A stretch of 64,000 nt of DNA from an uncultured Methanosarcinales archaeon. Its GTDB lineage: Archaea > Nanobdellota > Nanobdellia > Woesearchaeales > DSVV01. The position numbers were made by a program, and so were the translations under genes. Positions within the stretch are counted from its first letter, which is position 1. Every line of letters begins with the position of its first letter. The stretch is taken from positions 128,706-192,705 of the forward strand of contig CAYVNN010000004.1 in NCBI GenBank assembly GCA_964453185.1, written 5' to 3'. This document shows positions 1 through 64,000 of this stretch, piece by piece. The notes beneath the pieces are model-generated. The model searched no databases. It was not told the DNA's origin and was given only the letters and a program-made list of their open reading frames with translations.

Positions 1-359
1 GCAACAAAGCTAACTTCTGCCACATCAGCTTTTTCTCCACCTTGGAATAATGCTTTTATTCCATGTTCCATATACTTTTGTTTATTGTTTGCTCCTATGA
101 CTTTTGGACAGCAGTCGACGACAATATCAACTTGTTTTAATAAATCATCAAATGTTCCTGCTGGTGTAATGCCATTACTAAGGTATTTAGAATTATCTCC
201 TACTGTAAATATTTTAATTCCTTTTGCATTTGCAATTTCCATTTTGTAATTGTAACTATTACCTGTAACTCCAATAAGTTCCATGTCTTTTTGTTTTAAG
301 ACTGCATCTGCAACTCTCTTTCCAATTGTTCCGTATCCTACTACTCCTACTTTATACAT
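1..359 (-). CDS. gap: Glyceraldehyde-3-phosphate dehydrogenase, archaeal type II (N-terminal part; gene continues off the window edge)
   Basis: Minus-strand translation begins MYKVGVVGYGTIGKRVADAV..., the NAD-binding N-terminus typical of archaeal GAPDH. An AGGTGA Shine-Dalgarno lies 7 nt upstream of the ATG at 357-359. Confidence 0.75.
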   Translation of the reverse strand, partial: MYKVGVVGYGTIGKRVADAVLKQKDMELIGVTGNSYNYKMEIANAKGIKIFTVGDNSKYLSNGITPAGTFDDLLKQVDIVVDCCPKVIGANNKQKYMEHGIKALFQGGEKADVAEVSFV

Positions 360-374
360 TCTTAATCACCTTTT

Positions 375-1469
375 TTAGTTTAATGTTTTGAATCTTGGTT
401 CAAGTTCTCCTAGTATCTTAGTTATTCCACCATATTCTAGTTCGCTCATGCCAAGCATTGCATTCCCAAAGAATCCTTGTTGTCGGATTTCAATTGCTTT
501 TCTTGAACAATTATCTCTAACATGATCCCAGAATGCATGATCAAATAAATCAGCAGGTTCTGTTAGTTTTCCATTCTGTACACAAAATGCTTGTGCAGTT
601 ACAATTGGTGGTCCATCAAAGAATGAAATTGTTGAACATTTTTTAACAGGCATTAGTGGTCCTTGATGACTTCCTCTCATAAAACCTGCAACATAATGAC
701 AGATTGCATAAGGTGTTATTAATTCTCCTGTTGCAGGGAAACTTCCTTGTGCTCTTACTAATGCAATTGGGTCGTCTTTACCTGTGTATTTTCCTGCTAT
801 ATTATGTAATCTTGTTGTACTTATTGAAACTGCTTGTTCACCTGTTGTTTTTGAATAAATTTCACTAATAACATACTTGTCTGTTTCTCTAAGTAATGCT
901 GCAATGTGATATAATTCTTCAGGTGCATTTAAATCAATAACTTTGTCTGCTTCTGTGTTTGAAACATCCATGATTCTAAATTTAAATCCTTTGCTAATTG
1001 CTGGGCTTAACATTAATCCTGAACAATGCATTGGATCTGCAAAACTTAAATAAAATGGTAAGTTGTATGCTCCTGGATCTGTTTTGTCTGCTGCAAATAC
1101 AACAAATGGTTCATTTGGTCTTTCTTCAAATTCAAGTTCTGCAACTGCCGGTCCCATTCCTTTAACATTTCCAGAGAATGAATCTTTAAGTAAATCTTGT
1201 CCTGCTCCATATAATCCTTGTGCTTTTGCAACTTGTGTTCCTGCCATAAGTGCATCCCATGCTAATTTGTGGATTTGTTCATTGTCTTTTCCTAATGTGT
1301 GTGTCATTAATATTGCAACGTCATCACCAGTGTAAAAAATATAAGAATCAATAACAATACTGGAACTTTTTACATGTGTTTTAACTGCTTCAACTACTTC
1401 TTTTGTTGGTGTTATGTGTCCACCAATACTTCCTATATCTGCCTTAATAAGACTAAGTGTTATTCTCAT
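375..1469 (-). CDS. fbp: Fructose-1,6-bisphosphate aldolase/phosphatase (bifunctional archaeal FBPase class V)
   Basis: 364 aa starting MRITLSLIKADIGSIGGH..., the hallmark N-terminus of archaeal FBP aldolase/phosphatase. Full-length ORF adjacent to gap. Confidence 0.85.
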   Translation of the reverse strand: MRITLSLIKADIGSIGGHITPTKEVVEAVKTHVKSSSIVIDSYIFYTGDDVAILMTHTLGKDNEQIHKLAWDALMAGTQVAKAQGLYGAGQDLLKDSFSGNVKGMGPAVAELEFEERPNEPFVVFAADKTDPGAYNLPFYLSFADPMHCSGLMLSPAISKGFKFRIMDVSNTEADKVIDLNAPEELYHIAALLRETDKYVISEIYSKTTGEQAVSISTTRLHNIAGKYTGKDDPIALVRAQGSFPATGELITPYAICHYVAGFMRGSHQGPLMPVKKCSTISFFDGPPIVTAQAFCVQNGKLTEPADLFDHAFWDHVRDNCSRKAIEIRQQGFFGNAMLGMSELEYGGITKILGELEPRFKTLN

Positions 1470-1786
1470 TTAAATCCCTCCAAGAATTCTGTTTTTTTAG
1501 AATGAAATAATTTCAATTCTCATACACCTTTTTCTTTATAATATCAATAACCATGTGCATATTATTAAGATAACTATGATGAATAATAGCATCTTCATAT
1601 AATCTGGTTTTTCCTTACCTTTTTCCTTATATCTGGGTATTCCGACTCTGCTATAGTTTAACATTTCGTTCTCCTTCGCACATTGTATGACATTGTCTTA
1701 CAGCGTATGATGGTTGTTTTTATATTTTGTTGTTTTTTGGAATATGTTTTTATAAATAAAAAGTTTTTGACATATTTATTAGCAAT

Positions 1787-1812
1787 AGTACTGCTGCCTT
1801 GGTTCACTATCC
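1787..1812 (-). repeat. Truncated copy (3'-core half only) of the structured intergenic repeat family
   Basis: gctgccttggttcactat is the reverse complement of AUAGUGAACCAAGGCAGC, close to the family core AUAGUGAGCCAAGGCGG. No 5' core follows. Confidence 0.35.
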
Positions 1813-1928
1813 TATCAACCTGAGAATAGCTACAGGATAAGGTTTGTACATTATATTTTTAGTCTTTAAATTATTTTGTTGTTACTTATGAGAATATTTG
1901 ATGTTTTCTTGACTATTTGTGGATGAAT

Positions 1929-2618
1929 TTATAGTATTCCAAATATCTTTAATCCAATGAAAATTTGAACAATGTCTGCAAAAATGTGTACATACCAACA
2001 AGAAAATAGATCTTTAGTTTTGTAGAATATATAATTCATAATAATTGCATATACTGTTAAACCTAATGTTACAATTATAAAGAATGTTATGTTAAACCAA
2101 TTATAATAAAACATTACATGATGAAAAGAGAACGCAATTCCTGTAGTGATATATGCAATGATTGGATTAATTTTGTTTAGTTTATTAAATAAAAACCCTC
2201 TCCAGAAGTATTCTTCTAATAAGGAATTTAAAATTATGATATATAATCCTATGAAAATAATATTTGTTGTATTAATTGAAGCTGTTTCTTGTAATTTGCT
2301 AACTATTGATTGTAGATCGATATAATTTTGAAATATGAAAAAGCTTATTAAGTATATTCCTGCTAGTGTAATTCCAATAAGTGTTAATAATAGTATATTT
2401 TTTTTGAATGTATTGAATGAAAAGTTTTCTGTTAATGATTTTTTTAATGTTTTTCTTTCTATGTAAACTGCATAAATTATTGGAAATAAAAAAATTAGTT
2501 TGTATATTGATGAGAATAAATAGTTTGCATTAAATAAATATCTGCTTAATAAAATAATGAATGGCGGTAAAATCATTAATGTGAAAAGTAATATTGTTTG
2601 TTTTGTATTTGGTTTCAT
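1929..2618 (-). CDS. CPBP-family intramembrane metalloprotease (CAAX protease / Abi-like)
   Basis: Polytopic membrane protein with an EEYFWRGF motif (EExxxR) and a later FHHVMF (HxxxH-like), characteristic of CPBP. Confidence 0.55.
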   Translation of the reverse strand: MKPNTKQTILLFTLMILPPFIILLSRYLFNANYLFSSIYKLIFLFPIIYAVYIERKTLKKSLTENFSFNTFKKNILLLTLIGITLAGIYLISFFIFQNYIDLQSIVSKLQETASINTTNIIFIGLYIIILNSLLEEYFWRGFLFNKLNKINPIIAYITTGIAFSFHHVMFYYNWFNITFFIIVTLGLTVYAIIMNYIFYKTKDLFSCWYVHIFADIVQIFIGLKIFGIL

Positions 2619-2660
2619 TTTATTAAAAAAAGAATGGTCTTTTATAAATATATAGTGTTT

Positions 2661-2680
2661 TTAACAAAAGATTTATATAT
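2661..2680 (+). promoter_or_regulatory. BRE/TATA promoter (TTAACAAAAGATTTATATAT) of the small Cys-rich secreted protein gene
   Basis: Canonical archaeal TTTATATA box with an A-rich BRE about 50 nt upstream of the ATG. Same extended motif as at 8297, 10212 and 56703. Confidence 0.55.
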
Positions 2681-2729
2681 TTTGTAATAAATAAATTTTA
2701 TATCTTATATTTAAAAAATAGGTGATAAA

Positions 2730-3215
2730 ATGGCTAAAAAGAGGAAGACTGTTAAGAAAAGGACAGTAAAAAGAAAGAGTTCAAAGAAGAGAACTTGTAA
2801 AACAAAATCATTAGATATGAATAGAGGTGGATTATACATCTTAGCAATTGTTGCATGTGTTGCTGTTGTGTGTATGTTTTCTGTTTTAAATGTTGGTTGT
2901 ACGACTGATTTAAGTGGACAAGCATATACAGGTGTTGCACCACATAATCTAGATCTTGATTTAAGTGAGTATCCAACAGATGTTGATGTTTGTATTGAAT
3001 CAGATGATGGAGATGATCCTAGTGATAAAGGTTATGTTGCAGGAAGAGTTGCTAATGATCTAGAAGAATACAATTACGATGACTTTTGTATGGGCAATAA
3101 TGGTTTTGAAGAATATTGTGAAGATTGTACTTTATTTGAATATTATTGTGAAGATGGTAATTTAGCATGGAATCTTTACAATGGTGTAGATTGTATGGAT
3201 GGAAGACTTAATTAA
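2730..3215 (+). CDS. Small membrane-anchored acidic Cys-rich protein (K/R-rich cytoplasmic N-tail, one TM, extracytoplasmic Cys-rich domain)
   Basis: N-terminus MAKKRKTVKKRTVKRKSSKKR..., then a hydrophobic segment. The C-terminal domain has 6+ Cys and many Asp/Glu, and is paralogous to the C-terminus of the 56226 ORF. SD ggtgata precedes the ATG. Confidence 0.5.
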   Translation: MAKKRKTVKKRTVKRKSSKKRTCKTKSLDMNRGGLYILAIVACVAVVCMFSVLNVGCTTDLSGQAYTGVAPHNLDLDLSEYPTDVDVCIESDDGDDPSDKGYVAGRVANDLEEYNYDDFCMGNNGFEEYCEDCTLFEYYCEDGNLAWNLYNGVDCMDGRLN

Positions 3216-3235
3216 TTCTTTTATTTTTTAATTTA

Positions 3236-3751
3236 TTATTTTGCTCTTATTTCTAATTGCGGTGAGTAAATCATTCCAGAATTTGGGTGGCTATTGTATA
3301 ATTTAAATGCTCCTGATAATGTTTCTGCTTTTACACCCATTGTGTGTAAGTATTTTGTGAGATTTTGAACTAATTTTACTTCACTTGTAGTTGTTTGTGG
3401 TTGTACTACTGCATTTTTTAATGCAATTTCTTCTTCTGGTGATCTTGGTTTAATTCTAGAAGGATCATGTGCATTAACATAAACTACTTGGTTTGTTAAT
3501 CCAAATTTTGTTTGATCAATTTCATAAGAAAGAAGATAACTATGTTCCCAAACTATTCCTTTTCCCATTTTATGTGTGGGTTTATAATCTACTTCAAGTC
3601 TTACTGTAACTTCTCCAATCCCATCTAGTTGATGATCAAATAATACATCATATGTTGAGGTTTTTCCTCTTGTTTGTCTAACTAATGATTTTGCAACAAT
3701 TTCTCTAGCTAAAACAGTTTCTAAATCAGATTCATTCTGTGTTTTTATCAT
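3236..3751 (-). CDS. Hypothetical protein (171 aa, no Cys; possible small alpha/beta fold)
   Basis: Clean ORF with AT-rich codon usage matching neighbours. No motif I can assign with confidence. Confidence 0.4.
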   Translation of the reverse strand: MIKTQNESDLETVLAREIVAKSLVRQTRGKTSTYDVLFDHQLDGIGEVTVRLEVDYKPTHKMGKGIVWEHSYLLSYEIDQTKFGLTNQVVYVNAHDPSRIKPRSPEEEIALKNAVVQPQTTTSEVKLVQNLTKYLHTMGVKAETLSGAFKLYNSHPNSGMIYSPQLEIRAK

Positions 3752-3848
3752 TACATTGTGGGGTTTTGTTTCTATTTAAAAGGCTTTTGTGTAAAAATTT
3801 AAAATAAAAACAGTAAGTTTTATATTCTTTAGTTATTAAAAATTAGTT

Positions 3849-4376
3849 ATGAATAAAAAAATACAAATCCCTATCATTGCATTAGTTGTTTTAATTATAA
3901 CTTTCTTTGCTTATTCTGCTTATGCACTTAATTCTGTGCAAGTGCAAGATTTTAATCTCAACAATATTGGAACAAATAAACAGATGGATTTTGTTATTGA
4001 AGGAGATGTTGTTGTTCATAATCCTAGTTTGTTGACTGCAAAGATTACTAGTATTAATTATACTGTTGTTTTAGAAAAAACAGATGAAATAATTTTTCAA
4101 GGAGATATTGATGGAAAAGATATTCCTGCAGGAGAAACAGTTAATTTAGAATTTGAATCTGTTTCAGATTGGGTTCCGAGTGCAACAACTGCTTCAGGTA
4201 TGTTAAAATCAGAAAAGATTTACATTGTAATCATTGCAGATGTCAATGCTAAGTTAATATTCTTTGATGTATCTTCTCAAATGCAAACAAAGATGGACAT
4301 TGCACCAATGGTTAAACCTTTGATACAACAACAAATACAAAATGTTTTGAGTACGCTAGGTGGATTGTTGAAGTAG
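3849..4376 (+). CDS. LEA14-like / WHy (LEA_2) domain membrane-anchored protein
   Basis: N-terminal TM helix, then VVVHNPSLLTAKITSINYTVVL and alternating beta-strand pattern reminiscent of the LEA_2/NDR1-HIN1 domain. Confidence 0.4.
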   Translation: MNKKIQIPIIALVVLIITFFAYSAYALNSVQVQDFNLNNIGTNKQMDFVIEGDVVVHNPSLLTAKITSINYTVVLEKTDEIIFQGDIDGKDIPAGETVNLEFESVSDWVPSATTASGMLKSEKIYIVIIADVNAKLIFFDVSSQMQTKMDIAPMVKPLIQQQIQNVLSTLGGLLK

Positions 4377-4379
4377 TGT

Positions 4380-4530
4380 TTATTGCCTGGCCAGTTCACT
4401 ACACCAAATTCTATTATATTTTATCTATGTAACTTGGTTCCTCTTTGTCTTACGACTGACAAATGAAAAAGGAGCGAGGCTTCACTAAGTTCAGCCAAGT
4501 CACGTTCACAACATGGGGCCTAGGCAATAA
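4380..4530 (+). ncRNA. GC-enriched structured intergenic element (family 2, copy a); candidate small RNA or MITE
   Basis: Ends pair (UUAUUGCCUGGCC ... GGCCUAGGCAAUAA). Internal GUUCACUAC and AGCCAAG motifs. A related copy is at 37653-37776. Confidence 0.3.
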
Positions 4531-4622
4531 CCTTGTCATCCTCTTACTTTATCATACAAATCAAAAGATTTATAAAGTTTTGATATTCTTTAAATATTCT
4601 TATATTACGGGGTGAATGATTA

Positions 4623-5459
4623 ATGAAAGAAAGAGTTACTTTAACAATAGAAAATAGTATTCTTAATCAGGTTGATAGAAAAGTTGATGGATATAAAATA
4701 AAAAATAGGAGTCATGCAGTTGAATTATTATTATTAAAATCATTAGGTCAAAACAGGCCTAAGTTTGGTTTTATTCTTGCTGGTGGTCGAGGGACAAGGT
4801 TGAAACCAATCACAGATGAGATTCCAAAACCACTAGTTCCTTTACATGATAAACCAATCTTGGAACATACTTTGGATTTGTTTAAAAAGTTTGGAATAAA
4901 TAAGGTATTGTTATCAATTGGTTACAAAGGAGATAAAATTAAAGAATATTTTGGAAATGGAAAACGGTTTGGATTAAATATTACTTATATTGAGGAGAAA
5001 GAACCAATGGGAACAGGAGGTCCTTTGAATATTGCAAAATCTTTTTTAACAGATACTTTTGTAATGTGTAATGCTGATGAACTTAAAGATATTGATCTTG
5101 ATGAAATGTATTTATTTCATAAAGAAAATAATGCTGTTGCAACAATTGCATTAACAACAGTAGAAGATCCAAGTAAATATGGTGTTGCAAAATTAAGTGG
5201 AAATAAAATATTACAGTTTATTGAAAAACCACCTAAAGAAGAAGCACCATCTAAATTAATTAATGCTGGTTTATATATTTTAGAACCTTCTGTTTTGGAT
5301 TATCTTCCAGAAGGGAAATGTTCAGTTGAAAGAGATGTTTTTCCAAAAATTGCAGCAGATGGTAAAATGTATGGATATCATTTTAGTGGTCAATGGTTTG
5401 ATACAGGTAATCTAGAAAGATATGAGAAAGCAATAAAGGAGTGGAGAGATTTAGATTAA
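4623..5459 (+). CDS. Sugar-1-phosphate nucleotidyltransferase (NDP-sugar pyrophosphorylase) with an N-terminal ~45-aa RHH-like extension
   Basis: GFILAGGRGTRLKPIT...KPLVP signature of G1P thymidylyl/uridylyl/mannose-1-P guanylyl transferases from residue ~50. Preceded by VTLTIENSILNQVDRKV...NRSHAVELLL, a beta-strand/helix/helix pattern. Confidence 0.75.
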   Translation: MKERVTLTIENSILNQVDRKVDGYKIKNRSHAVELLLLKSLGQNRPKFGFILAGGRGTRLKPITDEIPKPLVPLHDKPILEHTLDLFKKFGINKVLLSIGYKGDKIKEYFGNGKRFGLNITYIEEKEPMGTGGPLNIAKSFLTDTFVMCNADELKDIDLDEMYLFHKENNAVATIALTTVEDPSKYGVAKLSGNKILQFIEKPPKEEAPSKLINAGLYILEPSVLDYLPEGKCSVERDVFPKIAADGKMYGYHFSGQWFDTGNLERYEKAIKEWRDLD

Positions 5460-5487
5460 TCTTTTCTTTTTTGAGGTGTTGTAAAAA

Positions 5488-6867
5488 ATGGTATTTCTTG
5501 ATAAAAGCATGTTTAGAGAATATGATATTAGGGGTATTGCAGATACCCAATTGAGTGATGAAGTTGTTGAATTAATTGGTAAGGCATATGGAACTTTTAT
5601 TGGTGGCAAAGAAGTAATTATTGCAATGGATAATAGAAAAAGTTCTGAGAGAATTAAGAATGCTTTGATTAAAGGTTTAATTTCTTGTGGTTGTGAAATT
5701 ATTGATATTGGTTTATCTATAGTTCCAATTCTTTATTTTGCAAGAAAACATTATGGGATTGATGGTGGTATAATGATTACTGCTTCCCATAATCCTAAAG
5801 AATATAATGGTTTCAAAATCTGTAAGGGTTTTGCAACTATTTTTGGGGATGATATTCAGAAATTAAGAAGGATTGCTGAAGAAGGTAAATTTTTAGAGAG
5901 ATCTTGTGGACAAGTTAGATATGAAGATCCAAAAGAAGCATATTATGATTTATTAAAAGAAAAAATTAAATTAAATAAAAAGTTTAAAGTTGTAGTTGAT
6001 TGTGGAAATGGAACCGCGAGTTTATTTGCAGCTGATGTTTTAAGAAATTGGGGCTGTGAAGTTGTTGAACTTTATTGTGATTCTGATCCTGATTTTCCAA
6101 ATCATCAACCGGATCCTGTGAAACTTAGTTGTGTTCAAGATTTAATTAAACTAGTGAAAGAACATAATGCTGATCTTGGTGTGGGTTTTGATGGAGATGG
6201 TGATAGATTAGGTGTTGTTGATAATGAAGGAAATATGATTTGGGGAGATATGATGCTTGTTTTATTTTTTAGAGAATTGTTAGCTAAATATCCTGGTGAA
6301 GAATGTATTATTGAGGTTAAATGTTCACAGTCATTGGTTGATGATGTTAGAGCTCATGGTGGTAATCCTGTATTTTTTAAGACTGGACATTCATTAATTA
6401 AAGATAAGATGATTAAAGATGATGCAAAATTAGCAGGTGAAATGTCTGGGCATATGTTTTTTAGAGATGAATTCATTGGAACAGATGATGCATTCTATGC
6501 AGCAGGAAGATTGTTGAGAATTATGGATAAATCTAATAAAAAATTATCTGAATTATTTTTAGATGTTCCAAAATATTATTCAACACCAGAAATGAGATTG
6601 TATTGTCCAGATGAGTATAAATTTGATATTACAAAACAAATTGTTGAATATTTTAAAGATAATGATGTTGAAGGAAAGAAAGATGTTATTGATGTTGATG
6701 GAGTCAGAATTGTTTTTAATGATGGTTGGGCTTTAGTAAGAACATCAAATACACAACCTGCATTAATTTTTAGATGTGAAGGTGTTTCAGAAGAAGCAAA
6801 AGAAAGGATAAAGAAATTAATGTTTGCAAAGTTAAAAGATTATCCTGAGATTAGTTTGGAAGAGTAA
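5488..6867 (+). CDS. Phosphomannomutase/phosphoglucomutase (alpha-D-phosphohexomutase)
   Basis: TASHNPKEYNGFK active-site Ser loop and GFDGDGDR metal-binding loop. Immediately downstream of the nucleotidyltransferase, so probably one operon. Confidence 0.85.
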   Translation: MVFLDKSMFREYDIRGIADTQLSDEVVELIGKAYGTFIGGKEVIIAMDNRKSSERIKNALIKGLISCGCEIIDIGLSIVPILYFARKHYGIDGGIMITASHNPKEYNGFKICKGFATIFGDDIQKLRRIAEEGKFLERSCGQVRYEDPKEAYYDLLKEKIKLNKKFKVVVDCGNGTASLFAADVLRNWGCEVVELYCDSDPDFPNHQPDPVKLSCVQDLIKLVKEHNADLGVGFDGDGDRLGVVDNEGNMIWGDMMLVLFFRELLAKYPGEECIIEVKCSQSLVDDVRAHGGNPVFFKTGHSLIKDKMIKDDAKLAGEMSGHMFFRDEFIGTDDAFYAAGRLLRIMDKSNKKLSELFLDVPKYYSTPEMRLYCPDEYKFDITKQIVEYFKDNDVEGKKDVIDVDGVRIVFNDGWALVRTSNTQPALIFRCEGVSEEAKERIKKLMFAKLKDYPEISLEE

Positions 6868-6895
6868 ACGTTTATATATTGTTAGATTCAGTTAA

Positions 6896-7056
6896 TATAA
6901 TAATACCACAGCGGCTCTGGTACAAGGCAAAAAACAATGCTTGTATCGTATATATAATGCCGACTTCATCGACATTATAAGACATTGACTGTGTCAAGTA
7001 TCCTGACATAATATGATATAAAATTTTATAGTGAGCCAAGGCAGTGGTATTATTGC
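6896..7056 (+). repeat. Structured intergenic repeat family copy E1 (composite: also contains the promoter dual-hairpin module)
   Basis: AAUAAUACCAC-CAGCGGCUCUG ... AUAGUGAGCCAAGGCAG-GUGGUAUUAUU. The terminal stems are perfectly complementary. The interior carries tatatataatgccgacttcatcgacattataagac. Confidence 0.6.
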
Positions 7057-7085
7057 TATTGAAAACGCTGTTTGAGGTGAATATT

Positions 7086-8270
7086 ATGAAAAAAAGTTTT
7101 GTTATTATGTTAATAAGTGTATTAGTTTTGGCTATGTTCTTAAGTGGATGTAAAGAAGAAAGTGCTGAAGATTGTTTAGCAGATTGTTTAAAAGAATCAC
7201 AAGATAAGGCAACATGTAATCAACAATGTGGAATGGAGATGCTTGAAAAGCCAACAACACCACAAAAAGAACTTCCTCCCAAAGAAACAACTGAACCTGA
7301 ACCAGAAGTTCCTGAGAAAGTTGAAATAGAATGTAGGATTAATTCAGATTGTGATCAAAAACAAATATGTGAAGAGAGTGAATGTGTAGATGTTGATTGT
7401 AGAGAAAGACCAGATTGTGATGATGGATATTATTGTGAAGAATATGTTTGTATTGAGATTCCAATGCAAGGACCAAGTGATGAAGTGATTGATGATTGGA
7501 CTGATAAGATAATGGATCTTGAAGATTTGTTTGATGATATTTATGAAGATGCAGAAGATCTTTATGATTATTTATCTGATTCAGGTATTGAAGATGATGA
7601 CACATATGAAGATTATGAAGAGGATATTGATGAATTACTTGATGAAATTCAGACATTATTAGATGAGATTGATGAAAAACAAGATAATTTGACTGCAGAA
7701 TTAGGTTATGTTGAAACTTATGCTGATTTAGCAGATGTTAGAGATGAATATAATAGTTATCTGGATGAAATATCTGAATATAGAGAAGATTTTGTTGATG
7801 AAATGACTGATCAATTAGATAATATTGATGAAGCAGTTGGAGATTTAGAATGTACAAGTGATGATGATTGTACTGATGAATTTTGTGTTGATAATGTTTG
7901 TGTTGAATGTGAATCAGATGATGATTGTGATTCTGGATTTAGTTGTGATTCATACAGTTGTGTAGAAGATGCAACTGAAACAAATTGTTCAGATAGCACA
8001 GATGATGATTCAGATGGTTACACTGATTGTGCAGATTCTGATTGTGACGGAGTGGATGACTGTGAATACGATGAAGAGCTAACATGCGATGACAGTGTAG
8101 ATAATGATTCAGATGGTTATACTGATTGTGCAGATGAAGACTGTGATGGAGCAGATGATTGTGAATATGGTACAGAAGCAACATGTGATGACAGTATAGA
8201 CAATGATTCAGATGGAGATACTGATTGTGATGATTCAGACTGTGAGTCAGATACAAATTGTAGCTCATAA
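7086..8270 (+). CDS. Secreted/lipoprotein-like acidic Cys-rich protein with thrombospondin-type-3-like Asp-rich repeats
   Basis: MKKSFVIMLISVLVLAMFLSGC signal with a lipobox-like LSGC. SD gaggtga lies 6 nt upstream. The track start at 7044 overlaps the repeat stem and is probably wrong. Three or more tandem repeats CxDSxDNDSDGYTDCADxDCDGxDDCEY fit a DxDxDG calcium-binding pattern. Confidence 0.65.
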   Translation: MKKSFVIMLISVLVLAMFLSGCKEESAEDCLADCLKESQDKATCNQQCGMEMLEKPTTPQKELPPKETTEPEPEVPEKVEIECRINSDCDQKQICEESECVDVDCRERPDCDDGYYCEEYVCIEIPMQGPSDEVIDDWTDKIMDLEDLFDDIYEDAEDLYDYLSDSGIEDDDTYEDYEEDIDELLDEIQTLLDEIDEKQDNLTAELGYVETYADLADVRDEYNSYLDEISEYREDFVDEMTDQLDNIDEAVGDLECTSDDDCTDEFCVDNVCVECESDDDCDSGFSCDSYSCVEDATETNCSDSTDDDSDGYTDCADSDCDGVDDCEYDEELTCDDSVDNDSDGYTDCADEDCDGADDCEYGTEATCDDSIDNDSDGDTDCDDSDCESDTNCSS

Positions 8271-8300
8271 GTAATTAATTTCTTTTTTTCTTTATTTTTT
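8271..8300 (+). terminator. Oligo-T tract (archaeal intrinsic terminator) after the 7086 gene
   Basis: ttcttttttt ctttattttt directly after the stop codon. Confidence 0.4.
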
Positions 8301-8317
8301 ACAAAAGATTTATATAT
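8297..8317 (+). promoter_or_regulatory. BRE/TATA promoter TTTTACAAAAGATTTATATAT
   Basis: Identical extended motif to 2661 and 56703. About 50 nt upstream of the start at 8365. Confidence 0.55.
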
Positions 8318-8364
8318 TTTAAATATAAAAATTCTATTATAATTAAAACTTGAGGTGTTTATTC

Positions 8365-10191
8365 ATGAACGATAAATTTAAGAAATTTATGGTGTTTAAA
8401 AGTTTTTCAAACTTTATAAACAATAAAAAGGTATTAGTTTCTGTATTGATTATAATTAGTTTAATGTTTTTAATGGGACAGGTTAGTTGTAGTCCTATGT
8501 CTTTAATATGTACTTCTGATGAAGAAGGTGGAACACAATGTGATGATGGTTATGTTTATGAATGTGTGTTTGAATCAGGTACATATGTATGGGAATCAAC
8601 TGGTTCAACATGTGAATATGATACTGAATCTGATTGTACAAATTCAACAGATGACGACGACGACGGTTATACTGATTGTGCAGATCCTGACTGTGATGCA
8701 TTAACTGGTCCAAGTGGAGAAACCTGTGAATATGGTGCAGAAACAACATGTACTGATACATATGATAATGATGCAGATGGTTCTGCAGATTGTGATGATA
8801 CTGATTGTAGTACTGATAGTAGTTGTTGTACTGCAACAGAAACTACTGAAGCGACATGTGATGATTCAGTAGATAATGATTGTGATGGTACTACTGATTG
8901 TTCAGATAGTGATTGTTCAGCTGTTGATGTATGTTTAAGTGCAGAATGTACATTAGATTCCGAATGTGAAACATTATATGGAACTGGTTATATTTGTAAT
9001 ACTTCAGGTTATTGTGAATTAAGTACAACAGAGGATAATACAACAAATACAACAACTGAAGATTGTACCAATGGAGTAGATGATGATAATGATAGTTTAG
9101 TTGATTGTAATGATACAACTGATTGTCCATGTGATTCAGGATATAGTTGTAATACAACAAGCGCATTGTGTGAATTAGATTCAACTACAACTACAGAAAA
9201 TTGTACTAATTCAACAGATGATGATGGAGATGGAGATATAGATTGTGCTGATTCTGATTGTAATGCGTCAACTGGTTCAAGTGGAGAAACATGTGAATAT
9301 GGAACAGAGTTAACATGTAATGATGGTTATGATAATGATGGTGATGATTTAATTGATTGTTTTGACGATGATTGTAGTAGTTATACTACTTGTGATCTGA
9401 TCAATGCTTTTGCTAATTATGAAGCAGTAAGTACTGATCCTGATAATAGTATTTTATCATGTGATGCTGCATGTGCAGAAGAAGGATTGATTTGTGTACA
9501 AACAGAAGCATATAAGGATACAAGTTCTTCTTATGATGCTACTGGTTTGTTAGGATCAAAAAATTTTAATTTGAATTGTAGTTATGAAGCTGAACATGGT
9601 TATACTTATAGATGTAAATGTGTTGATTTAAGTAGTTATTCAGATCTTGCAACAACACTTTCAGGTCATAGTTTATATGCTACTAATTCAAGTTGTAATT
9701 ATGTTTGTGGAGCTAATTCAAAATTATGTGTTCATGCAGAAAAGGCTAGAATGAATGATAGTATTTATGATTATACTGGTGTTACAAGTAGTTGTTCATC
9801 ATCAGGATCAACTAAAGTAACCATGGTTGATCTTCCGTTAATAACTGGTGCAGCGGTTGTAAATGATAGTGACTCACCAATTCCAGAAGCAGAAAAGATG
9901 GATACAACTTCACATAATTATACAAAGCATTGTAGTTGTGTAGATGAACTTTCAGATTATTCTGAGTTTTTAACTCTATTGAATGATTATGATTATGATC
10001 TTACAGATCCTAGTAATGCTGATGAAGATACTTGTGATGAGGTATGTAATGATATGGATAAATTCTGTATAGGGGTTGAAGCATATACCGATAGTAGCAA
10101 TATAACATTTAGTTTTACTGGTGCATTGGGTTATAGGTCTAGAACTTGTGATTATGAATCATCAACTATAAATAGATGCAAGTGTATCTAA
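8365..10191 (+). CDS. Large secreted acidic Cys-rich surface protein: TSP3-like repeats plus a triplicated C-terminal ~75-aa six-Cys module
   Basis: Start MNDKF... follows SD gaggtg; the track start at 8350 is less likely. Signal/TM segment VLVSVLIIISLMFLMGQVSC. Repeats such as CTNSTDDDDDGYTDCADPDCD. Three C-terminal modules ending ...YTYRCKCV / NRCKCI. Paralog of the 10303 ORF. Confidence 0.65.
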   Translation: MNDKFKKFMVFKSFSNFINNKKVLVSVLIIISLMFLMGQVSCSPMSLICTSDEEGGTQCDDGYVYECVFESGTYVWESTGSTCEYDTESDCTNSTDDDDDGYTDCADPDCDALTGPSGETCEYGAETTCTDTYDNDADGSADCDDTDCSTDSSCCTATETTEATCDDSVDNDCDGTTDCSDSDCSAVDVCLSAECTLDSECETLYGTGYICNTSGYCELSTTEDNTTNTTTEDCTNGVDDDNDSLVDCNDTTDCPCDSGYSCNTTSALCELDSTTTTENCTNSTDDDGDGDIDCADSDCNASTGSSGETCEYGTELTCNDGYDNDGDDLIDCFDDDCSSYTTCDLINAFANYEAVSTDPDNSILSCDAACAEEGLICVQTEAYKDTSSSYDATGLLGSKNFNLNCSYEAEHGYTYRCKCVDLSSYSDLATTLSGHSLYATNSSCNYVCGANSKLCVHAEKARMNDSIYDYTGVTSSCSSSGSTKVTMVDLPLITGAAVVNDSDSPIPEAEKMDTTSHNYTKHCSCVDELSDYSEFLTLLNDYDYDLTDPSNADEDTCDEVCNDMDKFCIGVEAYTDSSNITFSFTGALGYRSRTCDYESSTINRCKCI

Positions 10192-10211
10192 TTTTTTCTT
10201 TTATTTTTCTT

Positions 10212-10230
10212 TTTTACAAAAGTTTTAAAT
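10212..10230 (+). promoter_or_regulatory. BRE/TATA-like promoter TTTTTACAAAAGTTTTAAATAG
   Basis: Same TTTTTACAAAAG leader as the sibling promoters, with a degenerate TATA. Confidence 0.4.
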
Positions 10231-10302
10231 AGTATAATATGTGTAAATTATATTTAAATAGTCATAATTATATATTAAATAAAAACTTTGAGGTGTTTAG
10301 AT

Positions 10303-12318
10303 ATGGATAAAAAGATTGTAATTTCTATTTTAGTTATAATTAGTTTAATGTTTTTAATGGGACAAGTGGGTTGTACAACTCCTTCGTTTTCATTGATTTG
10401 TACAGGTGATCAGGAAGGAGAAACTGATTGTTTAAGTGGGTATACATATGAATGTTCATTTGATGCATTTGGTAATTATGTATGGGAATCAACTGGTTCA
10501 ACATGTGAAGCATTTGAGAATGAAACTTTAGATTTAAGTGTTGCAGATGTTGATTTTGATCCTGTAGATCCTATTATTAGTGAAAATATAAGTGTATGGG
10601 CTAATATTACTAATGATGGTAATACTTCTGTTACATATGATGAAATGACAATTGCTTTATATGATATTACTTCAACATCAACTTTATTACAAGAATTAAT
10701 TGTATCTGATCAAACAGGAACAGGAGATTTTGCTTCAGGTGAATCTGTCTTAGTAACATTTGATGTATTTAGTTATAGTGCAAATGGTACATATGAATTA
10801 CAAGTTTACTTAGATCCAACAAATCAACTTGGAGAAGCAATCAGGAGTGATAATTCATACAGATATATTTATGTTACAGTTGGAGATGGAGTGAGTGATA
10901 ATACAACAACTGTTATTGAAACTTGTAGTGATGGAATACAAAATCAAGATGAAACTGGTGTTGATTGTGGAGGAAGCGTTTGTAGTGCATGTACAACTAG
11001 TACAAGTGCAGATCTTGGATCATTTAATGTGACTGATGTAACAAATCTTGCTTCATCAGATCCAACAGCAATTGAAAATAAATTGTATATATACACAAAT
11101 GAAAGTACATCAACAATTGGTAATCTTGATTCGTCTAATGTGTATTCTGATTATGATACACATAATCCTAGTTCAGCATCACCATTGGTGTTCGGTGTTT
11201 CTTATCTTGGTGATTCTAGTCAACAAATTGTTTTAGTTCAAGCAGATGTTGGAAATCTTTATGTTTTTTTACCTGACATGGTTTATTCATCTGGTACATT
11301 AAAATTATTTGTTGCAGAGAATGGTTCAACATATTATGCAGATGATGCACATGATGGTTCAGGAACAGCTTTAGGTGTTGAAGAAGCATTAGTTTCAGAT
11401 CATTTAGCAAGACAGGCAGAACAATCATATGAATGTTATAATGATGCATTTTGTGAAGCATTGTATGGAACTACTTATGATTGTAATACTACTAGTTATG
11501 TCTGTGAACCAGAAATAGTAGGTCCAGAGAATTGTACAAATTTAGTTGATGATGATAGTGATTTATTAGTTGATTGTGATGATAGTGATTGTAACAGTGA
11601 ATGTTTAGAGGGAGTTTATAGTACATATATGGTTTCTAATACTGACCCAAGTAACTCTTCGTTAAACTCATGTAATGAGGTTTGTGATAATTTGGGAGGA
11701 TTAACTTGTATGCATGTTGAAACCTATGTTGATAATTCTGGTGCTTATACAGATGGTACTGGTTTATTGGGTGGTGGAAATAGAGATTTAAATTGTAGTT
11801 TTGAACCTTCCTATGATTATACATATAGATGTGGGTGTTTAGAATTAAGTAGTTATTCTAATTTAAGTGTAGATACTTCAAATTTTGAATTAAAACAAGC
11901 AAGTACTTCTAGATCATGTGATGAAAGATGTGCAGATGTTGGAATGATATGTACACACGCAGAAATGGATAAATATGATGGTAATCTCTTAGATTATTCT
12001 GGTGTTATTATTAATTGTTCAGTAGTTGATACTGAATATAATAAACATTGTAAATGTGTTCAAGAAACAACAGGTTATGAGGATTTTTTAACTTTGTTAA
12101 ATGGTTATAGTGTTGTTGTTTCTGATCCAAATAACACTAGTATGAATTCATGTGATGAAGCATGTACAACAATTGGAAAAGAGTGTATTGGTGTTGAGAA
12201 TTATTTATCAACTTCTGGTGTGGTTATGAGTGAGACTGGTTTAGTTTACTATGCATCGTCACATCCAGATTATTGCTCTATGTCTTATTATTATTACTTT
12301 AATTGTAAGTGCATCTAA
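10303..12318 (+). CDS. Large secreted Cys-rich surface protein with a CARDB-like domain, a CSDGIQNQDETGVDCGG motif and the triplicated C-terminal six-Cys module
   Basis: Start MDKKIVIS... after SD gaggtg. The N-terminus is conserved with the 8365 protein (…GYTYECSF…VWESTGSTCE). The CARDB-like segment is DLSVADVDFDPVDP...GEAIRSDNSYRYIYV. The C-terminal 3x module ends FNCKCI. Confidence 0.65.
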   Translation: MDKKIVISILVIISLMFLMGQVGCTTPSFSLICTGDQEGETDCLSGYTYECSFDAFGNYVWESTGSTCEAFENETLDLSVADVDFDPVDPIISENISVWANITNDGNTSVTYDEMTIALYDITSTSTLLQELIVSDQTGTGDFASGESVLVTFDVFSYSANGTYELQVYLDPTNQLGEAIRSDNSYRYIYVTVGDGVSDNTTTVIETCSDGIQNQDETGVDCGGSVCSACTTSTSADLGSFNVTDVTNLASSDPTAIENKLYIYTNESTSTIGNLDSSNVYSDYDTHNPSSASPLVFGVSYLGDSSQQIVLVQADVGNLYVFLPDMVYSSGTLKLFVAENGSTYYADDAHDGSGTALGVEEALVSDHLARQAEQSYECYNDAFCEALYGTTYDCNTTSYVCEPEIVGPENCTNLVDDDSDLLVDCDDSDCNSECLEGVYSTYMVSNTDPSNSSLNSCNEVCDNLGGLTCMHVETYVDNSGAYTDGTGLLGGGNRDLNCSFEPSYDYTYRCGCLELSSYSNLSVDTSNFELKQASTSRSCDERCADVGMICTHAEMDKYDGNLLDYSGVIINCSVVDTEYNKHCKCVQETTGYEDFLTLLNGYSVVVSDPNNTSMNSCDEACTTIGKECIGVENYLSTSGVVMSETGLVYYASSHPDYCSMSYYYYFNCKCI

Positions 12319-12342
12319 ACTTTTTTTCTTTTCTTTTTTTCG
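12319..12342 (+). terminator. Oligo-T terminator
   Basis: actttttttcttttcttttttt after the stop. Confidence 0.4.
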
Positions 12343-12455
12343 TTAACTTTATATACTTCTTAGGTTGTTTTTGATTTTGATGAGAGAAGGAAGGAGTGGA
12401 AAAAAGAAACTTTCTTCTATGGAAATATGTTATATCAGAAGGTGAATATAAGCAA

Positions 12456-12809
12456 ATGGGTAAATTAAAGCCATTATTGCCTAGTTTAAAGGAGAAAAAG
12501 CGTTATTTGGCTTTTAATGTTATAACAAAAGCTAAATCCCTTACATATGGTGCAATTTGTGATGCTATTAATAATAGTTTTAAGGAATTGTATGGTGAGG
12601 TAGGTTTAGCAGATGCAGGGCTTATATTTGTCAAAGACAAGTTTAATAAGAAAACAATGACTGGGATAGTAAGAGTGAATAATAAATTAGTCGATAAATT
12701 AAAATTATCATTATCAATGATAAAGAAAATTGATAACACTAATGTTGTTGTTAGAAGTGTTGGTGTTAGTGGAGTTTTGAAAAAAGCAGAGGAGAAATAT
12801 TTAAAATAA
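12456..12809 (+). CDS. pop5: RNase P protein subunit Pop5 (Rpp14 homolog)
   Basis: MGKLKPLLPSLKEKKRYLAFNV...VRSVGVSGVLKKAEEKY matches the archaeal Pop5 pattern (LPPTLRDKKRYIAF ... VLGVSGTIKRLK). SD aggtga is 9 nt upstream. The track alternative start is 12396. Confidence 0.8.
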   Translation: MGKLKPLLPSLKEKKRYLAFNVITKAKSLTYGAICDAINNSFKELYGEVGLADAGLIFVKDKFNKKTMTGIVRVNNKLVDKLKLSLSMIKKIDNTNVVVRSVGVSGVLKKAEEKYLK

Positions 12810-12834
12810 ATTTGTTAAAGCGAGGTGATTTACT

Positions 12835-13566
12835 ATGCAACCTATGAACCATCAATTAATGGGATATGACAGGGCGATTACAATGTTTAGTCCTGACGGA
12901 AGGTTATTGCAAGTTGAATATGCAAAGAAAACAGTTAAACAAGGAAGTACAGCAATTGGAATGATTTGTTCTGATGGTGTTTTACTTGTTACAGATAAAA
13001 GAGTAGTAGATAGTTTAATTATTCCAGAGTCTGTAGAAAAAATTTTCAAAATAGATGAACATATTGCTGCTACAGCGTCAGGGATTTTGTCTGATGCAAG
13101 AGTCTTAATAGAAAGAGCTCAAGTAAAAGCACAACAATATAGAGTTACATTTGATAGTCCAACAGATGCTTTATCAATTGTTAAGGATTTATGTAATCTA
13201 AAACAACTTTGTACACAATCAGGTGGATTAAGACCTTTTGGTGTTTCAATTTTGTTAGCAGGTGTTGATGAAAAAGGGTTTAGTTTGTATCAAACAGATC
13301 CAACTGGTATTTATTTTCAATACAAAGCAACTGTTATTGGTGAGGGTGAAGCAGAGATTGAGGAAATCTTGCATAAAGAATACAAAGAAAGTCTTACTAT
13401 TGAACAAGGTATGAAGTTAGCAATTAAATCATTAAGTAAGATTTTAGGTGAAAATTTTAGTCTGGAAAGAGTTGATTGTGTTTATATTAAGAAAAACACA
13501 AATAAATTCACACGAGCAACAAAACAAAAATTAGCTAGTGTTTATTCAGATGTAAAAAAGAAATAA
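12835..13566 (+). CDS. psmA: Proteasome alpha subunit
   Basis: YDRAITMFSPDGRLLQVEYA, the canonical alpha-subunit N-terminus, at the conserved superoperon position after Pop5. Confidence 0.9.
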   Translation: MQPMNHQLMGYDRAITMFSPDGRLLQVEYAKKTVKQGSTAIGMICSDGVLLVTDKRVVDSLIIPESVEKIFKIDEHIAATASGILSDARVLIERAQVKAQQYRVTFDSPTDALSIVKDLCNLKQLCTQSGGLRPFGVSILLAGVDEKGFSLYQTDPTGIYFQYKATVIGEGEAEIEEILHKEYKESLTIEQGMKLAIKSLSKILGENFSLERVDCVYIKKNTNKFTRATKQKLASVYSDVKKK

Positions 13567-14280
13567 GTGATTAAAATGGTAGATGTTGATAAAGCAATAA
13601 TTGCAAGGTACAAAACACATGGTGCTGTTTTTGAAGTACTTGTTGATTGTGATAACGCTTTAAAACTAAAAAGTGGAGCAGAAATTGATTTGAAAGATAT
13701 TTTAGCATCTGAAAAAATTTTTTCTGATTCAAAAAAAGGATTGTTAGCTTCAGAAAATCAACTGAAGCAAGTGTTTGGTACAGAGGATGTTTTAGAAATT
13801 GCAAAAAGTGTAATTTTAAAAGGAGATGTACAATTAACTGCTGATTATAAAGCAAAGTTAATGAATGAAAAAAGAAGTAGAATTTTAACTTTTATTCAGA
13901 GAAATGGGGTTGATCCAAAAACACATTTGCCTCATCCAATGAAACGTATTGAGTTAGCATTTGATGAAGCAAAGATTAAGATTGACGAATACAAGAATGA
14001 AGAACAACAGACATCAGATATACTTAATAAACTAAGACCAATTCTGCCAATTAAGTTTGAAAGAAAAGAAATTGCATTAAGAATCCCAGCAAATTTTGCA
14101 GGAAAAGCTTATTCTGTTATTCAAACTACAACAAAATTATTACAAGAAGAATGGCAGTCAGATGGATCATTAGTTTGTAAGGTAGATATTCCTGCTGGAG
14201 TACAGGCTGATTTAATGGATAAATTAAATAATCTTACTCATGGGGAAGTTGATGTTAAAGTTTTAAAGGTTAAAAATTAG
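13567..14280 (+). CDS. sdo1: SBDS/Sdo1 ribosome maturation protein
   Basis: ARYKTHGAVFEVLVDCDNALKLK..., the SBDS N-terminal FYSH domain, at the conserved position between psmA and rrp4. Confidence 0.8.
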   Translation: MIKMVDVDKAIIARYKTHGAVFEVLVDCDNALKLKSGAEIDLKDILASEKIFSDSKKGLLASENQLKQVFGTEDVLEIAKSVILKGDVQLTADYKAKLMNEKRSRILTFIQRNGVDPKTHLPHPMKRIELAFDEAKIKIDEYKNEEQQTSDILNKLRPILPIKFERKEIALRIPANFAGKAYSVIQTTTKLLQEEWQSDGSLVCKVDIPAGVQADLMDKLNNLTHGEVDVKVLKVKN

Positions 14281-14301
14281 ATTAAATGGAGTGATGTAAA
14301 A

Positions 14302-15027
14302 ATGGGAGAACTATTAGTAAAAAATAAGGAACTTGTAGTTCCAGGACAGCAAGTTGCAAAAGGTATGGACAACTTGCCAGGTAAAGGGACATATAGAAAT
14401 GGAGATTTCATAATTGCCTCTAAACTGGGATTAATAAGTGTAGATGGAAGAGCAATTAAAATAATTTCCATGTCTGGAAGATATCTTCCAAAGGCAGGAG
14501 ACACAATAATTGGGAAAGTTGTTGACATAACAATGAGTGGTTGGAGAGTAGAAATAAATTCAGCATACACTTCAATGTTGACATTAAAAGATGCAAGTTC
14601 TGATTTCATAGCAAGAAATGCAGACTTAACAAAATATTTTGCATTAGGTGATTATCTTGTAGCAAAAATTGTTAATGTTACATCTCAAAAATTAATTGAT
14701 GTCACAACAAAAGGTCCAGGTTTAAGAAAATTACCTCGTGGAAGAATTGTGAAAGTTAATTGTAATAAAGTTCCAAGGATAATTGGTAAACAAGGATCAA
14801 TGGTTACAATGATTAAAGATGCAACAGGTTGTAGAATTACTGTTGGTCAAAATGGTTTGATTTGGTTAGAAGGTGAACCTGAGAAAGAGATTCTTGCAGT
14901 TAATACAATAAAAATGATTGAAAGTCAATCACATGTTCCTGGGTTAACTGATAAAATTAAAGTGTTTTTAGAAAAAAGTACAAAAACAAAATTAAGTAAT
15001 GGAACTAAAGTAGTTAAAGGTGAATAA
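14302..15027 (+). CDS. rrp4: Exosome complex RNA-binding protein Rrp4 (S1 + KH)
   Basis: An S1 domain followed by the KH motif GKQGSMVTMIKDATGCRITVGQNG. Overlaps rrp41 start. Confidence 0.8.
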   Translation: MGELLVKNKELVVPGQQVAKGMDNLPGKGTYRNGDFIIASKLGLISVDGRAIKIISMSGRYLPKAGDTIIGKVVDITMSGWRVEINSAYTSMLTLKDASSDFIARNADLTKYFALGDYLVAKIVNVTSQKLIDVTTKGPGLRKLPRGRIVKVNCNKVPRIIGKQGSMVTMIKDATGCRITVGQNGLIWLEGEPEKEILAVNTIKMIESQSHVPGLTDKIKVFLEKSTKTKLSNGTKVVKGE

Positions 15028-15745
15028 AATGGGTTATTCAAAGAGATATGATGGAAGAAAATTTGATGAGTTAAGGCCAATTGAGGCTAAAGCTGGCGTA
15101 ATTAAAAATGCAGATGGTTCTGCTTTTTTTAAGATTGGGAAAACAGTTGCATATGCTGCTGTTTATGGTCCAAGGGAACTTTATCCTAGATTTTTACAAA
15201 ATCCTAAAACAGGAATCTTGAGATGTAATTATAATATGATGCCATTCTCTGGAATGGGTGATAGAGTTAGACCAGGGCCAAGTAGAAGATCTAAAGAGAT
15301 TTCAATGGTTACACAAAAGGCTTTAAATCCTGTAATTAATTTGGAAGAATGGCCAAATGCAGTTGTTGATGTTTTTATTGAGTTAACACAAACTGATGCT
15401 GGGTCAAGATGTGCAGGAATTTGTGCAGCATCAATTGCTTTGGCAGATGCGGGAATTCCTATGAAGGATCTTGTTGCAGCGGTATCTGTTGGTTTAGTCG
15501 ACGATAAAGTTGTTGTTGATCTTGATTATAAGGAAGAAGCTTATGAAGGTGGACCTGTTGCAGATATTCCTTTTGCATACATTCCTTCTTTAGGACAGTT
15601 TTCTCTTCTTCAGATGGATGGAGAGATTTCTAAGGAAAATTTGTTTAAGGCCTTAGAAAAAGCAAAGGTAATTAGTGAAAACCTGATTGAAATTCAAAGA
15701 AATGCTTTGAAAGAAAAATATAGTTTAGATGGTGATTCAAAATGA
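15020..15745 (+). CDS. rrp41: Exosome catalytic subunit Rrp41 (RNase PH fold)
   Basis: [27 protein letters not shown], the RNase PH phosphate-binding region. Overlapping starts and stops with its neighbours. Confidence 0.85.
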   Translation: [241 protein letters not shown]

Positions 15746-16512
15746 GTGATAATGACAAAGAACATTTATTGAAATTTCTCAATAAAAAGATAAGGTTTGA
15801 TGGAAGGAAATTTGACCAATTTAGAGATGTTAATATTGAATATGACATTTCAGCTAATGCAGAAGGTTCAGCAAAGATTCAAATTGGTGAGACTGTTGTT
15901 GTTGCTGGTGTTAAAATGTTAGTTGGTGCACCGTTTCCAGATAGACCTGATGAAGGAGCAATTATGGTAAATGCTGAACTTTTACCTTTATCAAGTCCTG
16001 ATTTTGAGTCAGGTCCTCCAAGTATTGATGCAATTGAGTTAGCAAGAGTTGTTGACAGAGGAATTAGGGAAAGTAAGGCAGTAGATCTTAAGAAATTATG
16101 CATTAAGAAAGGGGAAACATGTTGGATTGTTTCAATTGATATTTGTACCTTAAATGTTGCAGGTAATTTATTTGATGCATCTACATTAGCAGCAATGGCT
16201 GCATTGACAAAAGCAAAGTTTCCAAAGTATGAGGACGGAACTGTTGACTATAAAGAACATACTGATAAGGGATTGGATTTAGAAAAAGTTCCAATTGGTG
16301 TAACTGTTCTGAAAATTGGAGATGCGCTTTTGGTTGATCCATTAAATGAAGAAGAAATTCATTTAGATGCAAGATTAACAATAACATCAACAAAAGATGG
16401 TACTATCTGTGCCTTACAGAAAGGTGGATCTGAAACATTGTCTTTGGATGATATTAAGTCAATGGTTGAACTTGCATTAAAGAAATCAAGTGAATTAAGA
16501 AAAAAATTATAA
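15742..16512 (+). CDS. rrp42: Exosome subunit Rrp42 (RNase PH-like, non-catalytic)
   Basis: RFDGRKFDQFRDVNIE..., a second RNase PH-like ORF directly after rrp41. Confidence 0.8.
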   Translation: MSDNDKEHLLKFLNKKIRFDGRKFDQFRDVNIEYDISANAEGSAKIQIGETVVVAGVKMLVGAPFPDRPDEGAIMVNAELLPLSSPDFESGPPSIDAIELARVVDRGIRESKAVDLKKLCIKKGETCWIVSIDICTLNVAGNLFDASTLAAMAALTKAKFPKYEDGTVDYKEHTDKGLDLEKVPIGVTVLKIGDALLVDPLNEEEIHLDARLTITSTKDGTICALQKGGSETLSLDDIKSMVELALKKSSELRKKL

Positions 16513-16548
16513 TTTTTTCTTTTGTTTTTTCTATTCTTTTTTAACTAT
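16513..16548 (+). terminator. Oligo-T terminator after the exosome operon
   Basis: ttttttcttttgttttttctattctttttt. Confidence 0.4.
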
Positions 16549-16559
16549 TTTCTGTTTAG

Positions 16560-16712
16560 TTAACATCCACAAAAGTTAATATTTAATGGAATTACATTAT
16601 AGAACATTAGGAATGCTAGAATTATTCCAATTACTAATCCAACTCCAAATCCCTTGAATACATCTGTCCATAGTCCGACAAATGCTTTTTTGTTTTTTAT
16701 TATTTTCATCAT
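16560..16712 (-). CDS. Small hydrophobic membrane peptide (50 aa), unannotated by the ORF track
   Basis: Minus-strand MMKIIKNKKAFVGLWTDVFKGFGVGLVIGIILAFLMFYNVIPLNINFCGC. SD GAGGTG (plus 16716-16721) lies 4 nt upstream. Single TM helix. Confidence 0.4.
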   Translation of the reverse strand: MMKIIKNKKAFVGLWTDVFKGFGVGLVIGIILAFLMFYNVIPLNINFCGC

Positions 16713-16755
16713 ATACACCTCATTGTATTATATTATATATCTTAAAAGATGTTGA

Positions 16756-17193
16756 TTAAGCATATCTTCTGATCATATCAACCATTTTTATACTTCTTTT
16801 TGCTCCACTTTTGATATGTCCTTTTATTTCTTCAACTTCTTTTCCTATAGCTTTCATTTCTGCTTGCTTTGAATCTAATAATGGCTTTACTTGTGCCATC
16901 ATTGTAGGGTCTTTATTGAATTTTTTAGCATGTGAATAAAGTCCTTCAATTTCTTTAGTTACTGTTTTCATAATAGCTTTATACTCTTCTTCTAATCTCA
17001 TTAGTTTAATTTGCATAGTTTCTTCTACTTCCTCAAGAAGCCGTAATCTTGCTTTTATATGTCTAATTCTTTCATGATTACTTTTTGCAGTTTTTGTAGC
17101 TTCTTCATATCTATTAATTTCAGCGACCCAATTAATTACTGCTCTGTTTAAACCAGGGCCATGACCTTTATCAGTTACTACTATGAAAATCAC
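16756..17193 (-). CDS. Hypothetical coiled-coil protein (145 aa)
   Basis: K/E-rich heptad-like sequence with no recognisable catalytic motif. Start is uncertain; GTG at 17191 is read as Met. Confidence 0.4.
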   Translation of the reverse strand: MIFIVVTDKGHGPGLNRAVINWVAEINRYEEATKTAKSNHERIRHIKARLRLLEEVEETMQIKLMRLEEEYKAIMKTVTKEIEGLYSHAKKFNKDPTMMAQVKPLLDSKQAEMKAIGKEVEEIKGHIKSGAKRSIKMVDMIRRYA

Positions 17194-17368
17194 CTTTTTT
17201 ATGGAATATCATCCTTATAGATAATTCTGTGGTTTTGAATATTTAAACTTTTGCTATTTCAGTGTTTAATTATACTTGTTATGCACAAAAATGCAGAAAA
17301 CTTTGGATAATAACCTAGTTGAATGCATTTAATATGTTAATTCAACAAGTTTTTGCATTTTTGGCATC

Positions 17369-17413
17369 CTAGAAATCCTATCAATATATAATATGGGGTA
17401 ATAGGATTTCTAT
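17369..17413 (+). promoter_or_regulatory. Perfect 12-bp inverted repeat (CTAGAAATCCTAT ... ATAGGATTTCTA) upstream of the Sm gene promoter
   Basis: Palindrome arms separated by 19 bp. ATATGGGGT occurs as a direct repeat at 17390 and 17431. The TATA cttatatatttta and SD ggagg follow. Confidence 0.35.
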
Positions 17414-17493
17414 GATATCGATACCTTTATATATGGGGTGGCCATCTCAACAGATGTCTTATATATTTTATTTAATTTTTTGGAGGAAACAAA

Positions 17494-17721
17494 ATGGAAA
17501 CATCAAGACCATTAGATGCCTTAAACAAGGCTAGAAATAAAAGAGTAATTGTTGAACTTAAGAACGGTAAACAAATTGCAGGAGAATTAAAAGCATTTGA
17601 TATTCATATTAATGTGGTATTAGATAATGCCGAAGAAAGAGCAGACGGTGAAGTTAAAAGAAAGATGGGAACTATCTTTTTAAGGGGAGATACAATTATT
17701 ATAATTTCACCAGCAGAATAA
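17494..17721 (+). CDS. Sm-like archaeal protein (SmAP/LSm)
   Basis: 75 aa. PLDALNKARNKRVIVELKNGKQIAGELKAFDIHINVVLDNAEE matches the Sm1/Sm2 motif layout. Confidence 0.85.
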   Translation: METSRPLDALNKARNKRVIVELKNGKQIAGELKAFDIHINVVLDNAEERADGEVKRKMGTIFLRGDTIIIISPAE

Positions 17722-17813
17722 ATTTAAATTATTTATTCATTGTTTATTTTCATATGTTGATTTTAAATTAAAAGAGTTGAAATGATTAAAAATTATGTTA
17801 TTAGGTGGTATTA

Positions 17814-18002
17814 ATGAGTAAGGGAACAGCGTCACAAGGTAAGAAGTCAAGAGGTAAATGTCATATTATATGTAGAAGATGTGGTAAACATACTTATCAT
17901 AAAACAAGAAATATTTGTAGTTCTTGTGGATTTGGTAGGACTGCAAAGCTAAGATCATATTCATGGCAGAAAAAGAAAAAAGTTGGGGCTAATCAGTGCT
18001 GA
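17814..18002 (+). CDS. rpl37e: Ribosomal protein L37e
   Basis: MSKGTASQGKKSRGKCHIICRRCGKHTYHKTRNICSSCGFG is the C4 zinc-ribbon L37e. Conserved Sm-L37e adjacency. Confidence 0.85.
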   Translation: MSKGTASQGKKSRGKCHIICRRCGKHTYHKTRNICSSCGFGRTAKLRSYSWQKKKKVGANQC

Positions 18003-18101
18003 TTGTGATTATTTTTAATTCTTAATTTTGTTTTTTTAATATTTAAATTGAAATAAGGATACAAATAGCAATTATTTTTAGAAATCTTTTAATAATTCTT
18101 C

Positions 18102-19367
18102 TTGTTTTTGTTTGTTATGGTATCATTAAGTTTGTGTATTATTGCTAAGAATGAAGAAGATTTTATTCAAAGTTGTATAAGTTGTGTTAAAGACATGATT
18201 GATGAGGTTATTCTTGTAGATACTGGAAGTATTGATAAAACAAAGGAAAAAGCAAGACAAATATGTTCTGATGTTAAGATATTTGATTTTGAATGGTGTG
18301 ATGACTTTGCAGCTGCTAAAAATTTTGCAATTAGAAAAGCAACTTCTGATTGGATTTTTGTTTTAGATGCAGATGAAGTTGTTGAAAAACAAGATATTGA
18401 GAAGATTAAGGAAATAATTCAAGATACATCTTATGTTGCGTTTGCATTTACGTCAAGACATTATACAACAGAAAAGATACATGCAAACTGGCATATGATT
18501 AAAAATGCTGAGAGAAAAGATTTTATGCAAGGTTTTTTAGGGTATTACGATGTTAATCATATTACTCGTTTATTTTTGAATGATGAAAATCTTTATTTTC
18601 AAGGAAAGGTACATGAAGATATTAATCCTTCTATTTTTGAATATGATAAAAAAGTTGGAAATAAAAAGTGTAAGGTTTTAAAGATCCCTATTCATCATCT
18701 TCATATTAAGAAGAAAGGAAGTTTTATTGATGGAAAACAGAAATATTATTATAAACTGTCTAAGGAAAAATTACAAGAACATCCTGATTCAAAGATTGCA
18801 TTAGATGTTGCGGTGGGTTCTGTTTTATTTGATAATGATGTTGAATCTTCTTTAAATTATCTTGTTAAGGTTCTTGAGATTGATGGGGTTGATGGTGTTC
18901 TTGTTGAGAAGATAATTAAGTTAATTGATGGTGGGGATTTTATTAATGCATTACGTTTAGTTTTTGATAATTTTGTTTTTAAAAAACATGACTTAAATTC
19001 TGTTTTAAATCTAGCAAAATCATTGAATAGAATTAATAAAGTAAAAGAAGCATTAGTTGTTTTGAAAAGAATTTATATGTTGAATCCACAGAACACAATT
19101 GTTCTTGAATATTTGGGTGTATGTTTATCAAGAATGGGTAAAATAAAAGAATCTATTATTGTTTTTGAAAGAGCATTAGAATTAGAATCTTTTGATAAAA
19201 AGAAAGCAATGTTTTGTTTTAATCTAGGAGCTCTTTATGAGAAGGTAAATGAACTGAATAGATCTATTAATTATTATGAAAAAGCAATTAATTTTGGTTT
19301 TAAGAATGGGGACCAATTAAAAGGAAGAATTAATTTATTAAGATTGGAATTAAGTAAGAAAGGTTAA
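18102..19367 (+). CDS. Glycosyltransferase family 2 domain fused to C-terminal TPR repeats
   Basis: N-terminal SLSLCIIAKNEEDFIQSCISCVKDMIDEVILVDTGSIDKT (GT2 DxD-type fold). C-terminal TPR-like helical repeats (…ALELESFDKKKAMFCFNLGALYEKVNELNRSINYYEKAI). Confidence 0.65.
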   Translation: MFLFVMVSLSLCIIAKNEEDFIQSCISCVKDMIDEVILVDTGSIDKTKEKARQICSDVKIFDFEWCDDFAAAKNFAIRKATSDWIFVLDADEVVEKQDIEKIKEIIQDTSYVAFAFTSRHYTTEKIHANWHMIKNAERKDFMQGFLGYYDVNHITRLFLNDENLYFQGKVHEDINPSIFEYDKKVGNKKCKVLKIPIHHLHIKKKGSFIDGKQKYYYKLSKEKLQEHPDSKIALDVAVGSVLFDNDVESSLNYLVKVLEIDGVDGVLVEKIIKLIDGGDFINALRLVFDNFVFKKHDLNSVLNLAKSLNRINKVKEALVVLKRIYMLNPQNTIVLEYLGVCLSRMGKIKESIIVFERALELESFDKKKAMFCFNLGALYEKVNELNRSINYYEKAINFGFKNGDQLKGRINLLRLELSKKG

Positions 19368-19405
19368 TATTAGTTTATTTTCGCAATACTTATAAATAAA
19401 TACTT

Positions 19406-20085
19406 TTGATATATTTATGTGGTGTTTTTCTGGTGGTTAATGTAGGTAAAGTAGAGGATATTGAGTTAAATTGTAAGACTGCTTATTTAGCAGGAGTTAT
19501 TATTGGCGATGGTCATATATCTAATTCAACTAAGTCAAAGTTAGATTTATTAAGGATTATAAAATTGTTATTGATATTGCAGATAAAAATTTTCTTTATT
19601 GTCTTTATAATATGATTAAAACTATGATTTTAACTAAAAGTATTCCAAGACCAACAAAAATTAGAGGAAATCGAAAAGAACGGTGGTGTTTTCAGTTTAG
19701 AAACAAATCATTTTACTTTTTCCTTACTGGATACTTAGGGATAATAGCTGGCTCAAAAAGTTCATTTGTTAGAATGCCTTTGAAAATTAAAAATGCAAAT
19801 ATTAGGTTAAAAAAATATTTCTTAGCAGGATTATTTGATACTGATGGTGGTTTTAGAGGTAATTCTCTTGGATTTACAACTGCAAGTAAAGACTTAAATA
19901 AGGATGTTCATGATTTATTGGATGAATTATTAATCAGACATAGTCTTGATAAATGGGAAAATAAAAAATATGGAAAATTTTATTATGGGATTAGAATTGC
20001 TAAGTCTGAAATAGATAATTTTTTAAATAAGGTGCCTATACAAAACAAAGAAAAGTTGAAAAGAATCCGTTCCAGATTCCCTTGA
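19406..20085 (+). pseudogene. LAGLIDADG homing endonuclease (two LAGLIDADG motifs) interrupted by a frameshift
   Basis: Motif 1 YLAGVIIGDGHI is in frame 2 (19406-19615). Motif 2 FLAGLFDTDGGF is in frame 1 (19612-20085). The frame change lies near the A5 run at about 19584. The stop TGA (20083-85) overlaps position 1-2 of the downstream tRNA. Confidence 0.55.
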
Positions 20086-20294
20086 GGGGGTGCCGGAGTG
20101 GTCAAACGGGACAGATATTTTTATTTCAACTTTTTAGAATAAAATTAGTTTAAGCTTAGGCCACTTCACTGGTGTAAAGAGTTTACAGCTGTGATTGGAA
20201 GACACCTGTTGGCTTAGTGCCTACTAGGGTTCAAACATGCTCACTAGCGTTTGGAGCTTCCAACGTTAGGGCGTTGAAAGTCCCTACCCCCTCA
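20084..20294 (+). tRNA. Intron-containing class II tRNA, probably tRNA-Leu (A73), with a T-loop (59/60-60/61) intron and a large anticodon-region intron
   Basis: Acceptor GAGGGGG/CCCCCUC with A73. Class II D-arm UGCCGGAGUGGUCAAACGG. Variable-arm hairpin GGCUUAGUGCC. T-arm UAGGG-UUCAAA[45-nt intron]U-CCCUA. A T-run follows. Anticodon not resolved by eye; CUUAG loops are present. Confidence 0.5.
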
Positions 20295-20463
20295 TTTTTG
20301 ATTTCTTATTATGATTATGTGTTATATGTGGTATCTTTATATAATTTATATCTTTATTATAATAAATTATGTTAATCACTATTGGGGGGTATCGTAGTTA
20401 AACATGAGAATTCTGACCGTATGCTTCTTCTCGTGGTTTTTGTGTTTTTTAAGTATCTCTTCT

Positions 20464-20600
20464 CGACAAAAACTTTATAAACCTGAAAAATAATTTTAAG
20501 ATTTAGTGAGCTTATGCTAACTAATGTTATGTCGACGACAAAATGTGGTTGTTGCACAGAGGCATTATCATATGCTGTATGACGACATAAACTTTATAAA
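20464..20600 (+). promoter_or_regulatory. Tandem duplicated BRE/TATA-like elements (CGACAWAAACTTTATAAA) in the long leader of the S-layer gene
   Basis: Copies at 20464-20482 and 20582-20600, about 246 and 128 nt upstream of the ATG at 20728. SD ggaggtg lies 7 nt before the ATG. Confidence 0.4.
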
Positions 20601-20727
20601 GCACATGACTCACAAACACAGGAAAGATAGCACGGCAAGAGATGTGTGTCTTAAAATTTGTTAACACTTAGTAGCCTAGGAGAAAACAAAAAGAAAAACA
20701 AGTGTTAAAAAACTCGGAGGTGTCAAA

Positions 20728-23199
20728 ATGCGAGTAAATAAAACAATTAAGAAGATTGCTTCTGTAGGAGTAGCAGTCGGAATGGTTGGCGCAACCTTAA
20801 TGGGAGCGGCAATGGCAGCAGACCTCAGCGAATACCCGTATATGTTTATCGAAGACGGAAACTTTAATGGGTTATTGGTAGTAGGAGCTGATGCAAGAGC
20901 AGAAGATATTATTGGAATAACTAATATCGCAACAAGCTTACAGACAGTATCTGTTAAAACAACAGTAGTTAGTTCTGGTGCAGGAAGCAGTTCAGATAGA
21001 GTGACTGTGACTGATGGAGTAGAACTATGTGATAGAGATCTATTTGTAGGTCAAGCAATCTCTGGTTGTGAAGCAAGTGTCGATGATGCAGAATTACCTG
21101 ATTTATTAGGTGATGATATTTATCATGACGCAGAAGGAGATAATGACAATGATGAAAGGTATACACAAGAAGTCTTGTTCCAAACAAACGTAACAGGTGT
21201 TTTTAAGTTTGATCAAGATGACGATGATGCACCAGTTGCAGATACATATGTCTTCATAGACGACTCAAATGCTTACTTCTATAATTATACATTGAAGTTT
21301 GATGATAGAGCAGACTATGATAATACATCTTCAACAACTGCAGCAGACGATATTGAAGGAACAACACTAACTATTCAAGGAAGAGAATACACAATTACAG
21401 ATGTTAAGGTTTCATCAGGTCAGTTATCTGAAATTGAGATGCAGGCTGGAGAAACAGTTGTCTGGATGAGTGAAGGAGAAACAGTTGATAGAACAGTTGA
21501 TGGTGTAAGTCATTCAATTGAAATGATTGACGTTACAGGCGATGCAACAGAAAGCACAGGTTCATGTGGTTTCAAAATTGATGGAACAACAGCATGGATT
21601 GATGTTGATGATACAGACACAATAAATGGTGTTACAATTGGTGTTATCGATGCAAAAGCTGTTAATATTGAAGCACAAGACCAGGATGTATGTAAGGTTG
21701 TAATCGGAGCTCATGAAATTAAGTTAGTTGATACAGACGAACTTGAAATTAATGATGAAGATGTAGATGGAACATACTGTGAAATTTCAGAAAAAACAAC
21801 AGCATCTGAAGGAAGATGGAGTGGATTTAGTATTTCATTTGCCCCAGACTTAGATGAAGTATATTTAGGACCTGGAGATGAGTATATTGATCCAATCTTA
21901 GGAAACTTCAAATTTGTATTTGGTGGAGTTAACACAGGCGGAATTGAAACCTTTGAATGGGTAACAGGCAGTACAAGCGGTTATCTAAGATTCTCTAATG
22001 AGGATGGAAGAGAAGTTGAAATTCCACTATGTGCAGATGAAAATTCACCTGGATATGATAGTAGTGAAGCTTCAAATGAGCCAGTATATTTAGGTGACGA
22101 TGCTCCAACAACAAGTGACAATAATGAAGACAAAGCATTATATCTTGAAGGTGAAGTTTGTAGTGGAAGTAGTTCAGATGTTTCAAATTGTGTAGGTGCA
22201 ATGTTTTTAGTAATTACATCAACAACAAATGAAGCACACATAGTTGAAATTACAAACATTGATACAAATGACAACCAAATGGACTTTAGAGACTTAACAT
22301 ATGGAACAGAAGACAAAGATTTGGACTATACAAATGGAACAGATATGGGCTTTGCTTTAAGTGGTGGTGTTGGTACCATTAACTTGTCAGTTGATGAATC
22401 AGCAGGAATCATTAATTTTACAAGTACTGGAACAGCATCTGGTGCAACAATTGAAACACTTGAAGAAGCATCATTGGCTATTTTGAACTCAGATCTTGTT
22501 AACCAAACATATGAAGGATGGAACTTCTCTGAAGGAAATGATGGTGACATCAATGTATATCTATCTGATTATACTGTATATGCAGTCTATGATGATTCAG
22601 ATGATAGTACCATTGAATTCAATCATACAACATTGAGTACAACAGATGGATATGGTTGGGCAGATGAAAGTTCTGACAATGATGACTTTGTAAAGTTCTA
22701 TACATTGAAAGGTTCTTTGATTACATATGACCAAGAAGACAAACAAAGTTTAGTAATTGAACATCCACACGATGCAGTATATGCAGAAGTGTATATAGCT
22801 CCAACAGATGCTGATACACTTGAAGTTGCAGATGAAGGCGCTGTAAGTGAAGAAGTTCAAAAGATCAGTGTTAATGCAGTTAAGCTGGACTCCGAAGTAA
22901 CAAGTGTTACAGATAAAAACATTGTTGCAGTAGGTGGACCATGTGCTAACTCAGTTGTTGCTGAATTAATGGGCAACCCAGCTGAATGTGAAACATCACT
23001 AGGCATTAGCAGTGGACAAGCTTTGATTAAGTTGTACGAAAACGGTGACTATGTAGCAGTTGTTATTGCAGGTCAAGACGCTATGGATACCAGATTAGCA
23101 TGTCAGATTATGTCTAACTGGGATGACTACAGCTTGACAGGCGACGAAATGGTTGCAACCACAGTTAGTGAAAGCAGCTTAAGCGTAACAGCTCAATAG
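20728..23199 (+). CDS. S-layer-like major surface (glyco)protein
   Basis: Signal peptide MRVNKTIKKIASVGVAVGMVGATLMGAAMAADL. Very acidic, Thr/Ser/Asn-rich 823-aa protein. The C-terminal …IVAVGGPCANSVVAELMGNP… resembles the methanogen S-layer C-terminal domain. Locally higher GC and a strong SD suggest high expression. Confidence 0.6.
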   Translation: MRVNKTIKKIASVGVAVGMVGATLMGAAMAADLSEYPYMFIEDGNFNGLLVVGADARAEDIIGITNIATSLQTVSVKTTVVSSGAGSSSDRVTVTDGVELCDRDLFVGQAISGCEASVDDAELPDLLGDDIYHDAEGDNDNDERYTQEVLFQTNVTGVFKFDQDDDDAPVADTYVFIDDSNAYFYNYTLKFDDRADYDNTSSTTAADDIEGTTLTIQGREYTITDVKVSSGQLSEIEMQAGETVVWMSEGETVDRTVDGVSHSIEMIDVTGDATESTGSCGFKIDGTTAWIDVDDTDTINGVTIGVIDAKAVNIEAQDQDVCKVVIGAHEIKLVDTDELEINDEDVDGTYCEISEKTTASEGRWSGFSISFAPDLDEVYLGPGDEYIDPILGNFKFVFGGVNTGGIETFEWVTGSTSGYLRFSNEDGREVEIPLCADENSPGYDSSEASNEPVYLGDDAPTTSDNNEDKALYLEGEVCSGSSSDVSNCVGAMFLVITSTTNEAHIVEITNIDTNDNQMDFRDLTYGTEDKDLDYTNGTDMGFALSGGVGTINLSVDESAGIINFTSTGTASGATIETLEEASLAILNSDLVNQTYEGWNFSEGNDGDINVYLSDYTVYAVYDDSDDSTIEFNHTTLSTTDGYGWADESSDNDDFVKFYTLKGSLITYDQEDKQSLVIEHPHDAVYAEVYIAPTDADTLEVADEGAVSEEVQKISVNAVKLDSEVTSVTDKNIVAVGGPCANSVVAELMGNPAECETSLGISSGQALIKLYENGDYVAVVIAGQDAMDTRLACQIMSNWDDYSLTGDEMVATTVSESSLSVTAQ

Positions 23200-23202
23200 A
23201 AC

Positions 23203-23240
23203 TGAAAGAATTTTTTCTTTCTTTTTTCTTTTTTTTTTGA
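23203..23240 (+). terminator. Long oligo-T terminator after the S-layer gene
   Basis: ctgaaagaattttttctttcttttttcttttttttttg. Confidence 0.45.
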
Positions 23241-23284
23241 TAACAAAAACTAATTCTTAGAAATTTAATCATTTTTTATATTTG

Positions 23285-23425
23285 ATATTGAGCCAATGCT
23301 GTGATTTCTATAAGCAATAGTAGCACAGCGGCTCTGCCACTAAGGATAATTATAAGTACGAACCGTGTTCTGACGTCATTCTATAGTATAGTTTGATAGT
23401 GAGCCAAGGCGGTGCTACTATTGTT
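23285..23425 (+). repeat. Structured intergenic repeat family copy E2
   Basis: AAUAGUAGCAC-AGCGGCUCUG ... GAUAGUGAGCCAAGGCG-GUGCUACUAUU with perfectly complementary ends. A degenerate extra 3' core, tgagccaatgctgtg, sits at 23290. Confidence 0.6.
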
Positions 23426-23448
23426 ATTTTAATTGTTAATGTTTAACC

Positions 23449-24654
23449 TTATAACATTGTAGCAACAATTATATTATGTTTTGTTCTAATTATCTTAGCT
23501 TTGACTGTGCCTTTATCTTTTTTACAGTTAATTACTGAGACTACTCTGCCTCTAGAAACAGCTAATTTCTCGTTAATAAATCTTCCAGGTGATATTATAT
23601 CTAATTTTAATATTTCATCCTTTTTGAATGGATTCTTTAATTGCTTGCATTTCTTAATTTTAAAATCATCAGGACCAAGTATTAACTTGATTTTGTATTC
23701 TTTTTCATATTCTTTTAGTTCTGAATAAAATTCATCCCATGATTTCTGTTTTGCAGGTTTTCTTCCATTTTTATAATATAGGTAATTTTGTATTCCTATT
23801 TCTACTTTATTTTCTTTTGCAAATTTTATTATTTTTGAAATTTCATTATCATTTATTCCTGGAACCCATACTGGTGCAATAGTTATCTTAATAGGATTAT
23901 TCTTAAGATATTTTACTAATTCAATTGAATGATTAATATTATAATGATTAGATCCTGCCATCTTCTTAGCAAGTTCTTTATCTATTGAATTAATTGAGAT
24001 ATTGATTCTTGTTAAACCTGCTTTAATAAGTTTATCTGCTATTGTTTTACTGATTAATTGTGCATTTGTGTCCATAGAAATTCGTTTAATTTCATTGATT
24101 TTGGATAGTTCTTCTATTAATGGAATTAATTCAGCATATAATAAGGGTTCTCCTTGTACTCCTATATGTACTTCAATGTCATTACATTCTTTTTCTTTTA
24201 TTACTTTGATTAATTCTTGTATTAAATAATCTTTTTCAATTACAATGTCTATTGTTTTATTTGGGTTTGATTCATTGACAGAACAATAAATACAGTCAAG
24301 ATTACATCCAGTAACAGGTTTAATTTCAATGATGTTGGAGCCTCTGTCTACTATTCCAAATGATCCACTTCCAACTAAAGGAATTCCTGAATTTTGATGG
24401 ATATATAGTGTTTTTTTATTATTTAATGTATTTCTTAATTTAGTGAATCCAATGTCTATTAATCTCATAAATTTGTTATTAGCTGATTTTTCGCTTATTG
24501 ATGGGAATTCGATTGAATTAGTATTTAATTTATGTTTTTCTATCTTGGTTAAGGCTTCTTTTTCTATATGAAAATAATAATTTTTAAGAAAAATAACCTT
24601 AATTCTATTAGCTTCATCTTTGAATTTTAGGGTTTTGAATTCTAATTTTGCCAT
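23449..24654 (-). CDS. Radical SAM domain protein (function unknown)
   Basis: CNLDCIYC (CxxxCxxC) at about residue 117 and a GVQGEPLL glycine-rich SAM motif. 401 aa with a basic C-terminal tail. Confidence 0.6.
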   Translation of the reverse strand: MAKLEFKTLKFKDEANRIKVIFLKNYYFHIEKEALTKIEKHKLNTNSIEFPSISEKSANNKFMRLIDIGFTKLRNTLNNKKTLYIHQNSGIPLVGSGSFGIVDRGSNIIEIKPVTGCNLDCIYCSVNESNPNKTIDIVIEKDYLIQELIKVIKEKECNDIEVHIGVQGEPLLYAELIPLIEELSKINEIKRISMDTNAQLISKTIADKLIKAGLTRINISINSIDKELAKKMAGSNHYNINHSIELVKYLKNNPIKITIAPVWVPGINDNEISKIIKFAKENKVEIGIQNYLYYKNGRKPAKQKSWDEFYSELKEYEKEYKIKLILGPDDFKIKKCKQLKNPFKKDEILKLDIISPGRFINEKLAVSRGRVVSVINCKKDKGTVKAKIIRTKHNIIVATML

Positions 24655-24748
24655 TATTGTTGTATTTACATTGACCTTTATAAATGTAATTGTCTCTTGA
24701 TTACTGTAATGAATAATTTTATATAGCTTTTTTATATCCTAAATTGAT

Positions 24749-25516
24749 ATGGAGGGGGAAAATTCACAGCAGGTTAATATTAGTATTACATATGAGACTC
24801 TTTTTGAGATGATTAGGTTAGAGAAAACTAAGAATGATTTACAGAAGTTGAGTCCTACTTTTTTTGCTGATTTTATTCAATATTTTAAAGAAAAAAATGC
24901 AATATTAAGAAGAAAGGAACAGGATTCTGACTTGTTTAATGCAGAAGAAATTAGAAAATTAAGGACCCAGATTGAGAATATTATTAAATTGTTTAATGAA
25001 TTATATACTAGAAGAGAAAGAAAGATTGTTGATATGGCATTGAATAAGGTTAAGACTAATTCTGATCAAATTAACTTGTCTACTCTTTTGAAAGAAGAAA
25101 GGATTTTTTATGATATGTTAGTTGAAAGATTAAATTTACAAAGAAAAGAAGTCTTGAATAGAGTTGTTACTCTTAAAGAACCAGATGTTAGAAGACCAAT
25201 TGTTAATAATGTTGTAGAGAATGAGGAAAAGAAAATTGTTGTTGATCAAGAAAAAGAAGTAGTTATTAATCAAGAAGTTCAAAATACAGTTTCTCAGAAT
25301 ACTGTTACTCAACAAGAAAAAATAGTTGAGAAGTTAGAAACTGATAAGAAGGAATCAGAAAAATTAGTTAGATTTATTAGTGCGATTCCTAAATTTTTAG
25401 GTCCTGAATTAGAAGTATTTGGACCTTTTTTTGAGGAAGATATGGTTACATTACCGACAAAGATTGCTGATATATTAATTAAAAAAGGAAGAGCAGAAGA
25501 AATAACTATGGCTTAA
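24749..25516 (+). CDS. GINS complex subunit (Gins51-like)
   Basis: Helical A-domain (YETLFEMIRLEKTKNDLQKLSPTFFADFIQYF). The C-terminal B-domain PKFLGPELEVFGPFFEEDMVTLPTKIADILIKKGRAEEI matches the Gins51 YGPF...LP...A.IL...G.A..I pattern. Confidence 0.55.
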   Translation: MEGENSQQVNISITYETLFEMIRLEKTKNDLQKLSPTFFADFIQYFKEKNAILRRKEQDSDLFNAEEIRKLRTQIENIIKLFNELYTRRERKIVDMALNKVKTNSDQINLSTLLKEERIFYDMLVERLNLQRKEVLNRVVTLKEPDVRRPIVNNVVENEEKKIVVDQEKEVVINQEVQNTVSQNTVTQQEKIVEKLETDKKESEKLVRFISAIPKFLGPELEVFGPFFEEDMVTLPTKIADILIKKGRAEEITMA

Positions 25517-25518
25517 TT

Positions 25519-25630
25519 GTTATTAGCACTACAGCGGCTCTGGTACGATGTTAATTATGAAGTACGTATCTTATCTTTACGCTATTATAAATTAAATAAG
25601 ATAGTGAGCCAAGGCGGTAATGCTAATTTA
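25519..25630 (+). repeat. Structured intergenic repeat family copy E3
   Basis: UUAUUAGCACUA-CAGCGGCUCUGGUAC ... GAUAGUGAGCCAAGGCGG-UAAUGCUAAU. Sits between convergent gene ends. Confidence 0.6.
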
Positions 25631-27214
25631 TTATTTAGTTATATTGTAAATATATATTGAATATCCTATATTATCTATTGGTTCATGTTCTTTGATCCAA
25701 TCAATACATCCTTCTTGTGTGTTTGTTAAGTCTTGTAAAAAGTTTACACTTATTGCAATTAATCCTTCTCCATCATAACAAGGGATTTGTTCATAATTAT
25801 TAATTCCTCTTAGTTCTGGTGGTTCATGTGTAAATACTGATAATTTAATTGATTCGTTTTCTAGGTTATGTTCTGAGACCCATTCACCTAATCCCTTTAG
25901 ATCTTGGCCCCATGCAATATTTGAATCAAGTAAGTAATTATATCCTTGTTCTGGTCCACCTGTTGCCACATTGAAATATGCAAGATAATGTGGATAGATT
26001 AATATGTTAGATAATAAGTAACATATTCCAATGATTATTAAAAATATGTAAAAATATTTTTTATAGTTAATATCTATTTTTATGTTTATTATTTTACTTA
26101 CAAATACAAATATGAAAGGAAATATTGGAAGAATATGTCTTAAACCTATGTTTATATTGTTGAGCATAAATGCAATAAGGTATAATACAATAGGAATGAT
26201 TATGAATAATTCATTTTTAATACTTATGTCTTTAATTTTTTTAAAGATTGTTAGGGTTATCGTCGACAATATTAATAGTATTGTTGGAATTGGTGTTTTG
26301 AATAAGAATGCTAATGGGAAATAATACCACCAGCCTTGTGTAGAATGCATACCCATTAAAAATGAAGCATGTCCTTGTGTAGAATGGTTTATAACAAAGT
26401 TTAGTCCTTCAAAATAATAATGAAATTCTTTAAAACCATATGTTAATGAGAGGATGAATAAACCAATTAGTCCTATGATTATAATTAATATGAACATGTT
26501 AATTGAATATTTTGTTAGTTTATTTTTATCAAAGTTTTTGTCTTTTGTCTTTAGGTATATGTGTGTAAAAAATAATATTCCTATGATTGGAATTAAGAAT
26601 ATCCCTGTAAATTTTGCTGAGCATGCTAAGCCTAAGAAAATACCTGTTTTAATTAAATTTGATTTTGTTCTTTTTTTACAAAATTTCCAAAAATAATATA
26701 CTGTAATGAATAGGAATGCTGTTATTCCCATATCTGTTTGAACAATTCTTGAATGGGTAAGTATGTTTGGACTAAATATGTATAAAAATAAAGCAATAAA
26801 TCCTGCTTTTATTCCATATAATTCTTTTGACCATTTAAAGACATAGAATCCAAGGAGGAGTGCTGTTAAGACAATAGGAATTCTACTCCAGAATAATATT
26901 TGATCTGTATTATTGTTTGTTTCAAATAAAAATTCTTTTCCAAAGTTCCATTCATCTGTGTTCTTCCAGTATTGGCTATTTTTATTAAAGTTTAAGTCGA
27001 GAAATAATAATGGAATTCCTCCTGATAATTTCATTAATGGTGGATGTTCTGGATTCATTCTATAATCAAATGTTTTCCAATAAGAATATCCAGCAGGAAT
27101 ATGTGCTGTTTCATCAACTGTTGTTGATTTTTGTGCCATACTAGATGTTGCTAAGATAAACATTAATACTAACATTAATGCAACAATTATTTTAGTATAG
27201 GCCTTTCCAATCAT
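25631..27214 (-). CDS. Dol-P-sugar-dependent glycosyltransferase, GT39/GT83 (PMT/ArnT-like) family
   Basis: DETAHIPAGYSYWKTFDYRMNPEHPPLMKL is the DE...HPPL signature of ArnT/PMT_2 transferases. About 12 TM helices. Confidence 0.7.
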   Translation of the reverse strand: MIGKAYTKIIVALMLVLMFILATSSMAQKSTTVDETAHIPAGYSYWKTFDYRMNPEHPPLMKLSGGIPLLFLDLNFNKNSQYWKNTDEWNFGKEFLFETNNNTDQILFWSRIPIVLTALLLGFYVFKWSKELYGIKAGFIALFLYIFSPNILTHSRIVQTDMGITAFLFITVYYFWKFCKKRTKSNLIKTGIFLGLACSAKFTGIFLIPIIGILFFTHIYLKTKDKNFDKNKLTKYSINMFILIIIIGLIGLFILSLTYGFKEFHYYFEGLNFVINHSTQGHASFLMGMHSTQGWWYYFPLAFLFKTPIPTILLILSTITLTIFKKIKDISIKNELFIIIPIVLYLIAFMLNNINIGLRHILPIFPFIFVFVSKIINIKIDINYKKYFYIFLIIIGICYLLSNILIYPHYLAYFNVATGGPEQGYNYLLDSNIAWGQDLKGLGEWVSEHNLENESIKLSVFTHEPPELRGINNYEQIPCYDGEGLIAISVNFLQDLTNTQEGCIDWIKEHEPIDNIGYSIYIYNITK

Positions 27215-27911
27215 TGACTTTCACCTTAAGTAAATCTAAGAACATGCTAATTGAATCTTTTATTGGATCTACTTTACTTCCTTCATCATTTATCCAAACA
27301 ACAGGGAGTTCTTTTATATTTAATTTATATTTTCTTGCAATATATAATATCTCGACGTCAAATGCAAATCTTTCCATTGTTTGTTTTTCAAATATTTTTT
27401 TTGCTGCTTCTTTTTTAAATAATTTAAATCCACATTGTGTATCTTTTATTCCTTTAACAGCAATAAGTTTTACTAGTAATGGAAAAATTTTACCAAGTGT
27501 ACTTCTTATTAAAGGTTGTTTTATTTTTATATCTGATTCTTTCATATTTCTAGATGCAATAATTATGTCATAATTATTTATATATTTAAGAAAATTATCT
27601 AATTCTTCTATTGGTGTTGAGTTGTCTGCATCTGTGAATAATATTAAATCTTTTTTAGCTTCAAGCATACCTCTTCTTACAGTATAACCTTTGCCTCTGT
27701 TAGGTATGTTTTTTAGAATTGTTAAGTTGTTTTCTTTTATCTGTGAAACTGTTTGTATTGTTTTATCTTTACTTCCATCGTCAACAACAACAATCTCATA
27801 ATCAAATCCTCTTTTTTTAAGATATTTTAATATTAATTGGATTGTTTTATTTATTCTCTTTTCTTCATTATATGCAGGAATTACAATTGATATGCTTGTT
27901 TTTTTCACCAT
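27192..27911 (-). CDS. GT2 dolichyl-phosphate sugar synthase (DPM1/ArnC-like)
   Basis: ISIVIPAYNEEKRINKTIQ...YEIVVVDDGSKDKT. Overlaps the start of the downstream GT39 gene, an arnC/arnT-like pair. Confidence 0.75.
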   Translation of the reverse strand: MVKKTSISIVIPAYNEEKRINKTIQLILKYLKKRGFDYEIVVVDDGSKDKTIQTVSQIKENNLTILKNIPNRGKGYTVRRGMLEAKKDLILFTDADNSTPIEELDNFLKYINNYDIIIASRNMKESDIKIKQPLIRSTLGKIFPLLVKLIAVKGIKDTQCGFKLFKKEAAKKIFEKQTMERFAFDVEILYIARKYKLNIKELPVVWINDEGSKVDPIKDSISMFLDLLKVKVNDWKGLY

Positions 27912-28039
27912 TTTATTATCTAAATATTCTTTTTTATTTAAATATTGTTTTATGATTATTCTTTACATATTTAAATATCCGATAATTTTATAAATACTTC
28001 ATTTTAAATATGATTATCATAATAATGGGTGTTTAAACA

Positions 28040-28348
28040 ATGAAATTACCAAAAACAACTAAAAGGCTTTGTCCATACTGTAAGAAGCACACAGAGCATA
28101 AGACTACTCAAACAAAGAGGAAAAAAGCGTCCTCATTATCATTGGGGTCTAAATACAGGGCTAAAAAGCGAGGATTAGCTAGGGGAACCGGTAATCTTGG
28201 AAGATATTCAAAACCAGCTATTACTAAGTTTAAATTAACTGGTAAGAAGCAGTCAAAGAAGACTGATTTAAGGTATGAATGTAGTGTGTGTAAAAAGACT
28301 CATGTTCAGAAAACTGGAATACGGGCAAAAAGAGTAGAATTAGTTTAA
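28040..28348 (+). CDS. rpl44e: Ribosomal protein L44e (L36a family)
   Basis: CPYCKKHTEHKT...GKKQSKKTDLRYECSVCKK, a basic 102-aa zinc-ribbon protein. Confidence 0.8.
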   Translation: MKLPKTTKRLCPYCKKHTEHKTTQTKRKKASSLSLGSKYRAKKRGLARGTGNLGRYSKPAITKFKLTGKKQSKKTDLRYECSVCKKTHVQKTGIRAKRVELV

Positions 28349-28650
28349 TTTGATCCTGCAGAACCTTTTTTATTTATTCTATCTTTGTATTTTTGTGTTA
28401 CAATTTTTAGTGCTTCTTCTAGATCTACATTAAAGTAATTAGCTATTGTTATTAATGAATAAAAGGTATCTCCTATTTCTAATCTTATCTTTTCATTTGG
28501 TATTAGTTTTTTTCTCCCATAATTACTCATTTTAAGAACTTCTTTTGAGATCTCTCCTGTTTCAGATACTAAGTCTAAAACTCGATGTTCAATAGGTGAT
28601 TCAAGATTGTTTTCTTTGCAAAATTCTTTTATTTGTTTTTGTATCTTTTT
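28345..28650 (-). CDS. MazG-like nucleoside-triphosphate pyrophosphohydrolase
   Basis: …EHRVLDLVSETGEISKEVLK…EIGDTFYSLITIANYFNVDLEEALKIVTQKYKDR has the MazG EExxE / EIGD helical motifs. Probable start MKKIQKQ; the track ORF extends further upstream. Confidence 0.5.
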   Translation of the reverse strand, partial: KKIQKQIKEFCKENNLESPIEHRVLDLVSETGEISKEVLKMSNYGRKKLIPNEKIRLEIGDTFYSLITIANYFNVDLEEALKIVTQKYKDRINKKGSAGSN

Positions 28651-28652
28651 CA

Positions 28653-29552
28653 TTATATCAATAATCCCCACAATTGACTTCCTATTAATAACACTATTAA
28701 ATATGCAGCTAAGAAGCTTGGTACAAATGGTATGCCATATTTGACCCATATTTTGTTTATCTTTTTTTGTTTTTTAAGTTTTAGAAGTTGTTGTATTTGT
28801 TCTTTTTCTATACCTAAATCTTTTGGTCCACAAATATATTTATTGTTAATTTTTACTTCTTTTGCTATCCAGTCACCTTCTGTAACTTTTTCTATAGCTA
28901 TTTGTTTTATCATACAAACTTTTTCAACAACTTTGACCATTATTGATAAGTAAAATGTAATAACTGTTACTGTTATTAATCCAAAGATTAATATTAAGGT
29001 ATTTGTGTTTTTTATAAAAAATAATGATAATAAACCAATGACTACAATTATTAACATAATTATTCTAATGTATATTATTTTCTTTTGTGAGAGGATCTTC
29101 TTAGCTTCTTTTAAAACTTGTTTCCATTTAATTAATGCAGATACAATTGTCCATATTAATCCATACAATGATCCTGCAACCAGACTAAAAATAAAGAATA
29201 ATATCAATGTAGGAGGATTAGATAACCAATGTTGTATTATGTTTGTTAAAGGCCATGTTAATTCTAAGCCAATCAATGCTCCAAGTCCCATTAAAATCTT
29301 ACTATCTCCTCCACCCCATTGTCCTGTGTAAAACATTATGTATGCAATTATGAACATTAATGTGAAACCAGCAAGACCTTCAAAGAAATATATCCATTCA
29401 TTTGTGATAATGCTTTGTGCTAAATGAAGTGTAATCCCAATGAATATTAATGAATAGTTTAAGAAATTAGGTACCTCTCTTGTTTTAATGTCTGTTAGAC
29501 TTGCAATGATTAAGGCAACCAATGCAATGATTGTAATTATTATGTTTAACAT
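28653..29552 (-). CDS. Type IV prepilin/preflagellin (archaellin) peptidase, A24 family (PibD/FlaK-like)
   Basis: Polytopic membrane protein with a first Asp motif (ASLTDIKTREVPN) and a second motif WGGGDSKILMGLGALIGL (GGGDVKL-type). Confidence 0.6.
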   Translation of the reverse strand: MLNIIITIIALVALIIASLTDIKTREVPNFLNYSLIFIGITLHLAQSIITNEWIYFFEGLAGFTLMFIIAYIMFYTGQWGGGDSKILMGLGALIGLELTWPLTNIIQHWLSNPPTLILFFIFSLVAGSLYGLIWTIVSALIKWKQVLKEAKKILSQKKIIYIRIIMLIIVVIGLLSLFFIKNTNTLILIFGLITVTVITFYLSIMVKVVEKVCMIKQIAIEKVTEGDWIAKEVKINNKYICGPKDLGIEKEQIQQLLKLKKQKKINKIWVKYGIPFVPSFLAAYLIVLLIGSQLWGLLI

Positions 29553-29584
29553 TTTCTCTTTTTTTTAATGATGGTTCTTTTGTA

Positions 29585-29695
29585 ATAGTACCGCCGCCTT
29601 GGCTCACTATATTATTTATCTTATTATGACGTAAGGATACGGTACGTACATTGTAATATTTCATAGTACCAGAGCCGCTGCGGTACTATTATTGT
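29585..29695 (-). repeat. Structured intergenic repeat family copy E4 (inverted orientation)
   Basis: Minus-strand reading: AAUAGUACCGC-AGCGGCUCUGGUAC ... AUAGUGAGCCAAGGCGGCG-GUACUAUU. Confidence 0.6.
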
Positions 29696-29697
29696 AA

Positions 29698-30363
29698 TCA
29701 TAAAAATCCTAATGCTTCATCTATTGTTACAGCTTCTACTCCTGTGGTAGCTTCTCCAATAATGATGCCATTTGAATTAGTTAGTATTCCTGCTTTTACA
29801 TAAGGACTACCAAAGTTAACTGTTGCTCTTATTGGTTTTAGTTTTAGTAATTTTTTGACTTGAGCAATGTTTTCTTCTGTAGCACATGAATGAATTACAA
29901 CACCTTTTGAATTATGTGCACAACATGCACCAACAACTTCAATGTCTGCAATCATTCCAGGGTTTAATGGAACATTAAGTGCTGTTCTTATCTCTTTCTT
30001 TGTTTTTGCACTAAAATCTGGATTAACTAAACAACCATTATCATTACAAAGAATATTATTTCCAAATGCAGTTAGTTTTGTGTCAATTATTTTATATTCA
30101 ATATTTAATTTTTCTATTACTTTTAATTCATTGTCTTCAATTATATTTGGTAATAATAAACAATTATTATTTCCTGTACATAATGCACCAATTAATGAGG
30201 TTTTTCCAATTGTAATTTGGTGAACAGGAACCTTTAGTATTTTTCCTATCTTTTGAGCTAATTTTTTTTGTACAGTTTTACCTAATAAACAGTATGAATC
30301 AGTACAATAACCGTATAGCCCTATATTAGGGTTTTTGTTTATGTTTGTTTTTAATATATGCAT
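29698..30363 (-). CDS. eif6: Translation initiation factor 6 (aIF6)
   Basis: 221 aa with five-fold pseudo-repeats and …NPNIGLYGYCTDSYCLL… typical of eIF6. Confidence 0.8.
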   Translation of the reverse strand: MHILKTNINKNPNIGLYGYCTDSYCLLGKTVQKKLAQKIGKILKVPVHQITIGKTSLIGALCTGNNNCLLLPNIIEDNELKVIEKLNIEYKIIDTKLTAFGNNILCNDNGCLVNPDFSAKTKKEIRTALNVPLNPGMIADIEVVGACCAHNSKGVVIHSCATEENIAQVKKLLKLKPIRATVNFGSPYVKAGILTNSNGIIIGEATTGVEAVTIDEALGFL

Positions 30364-30421
30364 TTTATTTAAAATTCCTCACACAATTTTTAATTCCAAA
30401 AAACATATAGTATGTTTTTTG

Positions 30422-31198
30422 TTACTGTAAACTCGCCTCATCAACTTCTATGTTTTCATTTTCTAACATTGATTTTTTCATTAGAATATTAATCTCACTA
30501 AGATGTTCTTCTTGTTGTAATGCCAATTTTTGTTGGTTTTCTAAATGTAATAAAGGAATAAAAGTATAAATTTTTTCTTCTTTTGAATTTGATTTTAATA
30601 ATTGGTTGAATGTCATCTTTTTTTCTTTTTCGTTTAGGAAGTATGATCTTACTTCATTGTATAAATTTTTAATAACATTTGTAATATCAATTTCTTTTTT
30701 AGGAATTTCAACATGGATTTCTTCTCTATGGTATTTTCTTCTTTTTTTAACATTCAATGCTTTTTGTAACGCATCAACAAGATCATAAACAGACACTTTT
30801 CTTTTTCTTGGTTGTGGGGTTCTTGGTATTAGTCTGTATTTATCATCATTTGGATCAAATGTTCTTCTTTCATCATAATCTCCTGCTTCAAGTTCATCAT
30901 AAAAGTCATCTCCCATGTCTTCAGACATTGCAATTAATCGATCTAATTGACTTAAATCTTCTCCAACTAGTTTATTTGATTTTAATCTTAACATGATAGC
31001 AGCTGCTAAGATGATCTTTCCTGAAATCTTAAAATCCATATCTTTCAATTGTCTAATCATTTCTAGGAATCTTTGAGATAGTTGTGAAATATCAATGTCC
31101 CATGGATCCATCTGTTCAGATCTAACTGCCTCATGGATAATAGACTGCCATGTAACATCATCATCCTTAAACAACATCTCAAATATTTTTTCTTGCAT
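30422..31198 (-). CDS. scpA: Segregation and condensation protein A (ScpA, kleisin)
   Basis: N-terminal MDPWDIDISQLSQRFLEMIRQL…ISGKIILAAAIMLRLKSNKL and C-terminal …MTFNQLL…IYTFIPLLHL… match the ScpA N- and C-terminal winged-helix regions. Confidence 0.6.
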   Translation of the reverse strand: MQEKIFEMLFKDDDVTWQSIIHEAVRSEQMDPWDIDISQLSQRFLEMIRQLKDMDFKISGKIILAAAIMLRLKSNKLVGEDLSQLDRLIAMSEDMGDDFYDELEAGDYDERRTFDPNDDKYRLIPRTPQPRKRKVSVYDLVDALQKALNVKKRRKYHREEIHVEIPKKEIDITNVIKNLYNEVRSYFLNEKEKKMTFNQLLKSNSKEEKIYTFIPLLHLENQQKLALQQEEHLSEINILMKKSMLENENIEVDEASLQ

Positions 31199-31386
31199 AC
31201 TTTAGAAAGGATTTATATATGTATATAAAGGTATCGGAGAGTAGTGTGTTAGGATAGAGATATGAGAATGAATGCACTGGGCAATAATGCGAAGCCACGC
31301 CATCTTTTAGGTAAGCTAAAAGCTGGATCAAAATCTATCGTAGTATCTCATATCTTCGATACTACTCAAATTCTAGAAATTAAATA

Positions 31387-31457
31387 TGCACCGGGCGGGA
31401 ATCGAACCCGCGCCTAAGCGTTGGCAACGCCCAATTGTACCATTCAACCACCGGTGC
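31387..31457 (-). tRNA. tRNA-Gly (GCC), intronless
   Basis: Minus strand GCACCGG-UG-GUUG-AAUGGUA-CAAU-U-GGGCG-UUGCCAA-CGCUU-AGGC-GCGGG-UUCGAUU-CCCGC-CCGGUGC-A. All stems pair; 71 nt. Confidence 0.85.
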
Positions 31458-31493
31458 TTAGAACGTGTTTATTATTATTTAATACAAAAATAA

Positions 31494-31653
31494 TGGTGGG
31501 CCCACCCGGAATTACGAAACAGGAGATAACTCCTTATTTTCTCGAACCGGGGATCAATGCCTTTCTTTGTGAAATAAATCACTTGTAAGGGCACTGTCAT
31601 AGCTTCTAGCTGCGAGCAAAGTTTCACTTCGCAAGTCACTAGACCATGAGCCC
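31494..31653 (-). tRNA. tRNA-Val (UAC) with three introns (D-loop ~33 nt, anticodon 37/38 ~21 nt, T-loop ~29 nt) and genomically encoded CCA
   Basis: Acceptor GGGCUCA/UGGGCCC with A73 then CCA. Anticodon arm GUGCC-CUUACAA[intron]-GGCAU. T-arm CCCGG-UUCGA[intron containing GGAGUUAUCUCC]AU-CCGGG. The D-loop is interrupted. Confidence 0.6.
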
Positions 31654-31713
31654 ATTATCTAAATCTTTGAATTAAATGCTGTTTTAAATAGTTTTCTGTT
31701 TAAAAAGTAAGAA

Positions 31714-32322
31714 TTATCGACAACCCCACATTTCTGTATATTCAAATTCACCCCCTCTCATTGTTGTATAGCAGTCAGGTGGAGGACTAAATACAGCAGT
31801 GTCTATTCCTTCTCTACATGCTCTTTCATATTGTTCTCGTGTAATGCTTTTATCATCATAATGATGTCTTAGTGCAATTGCACTTAGAGCTATTGTATCA
31901 GTAGGTATTGTTGGATCTCTTCTTTTTGTAGCATTATAATATGAATCAAAACACTGTCTTGTTTCACTATCAAGAGCATTAACCATTTCTCTGTCTTTTT
32001 CTGGAACTTCACATACCTTCCCTTCTTTTGCATCTTGCATACAAACTAGTGTTTCTAATCTTGGAGTTAGTACTCTTGTTCCTTCTGGAATATTTTTACA
32101 GTCAGTTAAAGCACTATTTTGCATATTAAATTCACATAATTCATCATCATGTAGACTACCCATAATAGTGCCGTATGCAAAATGAGCATAATATAATATG
32201 CTTTTCTTGTATCTTTTTAGTATCTCTTGTACTTGTGGACTTGGTTGTTCTTGTGCATATGTTGGATTAACAGTTAATGGAATGACTAGTGCTGCAATAC
32301 TTAGAATTCTTGAAAATCTCAT
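31714..32322 (-). CDS. Secreted hypothetical protein with signal peptide
   Basis: MRFSRILSIAALVIPLTVNPTYAQEQ signal, then a Cys-containing domain. The track ORF extends to 32385 from an earlier Met. Confidence 0.45.
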   Translation of the reverse strand: MRFSRILSIAALVIPLTVNPTYAQEQPSPQVQEILKRYKKSILYYAHFAYGTIMGSLHDDELCEFNMQNSALTDCKNIPEGTRVLTPRLETLVCMQDAKEGKVCEVPEKDREMVNALDSETRQCFDSYYNATKRRDPTIPTDTIALSAIALRHHYDDKSITREQYERACREGIDTAVFSPPPDCYTTMRGGEFEYTEMWGCR

Positions 32323-32447
32323 ATTATTATATAGTAAGATGTTAGGATATATTAATCTTATGTTTAAATATGGTTTTGTCATCAAAATCTTTATAAATCA
32401 TATATAAACTTCTTTATGTTTAGGACTAAGTGACTTTATTTAATGTT

Positions 32448-32526
32448 TATATAAATAATGCCGACTCACAAGTTCATCGACATTATTAGACATTAAAAAA
32501 CAAATTTAATCGACTAAAGTCGATGA
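32448..32526 (+). promoter_or_regulatory. Promoter-proximal dual-hairpin module, copy M2 (upstream of tRNA-Ile)
   Basis: tatataaataatgccgactcacaagttcatcgacattattagac … aatcgactaaagtcgatg. Both hairpins are present. Confidence 0.45.
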
Positions 32527-32542
32527 AATTGCTTTATTTAAT

Positions 32543-32678
32543 GGGCCTGTAGCTTAGTCTGGTTGGAGCGCTGGTCTTATATGGCTTCGTTTCATACAAG
32601 AAATTGGCTCTGAGTGAGCCAGTGGTCGTGAGAGGTCATCTTTTAGATGATTCACGAATTCAAATCTCATCAGGCCCA
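32543..32678 (+). tRNA. tRNA-Ile (UAU) with two introns (37/38, 35 nt; 53/54, 26 nt)
   Basis: GGGCCUG-UA-GCUU-AGUCUGGUUG-GAGC-G-CUGGU-CUUAUA[35 nt]A-GCCAG-UGGUC-GUGAG[26 nt]UUCAAAU-CUCAU-CAGGCCC-A. All helices pair. An oligo-T follows. Confidence 0.65.
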
Positions 32679-32740
32679 TTATTTTTTTATATTTAGAGAA
32701 AGATTTAAAAAGGACTACAGAAAACAAGATTATACTTAAA

Positions 32741-32897
32741 GCTCCGTTGGTGTAGTCCGGCCAATCATCCAGGATTTTCGTGGCGATGAATCAAAGATTC
32801 ATGAAGTTTTCGCTTTTCGCCGAAAACATCCTGGGACTCGGGTTCGAATATCAAAAAAGGGTTAAAACCTATTGATTTGAAAGTCCCGGACGGAGCA
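32741..32897 (+). tRNA. tRNA-Glu (UUC) with two introns (37/38, ~47 nt; 60/61, 35 nt)
   Basis: GCUCCGU-UG-GUGUAGUCCGGCCAAUCAUC-CAGGA-UUUUCG[intron with CGAAAAC complement]A-UCCUG-GGAC-UCGGG-UUCGAAU[AUCAAAAAAGGGUUAAAACCUAUUGAUUUGAAAGU]CCCGG-ACGGAGC-A. Confidence 0.65.
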
Positions 32898-32922
32898 TTT
32901 ATTATAATATGGTGAAATCATA

Positions 32923-33024
32923 ATGAAAAGAAGTTCAAGACGATGGAAAAAGAAAGGCCAAATGAGATGGAAATGGCAGCGAAAGAGAATGAAGAAGGAA
33001 AAGCGAAGAAGAGCTAAGAAATAA
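32923..33024 (+). CDS. Small basic peptide, ribosomal protein L41e-like (33 aa)
   Basis: MKRSSRRWKKKGQMRWKWQRKRMKKEKRRRAKK. SD ggtga lies 8 nt upstream. Embedded in the tRNA cluster and not listed in the ORF track. Confidence 0.4.
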   Translation: MKRSSRRWKKKGQMRWKWQRKRMKKEKRRRAKK

Positions 33025-33164
33025 ATAGATTAATCTCTCTTTCTATTCTTATTATATTCAGTTAAATTTATATAACAGATGAAATTCTAATTACTTTTAT
33101 GCCAACGTGGCATACTCAAAAAAAGCAATTTTTTTGGTCGCCAAGTTGTCATTCATACATTCAT

Positions 33165-33329
33165 GCCAACGTGGCACAATCTGGTACTGCGCGGATTCTG
33201 TGATGAGCAGAAGCGTAAGCCTTGAGTGTCTAATCACTTAGGATCAGGTTAGCCCGTTTCCTCACGGATATCCCGGTTCAAATAACAAAAAGGTTCAAAC
33301 CTATTGTTTTGAAAGTCCGGGCGTTGGCG
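33165..33329 (+). tRNA. Intron-containing tRNA (isotype unresolved) with a 60/61 intron homologous to that of tRNA-Glu, plus an anticodon-region intron
   Basis: Acceptor GCCAACG/CGUUGGC with G73. D-arm UGGCACAAUCUGGUACUGC. T-arm CCCGG-UUCAAAU[AACAAAAAGGUUCAAACCUAUUGUUUUGAAAGU]CCGGG. An oligo-T follows. Confidence 0.5.
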
Positions 33330-33397
33330 TCATTTTTAAATCAATAGTATTTCTAGAAAAGAAAATTAAGAATATTAGTTAAGAATTAATTTATTCT

Positions 33398-35230
33398 TTA
33401 ACTTAGGATTACTCCATAAGTAACACTATTATCAAATGGATCACAAAATAAATCAACCTCATTACCATCCCATCTAACATAAGGGTCACAGCCGTAAACA
33501 GGATACCCGTTCACTAGATCACTAGAATAAGTAGTACTCGTCCCAACATAAGAGATATACTCAACATCATTAGATATTCTAGACACCTCATTACAAAATC
33601 CTTCAGGTTGATCTTCATGAGAAGCAATTTCTTCTCTAGAGTAACCCATCAATTGATTTCTGTTAAGGTCAACAAAATGAAATGCATTATCGTTAGGGAA
33701 CAACACCGCTAACCAATTATGACCTGATGTTCCATCAGATGAAACAACTGACCATACACTATCAGAATCAAAACCCATTTTCCTTAACAAAGTTAAACCT
33801 GTCATACTTTTACCGATACAATTACCTGATTCCATAATATTAGACATTACATGAACTGGTTGAGGAGACATCCAACAATAATTTCTATCCATATTATAAT
33901 CGTTAGTCCAGCCAGTACCACTGAAACAATCATTAATACCATTAAATAGATAACCTTCATAATCATTACTTTCCCTTACATCAGAACTATAGCAAGGGGG
34001 TGCTTTACATTCTAAACCTTCAGTGTAAGGACTGTTAGCACCTTCAGTACCACAATAACCATCAGTTTGACAATCATCTCCACCATAGTCATAACGCAAA
34101 TACCTTCTTTCAGGGACAGGGTTAGAACTAGCTTTAATATAATATAATCCACGGCAAGCTGTTAAGTCACCACCATAATAATTGTCAGCTTCATCTCTTG
34201 CCCAATCACAAGTTGAATAATCAGATGATTCGTGGTCATTATTAAACAAGCCTAAACAACAATCAGACGCTTCTTCAACAATGTAATCTAACTCTTCAGA
34301 ACAGATTTCCATAACGTCGCATTTTGGTGCACAGACATCATTACCAAAATAGATGAATGTACCATCACCATTTGGCCAAACATCAGTGCAACCAGAATCT
34401 GAAGGGGCATATTTGCTGTTAGTGTTACAAACAGTATTACACGGTGCACAAGAACCACCACAATCAATCCCTTCTTCATCTTGGTTCTGGATATTATCTG
34501 AACAAGATTCAAAGTCATTTATACTTAAACAATCACAGTTAGGGTCACATCTTAATCCTGATCCACAGATATCACCTGGTTGTTTATCATCACATTTATT
34601 ATCAGCACCACAATCTTCAGAACAGACTGGCTGGCCAACCATTCCATCGACACGATCTTTTATCATTGCAGTGTCCCAAATACAAGTTGAAACAGGAGAA
34701 TCAATTGAACTAGTAGTTTTAGCACCAGACATACTAGCATCTATTATGTCAAGGTACCATTGTCTTCCACCATCATCATCATAATAAACTAATCCAACTG
34801 AATCATAATTATTATGATTGATGTTTAATGTAACTTTTGAACCAATCACTTCAAAGGGGATATATTGAAATATCTCTCCATCTTTTACCAAAACAAAGTT
34901 AGATTCATCCCTATATGTTTTATAATTATCAAACTCAGAACTAGATAAACTGTGCTGGACATAATTACTTAATACTGTACTTTCATAACTAAGATCGCCT
35001 GTTGCAAGTTTTTTTTCTATATCATAATTATCGCTAGTTTCATGATCCATATCTGTTGCTAAATTATCATCAAAATCTTCCAAGCCAAACCCATCTACTT
35101 GGACTGATGTAGCTTCGCCAGCGATGTTTGAATCAGCATCAAAAAAGAATAAAAATAAAGTGCCAATTATCAGAACTGATATTACTAAAATAATTGAATA
35201 ATATTTTTTTAAAGGGGATCTATCTATCAT
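33398..35230 (-). CDS. Secreted transglutaminase-like (cysteine protease fold) Cys-rich protein
   Basis: N-terminal TM/signal. Core ESGNCIGKSMTGLTLLRKMGF…GHNWLAVLF…D fits the transglutaminase-like Cys-His-Asp triad pattern (GxCxxfA…R..GIP…HAW). CSDNIQNQDEEGIDCGGSCAPC is shared with the 10303 protein. Confidence 0.6.
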   Translation of the reverse strand: MIDRSPLKKYYSIILVISVLIIGTLFLFFFDADSNIAGEATSVQVDGFGLEDFDDNLATDMDHETSDNYDIEKKLATGDLSYESTVLSNYVQHSLSSSEFDNYKTYRDESNFVLVKDGEIFQYIPFEVIGSKVTLNINHNNYDSVGLVYYDDDGGRQWYLDIIDASMSGAKTTSSIDSPVSTCIWDTAMIKDRVDGMVGQPVCSEDCGADNKCDDKQPGDICGSGLRCDPNCDCLSINDFESCSDNIQNQDEEGIDCGGSCAPCNTVCNTNSKYAPSDSGCTDVWPNGDGTFIYFGNDVCAPKCDVMEICSEELDYIVEEASDCCLGLFNNDHESSDYSTCDWARDEADNYYGGDLTACRGLYYIKASSNPVPERRYLRYDYGGDDCQTDGYCGTEGANSPYTEGLECKAPPCYSSDVRESNDYEGYLFNGINDCFSGTGWTNDYNMDRNYCWMSPQPVHVMSNIMESGNCIGKSMTGLTLLRKMGFDSDSVWSVVSSDGTSGHNWLAVLFPNDNAFHFVDLNRNQLMGYSREEIASHEDQPEGFCNEVSRISNDVEYISYVGTSTTYSSDLVNGYPVYGCDPYVRWDGNEVDLFCDPFDNSVTYGVILS

Positions 35231-35440
35231 CTATCTATCATTAATAGGTTATTGTATTTAAATTTATCTGGATATTTAATAATATTTAAACTCAAGGTAC
35301 TTCTAGCTTAGTAAAAATTAAATAGTTCAATTCCCTTACTTATGTAAACAAAAAAGAAATTCCTACACAGGTTTTAACCATTGGTTCTTTGTTGGGTTTT
35401 GGCGTCATTTTTTTGTATGTAATATTTACTTTATTAAAAT

Positions 35441-35548
35441 TATTAGTACCACAGCGGCTCTGATTCTAAGTGAAATAATAGTGACGCAACATATTTTATT
35501 GCGAATTAATGAGTTATTAGAAAAGGAGTCAAGGTGGTGGTACTAATA
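35441..35548 (+). repeat. Structured intergenic repeat family copy E5
   Basis: AUUAGUACCAC-AGCGGCUCUGAUUC ... GGAGUCAAGGUGG-UGGUACUAAU with a slightly degenerate 3' core. Confidence 0.55.
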
Positions 35549-35604
35549 ACTTTTTCCATATTTTTTTCAAAAGCTTTAATAAGTTCTAATTATTTAATTG
35601 TCTT

Positions 35605-36078
35605 ATGATAATATTAGAATATATCTTAATATCATTATTAGCTTTTTTAGGATTAATAATAGGGGCAATCCTATCTTTTATTGCACCTGAAGAATTAAAG
35701 CCATTAAAGAAGTATTTTAGATACTTCTATAAAGTTATTATTGCTTTGGTCTTGATTGTATTTATTGTTTTCAAAGGATTAAGTATTTTAACATCTGTTT
35801 TATTGTTATTATTATTTGCATTCTTATTATCAATTGAATCAATGAAACCTGTTATTTATTCAGTTATGCCTTTATTTCTTTATTCATTAGATAATAGACT
35901 TGTTTTGACTGAATCAATATTAGTTTTTATCTTAAGTATTGTTTTAGCAGCAGTGTTTATTGAACCTTTTGAAAAGAAACAACAGGTTAAGAATAAGTTA
36001 ATGGTATTAAGAAAATTATTATGTAAATATTATTACTATGTTTTTGTTGTAATTATTCTTGTTGTTTTAAAGATATAG
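35605..36078 (+). CDS. Hypothetical small polytopic membrane protein
   Basis: 157 aa, 4-5 hydrophobic helices, no motif. Confidence 0.4.
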   Translation: MIILEYILISLLAFLGLIIGAILSFIAPEELKPLKKYFRYFYKVIIALVLIVFIVFKGLSILTSVLLLLLFAFLLSIESMKPVIYSVMPLFLYSLDNRLVLTESILVFILSIVLAAVFIEPFEKKQQVKNKLMVLRKLLCKYYYYVFVVIILVVLKI

Positions 36079-36093
36079 AAGATTATGTCTTTT

Positions 36094-36205
36094 AATTATT
36101 AGCACCACAGCGGCTCTGATATTATGTAATATTATTATGTACATTCCGTATCCTTGCGCTGTTGTAAATTAATTTAGATAGTGAGCCAAGGTGGGTACTT
36201 AATAA
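36094..36205 (+). repeat. Structured intergenic repeat family copy E6a
   Basis: UUAUUAGCACCAC-AGCGGCUCUGAUAUU ... GAUAGUGAGCCAAGGUGG-GUACUUAAUAA. Confidence 0.6.
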
Positions 36206-36206
36206 G

Positions 36207-36314
36207 TAATAGTGCCATGGCGACTCTGATTCTATGTGTATATATCTGCTCGTTTCTTATCCTGACGCAATCGTTGTGTAATACGAAGGTGAGTCAAGGC
36301 GATGGCACTATTGC
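36207..36314 (+). repeat. Structured intergenic repeat family copy E6b (tandem to E6a, divergent subtype)
   Basis: AGUGCCAUGG-CGACUCUGAUUC ... GGUGAGUCAAGGCG-AUGGCACU. Confidence 0.55.
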
Positions 36315-36342
36315 TATTACTTTTCTTAATGCTAATAATTTA

Positions 36343-37611
36343 TTACATGTCTTTTAAAATTAATTTAACATCTTTGTTTGTTATGTTAGAAGAAAGTTGT
36401 TCTATGTCCTTTTTTAATGTTTCAACACTATTTTTTTCTTTGAGTTTTTCTAATTTTTCAATATTTTCTTTAATTTTTTCAATCTTTGATAAGAAATGTT
36501 CTTCTCTATATTTTAATTCATTATACTCTTGCATTGCTGTGTCTCCCATAATGCTTCTTTCACATGAAACTCTTTGTTGTTTTATTTCAGAAATATTGTT
36601 TTTGTAATTAATTAAGTATTGTTTATTTAATTCTTCAATTGTTTTTAATGCTCTTTGTTTTTTATCTTCTTTTAGATCTAATGTATTATTACTTAATGCG
36701 TCTTTTAGTTTTAATAATATTTCATGTATCTTTAATTTATTATCATCTATTATTGCATTTACTGGGTTATTTATATATTGGATAATTAATTTTTCATCTA
36801 AACTATCTCTTGAATATTTTTTTAATGCTTTTTCTAAATTATTAAATAAAGAAAATAATTCATTTTCTCTCTGTTTTATCTCTTTTAATATATTCTTTTT
36901 CTCATTTAATTTTTTCTTTAATCTTAAATAACCTGGACTCTCTTCTGTTTTTCCTAATTTTTTATTATATTTCTCAATTCTTTCTGAGTATTCTTTTTCT
37001 GTTAATTTATTCGTTTTAATATCATGGTCAATCTCAGAAATAATTTTTAATTTTTCTTTAATTTCACTAGATTTTTCAATTATATTTTTTATTGCATTAA
37101 TACTATTCTTATTTGTTAATCTGTTTAATTCATTTGCATGTTTGTCTATGTTTTTAATGTTTAATGCAATATTTTGAGATTCGTTTGCAAAGAATTGTTG
37201 TAAAACATAGTATGCTCTTGCAGTTGATTTATTATAATCTTCTATTTCTCTTGAATAATTTGTGTAAAATATTTTTGCAGATTCAAAGTCTGTTTTGTTT
37301 GATAGTAAGGAATCAAGTAACAAATTTGTTCTTTTTATATAAGCATCTCTATTGCCTTGCATCATGTGTTTTGCTTTTAATGGTATCTTTGAATTCCTTA
37401 ATGATGCATTTTCTAGTAATGTTAGATTCTTTTTTGCAATGAAAACAATTTCACTTATTTTTTCAAACTGTTCTTTTATGCCTGTTTCAATATCTTCATC
37501 TGATTCAGGAGAATTTTGTTTTAACCAATCTTCAAGTTCTTTAAGTTTAACATAAACCTCTTCTAATGGTTCTTCTTCTTTTTTGAATAGGTTTTTAATG
37601 AATTCTAGCAT
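36343..37611 (-). CDS. Hypothetical long coiled-coil protein (422 aa, K/E/N-rich)
   Basis: Continuous heptad-like low-complexity helical sequence with no catalytic motifs. Confidence 0.4.
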   Translation of the reverse strand: MLEFIKNLFKKEEEPLEEVYVKLKELEDWLKQNSPESDEDIETGIKEQFEKISEIVFIAKKNLTLLENASLRNSKIPLKAKHMMQGNRDAYIKRTNLLLDSLLSNKTDFESAKIFYTNYSREIEDYNKSTARAYYVLQQFFANESQNIALNIKNIDKHANELNRLTNKNSINAIKNIIEKSSEIKEKLKIISEIDHDIKTNKLTEKEYSERIEKYNKKLGKTEESPGYLRLKKKLNEKKNILKEIKQRENELFSLFNNLEKALKKYSRDSLDEKLIIQYINNPVNAIIDDNKLKIHEILLKLKDALSNNTLDLKEDKKQRALKTIEELNKQYLINYKNNISEIKQQRVSCERSIMGDTAMQEYNELKYREEHFLSKIEKIKENIEKLEKLKEKNSVETLKKDIEQLSSNITNKDVKLILKDM

Positions 37612-37652
37612 GGGAATATAGAAATATAATTGATTTATATAGTTTATGTAGT

Positions 37653-37776
37653 AAATACACTAGTAGGCCGTTCACTACGCAGATTTCTCTATTTAATTTG
37701 TTTCTAAAGAAATCTGTTCCTCATTGTTTTAAAAATGACAAATGCTTCATTCACCTTAAGGCCAAGCTAGTGTATT
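37653..37776 (+). ncRNA. Structured intergenic element, family 2 copy b (candidate small RNA/MITE)
   Basis: Ends AAAUACACUAGUAGGCC ... GGCCAAGCUAGUGUAUUU pair. Internal inverted repeat CAGAUUUCU…AGAAAUCUG. Shares GGCC-GUUCACUAC (5') and UUCAC…GGCCAAG (3') with the element at 4380-4530. Confidence 0.35.
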
Positions 37777-37840
37777 TATTTTATACTCAAAGCATTAATT
37801 TATGCTTTTCGTAATAAACAGAAAGCAAAAAATAATTGAA

Positions 37841-38833
37841 TTAATTTTTACTTTTGCTATATCTCCAAGTAACTTTTATTTCGTCTGTTCTGAGGTAAGG
37901 ATCAATAATTGCTTTTTCAGGTTTAATGCCACCATTTGCTTTATACATCTTAATACCAAGCCATGCGATCATTAAGCCGTTATCTACGTTGTATTGATTT
38001 TCTAATGTGAAACATTTAGCTTTTCTCTCTTTACACATTATTTTTGCCATTTCTTGTAAACGTAGATTACAAGCTACACCTCCACCTAAGAGAAGTTCTT
38101 TTTTATTACAATGTGCTAATGCTCTCTCTGCAACTTCCATCATCATTGCATAAACTGTTTCTTGAGCTGAGAAGCATAGGTCTTCTTTTTTATATTTTGG
38201 AATTTTTTGTTTTAGGTTTGTGAGAATTCCGCCAAAACTTACATCCATTCCTTTTACTACATATGGAAGTTCAATGAAATTTTTACCTTTTAATGCTAGT
38301 TTGTATATTTTAGGTCCTCCTGGAAAACCTAATCCAAGTTCTCTTGCAAATGAGTCTAAGAAGTTTCCTAGTCCTATATCTAATGTTTCTCCAAATATTC
38401 TGTATCTATTACCTTCATATGCAATAACTTGAGTGTTTGCACCTGAGATGTATAATAAAACTGGATCTTTTGCTTTTGTTAGAAGTTTACCTATTTCTAA
38501 GTGTGCTATACAATGATTTACTCCAATTAATGGAATATTATGTTTTATTGCTAAACATCTTGCAAACATTGCACCTATTCTTAATGTATGTCCTATACCG
38601 GGTGATGATGAATAGCTGATTAAGTCGATGTCTTTTAAAGTTATGTTTGCTTGTTTTAATGCTTGCTTTAAGATTTTATCGCAGATGTTAACATGATGAT
38701 CTGCAGCTTTTGCTGGGATTATTCCCCCTTTCTTTGTTGTGAAGAGAGATTTCTCATTAGCTAAGATTTTCTTATTTTTTATTATACCTATTCCAAAGGT
38801 ATGTGCAGTGCTTTCTATGCCTAAACATATCAT
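37841..38833 (-). CDS. kae1: Kae1/TsaD tRNA t6A37 threonylcarbamoyltransferase (KEOPS catalytic subunit)
   Basis: MICLGIESTAHTFGIGII…, the ASKHA-fold N-terminus of Kae1, with metal-binding His motifs (…CIAHLEIGKL…). 330 aa, not fused to Bud32. Confidence 0.85.
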   Translation of the reverse strand: MICLGIESTAHTFGIGIIKNKKILANEKSLFTTKKGGIIPAKAADHHVNICDKILKQALKQANITLKDIDLISYSSSPGIGHTLRIGAMFARCLAIKHNIPLIGVNHCIAHLEIGKLLTKAKDPVLLYISGANTQVIAYEGNRYRIFGETLDIGLGNFLDSFARELGLGFPGGPKIYKLALKGKNFIELPYVVKGMDVSFGGILTNLKQKIPKYKKEDLCFSAQETVYAMMMEVAERALAHCNKKELLLGGGVACNLRLQEMAKIMCKERKAKCFTLENQYNVDNGLMIAWLGIKMYKANGGIKPEKAIIDPYLRTDEIKVTWRYSKSKN

Positions 38834-38977
38834 TTTATTACTAGATGTCTGTGAATGTATAAATAGTTTATTATTTATAAAATATTATTCTATGGATTGA
38901 TAATAAATAAAAGTAAGTTATGTTTTTGCAATTATATAGTTAATTTTTTAGCTGTAGATTCTTAATTAAAGGAAAAG

Positions 38978-40237
38978 GTGATGTTTATGTCATTTATTGG
39001 CAGTGTTCTTACTCCTAATGATAGAGTTGTTGTTGCGAATAAGCCAGGAGCAGGTTTTGCCTTAGATTTAGCAAATATGCTGGGACAAAGAGAAAATCCT
39101 TTGTTATTATTAGATAATATTGTTTGGGATGATGGAGAATATTGTCCTGTTTTTTCAACAGATAGATTTGATAGATTTGCAAGAGAAAATGGTAAGTCAC
39201 TTGAAGGTAAGGTTGTTTATATTGTGAGTGTTCCAAGTGGAACTTTTTCTAAACAAGATTTAGCAATGAGGAATTTGTTTATTGCATTTGGTGCAAAACA
39301 TATTTGTGGTGCGGAAGGGGTGGTTTTAGTTTCTCCTGATTTATTTTATTCTGCTGAAGATCGTTCAGATAGAACTCCTTTATGGGTTGATGCTATATCT
39401 TCTGAACATAATTTAAGAAGGTTAAAAGATCCTGATGAATTAGCTAAAATGAAAGGTCATTGTCATACTTCTTTAGCATATGCTACTTTTTTAAAGGCTG
39501 CTGGTGTTGATAGGGTTATTAATCTTCATAATCATAGTTCTGAGATAATGAGAGCAATGTATCATCATGTTTTTGATGATTCAAGTGCTTTTGTAGATAT
39601 ATATGTCTCATCTCTTCTTGGTGCTTATGTTGCAGATACTCCTCTTCTTGATCAGTCTAATGATGGTGCAAATGTTTTATGGGTTTGTCCAGATGGTGGT
39701 GCTAGACCTTTTGTTGAAGCAGCAAGAAAAGATTCAGGGTTAACAAAGTCTGCTCTTGCAGTCATGGGAAAGAAGAGAGATAAGGCTGGGAAAATAATTG
39801 GTTACGAGCTTGTTGATGGAAATGATTACTTTGATCCGGATAGAGGGGTTAGGAATATGGATGTTGTTGAACCAGATGATAGGATAAGATCAGGTAAGAC
39901 AATGGCATTGGGTTGTGGTTATTTTTGTGATAATGGTCAAAGGCCTAGGAAATGGATGTTGTATTCTTCTCACACGAATCTTGCTAAGGCTTTAGCAAAT
40001 CTTGATCATCCTTCAATCACAGACATAGTTGTTTTAGGTGCAGATCCAACAATTAGGAATGGATCAAGATTAGCTCATAAATTAAGTCATATTGATGCTA
40101 TTGCTCCAGTAGCTTATGGGATTGAACAATGTGTAGAAAGGGGATTACATCCTTCTGAAGCGTTTTCGTTGGCACAGGTAAGGGAGCATAGACTTTTATC
40201 ATATGAACCTTCTCCTTTTCATTATAGTAACTTTTAA
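38978..40237 (+). CDS. Ribose-phosphate pyrophosphokinase (Prs)-like protein, divergent and C-terminally extended
   Basis: …VVLVSPDLFYSAEDRSDR… resembles the Prs …VIPYfgYARQDRK divalent-cation/ribose-5-P loop. …VVEPDDRIRSGKTM… resembles a PRTase-type PRPP loop. 419 aa, versus ~290 for canonical Prs. Confidence 0.4.
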   Translation: MMFMSFIGSVLTPNDRVVVANKPGAGFALDLANMLGQRENPLLLLDNIVWDDGEYCPVFSTDRFDRFARENGKSLEGKVVYIVSVPSGTFSKQDLAMRNLFIAFGAKHICGAEGVVLVSPDLFYSAEDRSDRTPLWVDAISSEHNLRRLKDPDELAKMKGHCHTSLAYATFLKAAGVDRVINLHNHSSEIMRAMYHHVFDDSSAFVDIYVSSLLGAYVADTPLLDQSNDGANVLWVCPDGGARPFVEAARKDSGLTKSALAVMGKKRDKAGKIIGYELVDGNDYFDPDRGVRNMDVVEPDDRIRSGKTMALGCGYFCDNGQRPRKWMLYSSHTNLAKALANLDHPSITDIVVLGADPTIRNGSRLAHKLSHIDAIAPVAYGIEQCVERGLHPSEAFSLAQVREHRLLSYEPSPFHYSNF

Positions 40238-40292
40238 TTTTTTTTACCATCACCAAAACCCTTAAATACATCCTTTTCTTATATTATTATGT

Positions 40293-42209
40293 ATGGATAT
40301 TGATAAATTATTGAATAGAATAAGAGAATATAATCCTAATGCAGACATTAAGTTAATTAAGAAATCATATGATGTTGCTTTGAAAGCGCATAAAGGACAG
40401 AAGAGGGAGTCAGGAGAGCCTTATATTTCTCATCCATTGAATGTTGCTAAGATTTTAACAGAACTTAAAGCAGATTCTGCTACAATCAGTGCAGCTTTAT
40501 TACATGATGTTGTTGAAGATACTAATGTGTCTATGGATAAAATAAAAAAAGATTTTGGTGAAGAGGTTGCAACTATTGTAGAAGGGCTAACTAAGATTGA
40601 TAAGATTCATTTTGAAACAAAAGAAGATTATAGTGCTGAAAATTTAAGAAAGGTTCTTTTGGCAACTACTAAAGATATTAGAGTTATGTTAGTTAAGTTA
40701 GCAGATAGATTACATAATATGTCTACATTAAAAAATTTTAGAACAGATAAACAAAAAAGAATTGCAACTGAAACTTTAGAGATTTATGCTCCTATTGCAC
40801 ATAAACTTGGAATGTGGAATATGAAAGGAGAATTAGAAGATTTATCTTTAAGATATCTTAAACCAGACGTATATAGATTTCTTGCAGATAACATTAGTGG
40901 GAAAAGGCAAGAAAGAGAAAAAACAACAAAAGAAATTATTAAATTAATTAACAAAAAATTAAAAGAAAAAAATATTACTGCAGAAATTTATGGAAGAGCA
41001 AAATATTTCTTAAGTATATATAAAAAAATGCAGAAAAAGAATCTTGATATTGATGAGATTTATGATTTAATTGCAGTAAGGATAATTACTCAAACAATTC
41101 CTGAATGTTATGGTGCACTAGGTGTTGTTCATGATTTATGGAGACCTTTACCACATAGGTTTAAAGATTATATCTCTGTTCCAAAAGCTAATGGTTACCA
41201 GAGTTTACATACTACTGTTATCACAAAAGATGGGAGAAAATTAGAAGTACAAATTAGGACAGAAGATATGCATCAGATGGCTGAAGTTGGTGTTGCAGCT
41301 CATTGGAAATATCAAGGTACTGAGAGAGATAAACAGTTTGATAAAAGAATTTCTTGGTTAAAGCAAGTTTTAGATTGGAAAAGAGGATCAGATGATGCAA
41401 AAGACTTTATTGAATCGTTTAAAATAGATTTATTCCACGACGAGATTGTTGTCTTTACACCAAAAGGAGATCCAATTTCATTACCTGTAGGATCATCACC
41501 TATTGATTTTGCTTATGCTGTTCATAGTAATGTAGGTAAACAATGTTCATCAACAAAGATTAATAATAAAATGGTTCCTTTGGATACTGAATTAAAGTCA
41601 GGGGATATTATTGAGATAATCACACAGAAAAATGCTAAACCTTCAAGACAATGGTTGAAATTTGTTAAGACAGGGAAAGCAAGAAATAAGATAAGAGCAG
41701 CATTAAATATAAAATCGGAATTAGATCCTAAAAAGGGAAGATTAAGAAAAGAAATGATACAGGCATCTGAAGAAAAGGTTGTTGATCAAATTATAATTGA
41801 AGGAAAGAAAAAAGGTCAGGTTAAATTTTCAAAATGTTGTAATCCAAGGTATGGGGAAGAAATTGTAGCATTTTTTACAAAAGATAAGAAAATTACTGTT
41901 CATAAAAAGACCTGTCCTAATATTTATACTTTAGATAAGAATAAAGAAATTAAAATTAAATGGAAAGTAAGAAGAACAAAGGAACAATATTTAATTGTTA
42001 TTTCTATAGGAGATAGGTTAGGGTTAATGTCTGAGATATTGAATGTTTTTGTTAAGCATAGAATTAATTTAACTGCGATAAACACAAAGGCAAAGAAAGA
42101 CCATGTTGTTATTAAGATTAATATTGATAAGATTGCTAGGAATGTGGTTGATGATTTAATTATTGATATTAAGAAGCTAAGTGATGTTATGGATGTTGCA
42201 TTGAGCTAG
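40293..42209 (+). CDS. rel: Bifunctional (p)ppGpp synthetase/hydrolase, long RelA/SpoT homolog (HD-SYNTH-TGS-ACT)
   Basis: HD domain HKGQKRESGEPYISHPLNVAKIL…AALLHDVVEDT. Synthetase YGRAKYFLSIYKKM…DLIAVRIITQ…KANGYQSLHTTV. TGS EIVVFTPKGDPISLP…GDIIEIIT. C-terminal ACT-like domain. Confidence 0.85.
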   Translation: MDIDKLLNRIREYNPNADIKLIKKSYDVALKAHKGQKRESGEPYISHPLNVAKILTELKADSATISAALLHDVVEDTNVSMDKIKKDFGEEVATIVEGLTKIDKIHFETKEDYSAENLRKVLLATTKDIRVMLVKLADRLHNMSTLKNFRTDKQKRIATETLEIYAPIAHKLGMWNMKGELEDLSLRYLKPDVYRFLADNISGKRQEREKTTKEIIKLINKKLKEKNITAEIYGRAKYFLSIYKKMQKKNLDIDEIYDLIAVRIITQTIPECYGALGVVHDLWRPLPHRFKDYISVPKANGYQSLHTTVITKDGRKLEVQIRTEDMHQMAEVGVAAHWKYQGTERDKQFDKRISWLKQVLDWKRGSDDAKDFIESFKIDLFHDEIVVFTPKGDPISLPVGSSPIDFAYAVHSNVGKQCSSTKINNKMVPLDTELKSGDIIEIITQKNAKPSRQWLKFVKTGKARNKIRAALNIKSELDPKKGRLRKEMIQASEEKVVDQIIIEGKKKGQVKFSKCCNPRYGEEIVAFFTKDKKITVHKKTCPNIYTLDKNKEIKIKWKVRRTKEQYLIVISIGDRLGLMSEILNVFVKHRINLTAINTKAKKDHVVIKINIDKIARNVVDDLIIDIKKLSDVMDVALS

Positions 42210-42937
42210 TTTAGAATTTCAAGAACTTTGTTTGTATTTGTATAATCATCAAATAAGTAATCTGGTTTTGCTTTAATTAATTGTGCTTTTCTTTGATTAT
42301 AACTATCTCCACCTGGTGAACTGTTTTGTGTATTTGAATTTTTAATTACTGCAATGCTTATGCAATTATTTTCTTTTGCCGCTTTAATATCAGATGGGGT
42401 GTCTCCAAAGACAAATATTTTAGCATTTTCTGTAATTATATTGTTTTCTTTTGCAGCTTTGATTGCATTTGATACAATTTCTGTTCTGTTTTTAACATTC
42501 TCTGCATAATTATTTATTCTTTTATCAAAATAATGTTCTAAATCCGTAGCTTTGATTATTGCTTCTCCTGCTTTTTTTATATTTCCTGTTACAATTCCCA
42601 TTGGAATGTTTTTATTTTTTATTTCATCTAATAATTTACTTACACCAGGGAGTATAACATCATTGTTTGATTCTTTTATTCCTTTTAATAGGTTGTTTGA
42701 ATATATTTTCCAGACTTTATTTAATCCTTGTTGGATTACTTCTTCTTTTATCCCTTTTTTTCTTAATGGAATTGCAATGACTTCATTAGATGGTTTTCCA
42801 TAGTTTTTTTCAATTTCTTCAAGAGAAAGTGTTACATTAAAGACGGTTTCAATACCTTTTTGATAACTGGGGGTGTGAAATTTGTATACATTAACTAGGT
42901 TTCCATCAATATCCCATAATGTTAAGGTATCTTTCAT
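42206..42937 (-). CDS. HAD-superfamily hydrolase (phosphatase, subfamily IA-like)
   Basis: Motif I LWDIDGNLV (DxDG). Motif …KIFVFGDTPSDIKAAKENN (GDxxxD). Confidence 0.65.
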   Translation of the reverse strand: MKDTLTLWDIDGNLVNVYKFHTPSYQKGIETVFNVTLSLEEIEKNYGKPSNEVIAIPLRKKGIKEEVIQQGLNKVWKIYSNNLLKGIKESNNDVILPGVSKLLDEIKNKNIPMGIVTGNIKKAGEAIIKATDLEHYFDKRINNYAENVKNRTEIVSNAIKAAKENNIITENAKIFVFGDTPSDIKAAKENNCISIAVIKNSNTQNSSPGGDSYNQRKAQLIKAKPDYLFDDYTNTNKVLEILN

Positions 42938-43192
42938 GATTTTTGTTATTAATAATTACTATATATTTGTTTTGATAGATGGATTTTCATATTTTTCATG
43001 AATTTTTTGTGTAATATATGATATATGGTGGAAAATACTAAAATATCAGTATATTTTCCGATAGCTTTATAAATGGGTTCAAAGAAAACTATGCTATGAT
43101 AATGTTGGCTGACAGTCGTTCTGGGGAGTGATTACGGTATTTATGTACTAGTTAGACCTCTAGAGCGTCAATTTAGGCTTGTTTAAGCCCAT

Positions 43193-43299
43193 GCCCTGGT
43201 AGTGTAGCTCGGCCTATCATGAAGCCCTGTCGAGGCTTCGACTCGGGTTCGAATAAGGATTTCCTGTGTGGATATCCTCTGAAAGTCCCGGCCAGGGCG
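43193..43299 (+). tRNA. tRNA-Asp (GUC) with a single 32-nt intron at 60/61 (T-loop)
   Basis: GCCCUGG-UA-GUGUAGCUCGGCCUAUCAUG-AAGCC-CUGUCGA-GGCUU-CGAC-UCGGG-UUCGAAU[AAGGAUUUCCUGUGUGGAUAUCCUCUGAAAGU]CCCGG-CCAGGGC-G. Confidence 0.7.
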
Positions 43300-43313
43300 T
43301 TTTTCCATTCAAT

Positions 43314-43454
43314 GGGCCGTTAGCTCAGCCTGGTACTTTGTAAGTATTCAAAGCTTTATCGGCAGGAAAGAGCACTGCACTTTTAACAAAGACTGGAACT
43401 TTCAACCAGTTGAAAGTGATGCAGGTGTCGCGAGTTCGAATCTCGTACGGCCCA
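43314..43454 (+). tRNA. tRNA-Lys (UUU) with two introns (D-loop ~34 nt; anticodon 37/38 33 nt)
   Basis: GGGCCGU-UA-GCUC-AGCCUGGUA[intron]-GAGC-A-CUGCA-CUUUUA[ACAAAGACUGGAACUUUCAACCAGUUGAAAGUG]A-UGCAG-GUGUC-GCGAG-UUCGAAU-CUCGU-ACGGCCC-A. Confidence 0.65.
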
Positions 43455-43490
43455 TTATTTAAATAAAAACAAACGGAGGAAGATTATAAT

Positions 43491-43742
43491 ATGGCTGCTA
43501 AAAAAAATAAAATTGATGTGTCTTCTCATTTTCTTGTTCCTAAGCATGTCCTTCTTAATGAAAAACAAAAAAAGGAATTGTTTGAAAAATACAGTATTAC
43601 TGTTGTTGAACTTCCTAAAATTAATATGAAGGATCCTGCAATTATTGACTTAAAAGCAAAAGAAGGAGATGTTGTAAAAATCTTAAGAATTAGTCCAACT
43701 GCAGGTGAATCAACTTATTACAGGTGTGTTATTGATGGATAA
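43491..43742 (+). CDS. rpoH: DNA-directed RNA polymerase subunit H (Rpb5 homolog)
   Basis: 83 aa; …LVPKHVLLNEKQKKELFEKY…DPAIIDLKAKEGDVVKILRISPTAGESTYYRCV. Conserved position before rpoB. Confidence 0.9.
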   Translation: MAAKKNKIDVSSHFLVPKHVLLNEKQKKELFEKYSITVVELPKINMKDPAIIDLKAKEGDVVKILRISPTAGESTYYRCVIDG

Positions 43743-45222
43743 AAACTCAGAAGTATTGATAAAAAAGTATTTTGAAGAACATTCTTTTGTAGCGTCAGAT
43801 ATTGAATCTTTTAACAATTTTGTTGATGTTTTATTACAAAAGATTATTGAAGAAAATAGGAATATTGAACCAACAATTATTCCACATAACATTGATGAAT
43901 TTAAGATTAGATTTGATAGGATATGGGTTACTAAACCAGAGATTACAGAAGCAGACGGATCAAAAAGACCAATTTATCCTATGGAGGCAAGACTAAGAAA
44001 AATTAGTTATTCAGCTCCTGTTTATATTGAGGTTAGTGCACATATTAATGGTATTCAAAGAGAATCATTTACAACACAAATAGGTTGTTTACCAATTATG
44101 TTGAGATCTAAATATTGTCATCTTCATAATTTAACAAGAGAAGAATTAATTGAGAAAGGTGAAGATGCTGATGATTTAGGAGGATACTTTATTGTGAATG
44201 GTACTGAGAGAGTTTTGATTAATATTGAAGATCTTTCACCTAATAAGTTTTTAGTTAATAAACAAAAAACAGGACCAAGTCCTTTTATTGGTAAATTGTT
44301 CTCAGAAAGTGGATCTTATAAAATTCCTCATACAATTGAAAAATTGAAAGATGGATTGTTTTATTTAACTTTTACAAGAGTTAAAAGAATACCAATTATT
44401 CCAATAATTAAAGCATTAGGATTAACAAAAGATGAAGAGATTATGAAGACAATTTGTGGTGACATTGATTATGATACTGTATTGATTAATCTTTATGAGT
44501 TTGTTGATATTAAATCAGAGAACGAAGCATTAGATTATATTGCAAAGAAAATTGGAATCACACAGGCAAAAGATATTAGGATTGAAAGAATGAGAGAAAT
44601 TTTAGACAGGTATTTATGTCCTCATCTTGGAACAGATGCAAAAGATAGAATCAACAAGGCACAAAACATTAGTAAGTTTGTTAAGAAATTTATTATGGTT
44701 GAAAAAGGAGATTTGCCATTAGATGATAAGGATCATTATTTGAATAAAAGATTAAAAATGAGTGGAGACTTATTAGGTGAACTTTTCCAGACAAATCTTA
44801 AAGTTTTGATTGGAGATATGTTGTATAATTTTCAGAGAATTGTAAAGAGAGGAAAGTTCCCTTCAATTAAAGTAGTAATTAGAGATAAATTGTTAACATC
44901 TAGACTTTATAGCTCAATGGCAACAGGTAATTGGGTTGGTGGAAGAAAGGGAGTTAGTCAGAGAATTCAAAGGATTAATTTCTTAGAAACATTAAGTCAT
45001 TTACAAAGGGTTGTTTCACCATTGTCAGCTACTCAAGAAAACTTTGATGCAAGAGAACTTCATTGTACTCATTTAGGAAGATTATGTCCTATTGAAACAC
45101 CAGAAGGAACAAATATTGGATTGAGAAAGAATCTTGCTTTATTATCAGAAGTTTCTTTTGAATCAGAAGAAGATGAAATTCTTAAGACCTTATTGTCTTT
45201 AGGATTAAATACATTAAAATAA
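43735..45222 (+). CDS. rpoB2: RNA polymerase subunit B'' (N-terminal half of split RpoB)
   Basis: Rpb2 N-terminal protrusion/lobe motifs. Start MDKNSEV overlaps the rpoH stop; the track start at 43705 is also open. Confidence 0.85.
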   Translation: MDKNSEVLIKKYFEEHSFVASDIESFNNFVDVLLQKIIEENRNIEPTIIPHNIDEFKIRFDRIWVTKPEITEADGSKRPIYPMEARLRKISYSAPVYIEVSAHINGIQRESFTTQIGCLPIMLRSKYCHLHNLTREELIEKGEDADDLGGYFIVNGTERVLINIEDLSPNKFLVNKQKTGPSPFIGKLFSESGSYKIPHTIEKLKDGLFYLTFTRVKRIPIIPIIKALGLTKDEEIMKTICGDIDYDTVLINLYEFVDIKSENEALDYIAKKIGITQAKDIRIERMREILDRYLCPHLGTDAKDRINKAQNISKFVKKFIMVEKGDLPLDDKDHYLNKRLKMSGDLLGELFQTNLKVLIGDMLYNFQRIVKRGKFPSIKVVIRDKLLTSRLYSSMATGNWVGGRKGVSQRIQRINFLETLSHLQRVVSPLSATQENFDARELHCTHLGRLCPIETPEGTNIGLRKNLALLSEVSFESEEDEILKTLLSLGLNTLK

Positions 45223-45234
45223 AGGTAATGCAAA

Positions 45235-47037
45235 ATGTCAGAAGTATATTTAAACGGAAAATTTGTAGGAAATGTCGAGAACCCAACAGAATTTGTGGAT
45301 CATATTTTAGTTGAAAGAAGGAAAAATAAGGTTACAAATAATCTTAACATCTTTCATGATGAACAAACAAATCAAATATATGTTGAAGCAGGGAAAGGAA
45401 GATTAAGAAGACCATTGATTATAATTAAAGATGGTAAACCTTTGTTAACTGAAAAACATATTGCACAATTAGAAAAGAATGAAATTAATTGGTCAGATTT
45501 AATTAAGCAAGGAGTTATTGAATATATTGATGCTCTTGAAGAAGAAACAGCATTAGTAGCTTTTAGAGGTGAAGATGTTACACCAAAGCATACTCATTTG
45601 GAGATTGCACCATTAGCTATTCTTGGATTGTGTTCTTCACTTGTTCCATTTGGGAACTTTAATCAGTCAACAAGATTAAATGCAGGTAGTAAGAACCAAA
45701 AGCAATCATTAGGTTTGTATATTTCTAATTACTTAATCAGAATGGATATGGATGTTAATGTGTTAACATCACCACAAGTTCCAATTTGTAGATCAATGAT
45801 GCATGATATTGTTGATTATGGAAAGCATCCTGCAGGACAAAATATTGTTGTTGCAATTATGAGTTATAAAGGGTATAACATGGAAGATGCAATTATATTG
45901 AATAAAGGTTCTGTCGAGAGAGGATTGGCAAGATCAACTTATTATAGACCTTGTTCTTCAGAAGAACTTAGATATTCTGGTGGATTGATTGATCAAGTTG
46001 GTGTTCCTGATAAAGAAGTTAAAGGTTATAAAAGTGAGAAAGATTATAGGTTATTAGAAGATGATGGGATTATTTATCCTGAAGCATCAGTTAGTGAAGA
46101 AGATGTTATTATTGGAAAAACATCACCTCCAAGATTCTTGAGCAGCCTTGATGAATATAATTTAACATCATCATTGAGAAGGGAATCATCTGTTGCATTA
46201 AAGCATGGTGAAAAAGGAGTGGTTGATTTTGTTTTAATTACAGAAAATGAAGAAGGAAATAAATTAGTTCAAGTTAGATTAAGAGATGCAAGAATTCCTG
46301 AAGTTGGAGATAAGTTTACTTCAAGGCATGGACAGAAAGGAGTAGTTGGATTAATTGTTAATCATACAGATATGCCATTTTCTTCAAAAGGAATTATGCC
46401 TGACATTATTTTTTCACCACATGGTATTCCATCAAGAATGACAATTTCACACCTAATTGAATTAGTTGGTGGAAAGGTTGGAGCATTATCTGGTAGACAT
46501 ATTGATGGTACTACTTTTGATACAGAACCAGAACCAGAATTAAGAAAAGAATTATTGTCCTTGGGTTTCAGAGAGAATGGAACTGAAACAATGTATAATG
46601 GATTAACTGGAGAACAACTTGAAGCTAAGATTTATGTTGGAAATATGTATTATTTGAAATTGAAGCATATGGTTGCAAACAAAATGCATTCAAGAGGTAG
46701 GGGTCCTGTTCAATTATTGACAAGACAACCAACAGAAGGAAGAGCTAAAGAGGGTGGATTAAGATTAGGAGAGATGGAGAAAGATACTCTTGTTGCTCAC
46801 GGAGCAAGTCTATTATTAAAGGAAAGATTTGATTCTGATAAAACAATTCTTCCAGTATGTAGTGTATGTGGGATGGTTGCAATTAATGATGATTTTAGAA
46901 AGAAACTTTATTGTCCTGTTTGTGGTGATAATGTTGAGATTTTTAATGTTGAATTAGCTTATGCATTTAAGTTAATGATGGATGAATTAAAGAGTTTATG
47001 TGTTTATCCAAAATTAGATTTAAGAAATAAATACTAG
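45235..47037 (+). CDS. rpoB1: RNA polymerase subunit B' (C-terminal half of RpoB)
   Basis: …HGQKGVVG…, the …GEMEKD… hybrid-binding region, and a C-terminal Zn ribbon CSVCG…CPVCG. Confidence 0.9.
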   Translation: MSEVYLNGKFVGNVENPTEFVDHILVERRKNKVTNNLNIFHDEQTNQIYVEAGKGRLRRPLIIIKDGKPLLTEKHIAQLEKNEINWSDLIKQGVIEYIDALEEETALVAFRGEDVTPKHTHLEIAPLAILGLCSSLVPFGNFNQSTRLNAGSKNQKQSLGLYISNYLIRMDMDVNVLTSPQVPICRSMMHDIVDYGKHPAGQNIVVAIMSYKGYNMEDAIILNKGSVERGLARSTYYRPCSSEELRYSGGLIDQVGVPDKEVKGYKSEKDYRLLEDDGIIYPEASVSEEDVIIGKTSPPRFLSSLDEYNLTSSLRRESSVALKHGEKGVVDFVLITENEEGNKLVQVRLRDARIPEVGDKFTSRHGQKGVVGLIVNHTDMPFSSKGIMPDIIFSPHGIPSRMTISHLIELVGGKVGALSGRHIDGTTFDTEPEPELRKELLSLGFRENGTETMYNGLTGEQLEAKIYVGNMYYLKLKHMVANKMHSRGRGPVQLLTRQPTEGRAKEGGLRLGEMEKDTLVAHGASLLLKERFDSDKTILPVCSVCGMVAINDDFRKKLYCPVCGDNVEIFNVELAYAFKLMMDELKSLCVYPKLDLRNKY

Positions 47038-47055
47038 GTATGAAGAGGATAAAAA

Positions 47056-49650
47056 ATGGAAAATTACGTATACAAGCAAGTAAAAAACATTACATTTGGT
47101 GTGTTGAGTCCAAAAGTCTTGAAAAAGATGGCTACAGCGAAGATTGTTACACCTGAGTTGTATGATAAAGAAGGTTATCCTGTTGATGGTGGATTAATGG
47201 ACATTAGACTTGGAGTTATTGATCCAGGTCTTACATGTAAAACATGTGGCTGTAAATTAAAAGAATGTCCTGGACATTTTGGTTATATTGAATTAGCTAG
47301 ACCTGTTATTCATATTAAATTTATTGATCTAGTTTTAAATCTATTAAGATGTACATGTAGAGAATGTGGTAAAGTTTTAATTCCAAAAAATAAAATATCT
47401 AAATATACTGAATTACTTAATCAAATTGAAGATGATTCTGATTTGAAGTTAAGAAGAATGAAAGTTAAAGAGATTATTGCATCTCTTAAAACAATAAACA
47501 AATGTCCTCATTGTAAAAGTCGACAAATGAAGGTTGCTTTAGAAAAACCAACAACAATATTAGAGAATGAAAAAAGGATTACTCCAATTGAAATTAGGGC
47601 AAGACTTGAGAAAATTCCTGACGAGGATTGTGTTGTTTTTGGTATTAATCCTAAAGCAATGAGACCAGAGTGGTCAGTTCTTACAGTTCTGCCAATTCCT
47701 CCAGTAACCATGAGGCCAAGTATTACTTTGGAAAGTGGTGAAAGAAGTGAAGATGATCTTACTCATAAATTAGGGGATATTGTTAGAATTAATCAAAGAT
47801 TATTTGAGAATATTAATGCAGGTGCGCCTGAAATTATTATTGAAGATTTGTGGGATTTATTACAATATCATGTTACAACATTTTTTGATAATGCTGTCGC
47901 ACAACTACCTCCTGCAAGACATAGATCTGGTCAACCACTAAAGACAATTACTACTAGAATAAAAAGTAAAGAAGGGAGGATTAGACATAATCTAGCAGGT
48001 AAGAGAGTTAACTTTAGTGCAAGAACAGTTATTAGTCCAGATCCAATGTTAAGTATGAATGAAGTCGGAGTTCCACTTAAAATTGCAATGAATTTAACAG
48101 TCCCTGAGAAAGTTAGAGATTGGAATATTGAATATCTTAAGAAATTTATTGAGAATGGTTCTGTTACATATCCTGGAGCAAATTATGTTGTTAGACCAGA
48201 TGGTAAAAAGAAAAAGATTACAGATGATATGAAAGAGCAGATTCTGGAAGAAATTCAACCAGGTTATACTGTTGAGAGACACTTGTTAAATGGTGATATT
48301 GCTTTATTTAACAGACAACCATCATTACACAGGATGTCAATGATGTCTCATTTAGTTAAAGTATTACCTAATAGGACATTAAGATTAAATCCTGCAGTAT
48401 GTGCTCCTTATAATGCTGATTTTGATGGAGACGAGATGAATCTTCATATTCCACAAACAGAAGAAGCAAGAGCAGAAGCAGAAATTTTAATGCAAGTACA
48501 AACTCAAATTATTTCTCCTAGGTATGGGTTAAGTATTATTGGTTGTGTACAAGATTCGATTTCAGGTAATTATTTACTTACAAAATCTCTTGATATTCCA
48601 AGAGATGAAGCAGTTGAATTATTATTAGCAGCAAGAATCCCTCAAGCAGGAAAATTATCTAATAAGAAAACAGTTACAGGTAAAGAAATTTTTAGTGTAG
48701 TGTTACCAGATGACTTAAATTTTTTAGGTTATACTAAATCTTATTCAGGAGATAAGAAGAAAGATGATGCAAATGATGCGATTGTTGAGATTAAGAAAGG
48801 AAAATTAGTTAAAGGCATTATGGATAAAGCTAATCTTGGAAGTGGTTCAGGTATTTTATTAAGAGTTTTACATAAACAATATGGTGCTGAAAAAACAATT
48901 GATGTTTTAGGGCAAATATTTAGATTAGGTATTGAAGTTCTTTTAAAATTTGGATTTACTGTACCAATCTCAGATTCAGATCTTCCTAAATCAGCTAGAG
49001 AAAAAATAAGAGATGCATTAGATCAATCTTATAAAGAGGTTGATGAGTTAATTTCGTTGTATGATAAAGGAGAACTTGAAGCATTTCCAGGGAGGAGTGT
49101 AGAAGAAACATTAGAATTAAAGATCTTAGAAAGATTAAATCTTGCAAGAAATGAGACTGGTAAGATTGTTGCAGACTATTCAACTATAGAAACACATACT
49201 TTAGTTATGTCTAAATCTGGAGCAAAAGGTAGTCACCTTAATTTAGCTCAGATGGCAGCATGTGTAGGTCAGCAAGCGATGAGGGGAAATAGGATTAACA
49301 AAGGATATAAAAATAGAACATTGTCATCTTTTAATAAAGGCGATTTAAGTCCAGGTGCAAGAGGATTTATTAAGAATAGCTTTAAGTCAGGGATGACACC
49401 TACTGAGTTTTTCTTTGCAGCAATGACTGGAAGGGATTCACTGATGGATACAGCACTTAGAACACCTAAGTCTGGTTATCTTTATAGAAGACTTTCAAAT
49501 GCTTTACAAGATTTAAAAGTTGAATATGATAATACTGTTAGAGATGCATCAAGAAGAATTGTACAGTTTGAGTATGGTGAAGATAAAATTGATGTATCAA
49601 AAAGTGAGAATGGTAAGCTGAATGTTAAATCAATAATTAATTCAGTATAA
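47056..49650 (+). CDS. rpoA1: RNA polymerase subunit A'
   Basis: N-terminal Zn motifs (CKTCGCKLKECPGHFG), the catalytic NADFDGD motif and the bridge helix. Confidence 0.9.
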   Translation: MENYVYKQVKNITFGVLSPKVLKKMATAKIVTPELYDKEGYPVDGGLMDIRLGVIDPGLTCKTCGCKLKECPGHFGYIELARPVIHIKFIDLVLNLLRCTCRECGKVLIPKNKISKYTELLNQIEDDSDLKLRRMKVKEIIASLKTINKCPHCKSRQMKVALEKPTTILENEKRITPIEIRARLEKIPDEDCVVFGINPKAMRPEWSVLTVLPIPPVTMRPSITLESGERSEDDLTHKLGDIVRINQRLFENINAGAPEIIIEDLWDLLQYHVTTFFDNAVAQLPPARHRSGQPLKTITTRIKSKEGRIRHNLAGKRVNFSARTVISPDPMLSMNEVGVPLKIAMNLTVPEKVRDWNIEYLKKFIENGSVTYPGANYVVRPDGKKKKITDDMKEQILEEIQPGYTVERHLLNGDIALFNRQPSLHRMSMMSHLVKVLPNRTLRLNPAVCAPYNADFDGDEMNLHIPQTEEARAEAEILMQVQTQIISPRYGLSIIGCVQDSISGNYLLTKSLDIPRDEAVELLLAARIPQAGKLSNKKTVTGKEIFSVVLPDDLNFLGYTKSYSGDKKKDDANDAIVEIKKGKLVKGIMDKANLGSGSGILLRVLHKQYGAEKTIDVLGQIFRLGIEVLLKFGFTVPISDSDLPKSAREKIRDALDQSYKEVDELISLYDKGELEAFPGRSVEETLELKILERLNLARNETGKIVADYSTIETHTLVMSKSGAKGSHLNLAQMAACVGQQAMRGNRINKGYKNRTLSSFNKGDLSPGARGFIKNSFKSGMTPTEFFFAAMTGRDSLMDTALRTPKSGYLYRRLSNALQDLKVEYDNTVRDASRRIVQFEYGEDKIDVSKSENGKLNVKSIINSV

Positions 49651-49663
49651 TGAAATTTAATAA

Positions 49664-50821
<1,158 letters not shown>

Positions 50822-51106
50822 ATGGCAAAGAAAACATTTGTTGATAAAGATATTGAAGAGATTAAAAAAGGGTTATTATCAAAAAAGATATTGTTGGGAG
50901 CAGATCTAACATTAAAAAATCTTAAGTTAGGTAATTTAAGTGTAGTTTACATGGCTTCAAACAGTCCGGTTGGACTAAAACAAGATATTATTAAATACGC
51001 AGAAATTAATAGTACTAAGGTTGTTGAATTAAATTATCCTAATGATGAATTAGGAACACTTTGTAAAAAACCTTTTTCTGTAGCAGTTTTAGGACAACTT
51101 AAATAG
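50822..51106 (+). CDS. rpl30e: Ribosomal protein L30e
   Basis: 94 aa, …KILLGADLTLKNLKLGNLSVVYMASN…, at the conserved post-rpoA2 position. Confidence 0.8.
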   Translation: MAKKTFVDKDIEEIKKGLLSKKILLGADLTLKNLKLGNLSVVYMASNSPVGLKQDIIKYAEINSTKVVELNYPNDELGTLCKKPFSVAVLGQLK

Positions 51107-51114
51107 GTTAAAAA

Positions 51115-51540
51115 ATGTCTCAACAACGAAGAAAACTTAATGTAGAATTGATTGGATATATGAATATTTTTGCAAAGATTACTAGAACTAATGTTAAAGA
51201 TTGTTTTGTGGATAATAATGGTCTTTTAACTTTTATAGTAAATGAATTGGATATTGGTAAAGCAGTAGGAAAAAAAGCTTCTAATGTTAGGACAATTGAA
51301 AATAGATTAAAAAAGAGGATTAAGATAGTAGGATATAGTGAGAATTTACTTACTTTTATTAAGAATATAATTTATCCTTTAGCAGTAAGGGAGATAATTG
51401 AGGAAGAAGGAGTGGTTTCTATTACTCCTAATGATTCAAAAACAAAAAGTTTATTAATTGGGAGAAATGCCCAGAACTTACGGAATACTGAGACAATAGT
51501 CAAGAGATACTTCAGTATTAACGAAATTAAGGTCATATAG
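51115..51540 (+). CDS. nusA: Archaeal NusA-like KH-domain protein
   Basis: 141 aa with two KH-like segments (…IGKAVGKKASNVRTIE…IGRNAQNLRNTE…). Confidence 0.75.
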   Translation: MSQQRRKLNVELIGYMNIFAKITRTNVKDCFVDNNGLLTFIVNELDIGKAVGKKASNVRTIENRLKKRIKIVGYSENLLTFIKNIIYPLAVREIIEEEGVVSITPNDSKTKSLLIGRNAQNLRNTETIVKRYFSINEIKVI

Positions 51541-51561
51541 GCTTTTATAAGGGAAATAACA

Positions 51562-51999
51562 ATGGCAAAGAAATCAAAAGGAATAAATGCGGCTAAAAAG
51601 CTTGATAATAGGAGAGCTAAATTTAAATGGAATTGTAAGAATTTTGTTAAGAGAATCTTAAATTTAAAGAAAAAATCAGATCCTTTGGGTGGATCTTCTC
51701 AAGCTAAAGGTATTGTTTTACAAAAGCTTCAATTAGAAGCTAAACAGCCAAATTCAGCAATGAGGAAGTGTGTTAGAGTACAGCTTATTAAGAATGGTAA
51801 GCAGGTAACTGCATTTTTACCTGGTGATGGAGCAACTAAGCTTGTTGATGAACACGATGAAGTTATGATTGAATGTATTGGCGGTAACAAAGGAAGATCT
51901 AAAGGAGACATTCCAGGGGTTAGATGGCAAGTTCTTAAAGTTAATGATCAATCATTAAATGCATTATTAAGAGGGAAATTAGAAAAAGCTAGAAAATAA
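51562..51999 (+). CDS. rps12: Ribosomal protein S12
   Basis: …[29 protein letters not shown]…. Confidence 0.9.
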
Positions 52000-52027
52000 G
52001 TTTTTAATTAATAGGTGATTAAATATA

Positions 52028-52627
52028 ATGGCAGGATTAAAATTGTTTAATAAATGGTCAATGGATGGCATTGGTGTAGATGATCCAGGATTAAAGGGTT
52101 ATGTTAATTTAAAACCAGTATTAGTACCAAAAACAGGTGCAAGATATGCAGGTAATAGATTTCATAAATCAAAGATTAATGTAGTTGAAAGATTAATTAA
52201 TAAATTCATGGTTCCTGGGCACAAGTCTAAGAAACACTTTAAATCTTCAGGGCATTGTACTGGTAAGGCAAATAAGGCATGTGATGCAATTGAACAAACA
52301 TTTGATCTTATTGAGAAAAGAACAAAGAAGAATCCTGTTGAAGTTTTTATTAAAGCACTTGAAAATGCTGCACCAAGAGAAGAAATAATTGCAATTGAAT
52401 ATGGTGGAGCAAGATATCCTAAAGCAGTTGAAGTTGCACCACAGAGAAGAATTGACATTGTATTAAGATATTTTGTACAGGGTGCATATCATAAAGCTTT
52501 TAATTCTAAGAAAAAAGAAGTTGATTGTTTAGCAGATGAAATTATTAATGCTTATAATTTAAGTCCAAACTCATTAGCAGTTTCTAAAAAGAATGAGTTG
52601 GAAAGACAAGCAGATTCAAGTCGATAA
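52028..52627 (+). CDS. rps7: Ribosomal protein S7
   Basis: 199 aa, …KALENAAPREEIIAIEYGGARYPKAVEVAPQRR…. Confidence 0.85.
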   Translation: MAGLKLFNKWSMDGIGVDDPGLKGYVNLKPVLVPKTGARYAGNRFHKSKINVVERLINKFMVPGHKSKKHFKSSGHCTGKANKACDAIEQTFDLIEKRTKKNPVEVFIKALENAAPREEIIAIEYGGARYPKAVEVAPQRRIDIVLRYFVQGAYHKAFNSKKKEVDCLADEIINAYNLSPNSLAVSKKNELERQADSSR

Positions 52628-52680
52628 TTATCTTAATTATTTTCTTATTATTCTCTCGACATTTTTCTTTTTAGTAAACT

Positions 52681-52745
52681 ATATATAATGCCTACTCCAA
52701 AGTCGTCTGGCATTATAAGACTTTACTGCCGTAAAGTATATATAC
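52681..52745 (+). promoter_or_regulatory. Promoter-proximal dual-hairpin module, copy M3
   Basis: atatataatgcc-tactccaaagtcgtct-ggcattata-agac-tttac-tgcc-gtaaag-tatatata. Hairpin 1 is a 9-bp perfect stem; hairpin 2 is ACTTTAC/GTAAAGT. A TATA-like box is at each end. Confidence 0.5.
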
Positions 52746-52767
52746 TATTAATTACTACTATGTTATT

Positions 52768-53382
52768 ATGTGGGAGAATACTGTTGATTCGGATGACTTG
52801 CTTTGTCATGAAAGAAAGTTTAAGGAGTTTAATGTTAGGATTGAAGCAAGGAAAAATGTTGATTCTGAGAGTAAAAAATGGGAGATTTTTAGAACATATT
52901 ATAATGATACTAGCTTAAATTATACTGAAGAATTCTTTACTACAACCAGAGATAAAGCAGAAGCATTAATTGAAACACTTATGAGAGATAAGTTATTAAC
53001 GAATCATGAGTTAACAAAGATAAAACTTGAACAAAGGAAAGGCATCAAATTAAATATAAATAGGGTTTTTAAGGATTATAATGTTGAGAAGTGGATTGTA
53101 TGTGTTAATCATGAAAAAGAGAAGAATGTTGTTTATATTAGGGATGCAGAGATGTTAGAGATTGACTTTATTATGAATGAGAAATATAAGCATATTATGA
53201 AAAAGGTATCTAAAGAATTTATTAAAATATTAGGATATAATAATAGTATTTTTGATAAGGCAACTAATGTGTATTATTTTAAAGAAAAAACAGAAAGATA
53301 TTCAAAAGCATCTTCAAAAAACATTCTAGTTAGTAAGGTTGAGGTTGGACTAGACTATAACTCAGATGAGAATATTGATTGA
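52768..53382 (+). CDS. Hypothetical protein (204 aa) inserted between rps7 and the GTPase gene
   Basis: Clean ORF starting about 22 nt after the module M3 TATA. No recognisable motif. Lys/Glu/Asn-rich. Confidence 0.45.
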   Translation: MWENTVDSDDLLCHERKFKEFNVRIEARKNVDSESKKWEIFRTYYNDTSLNYTEEFFTTTRDKAEALIETLMRDKLLTNHELTKIKLEQRKGIKLNINRVFKDYNVEKWIVCVNHEKEKNVVYIRDAEMLEIDFIMNEKYKHIMKKVSKEFIKILGYNNSIFDKATNVYYFKEKTERYSKASSKNILVSKVEVGLDYNSDENID

Positions 53383-53415
53383 ATTTGTTCTTTTTCTCCG
53401 CAATACTTATAAATC

Positions 53416-54543
53416 TTGATTGAAATTTCTTTTATTAATACAAAAATGGCAAACTATTATGAGAAGATTAAGGAATTTGAAGATGAGCTGAAGAAGACTA
53501 AATATAATAAGAAAACACAGCATCATATTGGTTTAGTAAAGGCAAAGATTGCTCAGCTTAAAGATAAAGAGGTTAAACGGAGTTCTGGAAAGGGTAAACA
53601 AGAAGGTTATTCTGTTAGAAGGAGTGGAGATGCTACTGTTATAATGGTTGGTTTTCCATCTTCAGGTAAGTCTACTTTATTGAATGCAATCACTGGTGCA
53701 AATTCTCCAGTAGGTGCATATGAGTTTACTACATTAGATGTTGTTCCAGGTGTATTAGAACATAAAGAGTCTAAGATTCAAATTTTAGATGTTCCAGGTA
53801 TTGTACATGGTGCAGCAATGGGAAGAGGAAGAGGAAAAGAAGTATTGTCTTGTTTATATAATGCTGATCTTATTATGTTTATGGTTGATGTTACAAGACC
53901 TGAAGCTTTGAGTGTTTTACAAAAAGAAGTTTATGATTCAAATGTTAGAGTTAATAAAAGAAAACCAGATGTTAGGATTAGGAAAACTGCAAGGGGTGGA
54001 GTAAGAGTTGGGAAAACAGTATTATTACCTGATTTGAAGGATGCAACTGTTAAATCTATACTTAAAGAATTTAGAATAAATAATGCTGATATAACAATTA
54101 GATCAAAGATAGATGCAGATGGATTAATTGATGTAATTGAAGGAAATAAGAGATATATTCCAGGTATGATCATATTAAATAAAATGGATCTTGTTGATGA
54201 AAAAAGGTTGGAAGAGTTAAAAAAGGAGATAAAACCAGATGTTTGTATCTCTGCAGATCAAGAAATTAATTTAGAAGAATTGAAAGATATGGTTTTTAAT
54301 AAGTTAAGATTTATTAGAGTTTATTGTAAAGAAGTTAGGAAGAAAGCTGATATGGGTGTCCCTTTAATCTTACAGGAAGGAGCTACATTGAGAACAATGT
54401 GTGTTAAATTACATAAAGATTTTGTTACTAAGTTTAGGTTTGCAAGAATATGGGGTAAGTCTGTTAAGTTTGATGGTCAAAAATTGTTAAAATTAAAACA
54501 TAGGTTGAAGGATAAGGATGTTGTTGAAATACATTTAAGGTAA
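53416..54543 (+). CDS. drg: Developmentally regulated GTP-binding protein (Drg/Rbg1; Obg-family GTPase with C-terminal TGS domain)
   Basis: G1 GFPSSGKSTLL. G3 DVPGIV. G4 NKMD. C-terminal TGS-like …RVYCKEV…GATLRTMCVKLHKDF. Probable start MANYYEK at 53446. Confidence 0.8.
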   Translation: MIEISFINTKMANYYEKIKEFEDELKKTKYNKKTQHHIGLVKAKIAQLKDKEVKRSSGKGKQEGYSVRRSGDATVIMVGFPSSGKSTLLNAITGANSPVGAYEFTTLDVVPGVLEHKESKIQILDVPGIVHGAAMGRGRGKEVLSCLYNADLIMFMVDVTRPEALSVLQKEVYDSNVRVNKRKPDVRIRKTARGGVRVGKTVLLPDLKDATVKSILKEFRINNADITIRSKIDADGLIDVIEGNKRYIPGMIILNKMDLVDEKRLEELKKEIKPDVCISADQEINLEELKDMVFNKLRFIRVYCKEVRKKADMGVPLILQEGATLRTMCVKLHKDFVTKFRFARIWGKSVKFDGQKLLKLKHRLKDKDVVEIHLR

Positions 54544-54544
54544 G

Positions 54545-54778
54545 ATGGCAGAAAGAGTAAATACTGGTGGGACAGTTGATTTTGAATATAGTAAAGAGGA
54601 TATGGATAGAATCAGGAATACAGATACTGATTCTACAAGAGATTTTAAAGAAGGATTAAAGAAACATTATTCTGAACTTGAAGAGAGAAGAAAAAGAAAT
54701 AAGATATTTCTTGAAATAATGGCTATTTTAGCTGTTGTAATAATTATTGGAATTGTTGTTTATTGGTACTTGTTATAA
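54545..54778 (+). CDS. Small protein with a C-terminal TM anchor (hypothetical)
   Basis: 77 aa ending …IFLEIMAILAVVIIIGIVVYWYLL. Start codon overlaps the drg stop. Confidence 0.35.
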   Translation: MAERVNTGGTVDFEYSKEDMDRIRNTDTDSTRDFKEGLKKHYSELEERRKRNKIFLEIMAILAVVIIIGIVVYWYLL

Positions 54779-55981
54779 AGTCAAATATATTATAACAGGT
54801 AAAATCAAACATCCCATTGCATGATTCCTACCAACACCTAATTCTGCTGGTATTATTCCTATCATTGTTGATGTGAATAATATTATTAATCCAATCCAAC
54901 TTGAGAAATAGAAAGTTAATCCTATTATTAATGAAAGGATACTTAATATTAATATTTGATAGTTTACTTTAACAATTATTTTTGCAAATATCTTTGTAAT
55001 TTTTAGTGCAAGGAATGTTGCTATCCCTCCTGTGATTAATGCAGAACAGATAAAGATCATTAATATTACTCTATTTAACCCAATTGATTCAATAAGTTCA
55101 CTAACTACAATAACTGCTCCATTCCTTGCTTTATCTATTGTGTAAAGTGTTATTAAACTAAGAACAAAGTTTACTGTATTTATACCTCCAACTAATATCA
55201 TAAATCCATAATCACCAACCTCTTTTGTAAATTGTTGTGCAATCACAGCTCCTTGTGCTGCTCCAAGTCCAGGGAAAAAACCAGTTAAAGAACCAGCTAA
55301 TGTACTTGCTAATAATGCTTTAAATGTTGTTTTTTTATCAACAATAATATTTTCTTCAAAACTTTGTTCTGGGATGTTTACCTTATCTTTAATACTAATT
55401 ACTAACATACTTACTCCAAATAATCCACTTAACATTGCAAATAAAGGATTGTTTAAGTTTGGCATGTTAAGAACAATTAATCCTAAAACTCCACTTAATA
55501 AAAATACAACAAAGTTCCATTTTCTTTTTTTGTCTTTCAAGATCATAAATAACATAATGAAAATGAGTAAATAACCAATGTAATCTTTAAGTCTTAGATA
55601 TATTAAAGGAAATATTGTGATTGTTATAGGTATCATTACTATTGCTAAAATAAGTGCACCTAAACTACCTATGACTGTTAATTTGATTGCTTCAAAGGCT
55701 TTTCCTTCTAATAATAATTTATGTCCTGGTAATATTGACAATGCAGTGTCTGCATCAGGGGCACCTAAGAATACAGATGGAATAAAGTCAAGGAATGAGT
55801 GAGTTGTTGACATTGATATAATAAATACAGATAAGATAATAGGATTGGTGTAATTTAATAGTATAGGAGATAATGATAGAAGAAGGAGTGATATTAGGTT
55901 TATATGTATTCCTGGTATTAAACCAGTTATGATTCCACAAAAAACACCGAAAATTATAGCAATAATTAATTCATATATCAT
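54773..55981 (-). CDS. TctA-family (DUF112) membrane protein
   Basis: Repeated GxxPG motifs (IITGLIPGIHINLISLLL; GFFPGLGAAQGAVIAQQF) across about 10 TM helices. Confidence 0.5.
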   Translation of the reverse strand: MIYELIIAIIFGVFCGIITGLIPGIHINLISLLLLSLSPILLNYTNPIILSVFIISMSTTHSFLDFIPSVFLGAPDADTALSILPGHKLLLEGKAFEAIKLTVIGSLGALILAIVMIPITITIFPLIYLRLKDYIGYLLIFIMLFMILKDKKRKWNFVVFLLSGVLGLIVLNMPNLNNPLFAMLSGLFGVSMLVISIKDKVNIPEQSFEENIIVDKKTTFKALLASTLAGSLTGFFPGLGAAQGAVIAQQFTKEVGDYGFMILVGGINTVNFVLSLITLYTIDKARNGAVIVVSELIESIGLNRVILMIFICSALITGGIATFLALKITKIFAKIIVKVNYQILILSILSLIIGLTFYFSSWIGLIILFTSTMIGIIPAELGVGRNHAMGCLILPVIIYLTL

Positions 55982-56149
55982 ATTTTTCTTAATGAAGAAT
56001 TCTTTTTAAAGTTGATCTAAGAATATCCGGATGTTTTTTACTTATCTTTGTTACTATTCCCGAGTTTTTCCGGATGTTTTCTATAAACATATTTATTGCT
56101 AAAAAATAGTTAAAATACCGATAATTTTAAATATAGAGACCTCTAAAAT

Positions 56150-56206
56150 ATATATAATCCCGACTTTGTCGAGATTATAGGACTTTACTTTGTAAAGTAT
56201 ATATAA
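56150..56206 (+). promoter_or_regulatory. Promoter-proximal dual-hairpin module, copy M4
   Basis: tatatataatc-ccgac-ttt-gtcg-a-gattata-ggac-tttac-tttg-taaag-tatatata. The outer stem shows a compensatory change (TATAATC/GATTATA versus TATAATG/CATTATA in other copies). Confidence 0.5.
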
Positions 56207-56225
56207 TACTTTTTAGTAAGGTATT

Positions 56226-56669
56226 ATGTTAACCATAAAAAAAAGATGGAGGGATAGTATGAAAAGAATATTAGCACTAATGGTGGTTATTGTTTTAATG
56301 TTTTCACTTACAGGATGCTGGGGAAGTGATGAAGAAGTTGTTGTAGAACCAGAACCAGTTGTGGTACCAGAGCCAGCACCAGTAGTAGAAGAACCAGAAG
56401 AAGTTTTTGAAGTGATGGAAGTAGAAGATCCTATTGCTGTTAAAGAAGAAGCTAAAGCATCTGGTAACTGTGTTGATACTGATGGTGGAGCAAACTATTA
56501 TGTTAAAGGAGAAGCTTATAATCCAGAAGGTGGACATGATGATGACACTTGTAGTAGAAGTGATGTTTATGTAAACAGACTTTATGAAATGGTTTGTGAA
56601 GGCGATGAAAAAGTCAGGCTAACATTTGAATGTCCAAATGGATGTGAAGATGGAGCTTGTTTAGAATAA
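56226..56669 (+). CDS. Small secreted/lipoprotein-like Pro/Glu-rich protein with a C-terminal six-Cys acidic domain (paralog of the 2730 ORF C-terminal domain)
   Basis: Signal …LMVVIVLMFSLTGCWGS (lipobox). (V/E/P) repeats. The C-terminus CVDTDGGANYYVKG…YEMVCEGDEKVRLTFECPNGCEDGAC aligns with the 2730 C-terminus CIESDDGDDPSDKG…FEYYCEDGNLAWNLYNGVDCMDG. Confidence 0.5.
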   Translation: MLTIKKRWRDSMKRILALMVVIVLMFSLTGCWGSDEEVVVEPEPVVVPEPAPVVEEPEEVFEVMEVEDPIAVKEEAKASGNCVDTDGGANYYVKGEAYNPEGGHDDDTCSRSDVYVNRLYEMVCEGDEKVRLTFECPNGCEDGACLE

Positions 56670-56700
56670 ATTTATTTTATTTTTTTATTACTTTTTTCTT
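56670..56700 (+). terminator. Oligo-T terminator
   Basis: tttattttatttttttattacttttttctt. Confidence 0.4.
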
Positions 56701-56702
56701 AA

Positions 56703-56722
56703 TTTTTACAAAGATTTATATA
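56703..56722 (+). promoter_or_regulatory. BRE/TATA promoter TTTTTACAAAGATTTATATA
   Basis: Same extended motif as 2661 and 8297. SD gaggtga precedes the ATG at 56761. Confidence 0.5.
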
Positions 56723-56751
56723 CCTGTTTTTAAATTAATTATTAAAATGAG

Positions 56752-57084
56752 GTGATTTTCATGTGTAAGTTTTTAAAATGGCATGAGAAATGTTTTAAAA
56801 CTATGACTTATTGGAAAGTTATTTTAGCTATTTCTGGTAAGATGTTAATAATATTTGGATTAGGTATTTGGTTAGCAGAATACTTGTGTAAATTAATATG
56901 GGTATTTGTTGTTTTAGGATTGTTAATGACAATACCGGCTACATTAGAATTTTGTAAGATGAAATGTAGTTGCTGTAAAACTAAAAAAGCTCGACCAAAG
57001 GCAAGAAAAGTAACAAAAAAGAGAGTAGTTAAGAGAAAAGTAGCAAAGAAGAAGCCAAAAAGAAAAACAAAGAAAAGAAGATAA
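56752..57084 (+). CDS. Small membrane protein with a Cys cluster (CKMKCSCCKTKK) and a poly-Lys/Arg C-terminal tail
   Basis: Two TM helices, then KKARPKARKVTKKRVVKRKVAKKKPKRKTKKRR. This mirrors the basic tail of the 2730 protein, placed at the opposite end. Confidence 0.45.
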   Translation: MIFMCKFLKWHEKCFKTMTYWKVILAISGKMLIIFGLGIWLAEYLCKLIWVFVVLGLLMTIPATLEFCKMKCSCCKTKKARPKARKVTKKRVVKRKVAKKKPKRKTKKRR

Positions 57085-57117
57085 ATATAATTTTGTTTTA
57101 TTTCTTTATTTTTTATA

Positions 57118-57506
57118 TTAACTATAAACATATATTTCTTTTCCTAACATATCATTATCTTCATATTCACTTAAATACTTTGCAGCTATTTCAGTGTATG
57201 TGCTATCACTACCTGAGACGATGATTATGTTTATATCTTCATATTGAGTAAGCATGATGATTCCACCAATTGTAAAATCTTCATATTCATTTAATTTTAA
57301 TACTTCCATTATTAATGGATTATCACATGGTGTTCCAATTAATATTAGATTTTGATCATCAATATCATCATGTAATATCTGTTATAAATTTTTGTTCATT
57401 TATTGTTTCAGTATTTTCTCTTGTTTCTTTTTTACATGATATTAAAGTTAGGATTAATGTAATTATACATATTATTGTAAATATCTTTATTATCTTGTTT
57501 TTCAAT
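57118..57506 (-). pseudogene. Possible frameshifted small lipoprotein gene (signal/lipobox ORF of 47 aa plus a 63-aa C-terminal ORF in the +1 frame)
   Basis: Minus strand MITLKNKIIKIFTIICIITLILTLISCKKETRENTETINEQKFITDIT* then, in the next frame, …DDIDDQNLILIGTPCDNPLIMEVLKLNEYEDF… (the track ORF 57118-57309). Confidence 0.3.
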
Positions 57507-57519
57507 GTTATCATCTTTA

Positions 57520-58404
57520 TTATTTATTTAGTAGTCTAATAATTTCAGAAGGATGTTCTGCAACTTCTACTCTTGATTTTACTAATGCTTTTATCTTTGC
57601 TTCATATGTACCTTCTGTTCCTGATATAATGGCACCAGCATGTCCCATTCTTTTACCTTTTGGAGCACACTTTCCTGCGATATAAGCTACAACTTTCTTT
57701 TTAATATTCTTTTTAATGAATTTGGCAGCTTTTTCTTCTGCATCTCCACCAATTTCTCCAACCATAACAATTTGTTTTGTTTCTTTATCTTGTTCAAATT
57801 GTTTAAGAATATCAATAAAATCTGTGCCTAATATAGGATCACCACCAATACCAATGCACGTACTTTGACCATAACCTGCTTTTGTTAATTCATTTACTAT
57901 TTCATATGTTAATGTTCCACTTCTTGAAACAACACCAATCTTTTTGTTTTCTTTATTTTTTGTAAATATTTTATGTGGCATAATTCCTAGTTTACATTCT
58001 CCAGGATTAATAAGACCAGGAGAGTTTGGACCAATTACGATCCTTTTCTTCTTTTTAGCATAATTTATGATCTCAAGAACATCGTAAATTGGAATATGTT
58101 CTGTTAAAATAATTATATTTAATCCATTTTGTAGTGCTTCATGTGCTGCTTCTTTTGCATTAAGGGCAGGAACAAATAGCATTGACCATTCAATCTTGTG
58201 TCCTTCTTTTTTGGAATACATTATTGCTTCATTAACACTTCCAAACACAGGTAGTCCATGTACTTTTAGTCCTCCTTTGTTTGGTGTAACTCCTGCAATT
58301 ATTTTTGTTCCATAATCTAACATTACTTTAGTATGGAAACTACCATGGTGTCCAGTTATTCCTTGGATAATTGCTTTTGTGTTTTTGTTGATTATTATAC
58401 TCAT
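57520..58404 (-). CDS. sucD: Succinyl-CoA synthetase alpha subunit (CoA-binding, His phosphorylation loop)
   Basis: …AIIQGITGHHGSFH… CoA-binding N-terminus and the …RMGHAGAII… phosphohistidine loop. Confidence 0.8.
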   Translation of the reverse strand: MSIIINKNTKAIIQGITGHHGSFHTKVMLDYGTKIIAGVTPNKGGLKVHGLPVFGSVNEAIMYSKKEGHKIEWSMLFVPALNAKEAAHEALQNGLNIIILTEHIPIYDVLEIINYAKKKKRIVIGPNSPGLINPGECKLGIMPHKIFTKNKENKKIGVVSRSGTLTYEIVNELTKAGYGQSTCIGIGGDPILGTDFIDILKQFEQDKETKQIVMVGEIGGDAEEKAAKFIKKNIKKKVVAYIAGKCAPKGKRMGHAGAIISGTEGTYEAKIKALVKSRVEVAEHPSEIIRLLNK

Positions 58405-59552
58405 CTTATTTTTCCTTGATTTGTTTTTTTGATTATTGCTTTAACTGCTTTGTCCATTTCTTTATACACTGCAAACTTTTTTGTTTTTAACATTTTTCTA
58501 GCTATTTTTTCATTAGTACCAATGATTCTAGCTACAATAGGAATCTTGATCTTATTTTTCTTATTGTATTCTATTATTGCTTCTGCAACTTTGTCACACT
58601 TAGTTATTCCACCAAATATGTTAATTAATAATCCTTTAATTCCTTTTTTCTTTAATACTATTTCAAGTGATTTTTTCATGGCTTCTTTACTTGTCCCACC
58701 CGGCGCATCTAAGAAGTTTGCAGCTTTTCCTTTATAATAATTAATCATATCAATTGTTGACATTACAAGTCCTGCACCATTACCAATTATTCCAATATCA
58801 CCTTCTAAATCTACATAGTGTAAATCATTAAAATATGCTTTTTTCTCAAGTTCAGTCATTCTATGGATTTTACTATTAGCTAAATCCTTATGTCTATACA
58901 ATGAATTTTCATCAATTATTATTTTTGAATCTAAAGCAATTAATCCTTTATCTGTTAATGCTAATGGGTTTATTTCAACAAGTTCAGTATCATAACATAT
59001 CATGATTTTATGTAATTTTTTTATTAATTGTATTATTTCTTTTTTATGGTGTATTCTTAATAATTTTGTATCTAATTTTATTAAGTCAATAGTTGTTATT
59101 GTGTTAATATCTTTTAAGTAAATTTTTTTTATTTCAGAAGGATGGTCTTTAGATAGTTTTTCAATATCTATTCCTCCTTTTCTTGAGAATAGGATTTCTA
59201 AACATGCTTTATCTTTATTGATAGTTAATGAGAGGTAATACTCTTGTTTTATATTAGTGTATTCTTCAATTAATATTTCTTTAACTTTAAATCCTCTTAC
59301 TTCTCTTTTGAATAAATCTTTACAACATTTTTGTAGTTCTTCTTTCTTGCATATGAAAATTCCACCATATTTTTTTCTGCTTCCTACCATCACTTCTGCT
59401 TTTACTACTATTTTTTTGGTTTTGATGCTTTTTATGAATTTTTTTATTAATGGTTTGTTGAGATTAGTTAAACTATTAATAATAATTCCTTTAGGGATAT
59501 TAATTTTATATTTTTTGAATATCTCTTTTCCTTCGTATTCTTTTAATCTCAT
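58401..59552 (-). CDS. sucC: Succinyl-CoA synthetase beta subunit (ATP-grasp)
   Basis: ATP-grasp N-terminal domain and C-terminal ligase-CoA domain (…GNGAGLVMSTIDMI…). Overlaps sucD. Confidence 0.75.
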   Translation of the reverse strand: MRLKEYEGKEIFKKYKINIPKGIIINSLTNLNKPLIKKFIKSIKTKKIVVKAEVMVGSRKKYGGIFICKKEELQKCCKDLFKREVRGFKVKEILIEEYTNIKQEYYLSLTINKDKACLEILFSRKGGIDIEKLSKDHPSEIKKIYLKDINTITTIDLIKLDTKLLRIHHKKEIIQLIKKLHKIMICYDTELVEINPLALTDKGLIALDSKIIIDENSLYRHKDLANSKIHRMTELEKKAYFNDLHYVDLEGDIGIIGNGAGLVMSTIDMINYYKGKAANFLDAPGGTSKEAMKKSLEIVLKKKGIKGLLINIFGGITKCDKVAEAIIEYNKKNKIKIPIVARIIGTNEKIARKMLKTKKFAVYKEMDKAVKAIIKKTNQGKIR

Positions 59553-60070
59553 TTTTCTTTCTTCTTTTTAATATAATGAGCATCGTCTCTATAGGTAAAT
59601 CCTAGTTTGATTGCATCAAAGTCTTGTTTTCTAAACTTTTTAGGTAGGTGTTCTTTTAGATGGACATGATTTATGTCAATTCCAATAATGCTTAGTAATT
59701 TTCCTAATGCAACCATATTAGTCATGTTTTTTGTTTTAAAATTTTCTAGTGATAATTTTGTGAATGGAATCTCAATTTCTGTGTCATTCTTTCCACCTAA
59801 TCCTTCATCACATACAATCCTTCTTGCAACATATTTATCTCCTTTTTCAGATAACCATAATAATATGTCTGCTTCTTCAACAATGGGATTTTTAATCTTT
59901 TTATCTGAATAGATTAACATTGCAACCATTTTTCCACCGTGGACAGCAGAGTCATAATCATAGTCAATAGAAACATTAAATCCCAATTCTACAAGCACTA
60001 TTCCTAGGATATGTGTGATAAGTTTAATTCCTTGTCCTCCAATTCCACTTATAACAATTTTCTTTATCAT
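59549..60070 (-). CDS. 2-oxoacid:ferredoxin oxidoreductase gamma subunit
   Basis: ISGIGGQGIKLITHILG, the typical POR/KOR gamma N-terminus. Confidence 0.75.
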   Translation of the reverse strand: MIKKIVISGIGGQGIKLITHILGIVLVELGFNVSIDYDYDSAVHGGKMVAMLIYSDKKIKNPIVEEADILLWLSEKGDKYVARRIVCDEGLGGKNDTEIEIPFTKLSLENFKTKNMTNMVALGKLLSIIGIDINHVHLKEHLPKKFRKQDFDAIKLGFTYRDDAHYIKKKKEK

Positions 60071-60079
60071 TTTCTTGTT

Positions 60080-60814
60080 TTATTTTTTGTAATGGATACC
60101 TATTTCATTCTTTTTTAATCCATTATTCTTTTTTGATATTTTGTAATATTTTTTGTATGATTTTAACATTGCACTTGTATCTTTAAAACCAATTCTTCTT
60201 CCAAAGTTTGTAATGCATGGTGTGATTATATCAACAAAACTAAAACCTTTGTATTTTATTGCTTTTTTTATGCATTCTTTTAGATGATTAGGATGTGCAA
60301 CTGTTGTTCTAGCATAATAAAAGTTTTTGTTTGAACTAATTAATCCTTGGATGTTGATTGGTTCAATATCTGAGCCTTTTGGTGATGTTAATGTGAATAA
60401 ACCTTTTTTTGTTGTTGGTGATAATTGTCCACCTGTCATAGCATATACTGAATTATTACTACATATTGTTGTGATGTTTGTGTTTCTTCTTGATGTGTGA
60501 ATTAAATGGTTTGTTCCAATTCCTGCTAAATCTCCATCACCACTTATTAAAATTACATTAAGTTTTTTATTTGCTGTTTTTATGCCTTCTGCAAGTGGAA
60601 TTGCTCTTCCATGTAATCCATGTACTGTGTCCAAATCAAAATAAGCTGCAGTTCTTCCACCGCAACCAATTCCAGAAACAACAACAGTGTTGTCTTTTTT
60701 TAATTTTAATTCTTGAAGAGCTAAGTTTGTTTCACTAAGAATAACATAATTACCACAACCAACACACCATGTTGGTTTTATTTTGTTTAATCTTAGATAA
60801 TTTTCTTTTTTCAT
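60080..60814 (-). CDS. 2-oxoacid:ferredoxin oxidoreductase beta subunit (TPP-binding)
   Basis: …WCVGCGN…, the …GDGD… TPP motif, and …GIGCGG…. Confidence 0.8.
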   Translation of the reverse strand: MKKENYLRLNKIKPTWCVGCGNYVILSETNLALQELKLKKDNTVVVSGIGCGGRTAAYFDLDTVHGLHGRAIPLAEGIKTANKKLNVILISGDGDLAGIGTNHLIHTSRRNTNITTICSNNSVYAMTGGQLSPTTKKGLFTLTSPKGSDIEPINIQGLISSNKNFYYARTTVAHPNHLKECIKKAIKYKGFSFVDIITPCITNFGRRIGFKDTSAMLKSYKKYYKISKKNNGLKKNEIGIHYKK

Positions 60815-61836
60815 CTTACTCTTTTTATTTGTTCTTTAATGTGATGTAGTGAATAATCTCCACCAAGTAATGGGATTGAGTGAACTTTTCTTTTTAATAA
60901 TCTTTCAATTTCTTTTTTGTATTGTCCATCATTCATTTCAATAACAATTATTCTTTTGTAATTGTGTGCAATGTCTTGGATCTTTTTTATTATTGGAAAT
61001 AATCTAATTGGTCTAAATATAGAATATTGTTCTTTAAGTGAAGAAATAATTCTCCCTATTGATCCATAACCAATTAATAATGTTGAAGATTTTTTATGTT
61101 TTTTATATTGGTATTTTTTAAATTTCTTTGCAGTTGTTAAGATCTGTTTTTTTCTTTTTTCAAACATTTCTCTGTAATATTTTCTTGCTCTAGTGCAGGG
61201 GATATTGTTTTTTGATAGTAATCCTGTAAAATGTCTTCTTCCTTTACCAAATTCAATTGTTTTTTTTTCAATTAGTCTTATTTTTATCTTGTCTATATCT
61301 ATTGTTTCATATAAATGTGAGATTAATGCATCTGAAAGAAGAATAACTGGACTTTGTGAGATTTCAGAAGCATTGAATGCATCAATTGTGCAAGTATAAC
61401 ATTCTTCAACAGAAGAAGGAGCAAAGACAATAACTTGTTGATCACCATGTCTTCCATATGCTGCTTGTAATACATCTCCTTGTGAAGGTAATGTTGGCAT
61501 TCCTGTACTTGGACCAACTCTTTGTGAATTAATGATTACAATAGGAATCTTTGTCATGTATGAATATCCAATTGATTCTTGCATTAGACTAAAACCTGGA
61601 CCAGATGTTGCAGTCATAGACTTTTTCCCAGCTAAACTTGCTCCTATTATTTGATTTATTGCAGCTAGCTCATCTTCAGGTTGGATAAAATCAATCTTAT
61701 GTTTCTTTTTATTGTTTGCAATATAATGTAGAATCTCAGATGCAGGAGTTATTGGATATGATGAATAAAAGCCAAGGCCTGCTTTAATCGCACCTAAAGC
61801 AATAGCTTCATTTCCTTGTAAAAGTCTAACTACCAC
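60811..61836 (-). CDS. 2-oxoacid:ferredoxin oxidoreductase alpha subunit
   Basis: …QGNEAIALGAIKAGLGFYSSYPITPASEI…. GTG start with SD GGGGTGA 6 nt upstream. Overlaps the beta subunit. Confidence 0.8.
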   Translation of the reverse strand: MVVRLLQGNEAIALGAIKAGLGFYSSYPITPASEILHYIANNKKKHKIDFIQPEDELAAINQIIGASLAGKKSMTATSGPGFSLMQESIGYSYMTKIPIVIINSQRVGPSTGMPTLPSQGDVLQAAYGRHGDQQVIVFAPSSVEECYTCTIDAFNASEISQSPVILLSDALISHLYETIDIDKIKIRLIEKKTIEFGKGRRHFTGLLSKNNIPCTRARKYYREMFEKRKKQILTTAKKFKKYQYKKHKKSSTLLIGYGSIGRIISSLKEQYSIFRPIRLFPIIKKIQDIAHNYKRIIVIEMNDGQYKKEIERLLKRKVHSIPLLGGDYSLHHIKEQIKRVR

Positions 61837-61889
61837 AAATTCACCCCTTTTCTTATTTTGTTGATTTACTATAGTATATTTTTAAAGTT

Positions 61890-61961
61890 CTTATATATAT
61901 ACTTTGCGTAGCAAATGTCTAATAATGTCGATGACTTTGGAGTCGGCATTATTTATATTTA
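61890..61961 (-). promoter_or_regulatory. Promoter-proximal dual-hairpin module, copy M5 (promoter region of the oxidoreductase/SCS operon)
   Basis: Minus strand: ataaatataaataatgccgactccaaagtcatcgacattattagac-atttgc-tac-gcaaag-tatatatataag. Hairpin 2 shows a covarying stem (TTTGC/GCAAA versus TTTAC/GTAAA). Confidence 0.5.
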
Positions 61962-62005
61962 TGGGTTGGAGGCTTTTTCATTAATTTTATATATACTTAC
62001 TCTAT

Positions 62006-63214
62006 TTGTTTAATATTATGGCTGAGATTAGTCCTGAACAGAAGGAAGCATTGGAAAAACAGAAGGAACAATGTCCTTTTTGTAAGATTATTAAGGGAGA
62101 AATACCTTCTCATAAGGTATATGAGGATGATTTGATTATTGCTGTTTTAGATATAAATCCTGCTACAAAAGGTCATATTCTTGTTATGCCAAAGGAACAT
62201 TATCCAATTATGCCATTAATTCCACCTGAAACATTTGAACATTTATTTGCAAAGACAAAACATCTTTCACAGTGTTTGAAAGAAGGTATGCTTGTTTTTG
62301 GTGATACTATCTTTATTGCAAATGGTTATGCTGCTGGGCAGCAAAGTAATCATTTTATGCTTCATATTATTCCAAGAGATGAAGGAGATGGTCTAAGTAA
62401 TTTTGAATTTAAGAAAGGTGAAATTGATTCTGCGAAATTTGATGAAGCTTTTAAGATGTTGTCTCATAATTTACCAATTATGTTGAGAAATAGGTCTGGT
62501 AAATTTGCAATGCCTGGGCAGAAAGGAGCACCGCAAGCAGTTGCATATGGTAAAGATGAAATAATAAAAATAATTGAACAAAATCCACAACTTAAAAAAA
62601 TGATTCTTGATCAGCCTGATGCATTTAAACAGCAAGTATTGATGAATGATCAATTAAAGCAATTGTTTGAGAAAGTTGATGTTAATGAAATTATTAAACA
62701 CTTTAATCCTGATGCAAAGATAAGTGAAGATAAAACAGAGCAACCACCAGCTTCTGAATCTACTGTTGGTAATGCAAAGCCTAGTGTGGATGAACTTATT
62801 GTTTTATTAAATCAAAATCCTAAATTAAAAGATATGATATTGACAGATACTATCTTGTTTAAAGAAAATGTTGCAAAAGTTCCTCAAATTAATGAACTAT
62901 TTGGTCATGTTGATATTGATGAGTTAAAAAATAGATTAATTGAGGATTTAAGTAAAGAAGATCTTTTAGATGAGGATGAAAAGAAAGAGGAGAGAACTGT
63001 TAAAGATATGAGTAAAGATGAAGAAGAAGATGTTTTAGATGAATTATTTGGTAATGATTCAAGTGATGATGATAAAAAAGAAGATGATAATGAAGAAGAG
63101 AAAGATGAAGAGAAAAAAGATGATGATAGTAAAGCGGACAAACAGCAAGAAGATAAAGATGATAAAGGACATAGAGGTAATCCATCATTAGATGGGATAG
63201 CAGATTTGTTTTGA
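62006..63214 (+). CDS. HIT-family (histidine triad) hydrolase with a long acidic low-complexity C-terminal extension
   Basis: N-terminal CPFCKIIKGEIPSHKVYEDDLIIAVLDINPATKGHILVMPKEH plus the triad region NHFMLHIIPR. The last ~100 aa are D/E/K-rich. Confidence 0.7.
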   Translation: MFNIMAEISPEQKEALEKQKEQCPFCKIIKGEIPSHKVYEDDLIIAVLDINPATKGHILVMPKEHYPIMPLIPPETFEHLFAKTKHLSQCLKEGMLVFGDTIFIANGYAAGQQSNHFMLHIIPRDEGDGLSNFEFKKGEIDSAKFDEAFKMLSHNLPIMLRNRSGKFAMPGQKGAPQAVAYGKDEIIKIIEQNPQLKKMILDQPDAFKQQVLMNDQLKQLFEKVDVNEIIKHFNPDAKISEDKTEQPPASESTVGNAKPSVDELIVLLNQNPKLKDMILTDTILFKENVAKVPQINELFGHVDIDELKNRLIEDLSKEDLLDEDEKKEERTVKDMSKDEEEDVLDELFGNDSSDDDKKEDDNEEEKDEEKKDDDSKADKQQEDKDDKGHRGNPSLDGIADLF

Positions 63215-63241
63215 TGCAACCCTTGTAAGACAAATCCTACT

Positions 63242-63352
63242 ACGCTTACCAAAACCGTATACTTCGTATACGAACTTGGATAAGCTTCGTCGTACCAGTG
63301 CCATTGTTACTGCGTAACAAGGCACAAACAATGGCAACGACGGACTTGTCTA
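63242..63352 (+). ncRNA. GC-rich extended hairpin between the two HIT genes (candidate structured RNA or terminator)
   Basis: CGUCGU-ACCAG-UGCCAUUGUU[loop]AACAAUGGCA-ACGACG (about 16 bp with an internal loop), preceded by the palindrome GUAUAC-UUC-GUAUAC. Confidence 0.3.
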
Positions 63353-63360
63353 TAAAGTAA

Positions 63361-63903
63361 ATGTTGAAAATGGCATGTAAGATATGTGAAATAGTGGAAA
63401 AGAAGAATGTGAGTGTATTGTATGAAGATGCAGTAGCTATGGCTATATTGTTAAAAGATGAGGCAACTGCATTAGGTCATATCCAGGTTTTTCCAAAGAA
63501 ACATGTTGAATTACTTGAACAATTAGATGATGAAGTTGTTGTTCAATTGTTTTATATTGCTAGTTATGCTGCAACTGGAGTATTTGAAGGACTCGGAGCA
63601 CAAGGTACAAATATTATTCTTAATAATGGGAAGGGAAGCAATCCAAAACATAATCATGTTGTGATAAATGTTTTGCCGAGAAAAGAAGAAGATGGATTAA
63701 ATTTTCAATGGACACCAAAGCAGTTAAAAGCAGAAGATTTTGAAGAACTTAAAAAGAAGATTAAAGATAAAACTGATTTTATTGGTGTAAAGAAAGATGA
63801 TAAAAAGGCACCAATGGATATTTCCTCTCCCTCATCAGAAACAATAGGTGGAGATGATAAAGAGGAGAATTATCTGTTAAAGAGTATATATAGACTACCA
63901 TAA
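63361..63903 (+). CDS. Second HIT-family protein (paralog) with an acidic C-terminal tail
   Basis: CKICEIV…VLYEDAVAMAILLKDEATALGHIQVFPKKH… and NHVVINVLPR triad-like region. Confidence 0.65.
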   Translation: MLKMACKICEIVEKKNVSVLYEDAVAMAILLKDEATALGHIQVFPKKHVELLEQLDDEVVVQLFYIASYAATGVFEGLGAQGTNIILNNGKGSNPKHNHVVINVLPRKEEDGLNFQWTPKQLKAEDFEELKKKIKDKTDFIGVKKDDKKAPMDISSPSSETIGGDDKEENYLLKSIYRLP

Positions 63904-63964
63904 GTTTTATATATTATTATTATTATTAGAAATATACTAGATTTTAATTATTGAGGTGTTATTT

Positions 63965-64000
63965 ATGGAAAAGATGTATACATTATTTATTGTTCTTGCA
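63965..64000 (+). CDS. Start of an ORF truncated by the window end (MEKMYTLFIVLA…, probably a signal peptide)
   Basis: ATG preceded by SD gaggtg 7 nt upstream. Confidence 0.3.
   Translation, partial: MEKMYTLFIVLA

Follow-up and report, generated by a model that had tools for sequence, protein, structure and literature searches.

The 64-kb window, i.e., the whole stretch of DNA analyzed here, has a G+C content of ~30% and encodes an RpoB that is 72–81% identical to proteins named Candidatus Woesearchaeota or Nanoarchaeota, which points to Woesearchaeota/DPANN; identical copies of this RpoB are found on metagenome contigs. The window contains eight tRNA genes, seven of which are interrupted by a total of 16 BHB introns (534 nt), and three of the eight have three introns each (Table 1). 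The map was built from a BHB scan, a splice-combination search, a motif-free search for T-loop introns and orthologue comparison. In their unspliced form, one of the tRNA genes was detected by ARAGORN and three by Rfam, and the Glu, Ser, Asp, Leu and Val genes (i.e., five of the eight) escaped both. After the introns were removed in silico, all seven intron-bearing genes gave clean ARAGORN tRNAs with the expected anticodons. Of the neighboring coding sequences, a 610-aa protein had no match in an exact-protein look-up, and the assignment of a small basic ORF to ribosomal protein L41e was unconfirmed by profile searches.

Table 1. tRNA genes, their introns and the copies of the 3' motif in the 64-kb window.
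Feature	Position	Strand	Basis and remarks
tRNA-Leu(UAG)	20084-20294	+	introns 30/31, 37/38 and 59/60; spliced form Leu(tag) by ARAGORN
Leu 30/31 intron	20115-20153	+	exon borders from comparison with L079 orthologue
Leu 37/38 intron	20161-20203	+	exon borders from comparison with L079 orthologue
Leu 59/60 T-loop intron	20236-20280	+	45 nt, end UUGAAAG|U; MFE fold is a textbook 3-4-3 BHB
Motif in Leu intron	20274-20281	+	
tRNA-Gly(GCC)	31387-31457	-	intron-free
tRNA-Val(UAC)	31498-31653	-	found by motif-free T-loop intron search; spliced form Val(tac)
Val 59/60 T-loop intron	31511-31540	-	without motif; ends CGUAAU
Val 37/38 intron	31563-31583	-	in tRNA-Val(UAC)
Val D-loop intron	31604-31636	-	in tRNA-Val(UAC)
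tRNA-Ile(UAU)	32543-32678	+	Rfam match with inserts; spliced form Ile(tat)
Ile 37/38 intron	32582-32616	+	in tRNA-Ile(UAU)
Ile 53/54 intron	32633-32658	+	in tRNA-Ile(UAU)
tRNA-Glu(UUC)	32741-32897	+	two introns; spliced 75-nt tRNA is Glu(ttc) by ARAGORN; unspliced gene missed by Rfam
Glu canonical 37/38 intron	32781-32827	+	47 nt; cloverleaf requires its removal
Glu 59/60 T-loop intron	32849-32883	+	35 nt; homologue of Ser 59/60 intron (alignment, shuffles, fold)
Motif in Glu intron	32877-32884	+	
tRNA-Ser(UGA)	33165-33329	+	the "33165 tRNA" of the original prediction; three introns; BHB-guided splice search gives Ser(tga)
Ser 29/30 intron	33195-33218	+	24 nt, 5' strand of anticodon stem; removal needed for Ser(tga)
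Ser canonical 37/38 intron	33227-33250	+	24 nt; BHB scan: central CUUG/CAGG, inner helix 4 bp; removal needed for Ser(tga)
Ser 59/60 T-loop intron	33283-33315	+	33 nt; homologue of Glu 59/60 intron (BHB scan, folds)
Motif in Ser intron	33309-33316	+	
tRNA-Asp(GUC)	43193-43299	+	one intron (59/60); spliced form Asp(gtc)
Asp 59/60 T-loop intron	43254-43285	+	32 nt, end CUGAAAG|U; BHB scan
Motif in Asp intron	43279-43286	+	CTGAAAGT
tRNA-Lys(UUU)	43314-43454	+	Rfam tRNA match with two inserts, BHB scan; spliced form Lys(ttt)
Lys D-loop intron	43335-43368	+	strict 3-4-3 by BHB scan
Lys 37/38 intron	43386-43418	+	end UUGAAAGUG; strict 3-4-3 by BHB scan
Motif in Lys intron	43410-43417	+	

Once spliced, the gene at 33165 is a class II tRNA with the anticodon arm CGGGC-CUUGAGA-GCCCG, a 15-nt variable arm and the discriminator G, and a 4-bp central helix flanked by bulges is found at every junction of this Ser(UGA). 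At its 29/30 intron, a central helix GCGC/GCGU and a 6-bp inner helix UUCUGU/GCAGAA were identified by hand, and both are present in the MFE fold. The acceptor stem and T-arm are the same as those of the Ser(CGA) of a related locus (L013), whose variable arm is similar and whose sole intron is at 37/38. When the T-loop intron alone was removed, ARAGORN read the gene as His(GUG), Thr(UGU) or Leu(UAG); these readings were dropped, because their anticodon loops have no U33 and an overlong extra arm is left. The automatic BHB-combination search yielded wrong isotypes throughout for the Leu gene, as the Leu 37/38 junction has 3 of the 4 central pairs, and this gene was solved via its L079 orthologue.

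The octamer YTGAAAGT was found at the 3' splice junctions of five introns (i.e., those of Leu, Glu, Ser, Asp and Lys). The original prediction that the Asp, Leu and Lys introns also end in (U/C)UGAAAGU(G) was correct, the octamer being confirmed at their 3' junctions. Over the whole window, TTGAAAGT occurs 8 times compared to 8.0 times expected and is not enriched, while at the exact 3' junction it is strongly over-represented, with 5 copies compared to ~0.001 expected (the expectation was computed for 17 introns and the true count is 16). This excess at the junctions is structural. Among the introns of the window outside the T-loop, the motif is absent except in that of Lys. The T-loop intron of Val lacks it as well; in this intron, the end CGUA-AU is paired with UUCG except for a single U-U mismatch.

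The central helix of a BHB is formed between intron positions −6 to −3 and the four nucleotides of the exon that come before the 5' bulge, and the 3' bulge is made up of the two nucleotides at the intron end plus the one with which the 3' exon begins. Since only a U after AG (AA in the related locus L006) can complete UUCAAAU, the final U of the motif must be exon nucleotide U60, which places the introns at 59/60 and not at 60/61 as had been proposed; on the 5' side of the intron, the genomic T-loop sequence is UUCAAAC for Leu and UUCAAAA for the Asp orthologues of L006 and L007. The MFE fold of the Leu 59/60 intron is a strict 3-4-3 BHB with the central helix UUCA/UGAA and the bulges AAC and AGU. 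In the fold of the Glu 59/60 intron, the T-stem is formed, T-loop positions 54–58 are paired with UUUGA, and bulges of 2 nt (5') and 3 nt (3', AGU) are left. For the Ser 59/60 intron, the BHB scan identified the central helix TTCA/TGAA, the bulges AAT and AGT and an outer helix of 5 bp. The folds of both the Glu and the Ser introns are of a variant with a 2-nt 5' bulge and 5 bp, not the strict 3-4-3 BHB. The 4-bp central helix of the Asp 59/60 intron is open in the MFE fold, though the pairs are available. By the BHB scan, the junctions of Ser 59/60, Asp 59/60, Lys 37/38, Lys D-loop and Ser 37/38 are all strict 3-4-3.

The UGAA of the motif thus forms the central BHB helix with U54-U55-C56-R57, and the AG is what the intron contributes to the 3' bulge of 3 nt. 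The suggestion that GAAAGU might contribute to this bulge was confirmed for Leu, Glu and Ser, in which the folds put AGU into the 3-nt bulge. A BHB at 59/60 can be formed solely with Y-G-A-A at −6 to −3, two bulged nucleotides (usually AG) and the exon U60, which is why four of the five T-loop introns end in YUGAAAG|U. The UUGAAAGU motif is thus mostly the sequence that is needed for T-loop pairing and splicing.

Although not located in the T-loop, the Lys 37/38 intron shares the octamer, because C32-U33-U34-U35 of the UUU anticodon loop are the pairing partners of its AAAG. The BHB scan revealed a central helix CUUU/AAAG, the bulges UAA and UGA and an outer helix of 5 bp; in addition to the AAAG, the UG of the octamer together with A38 forms the bulge, and the closing pairs of the inner helix are those between UUG and the CAA at the 5' end of the intron. 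The intron ends ACAAA...UUGAAAGUA (UUGAAAGUR) are kept in the L006 and L007 orthologues, while the interiors vary in length (15, 27 and 33 nt). The other 37/38 introns end in the complements of their own anticodon loops, such as UGAG-UG in Ile and GAAA-AC in Glu, where GAAA at −6 to −3 can, by inspection, be paired with U32–U35. The octamer in Lys is a coincidence of constraints. The canonical 37/38 BHB introns of archaea (Lys, Ile, Glu, Ser, and Leu) are built like the 59/60 introns: positions −6 to −3 are paired to the four nucleotides of the exon that precede the 5' site, and both splice sites are situated in 3-nt bulges. However, the exon partner of the 37/38 introns (positions 32–35) varies between tRNAs, which makes these introns host-specific, whereas that of the 59/60 introns is the universal T-loop.

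To check this pairing on independent sequences, we surveyed assemblies with a pattern consisting of a T-stem, UUCRAR, N(10–109), Y, a complementary T-stem and an acceptor match, in which the intron end was unconstrained. Pairing of the T-stem was a condition of this pattern and hence is no evidence; the central helix was not required. The survey identified 17 distinct 59/60 introns in 13 Woesearchaeota assemblies (the window and 12 others), and their hosts include at least nine tRNA isotypes: Ala(UGC), Ala(GGC), Tyr, Gln, Val and Asp, as well as Glu, Ser and Leu in the window. The L033, L044 and L077 genes were read as Ala(UGC) from their anticodon arms, as ARAGORN mislabels them with other introns still inside. 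The helix between positions 54–57 and −6 to −3 is paired in 94% of the cells (n = 17 introns), and the pair 57:−6 is A-U in nine introns, G-C in three and G-U in two and is unpaired in three. When both helices are considered, 97% of the cells are paired, compared to 71 and 59% when the register is slid by one column, and the observed covariation score over both helices was reached by none of 500 shuffles. The exon-intron helix is therefore kept by covariation across the 59/60 introns. As the exon partner is the same in nearly every tRNA, we infer that a 59/60 intron is usable in any tRNA without being tailored to its host, in agreement with the many isotypes that harbor such introns across Woesearchaeota, and this universal T-loop partner suggests an explanation of 59/60 as a recurrent hot spot of insertion.

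The survey also bears on two other explanations of the motif. The conservation of YUGAAAGU, including its AG, could be retained ancestry if all 59/60 introns derived from one founder that spread through the tRNA set. Consistent with such a spread are the many host isotypes, the Glu/Ser pair described below, which is demonstrably homologous, and the bulge letters themselves, AG being found in 12 of the 17 introns even though pairing does not account for it. Yet the Val, L023, L033 and L083 introns have other bulge letters, and apart from Glu/Ser the interiors exhibit no similarity beyond the constrained end (z ≤ 2.9). Moreover, L006 and L007 also carry an Asp 59/60 intron, with the ends AUGAAAA|U and AUGAAAG|U, respectively, and the interiors of these orthologous introns in three genomes are already wholly different, so that ancestry is unreadable from the 59/60 sequences. 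We consider a single founder unlikely. It is even less probable that the motif is a sequence-specific imitation of the T-loop, recognized by the splicing endonuclease or another T-loop-binding factor. By eye UUGAAAGU does look like UUCGAAU, UUCGAA being palindromic, and the Glu/Ser intron family holds a T-arm-like hairpin, GGUUCAAACC, which was compared with the exon sequence GGUUCAAAUCC. Nevertheless, the folds show the motif base-paired to the T-loop, of which it is the complement, and covariation links position −6 to position 57. In addition, the Val intron in the T-loop does without the motif, and the only occurrence outside the T-loop, that of Lys, is explained by pairing with CUUU. For the motif in the five introns, neither shared ancestry nor T-loop mimicry is thus supported. 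The original prediction had offered a common recognition or folding element for the splicing endonuclease as an alternative to intron transposition or duplication, and with regard to the motif this alternative named the right class of explanation, except for the mimicry, as the motif consists of the complement to positions 54–57 of the T-loop and of the bulge.

Common descent does hold for one pair of introns. The Glu and Ser 59/60 introns, which had been described as ~85% identical in differing host tRNAs, indeed share 30 identities in 35 alignment columns (86%), or 30 of 33 when ungapped, with an alignment score of 49 compared to a shuffle mean of 1.2 (SD 5.3; z ~9) that was reached by none of 500 shuffles. 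When all 16 introns of the window were aligned against each other (120 pairs), Glu/Ser was the top and only strongly similar pair, followed by the D-loop introns of Val and Lys (z = 4.0). After the constrained ends were removed, 22 of 25 positions of the interiors were still identical (0 of 5000 shuffles), and a repeat search also recovered the pair (85% over 40 nt). Two of the three substitutions are one compensatory pair, in which U:A of the helix AUCAA/UUGAU in Glu is replaced by A:U in AACAA/UUGUU in Ser (ANCAA/UUGNU in the alignment), and the remaining one, as read from the alignment, sits in the apical loop.

The similarity falls to 11/20 and 10/20 matches in the exon flanks, so that the homology ends at the intron borders, which argues against a duplicated tRNA segment as its source. 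A duplication of a tRNA 3' segment comprising both T-arm and intron would fit the short distance between the two genes (268 nt), and a 26-nt direct repeat at the 5' edge of the Ser gene indicates that small duplications have occurred here. However, besides the abrupt drop from 30/33 identities in the intron, the T-stems differ (UCGGG/CCCGG in Glu vs. CCCGG/CCGGG in Ser), the acceptor strands bear no relation to each other, a gapped alignment of the mature tRNAs gives 54% identity, and the hosts belong to different tRNA classes (class I for Glu, class II for Ser), which makes such a duplication extremely improbable. The Glu and Ser 59/60 introns are thus true homologues whose homology is intron-specific. 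It is best explained by copying between genes, which for this pair fits the transposition or duplication originally proposed from the shared sequence. No third copy of the intron was found in the 64-kb window or in 80 related loci, so that the family comprises two copies in 64 kb. In a search of metagenomes with the short CCTATTGNTTTGAAAGT pattern, the inspected matches among those listed were all due to chance and lay in coding sequence or other unrelated DNA, away from any tRNA.

In the copying that we propose, one of the two introns would have been copied into the neighboring gene by transposition or short-range gene conversion, and both would afterwards have been kept spliceable, as shown by the compensatory base-pair change. 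Given the proximity of the hosts and the sequences GGUUCRAA and UCCSGG that they share around the intron site, RNA-mediated transposition is no more plausible than short-range conversion or template switching.

Comparison with relatives revealed fewer introns. The closest ones, L006 and L007, whose Kae1 proteins are 84 and 77% identical to that of the window, have only the Asp and Lys tRNA genes at the Kae1 synteny, and the Lys D-loop intron is absent from both. The Leu(UAG) gene of L079 contains the 37/38 intron alone, compared to three introns in the window, and the L013 Ser(CGA) has no T-loop intron. No orthologues of tRNA-Glu(UUC) and tRNA-Ser(UGA) were found in the related loci, including by a synteny search around Kae1. 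The same-species contigs L206 and L207 are identical to the window over 31300–33450, with no population polymorphism. The window lineage is thus richer in introns than the relatives sampled, which fits recent gain, with loss elsewhere as the alternative. Given that 16 introns occur in seven of the eight window genes and that relatives have one where the window has two or three, a burst of recent intron gain is conceivable, partly via a host-independent 59/60 "cassette" and with the Glu/Ser family perhaps born of a T-arm duplication, and we regard it as unlikely. If true, it would provide a concrete model for the birth and spread of new BHB introns in DPANN. Taken as a whole, our best explanation, which we hold to be quite probable, is that these are BHB tRNA introns of the ordinary, protein-spliced archaeal type, which this Woesearchaeota genome carries in unusual number.

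Archaeal BHB tRNA introns are cut by EndA and the exons ligated by RtcB, and excision of the present introns would presumably be carried out by a broad-specificity EndA. A broad-specificity alpha4 EndA with an L3 loop has been reported from DPANN lineages, in association with disrupted tRNA genes (PMC5829648), and the EndA predicted for such lineages is this alpha4 enzyme with the L3 loop, not epsilon2 (PMC5829648). No EndA gene was found among the 18 ORFs scanned in the window. In ARMAN-2 (Ca. Micrarchaeum), tRNA introns at 59/60 and 53/54 have been described (PMC3239211). Like the window, ARMAN-2 belongs to DPANN and has introns at these same T-loop positions, strict or relaxed BHB and many disrupted tRNA genes; unlike the window, it represents another phylum than Woesearchaeota, and the text consulted on it mentions no intron homology between tRNAs (PMC3239211). 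In Thermoproteales, introns that are almost the same occur in different tRNAs and a gene can have as many as three, which has been interpreted as transposition (summarized in PMC4090602 and PMC4033280). The present case resembles theirs in near-identical introns across amino-acid families, up to three introns per gene and relatives that may indicate recent gain. The similarity of the Glu(UUC)/Ser(UGA) pair is confined to the intron, and its hosts belong to different isoacceptor families. The present case differs in that Thermoproteales are a TACK lineage with many intron families, whereas the DPANN window has one clear pair and a weak candidate in the Val/Lys D-loop introns, and in that the hosts in the window are immediate neighbors, so that local conversion is a serious alternative. 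Both the 59/60 position and the sharing of introns between tRNAs have thus already been published, and the Woesearchaeota case adds to these; our literature search found no report of shared tRNA introns in Woesearchaeota.

These findings on the Glu/Ser pair and the 59/60 introns should be moderately interesting to specialists. The main evidence on archaeal tRNA intron gain so far comes from one crenarchaeal order, and the intron-only homology in unrelated adjacent DPANN tRNA genes extends intron sharing to a lineage far removed from it. With three substitutions and an indel, the pair is young, so that the copying mechanism could be studied in it. The practical value lies in detection, given the share of the window's tRNA genes that standard tools miss: such genes can be searched for by the rule T-stem + UUCRAA + N(x) + YGAA NN + U + T-stem.

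The apical hairpin of the intron shared by tRNA-Glu and tRNA-Ser resembles a T-arm in both genes, reading GGGUUAAAACC against the gene's own exon GGGUUCGAAUCC in Glu, and GGUUCAAACC against GGUUCAAAUCC in Ser. This T-arm-like hairpin may be a hint that the intron originated by duplication of a T-arm; the likeness may also be due to chance. A second homologous pair, older than the Glu/Ser one, is possible from the sequences of the D-loop introns of tRNA-Val and tRNA-Lys, which lie at about the same position in their tRNAs, begin with ACUU.G..AAGU and end with GAA. Their overall similarity is weak (z = 4.0 against shuffled sequences).

Positions of features in the window and in the related loci (L-numbers) compared with it
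Feature	Position	Strand	Remark
Apical hairpin, Glu intron	32859-32869		
Apical hairpin, Ser intron	33292-33301		
D-loop intron, tRNA-Val	31604-31636	-	
D-loop intron, tRNA-Lys	43335-43368	+	
tRNA-Tyr gene with 59/60 intron	L056, 3720-3951 (reverse-complement coordinates)	-	
tRNA-Tyr gene with 59/60 intron	L062, 9487-9700 (reverse-complement coordinates)	-	
tRNA-Val isoacceptor genes (two)	L085, 7049-7185 and 8026-8180	+	ORF between them
LAGLIDADG homing-endonuclease-like ORF	19612-20085	+	free-standing, 157 aa; Pfam LAGLIDADG_3, E = 1e-11
Very basic ORF, MKRSSRRWKKKGQMRWKWQRKRMKKEKRRRAKK	32923-33024	+	33 codons; between tRNA-Glu and tRNA-Ser
Direct repeat	33092-33117 and 33156-33181		
TATA-like sequence	about 33066		
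tRNA-Ile gene	32543-32678		

In L085, the two tRNA-Val genes carry a common 49-nt 59/60 intron that is identical at 45 of 49 positions. The pair is a case of intron sharing between paralogous isoacceptors, whose anticodons are CAC and GAC when read from the sequence (only the CAC gene was called by ARAGORN). The tRNA-Tyr genes of L056 and L062 are orthologous, and their 59/60 introns of 87–89 nt contain the conserved blocks UAGGAG..UUUCGCUCAGAA and GUGAUG.UGCGAAA; a small RNA, for instance a C/D-box guide, may be encoded in these blocks. In four further loci (L025, L048, L059, and L063), the 3′ T-stem and acceptor strand of a complete tRNA occur a second time ~60–100 nt downstream of it (e.g., CCCAGCGTCCCC), and these repeats of the tRNA 3′ end look like the attachment-site duplications of integrated elements.

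A 5′-edge repeat was found at the tRNA-Ser gene of the window. The two copies of this 26-nt direct repeat are 85% identical and spaced by 64 nt. Because the repeat spans ~9 nt of the 5′ leader and the first 13–14 nt of tRNA-Ser (ATGCCAACGTGGCA), a truncated copy of the 5′ edge of the gene lies upstream of it, shortly after the TATA-like AAATTTATATAA.

The LAGLIDADG-like ORF runs into the tRNA-Leu gene with three introns, whose first two bases belong to the stop codon of the ORF; that this ORF is tied to intron mobility is speculation. The 33-codon ORF, which resembles ribosomal protein L41e, had no match in Pfam or NCBIfam. The tRNA-Ile gene has the anticodon UAU rather than CAU, the usual anticodon for AUA decoding in archaea; tRNA-Ile with a UAU anticodon is known in Nanoarchaeum and Korarchaeum.

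Follow-up and report, generated by a model that had tools for sequence, protein, structure and literature searches.

The window analysed here, a 64,000-nucleotide stretch of an archaeal contig, carries a gene for a bifunctional long RelA/SpoT-type (RSH) protein directly downstream of a gene for a protein with the PRPP-synthetase (Prs) fold. We consider it quite probable that these are two separate genes of a DPANN (Woesearchaeota-like) archaeon: an inherited bifunctional RSH, and a divergent Prs-like gene whose adjacency to it is specific to the lineage. RSH would occupy its ancestral position beside Kae1, apparently with its own promoter, and the Prs-like gene seems to have been placed between the two in the window lineage only. 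The locus comprises the following features (positions within the window).

37841–38833, − strand: Kae1/TsaD gene, the divergent neighbour of RSH in the clade (Pfam TsaD, 2.3e-79)
38978–40237, + strand: divergent PRPP-synthetase-fold (Prs-like) gene, 416–419 amino acids (aa)
40238–40245, + strand: run of eight T residues (T8) directly after the Prs-like stop codon, putatively an archaeal-type terminator
40262–40268, + strand: TATA-like box TTAAATA, −31 to −25 of the RSH start codon, putative promoter element
40293–42209, + strand: gene for a Rel-type long RSH ((p)ppGpp synthetase/hydrolase) of the DPANN clade, predicted to be bifunctional, 638 aa, ATG start

The Prs-like gene and its position beside RSH

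The open reading frame upstream of RSH runs for 419 aa from a GTG codon; public gene calls begin at the ATG codons at 38981 and 38987 (418 and 416 aa), one of which, following a Shine–Dalgarno-like GGTGAT motif, is the likely start. The protein has no Pfam match at E ≤ 0.01 and scores 36.7 bits against TIGR01251, below the cut-off of 113, so its similarity to Prs as a single sequence is weak. Among its relatives, a bacterial protein (P0127) passes both Pribosyltran_N and Pribosyltran in Pfam, and a DPANN protein (P0184) passes Pribosyltran only. The family profile matches solved Prs structures in the PDB at 9e-23. The AF2 model (pLDDT 83.4, pTM 0.85) consists of two tandem PRT-type domains, and Foldseek matches it to human PRPS1 with an E value of 3e-14 and a target-normalised TM of 0.78; all 50 of the 50 PDB matches listed are Prs structures. 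The first-pass annotation had described a Prs-like protein of 419 aa and atypical length, and the profile and structural matches, together with about 100 extra residues, bear this out.

Residues common to this protein and E. coli Prs are the Glu of the DGE motif (E54), the Arg of QDR (R129), the His of DLH (H186), the Asp of SPD (D239), the flexible-loop Lys-x-Arg pair (K265 and R267) and, in the DD..T of the ribose-5-phosphate loop, D300, D301 and T308. In an alignment that includes E. coli Prs, K265, H186 and D239 show no variation and R267 almost none, and all four are invariant in a 33-member alignment of the Prs-like family; we take the catalytic flexible-loop Lys and Arg and the His to be K194, R196 and His131 in E. 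coli Prs numbering. The ribose-5-phosphate loop reads DDRIRSGKT, in which DD, G and T are kept and the third Asp is replaced by Arg; the counterpart of YARQDRK is YSAEDRS (Arg to Ala, Gln to Glu); and an insertion of about 30 aa replaces the regulatory flexible loop. Homologues are few, with only 68 clusters at E ≤ 1e-3 in a set of 1.84 billion representatives, and within this small family the protein falls in a rare DPANN subclade, grouping with Woesearchaeota and Nanoarchaeia proteins in 182 of 200 bootstraps and having a C-terminal tail in common with them. Alignment and model identify it as a real, very divergent Prs homologue that keeps the core catalytic residues. Because the residues of diphosphoryl transfer are kept, its most likely activity is that of a ribose-phosphate (or related sugar-phosphate) diphosphokinase that uses ATP, with an altered regulatory loop and possibly an altered substrate preference.

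The Prs-like and RSH genes lie on the same strand, separated by 55 bp that contain both the T8 run and the TATA-like box. Among random 40-nt windows, 0.3% contain a run of T≥8; of 54 stop codons, 11 are followed by a run of T≥6, and no such run lies in the interior of the RNA polymerase and exosome operons, the two recognisable ones. A TATA-like box stands at the same distance from RSH at three loci without a Prs-like gene (L033, L034 and L036). The box is consistent with RSH having its own promoter and an mRNA that is leaderless or has a short leader, and together with the T8 run it argues for two transcription units. Both calls, promoter and terminator, are based on short AT-rich motifs in a genome of 30% GC. 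Co-transcription of the two genes by read-through over the gap is possible.

The divergent Kae1(−)|RSH(+) pair recurs at L033–L035, L001, L045 and L047, with Kae1 identities of 65–79%, and is found in five differently arranged neighbourhoods. Among the loci compared, only the window lineage has a Prs-like gene between the two; such a gene is absent near RSH at 10 other archaeal loci (L001–L003, L033–L037, L045 and L046), at a DPANN-type metagenome locus (L047) and at 97 bacterial RSH loci. Conversely, none of six Prs-like relatives (P0122, P0206, P0182, P0127, P0124 and P0164) adjoins an RSH gene: P0122 lies upstream of ScpA, whereas P0206 and P0182 each occupy a site between prefoldin and Tyw1. 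The adjacency is best explained by a rearrangement specific to the lineage, and not by a conserved signalling module. A coupled Prs–RSH nucleotide-signalling module, which the first-pass annotation had proposed, is not supported, because the pair is confined to the window lineage and terminator- and promoter-like signals lie between its genes.

A weaker form of association, for which we see a small chance, is that PRPP and purine metabolism is the main target of the alarmone enzyme in DPANN archaea, and that selection favours such neighbours without forming an operon. In bacteria, (p)ppGpp acts on PRPP-binding enzymes such as PurF, HPRT and related proteins. A purine or PRPP gene adjoins RSH in three of nine distinct arrangements, namely the Prs-like gene in the window, a PurF-like gene at L033–L035 and a PNP_UDP_1 gene at L045, which leaves room for a loose functional link; by a rough post-hoc estimate, the probability of this arising by chance is a few percent, assuming that such genes fill about 8% of the positions flanking RSH. 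However, the sample is small and was counted after the fact, the three genes differ, and two of them (PurF-like and PNP) are oriented convergently with RSH. The neighbours in the other six arrangements are unrelated: a geranylgeranyl-reductase-like gene, PheRS and PGK, a GlmU-like gene, and unknowns with a TrmB regulator nearby. Downstream of RSH, the window has a HAD hydrolase gene where close relatives have the PurF-like gene.

Domain organization and predicted activity of RSH

The RSH protein scores 707.8 bits against TIGR00691 (spoT_relA), for which the cut-off is 499.2, and a PDB sequence search retrieves B. subtilis Rel (6yxa) at 6.7e-156. Its AF2 model (pLDDT 81) matches ribosome-bound RelA (5iqr; E value 1e-42) and full-length SpoT (7qpr). 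The gene encodes the following domains.

40371–40817, + strand: HD hydrolase domain, aa 27–175 (Pfam HD_4, 6.5e-51)
40992–41321, + strand: (p)ppGpp synthetase domain, aa 234–343 (Pfam RelA_SpoT, 1.5e-40)
41445–41624, + strand: TGS domain, aa 385–444, with His411 in an AVHSNVG motif (Pfam TGS, 1.3e-19)
41628–41831, + strand: shortened alpha-helical linker between TGS and zinc finger, 68 aa (alignment and AF2 model)
41832–41972, + strand: zinc-finger/ribosome-intersubunit (RIS) domain, aa 514–560, KCC..(20)..H..C
41973–42206, + strand: C-terminal ACT/RRM domain, aa 561–638 (sub-threshold Pfam ACT and ACT_4; AF2 model)

All catalytic motifs of both the hydrolase and the synthetase are intact in an alignment to B. 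subtilis Rel and E. coli RelA and SpoT. In the HD domain these are HPL (47–49), HDxxED (71–76) and DRLHN (138–142), and across 122 clade members every motif residue is the majority residue and most are at least 90% conserved; the surrounding LHDVVEDT (70–77) and ADRLHNM (137–143) are identical to B. subtilis Rel and degenerate in E. coli RelA. The synthetase domain has the G-loop GRAKYFLSIYKKM (234–246), D258, RFKD (289–292), YQSLHT (302–307) and EVQIRT (318–323), again conserved residues of the clade, mostly at 90% or more in the 122 members. RFKD is of the basic RxKD type found in B. subtilis Rel and E. coli SpoT.

The regulatory C-terminus is also complete, with TGS, helical (half length), zinc-finger/RIS and ACT/RRM regions. 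His411 of the TGS domain is invariant in a 48-sequence clade alignment, and the sampled bacterial sequences have the same His at the aligned position. The zinc finger aligns with those of E. coli RelA and SpoT; its C515, C516, H537 and C541 are invariant in the 48 sequences, a second stretch of the PDB alignment covers residues 654–762 of 8fr8_I in the zinc-finger/RIS region, and a precomputed match to PF28438 (RelA_RIS) is present. The C-terminus falls just below threshold for both ACT (2.3e-05, 24.5 bits, cut-off 27) and ACT_4 (7.5e-05), and the model gives the order expected for the fold, beta-alpha-beta-beta-alpha-beta. The only structural peculiarity is the helical linker, modelled with three helices at 452–497, which is about half as long as in bacteria (56–72 aa across the DPANN clade against 123–147 aa in full-length bacterial long RSHs), so that regulation may differ from that of bacterial Rel. 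The description of a complete HD–synthetase–TGS–ACT protein with all its catalytic motifs was thus correct, with Pfam, TIGR00691 and the motif alignment in agreement, and can be extended by the zinc-finger/RIS domain; a check for loss-of-function substitutions in the synthetase motif revealed none.

From the conservation of motifs and fold we infer a two-way mechanism, in which the synthetase domain would use ATP to pyrophosphorylate the 3′-OH of GDP or GTP, yielding (p)ppGpp, and the HD domain would hydrolyse it again, the balance being set by the TGS, short helical, zinc-finger/RIS and ACT regions. Activation by stalled ribosomes with deacylated tRNA, a trait of long RSHs, would likewise be predicted from the motifs. 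The retention of motifs across the clade points to purifying selection acting on the sensor region as well as on both activities, and for this reason an RSH that is hydrolase-only, acts on another substrate in the manner of MESH1 and NADPH, or makes (p)ppApp appears improbable, given that hydrolase motifs, TGS His and zinc-finger Cys/His residues are all kept along with the synthetase motifs (catalytic Asp/Glu, RFKD and YQSLHT). Such altered activity would fit the resemblance of the HD fold to MESH1 and small alarmone hydrolases, and the shortened linker, which could uncouple the protein from ribosome sensing. It would also fit the failure so far to detect (p)ppGpp in the archaea tested (PMC10249747).

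Spread and inheritance of RSH in DPANN archaea

More than 120 homologues share 55–66% identity and the same architecture with the window RSH, at lengths of 614–680 aa; the 120 best matches span 563–680 aa, and the 119 full-length ones among them 614–680 aa. All homologues to which an organism name is attached come from DPANN archaea (Woesearchaeota, Nanoarchaeota, Nanoarchaeia or Nanobdellota), a tally of the named ones only, as most of the 120 have no taxon label. RelA/SpoT was reported in DPANN in 2021, in 41.7% of Woesearchaeota and 69% of Diapherotrites, and a bacterial origin was also claimed for it (PMC8407392). The statement that long RSH proteins are almost absent from archaea, repeated in the first-pass annotation, is the picture of 2011 (PMC3153485) and does not hold for this archaeal group. 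RSH is common and long-resident in DPANN archaea, as already reported, and the window copy is not novel in kind.

In trees built by neighbour joining (NJ) only, the DPANN clade, including L047, separates from 97 sampled bacterial RSHs in 100 of 100 bootstraps; a bipartition excluding L047, which proved to be a clade member, is never recovered. Against 18 bacterial sequences, support is 99 of 100, and this tree picks out no bacterial sister group. Among the bacterial Rel sequences sampled, those nearest to the window protein reach about 50% identity. Base composition agrees with residence in the genome. In the RSH gene, GC3 (z = 0.4) and synonymous-codon log-likelihood (z = 0.7) are native, as are GC3 (z = 0.0) and synonymous codon use in the Prs-like gene; the latter's raised overall GC (0.359, z = 1.7) arises at codon positions 1 and 2 and therefore reflects amino-acid composition. 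Positions 38978–42209 thus give no codon-use sign of foreign origin. With 100/100 NJ support, conserved Kae1|RSH synteny and native codon use, RSH falls within a broad, vertically inherited archaeal clade, the placement that the first-pass annotation had named as evidence against its proposal of horizontal acquisition. One part of that proposal stands: at about 50% identity, a bacterial origin in the distant past is probable, and the family probably stems from one ancient transfer from Bacteria. A rare or recent gain does not fit the fully supported clade; the gene has a long history of inheritance within DPANN archaea, with conserved architecture.

A recent horizontal acquisition of RSH, as part of a co-transferred and co-transcribed nucleotide-signalling module with the Prs-like gene, is accordingly very unlikely and is contradicted by the synteny and codon-use results. 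EC 2.7.6.1 and EC 2.7.6.5 enzymes both transfer pyrophosphate from ATP, and this likeness between the two families, like the shared strand, the 55-bp spacing and the raised GC of the Prs-like gene, would suit such a module; against it stand the large DPANN clade with its retained Kae1|RSH order, the native GC3 and synonymous codons, the lack of a Prs-like gene beside close RSH relatives and of an adjoining RSH gene beside Prs-like relatives, and the T8 run and TATA-like box between them. No flanking repeats or mobile-element signs were found around the two genes.

The host is clearly an archaeon, as the first-pass annotation had recognised: the window encodes RpoH, split RpoB and RpoA, archaeal NusA, Kae1, eIF6 and GINS51, as well as exosome subunits, an S-layer protein and intron-containing tRNAs. 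That a piece of bacterial DNA was wrongly assembled or binned with an archaeal contig, a reading for which nothing but the bacterial affinities of the RSH family speaks, is ruled out by five independent assemblies (JGI, ENA and Logan) with identical gene order and archaeal genes on both sides, and also conflicts with the native codon use and with the synteny that relatives keep with Kae1 and RpoH.

Comparison with known systems

In domain order, the window RSH corresponds to the bifunctional Rel of Firmicutes, Thermus and Actinobacteria (6yxa; RelSeq 1vj7; 6s2u). It is 50.8% identical to B. subtilis Rel over the N-terminal domains and TGS, its model reaches a TM of 0.86 with T. thermophilus Rel (6s2u), and HDxxED, DRLHN, the G-loop, RFKD, YQSLHT and EVQIRT are held in common. 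It differs in its host, an archaeon with archaeal ribosomes and RNA polymerase, in that its activity and ribosome dependence are predicted, and in length, about 640 aa instead of 700–780 because of the shorter linker (56–72 aa in the clade versus 123–147). The long RSH architecture, the CC..H..C zinc finger and the TGS His also align with E. coli RelA and SpoT, to which identity is 38.7% and 47.3%, respectively. In E. coli RelA, however, the HD domain is dead and the motif is the acidic ExDD (aligned as EFDD), whereas the window protein combines an HD domain of the active type with basic RFKD, and is therefore Rel- or SpoT-like, not RelA-like. The RelA/SpoT proteins of other DPANN archaea (PMC8407392; NCBI MAG annotations) are the same family with nothing essential different; relative to their loci, the window has the Prs-like gene upstream and the HAD hydrolase in the PurF-like position.

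The Prs-like protein shares the two-domain fold of class I PRPP synthetases (E. coli Prs, B. subtilis Prs 1dkr and human PRPS1 8dbe; target-normalised TM 0.73–0.80), from which it departs in sequence (17–19% identity), in its additional residues (the flexible-loop insertion, a further insertion at the N-terminus and a C-terminal tail some 40 aa long) and in its motifs (DLH to HNH, RQDR to AEDR and DDxxDTGGT to DDRIRSGKT). A preprint describes many divergent PRPS classes that retain catalytic residues, and a heterogeneous, cross-domain PRPS region dominated by DPANN and CPR organisms (PMC13252144). The family of the window protein, with its 68 representative clusters, is much rarer.

The RSH enzyme and its archaeal host

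The locus comprises two consecutive genes on the forward strand, downstream of a divergent Kae1/TsaD gene (37841–38833, −):

38978–40237, +, Prs-like (PRPP-synthetase fold) ORF, 419 aa from a GTG start
40293–42209, +, RSH (RelA/SpoT-type long (p)ppGpp synthetase/hydrolase) ORF, 638 aa

The first-pass annotation described the RSH ORF as a complete long RSH with HD, synthetase, TGS and ACT domains and recognizable catalytic motifs, and this description held up throughout. Pfam assigns HD_4 (6.5e-51), RelA_SpoT (1.5e-40) and TGS (1.3e-19) domains, with ACT near threshold; the TIGR00691 score is 707.8 bits (cut-off 499), and a precomputed RelA_RIS match is on record. The best match in a sequence search of solved structures was Bacillus subtilis Rel (6.7e-156), and the other best matches were 8fr8_I (deposited as RelA), 7oiw (deposited as GTP pyrophosphokinase and described in the structure search as Staphylococcus aureus Rel) and Escherichia coli RelA. 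When aligned with 121 relatives from the clade and with bacterial references, the protein showed intact hydrolase motifs (HPL, HDxxED and DRLHN), synthetase motifs (GRAKYFLSIYKKM, D258, RFKD, YQSLHT, EVQIRT and AAHW), zinc-finger CC..H..C and TGS His411. Because the RFKD motif is basic and the HD domain is live, the enzyme is Rel- or SpoT-like rather than RelA-like. Its AlphaFold2 model (pLDDT 81) matches ribosome-bound RelA (1e-42), full-length SpoT and Thermus thermophilus Rel (TM 0.86). The synthetase domain also matches the PADLOC defence candidate PDC-S33 (55.6 bits), and PADLOC returned no match for the Prs-like protein; we rejected a role in defence, taking the PDC-S33 match as generic synthetase-domain similarity in housekeeping surroundings.

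The host, with a genome of about 30% GC, is an archaeon. The window encodes RpoH, split RpoB and RpoA, archaeal NusA, ribosomal proteins S12 and S7, Kae1, eIF6, GINS51, exosome subunits, the proteasome alpha subunit, an S-layer protein and two tRNAs that probably contain introns (43314–43454, +, 141 nt; 32543–32678, +, 136 nt), both found by Rfam and missed by ARAGORN. The gene order Kae1, Prs-like, RSH, HAD hydrolase and RpoH is identical in five independent assemblies, so the locus is not an assembly artefact. Public gene calls start the Prs-like gene at ATG 38981 or 38987 (418 or 416 aa), and a Shine–Dalgarno-like GGTGAT motif lies just 5′ of its start.

Several further features of the window were recorded. 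A tRNA-like sequence (20086–20293, +) starts with GGGGGTGCCGGAGTGGTCAAACGGGACAG and ends with GAAAGTCCCTACCCCCTCA, with over 100 nt of intron-like sequence between its halves; neither ARAGORN nor Rfam detected it, even at E ≤ 1. Directly 5′ of it, within 19480–20085, is a free-standing LAGLIDADG homing-endonuclease ORF (19612–20085, +; Pfam LAGLIDADG_3, 9.8e-12). The first LAGLIDADG-like motif, YLAGVIIGDGHI (about 19486–19520), lies upstream of this ORF in another frame, and the gene therefore appears to be disrupted. A repeat of about 85 nt, built around the core CAGCGGCTCTGGTAC, occurs between genes at 6885–6985 (+), 23302–23402 (+), 25508–25608 (+), 29604–29704 (−), 35428–35528 (+) and 36084–36184 (+), with a weaker copy near 63292 (−); the core has eight matches at three or fewer mismatches, against 0.12 expected. 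The predicted hairpin is weak, and the single copy searched against Rfam gave no match; candidate identities for the repeat are a small RNA, a miniature mobile element and a regulatory site. Two neighbouring genes encode HIT-domain proteins (62006–63214, +; 63361–63903, +), the first of 402 aa, in which only the N-terminal 126 residues form the HIT domain and the remainder has no domain assignment.

Distribution and origin of the RSH clade

The premise that long RSH proteins are almost absent from archaea probably stems from a 2011 survey, in which Atkinson et al. described their absence as an archaeal trait (PMC3153485); a 2023 review of archaeal second messengers, in which (p)ppGpp is still said to be undescribed in archaea, cites only that survey (PMC10249747). 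Li et al. reported in 2021 that RelA/SpoT occurs in Diapherotrites (69%), Woesearchaeota (41.7%), Pacearchaeota (21.3%) and Nanoarchaeota (19%), and inferred that it had been acquired from Bacteria (PMC8407392); the RSH family was therefore already known in archaea from genomics. Our homologue search contradicts the premise: among the best 120 of 8,000 matches (55–66% identical, 563–680 aa, 119 of them full-length homologues of 614–680 aa), every sequence with a named organism is from Woesearchaeota, Nanoarchaeota, Nanoarchaeia or Nanobdellota. Searching genome contigs with the RSH protein yielded only three archaeal loci, the source genome not being among the matches; two of the three bear the depositor label ‘Methanosarcinales’, yet encode a DPANN-type RSH.

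Neighbour-joining trees of the catalytic and TGS region placed these sequences in a clade apart from 18 bacterial sequences in 99 of 100 bootstraps. We then scanned metagenomes with two conserved 8-mer patterns from the clade alignment, which returned mostly bacterial RSH proteins and one further DPANN locus, L047, a new clade member with 54% GC and the same short linker. When 79 of these metagenomic bacterial sequences were added, the clade including L047 separated in all 100 bootstraps; the bipartition without L047 was never recovered (0 bootstraps), because L047 itself belongs to the clade. Mean distance inside the clade is 0.46 and the nearest bacterial sequences lie at 0.73 or more; B. 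subtilis Rel is 50.8% identical to the window RSH. No single bacterial donor emerged, the sister group shifting among bootstraps between CPR, Lachnoanaerobaculum and mixed groups. Two CPR homologues (L004 and L005; Patescibacteria and Staskawiczbacteria) are C-terminally truncated: their stop-to-stop ORFs, of 547 and 583 aa, retain little or none of the ACT region, and in the Patescibacteria copy the zinc finger is missing as well.

Gene order and composition are consistent with long residence in this lineage. The divergent pair Kae1(−)/RSH(+) recurs in six other loci (L033, L034, L035, L001, L045 and L047), the first three of which encode RSH proteins 63–66% identical to that of the window, and the closest relatives also have in common with the window an uncharacterised upstream gene of 422–428 aa and downstream RpoH–RpoB genes. 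Codon use across 38978–42209 is native: RSH has a GC3 z of 0.4 and a synonymous-codon z of 0.7, both typical of the window, and the Prs-like gene has a GC3 z of 0.0. The proposal of a rare RSH recently acquired by horizontal transfer is thus contradicted by the DPANN clade, the shared Kae1/RSH synteny and the native codon use, and the phylogeny points instead to a broad, vertically inherited archaeal clade. The ultimate origin of the family is likely to be an ancient transfer from a bacterium to DPANN archaea, as has been proposed before.

The Prs-like protein as a neighbour of RSH

As a single sequence, the Prs-like protein has no Pfam match and scores 36.7 bits with TIGR01251 (cut-off 113). 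A profile of 33 relatives matched solved Prs structures at 9e-23, and the AlphaFold2 model (pLDDT 83.4) has the two-domain Prs fold, matching PRPS1 (E = 3e-14; target-normalised TM 0.78); the initial reading of a Prs-like protein of atypical length is supported by these matches and by about 100 extra residues, including an insertion of about 30 aa at the position of the regulatory flexible loop. Relative to E. coli Prs, it retains the DGE Glu (E54), QDR Arg (R129), DLH His (H186), SPD Asp (D239), the flexible-loop Lys-x-Arg (K265 and R267) and the DD..T of the ribose-5-phosphate loop (D300, D301 and T308), whereas DLH has become HNH, RQDR has become AEDR and the third loop Asp is Arg. We infer from these residues that it may be an active enzyme of the diphosphokinase type whose regulation, and possibly substrate, has changed.

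The family is rare, with 68 clusters at E ≤ 1e-3 and four at E ≤ 1e-30 among 1.84 billion representative proteins. This estimate rests mainly on that search, because a profile search for DPANN-type members, limited by its word pre-filter to 25 matches, missed two known ones, P0182 and P0184. Most members come from bacteria (Reinekea, Pseudomonadales and Myxococcales), are about 400 aa long and occupy unrelated genomic neighbourhoods. The window protein and its one close relative (P0122, 46% identical) group in 182 of 200 bootstraps with proteins of about 465–510 aa, three of which are named Woesearchaeota or Nanoarchaeia; the C-terminal tail of these proteins is also present in the window protein. 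This grouping and tail identify a DPANN-type gene rather than a fresh bacterial import. Its GC content (35.9%, against a mean of 30% across window ORFs) was rejected as a sign of transfer; neither GC3 nor synonymous codon use (z −0.7) departs from the native pattern, so the elevated GC stems from the protein's amino-acid make-up. A Woesearchaeota subfamily of about 470 aa (L041, 8001–9419; the P0182 locus), which differs from the window protein by two extra insertions, sits in a conserved FtsY–prefoldin/Prs-like/Tyw1 or NMD3 neighbourhood.

The suggestion that Prs-like and RSH form a coupled nucleotide-signalling module is not supported. The Prs-like gene is absent from the fetched flanks of ten other archaeal RSH loci, L047 and 97 bacterial RSH loci, and its relatives lie elsewhere: P0122 upstream of ScpA in a related archaeon, and P0206 and P0182 in the FtsY–prefoldin/Prs-like/Tyw1 context. 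Between the two genes, a T8 run (seen in 0.3% of random 40-nt windows) directly follows the Prs-like stop codon, and a TTAAATA box occupies positions −31 to −25 relative to the RSH start codon. Runs of six or more Ts follow 11 of 54 stop codons and none lies inside the two recognizable operons (RNA polymerase and exosome), and relatives without the Prs-like gene have a TATA-like box at an equal distance from the RSH start. Scans for sigma-70 promoters and hairpin terminators, bacterial models that are not applicable to an archaeal host, gave matches at or below shuffle expectation. Insertion by a mobile element is not supported, the direct and inverted repeats around 38834–40292 being short and at chance level. 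The most economical interpretation is that, in this lineage, the Prs-like gene came to lie between Kae1 and RSH, upstream of an existing putative RSH promoter; its position is lineage-specific and probably incidental, and nothing found ties it mechanistically to the alarmone enzyme.

A looser functional association of RSH with PRPP or purine metabolism genes seems improbable to us. Such a gene lies beside RSH in three of nine distinct clade arrangements (Prs-like in the window, PurF-like in L033–L035 and a nucleoside phosphorylase in L045), although this count is post hoc and the sample small. The PurF-like amidophosphoribosyltransferase genes, convergent with RSH (L033, 6914–8545, −; L034, 6951–8609, −), encode a long hydrophobic N-terminal extension ahead of the catalytic Cys; the convergent L045 gene (6934–7863, −) encodes a PNP_UDP_1 phosphorylase. 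In the window, an HAD hydrolase occupies the corresponding position, and tblastn found no PurF remnant.

Proposed signalling and comparison with bacterial RSH proteins

By its motifs, the RSH synthetase would convert ATP and GDP or GTP to (p)ppGpp, which the HD domain would hydrolyse back, with the C-terminal TGS, short helical, zinc-finger and ACT regions expected to control the switch. A genuine archaeal stringent response, in which the DPANN Rel clade senses translation status on archaeal ribosomes and acts mainly on PRPP and purine enzymes such as the flanking Prs-like, PurF-like and phosphorylase proteins, is a speculative proposal that we hold to be unlikely. If RSH is active, (p)ppGpp signalling would extend to a large archaeal group; textbooks and the 2023 review (PMC10249747) still treat such signalling in archaea as absent or unimportant.

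Downstream of the RNA polymerase and S12–S7 genes, the window encodes a GTPase with a C-terminal TGS domain (53416–54543, +; Pfam MMR_HSR1, MMR_HSR1_Xtn and TGS), which we read as a candidate DRG-type protein. Bacterial GTPases of this broad class bind (p)ppGpp, making it a possible (p)ppGpp target by analogy. Within the PRPP-synthetase fold, the Prs-like protein represents a small branch that is as yet uncharacterised and may be worth studying biochemically.

The window RSH belongs to a known, previously reported kind, and its significance is that of the whole DPANN Rel clade, already annotated and reported in 2021, rather than of this locus. The conserved TGS His and zinc finger suggest that the ability to sense tRNA and the ribosome has been retained. 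With catalytic and sensor motifs conserved alongside a halved helical linker, the clade would offer a natural experiment in which a ribosome-sensing enzyme from bacteria adjusts to archaeal ribosomes. Architecturally, the window RSH departs from full-length bacterial long RSH proteins only in the helical segment that connects TGS to the zinc finger. This segment spans 68 aa in the window protein (56–72 aa in the clade) compared with 123–147 aa in bacteria, a difference that accounts for the shorter total length; its halving suggests that the protein has adapted to another ribosome or another regulator.

Follow-up and report, generated by a model that had tools for sequence, protein, structure and literature searches.

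The biology of REP and MITE repeats as 'portable promoters' has so far been worked out in Bacteria. REP stems of 5-13 bp are reported, and tagged REPs are reported in 8 phyla, of which those named in the accessible portion of the source are bacterial (PMC3733652). Correia elements and other MITEs carry outward-facing promoters able to drive a neighbouring gene, and the pneumococcal BOX, RUP and SPRITE repeats, like other MITE and repeat families, insert into one another (PMC10969869). Homologous promoters standing before unrelated genes have been termed 'putative mobile promoters' (PMC3488235).

We found a two-hairpin module of about 60 nt that occurs in five copies, far above chance by a profile built from them, in a 64-kb stretch of archaeal DNA (hereafter the window). 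Our best explanation, which we put forward tentatively, is that the module is a REP/MITE-like dispersed palindromic repeat able to carry a promoter, and not a regulatory leader of the adjoining genes. Like REPs and REPINs (PMC3733652), it is a short imperfect palindrome, with a 12-bp stem inside the 5-13 bp range, a conserved unpaired tag at the stem foot (AGUCY in the better-folding strand of the module) with a short tail, A/T pairs at the stem foot, variable loops, an intergenic and clustered distribution, several subtypes per genome and a strand-specific mismatch. However, the module tag, (A)GUCY (AGAC on the gene strand), is neither the GTAG nor the CGTC of REPs (PMC3733652). The module also differs in that it is always accompanied by a second hairpin, has AT-rich stems and an archaeal host, forms no head-to-head or tail-to-tail dimers, and lies on the promoter side of spacers, whereas REPs lie at gene 3' ends. 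Correia elements and other MITEs resemble it as small non-coding repeats that lie mostly just upstream of genes and fold into hairpins (PMC10969869). Correia elements are 100-200 bp long, are bounded by clear terminal inverted repeats of 26 bp and come with a TA duplication, whereas no duplication is visible at the module, clear terminal inverted repeats are seen only in its composite copies at loci L009, L010 and L013, and its putative promoter is of the archaeal BRE/TATA type. The module fits the definition of putative mobile promoters, namely near-identical promoter sequence before non-homologous genes, although this category is descriptive and silent on hairpins and mechanism (PMC3488235). 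The operators of archaeal repressors are similar in placing a palindrome directly downstream of a TATA-like box, but the module has variable spacing and nested insertions, both of its arms change together, and it has no common regulon and is absent at orthologous promoters. To our knowledge, the defining motifs of K-turns, C/D and H/ACA RNAs, BHB motifs, CRISPR repeats and dif sites are absent from the module, and these readings were dropped.

The module in a DPANN genome

The host of the window is a Woesearchaeota (DPANN) archaeon. The archaeal traits of the window are its 30% G+C, its intron-containing tRNAs and a split rpoB in its rpoH-rpoB-rpoA-L30e-NusA-S12-S7 cluster. Its DRG-type GTPase is identical to a protein on contigs of up to 193 kb, and the next relatives (70% identity or less) are labelled Woesearchaeota or Nanoarchaeota. 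DPANN archaea are uncultured and have tiny genomes, and we know of almost nothing about the origin and regulation of their promoters. If our reading is true, a mobile structured repeat that replaces gene promoters would offer a simple route to rewire expression in DPANN genomes, and REP/MITE 'portable promoter' biology would extend to Archaea with their BRE/TATA promoters.

The module is 55-65 nt long, and the alignment of the five window copies spans about 60 nt. On the strand of the downstream gene (the gene strand) it reads TATAWATAAT, hairpin 1, a WRGAC linker, hairpin 2 and then AT, often as ATATATA. The last bases of TATAWATAAT form the 5' arm of hairpin 1, a palindrome of 27-34 nt that is always intergenic. 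On this strand the lower stem of hairpin 1 is WATAATS and its upper stem CGA(C)/(G)TCG, with a C·A mismatch between them and 3-10 nt in the loop, and hairpin 2 has the form AC(A)TTKRC-N3-4-GYMAAGT. The sequence-only reading had located five copies of this arrangement. All are present in the sequence: a profile search of the 64 kb recovered the same five only (E 8.5e-12 to 1.5e-18, the next match at E=2.2), and a covariance model likewise found these five and no others. The core CCGACT-N(2-12)-TCGR has 4 matches in the window against 0.01 expected, and the longer module pattern has 2 against 0.00. A further 7 kb leftward of the window held no extra copies, giving five in about 71 kb of the genome. 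All five are intergenic and oriented toward a downstream gene, and this orientation is informative in only two of them because the other three sit between divergent genes.

Copy 3, the focal one, lies at 52680-52744(+) between rps7 and a gene for a 204-aa hypothetical protein (nhmmer E=6e-16; 58.6 bits with the covariance model). Its upstream TATA-like box (T1), TATATATA, occupies 52680-52687, the 3' part of the box being the 5' arm of hairpin 1. Folding and covariation place hairpin 1 at 52684-52717, where the arms TATAATGCC and GGCATTATA enclose a 16-nt loop that reads GA-C-UUU-G-GA on the opposite strand. The linker AGAC at 52718-52721, defined from alignments, shares its AC with the closing pairs of hairpin 2; on the opposite strand it is GUCU, the conserved 5' tag ahead of the 12-bp hairpin. 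Hairpin 2, ACTTTAC-TGCC-GTAAAGT, follows at 52720-52737, and its 3' arm GTAAAG fits the BRE consensus. The 3' TATA box (T3), again TATATATA, lies at 52737-52744, which is 23 nt ahead of the ATG at 52768. The predicted promoter CGTAAAGTATATATAC at 52730-52745 scores 10.9 bits, placing the T3 of this copy in the top 0.03% of window positions.

The other copies depart from this arrangement to various degrees. Copy 1 (6949-7001, +) lies between a phosphoglucomutase (PGM) gene and a gene for a secreted protein of 387/408 aa, and consists of hairpin 1 (6953-6979), AGAC (6980-6983) and hairpin 2 (6982-6999) without a 3' TATATATA, which corrects the first description of TATA-like boxes on both sides. 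Copy 2 (32450-32542, +), which we call type B, has T1, hairpin 1 (32454-32487) and AGAC (32488-32491), after which a long imperfect hairpin carries a likely tRNA promoter; an intron-containing tRNA (32543-32678) begins where the copy ends. Of the layout proposed for all five copies, copy 2 has only hairpin 1 and the linker, its second hairpin being different and longer. The 3' half of copy 2 recurs at locus L007, directly upstream of another module. Copy 4 (56149-56207, +) lies between TctA, encoded on the minus strand, and a small protein of 136/147 aa, and has hairpin 1 at 56153-56179 (TATAATC/GATTATA), hairpin 2 at 56182-56198 and T3 TATATATAAT at 56198-56207. Copy 5 (61891-61957, -) lies upstream of a 2-oxoacid:ferredoxin oxidoreductase/succinyl-CoA synthetase operon, with hairpin 1 in its long-loop form at 61953-61921, AGAC at 61920-61917, hairpin 2 at 61918-61901 and T3 at 61900-61891.

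The stem variants quoted at first sight are correct for both hairpin 1 (TATAATG/CATTATA, TATAATC/GATTATA and AATAATG/CATTATT) and hairpin 2 (TTTAC/GTAAA, TTTGC/GCAAA and TTGAC/GTCAA), while a 'CC...GG' extension of stem 1 exists only in copy 3 and gives way elsewhere to the conserved C·A mismatch on the gene strand. The covariation read into both stems was borne out over 15 copies from several genomes, all related by descent, with a score of 0.230 against 0.070 in shuffles (0 of 500 reach 0.230) and at most 0.061 for slid partners. Over these copies the closing (foot) pair of hairpin 1 is U-A in 7, A-U in 5 and G-C in 3, and the seventh pair is G-C in 8, C-G in 6 and U-A in 1, with no mismatches at either position. 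Such matches were not built in by the search, because its pattern left the two S positions free of each other and the foot base free. Across both hairpins, 92% of cells pair, compared with 82% after shuffling and 28-42% with slid partners.

Copies in other genomes and at orthologous sites

Beyond this genome, about 18 copies lie beside unrelated genes in other Woesearchaeota, where they represent at least five genomes or metagenome lineages of 32-49% G+C. When one genome per species was scanned with an exact pattern, the module turned up in three MAGs, CAYVNO01 (5 loci, 33% G+C), JAWOBY01 (48%) and JAFGRM01 (45%), and a metagenome scan gave five more module loci. With the covariance model this makes about 23 copies in 236 kb from at least six genomes, a small sample most of which was found with a pattern that fixes much of the sequence. 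A virus-borne element was rejected on 0 matches in the viral contigs scanned. The module is the only DNA similarity between the relatives' loci and the window. Copy 4 and the copy at L001, for example, show 93.5% identity over 62 nt, and their flanks share nothing. The ATAATC and ATAATG stem subtypes are common to the window genome and CAYVNO01 at >90% identity, while the proteins of these genomes are about 70% identical. Between L001, the first copy at L007 (L007a) and copy 4, the stems, linker and T1 are identical and the loops differ. Identical stems across copies fit selection for a host function and the constraint of a master element equally well.

That the module precedes unrelated genes, close to their promoters, had been proposed from the window, and the wider set bears it out: the downstream genes include those for PGI, a HAD hydrolase, a kinase, a PIG-L deacetylase, an epimerase, oxidoreductase/SCS, a tRNA and hypothetical proteins, with no shared theme. 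A common regulon was therefore rejected. A tRNA-linked element was also rejected, as no tRNA adjoins the copies in relatives. Among about 18 sites, 8 are divergent spacers, in 7 the module points downstream between co-directional genes, in 2-3 it points toward a gene 3' end, and none lies between convergent genes. Some copies, at L001, L003 and L002b, have no co-oriented downstream gene.

The copies also show repeat-like arrangements. Tandem copies occur at L003 and L007, at L002/L005 the hairpin-1 loop of one copy houses a second copy, and other hairpins sit inside the hairpin-2 loops at L008, L010 and L013. Entire hairpin units have been gained or lost between the paralogous arrays L002 and L005. 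All doublets are head-to-tail tandems or nested copies, with no inverted (head-to-head or tail-to-tail) doublets. L010 (3640-3870, -) and L013 (2990-3250, -) share a 255-nt non-coding composite between different flanking genes, in which terminal inverted repeats of about 20 nt enclose the module. Their alignment has a mean column identity of 86% over 335 columns, visibly higher within the composite. A long hairpin encloses the module and is followed by a second conserved hairpin, CTGCGG...CCGCAG, with no Rfam match. An RNase P or SRP RNA, considered for the composite on account of an AGGAAA..UCC-like string, was dropped for want of Rfam support. Pairing between the flanks is clearly above mismatched controls only in L009, L010 and L013, and a general outer closing stem (three-way junction) was rejected since it is supported in these three and not in the AT-rich copies. 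The ends of the AT-rich copies are TATATATA-like and self-complementary, so terminal inverted repeats are uninformative there.

Contig 8 of CAYVNO01 has the gene order of window 43-64 kb (rpoH...S7-hyp-DRG...TctA-SCS-KOR|HIT), with proteins about 70% identical. On this contig no module stands after rps7, near TctA or before the oxidoreductase operon, and ordinary promoters are found there. At a fourth orthologous site without the module, the spacer between PGM and the next gene measures 33 nt in the relative and 176 nt in the window. Presence and absence at orthologous sites is thus seen at four spacers, and only between species with about 70% protein identity. Likewise, 89 kb from five relatives, anchored on the DRG-type GTPase, contained no module copies, while the relatives' genomes carry copies at other loci (L001-L009). 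At locus L014, the orthologue of the gene downstream of copy 3 has an ordinary promoter and no module, as does the spacer orthologous to the copy-5 site (17282-17647, compared with window 61836-62006). Upstream of the oxidoreductase alpha subunit, L014 also has a small Cys-rich, ferredoxin-like ORF that is absent in the window genome. The insertion of copy 5 coincides with the loss of this ORF, because the window spacer holds only the module copy.

Within the strain, seven contigs are at least 99.99% identical to the window; module copies 3-5 are identical in all of them, and no empty sites appear among them. Where flanks were compared, copies from GC-richer genomes have no direct repeats beside them, and a target-site duplication would be hard to see in the AT-rich copies because their ends are AT-rich. 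A Pfam scan of the window and 11 loci, covering 81 ORFs of 105-200 aa, gave no Y1/RAYT-like transposase among the matches listed (25 of 56 families). With no transposase, target duplication or strain-level polymorphism found, any mechanism of mobilisation is proposed here only conditionally.

Promoters, strands and competing explanations

Upstream regions of genes without a module give the genome BRE/TATA consensus CAAAAGnTTTATATA, and the TATA octamer of leaderless genes in the window precedes the ATG by 23-25 nt. GYAAAG-TATATATA, the 3' end of the module, agrees with this consensus. The spacing of T3 to the ATG or to a Shine-Dalgarno-led start fits in copies 3, 4 and 5; in copies 4 and 5, T3 precedes Shine-Dalgarno-led starts by about 30 nt, or an alternative ATG by 20 nt. 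With T3 downstream at a fitting distance, both hairpins of these three copies are predicted from promoter geometry to lie upstream of the start site rather than in the leader. The T3 of copy 5 scores 7.2 bits with a crude position weight matrix (21 training sites) that scores copy 3 well and misses near-identical T3 boxes; the promoter calls therefore rest mainly on consensus and spacing. A 3' TATA box lies inside only about half of the AT-rich copies. Separate promoters lie 10-45 nt downstream of the module at copy 1, L007a and L004, and about 220 nt downstream at L009, the gene promoters of L007, L004 and L009 being separate at 25-220 nt. The distance from module to nearest promoter ranges from 0 to about 220 nt in relatives. 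T1, which has no built-in BRE, consists of TA(W)A followed by the stem and is kept even in relatives with 45-49% G+C. In short-loop copies, 23 nt separate it from the Py-Pu step of WRGAC, and T1 may therefore drive a start, but the spacing fails in long-loop copies. Divergent neighbouring genes have canonical promoters of their own.

In the explanation that we tentatively prefer, a REP/MITE-like repeat, the module family, which occurs in a subset of Woesearchaeota, would spread, or be spread, to new intergenic sites with a preference for promoter-bearing spacers. The two hairpins would be features of the element's own single-stranded form, with hairpin 1 folding best on the strand opposite the gene. 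In this AT-rich genome, the hairpin-2 arm GYAAAG together with TATATATA would act as a BRE/TATA promoter, and several copies would supply or replace the promoter of the downstream gene as a 'portable promoter'. Such a replacement appears to have occurred at the hypothetical gene downstream of rps7 and at the oxoacid oxidoreductase operon. The sequences themselves establish the family, its lack of synteny, its tandem, nested and composite arrangements, the covarying stems, the strand-asymmetric pairing and the promoter-like sequence with its geometry, whereas we infer the mobility, the single-stranded intermediate and the promoter activity of the module.

A host cis-acting DNA element, which we regard as unlikely but deserving of attention, would also place the module near promoters. 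Its hairpins would be extruded as a cruciform or bound by a general factor immediately upstream of, or across, core promoters, tuning initiation or insulating transcription units. On this view the module would hold a compact bidirectional promoter, with T1 and hairpin 1's right arm acting as crossed TATA boxes and the two arms of hairpin 2 as back-to-back BREs. Every window copy indeed lies in a promoter-bearing spacer, and 0 of about 18 sites are convergent. GYAAAG-TC-TTATAAT on the opposite strand resembles the BRE/TATA consensus too, T1 (TATAAATAAT-like) persists at 45-49% G+C and lies 23 nt upstream of the WRGAC Py-Pu step in short-loop copies, and stems stay constant between genomes while loops drift. 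With DNA parameters, moreover, folding is good on either strand (z -3 to -7), the difference shrinking to about 1 kcal/mol. Against such an element, the half-sites of hairpin 1 are separated by 3, 4, 5, 9 or 10 nt or by an insert of about 60 nt, so that their spacing is not fixed, and loop length and nested insertions shift both spacing and helical phase. The promoter lies anywhere from 0 to 220 nt away, some copies have no downstream gene, the divergent neighbours already have canonical promoters, and the module is absent at orthologous promoters and precedes unrelated genes. A duplex operator is unlikely because spacing and position vary in this way. The sequence-only reading had offered a structured operator spanning the promoter as one of two possibilities; in a fixed form it does not agree with the variable loop and promoter distance, the lack of a gene theme and the four empty orthologous sites.

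The other possibility offered was a 5'-leader RNA structure, and the strand on which the module folds bears on it. The strand opposite to the gene strand gives hairpin 1 as an unbroken helix of 12 bp in which 99.5% of 209 cells form standard pairs, with the layout 5'-AAGUC-Y-[12 bp]-loop-[12 bp]-N-UWUA. This strand has an invariant U·G, a top pair alternating between U·G and C-G, and a foot G·U in L010; the G·U pairs at four positions are C·A mismatches on the gene strand. Copies with a long loop have a tandem G·A/A·G motif that closes a covarying pair (C-G, G-C, A-U or U·G) under a CUUG or UUU loop. Under RNA parameters, 20 of 21 copies fold more stably on the opposite strand, the mean difference being 4.9 kcal/mol. 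With its conserved G·U pairs, the 12-bp hairpin offers a concrete handle for finding the protein that recognises it.

These properties would suit a structured RNA, to which we give a rather low probability. It could be a promoter-upstream antisense transcript, in which the 12-bp hairpin with its U/A-rich tail is a small RNA or a stop signal, or a sense leader started from T1, in which hairpin 2 is a protective 5' stem-loop. The strand preference of RNA folding, the pairing of the opposite strand with G·U where the gene strand has C·A, and the RNA-like tandem G·A pairs and CUUG/UUU loops all point this way. For the sense leader in particular, the 23 nt from T1 to AGAC fit an archaeal start site, and in L007 transcription from a type-B promoter would run through an entire module. 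However, the antisense hairpins are not preceded by a promoter at any consistent distance, the internal TATA boxes would put starts at or beyond the hairpin and not before it, and the tail is not U-rich in GC-richer genomes. The sense leader would carry hairpin 1 on the gene strand with its conserved mismatches. Rfam at the gathering threshold detected only tRNAs in the window and nothing in 12 loci, its E-value mode gave nothing but sub-threshold noise in the two loci searched, and the structure is not conserved upstream of orthologous genes. A regulatory 5' leader, as first suggested, is unlikely because of the promoter geometry, with T3 downstream of the hairpins, the better folding of hairpin 1 on the opposite strand and the lack of synteny.

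We see a similarly slim chance that the module represents a kind of structured, strand-specific nucleic acid as yet undescribed in Archaea. Either a mobilisation system of DPANN archaea, HUH-type or other, would recognise the hairpin as its substrate and scatter ready-made BRE/TATA promoters, or an antisense hairpin RNA upstream of promoters would enforce their direction. Chance AT-rich palindromes near TATA boxes can practically be dismissed, for although TATA-like strings are everywhere in a genome of 30% G+C, E values reach 1e-18 with nothing between 1e-11 and 2, the core pattern has 4 matches against 0.01 expected, and the module also occurs in genomes of up to 49% G+C.

Neighbouring features of the window and loci

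We also found a second intergenic repeat of about 60 nt in the window. It consists of (C)CGTATCCTGACGTCAT, an AT-rich stretch and ATAGTGAGCCAAGGCGGYGGTACTATT, and its core has 4 matches against 0 expected. The copies lie at 6998-7058(+), 23365-23425(+), 29580-29640(-) and 35490-35550(+), one of them abutting the 3' end of module copy 1. Two precede start codons by 30-75 nt, and another is flanked by a convergent gene pair. This repeat may be another portable promoter or leader, or a small RNA.

The phosphoglucomutase/phosphomannomutase gene at 5488-6867(+) encodes a protein with a few close relatives at 62-65% identity; otherwise its named best matches (53-61%) are bacterial, from Firmicutes, Armatimonadota and candidate phyla. 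A 64%-identical homologue is found on a clearly bacterial contig (L032). These similarities suggest that the gene was horizontally acquired. At 19612-20085(+), a free-standing ORF has a LAGLIDADG homing-endonuclease domain (E=1e-11) and is flanked by unusually long non-coding stretches at 17.2-18.1 kb and 20.1-20.7 kb.

ARAGORN reported only tRNA-Gly (31387-31457, -) in the window. Two tRNA genes with long introns, at 32543-32678(+) and 43314-43454(+), were both missed by ARAGORN and detected by Rfam. A probable tRNA gene with more than one intron at L002 (2850-3030, -), which adjoins a degenerate module array, was missed by both programs. Positions 3080-4280 of L003 form a 1.2-kb non-coding region with two tandem modules, many copies of CCTCACTTTT and AAAGTGAGGG, and the tandem repeat ATTGTAATGCGTTGCAATGC; it could be an origin-like or decayed mobile region. 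Finally, two independent Logan assemblies of the window strain (L025 and L026, corresponding to window 52393/52398-56136) both end at 56136, about 10 nt before module copy 4. A break caused by repeats would have this appearance, a hint of further near-identical copies elsewhere in the genome.
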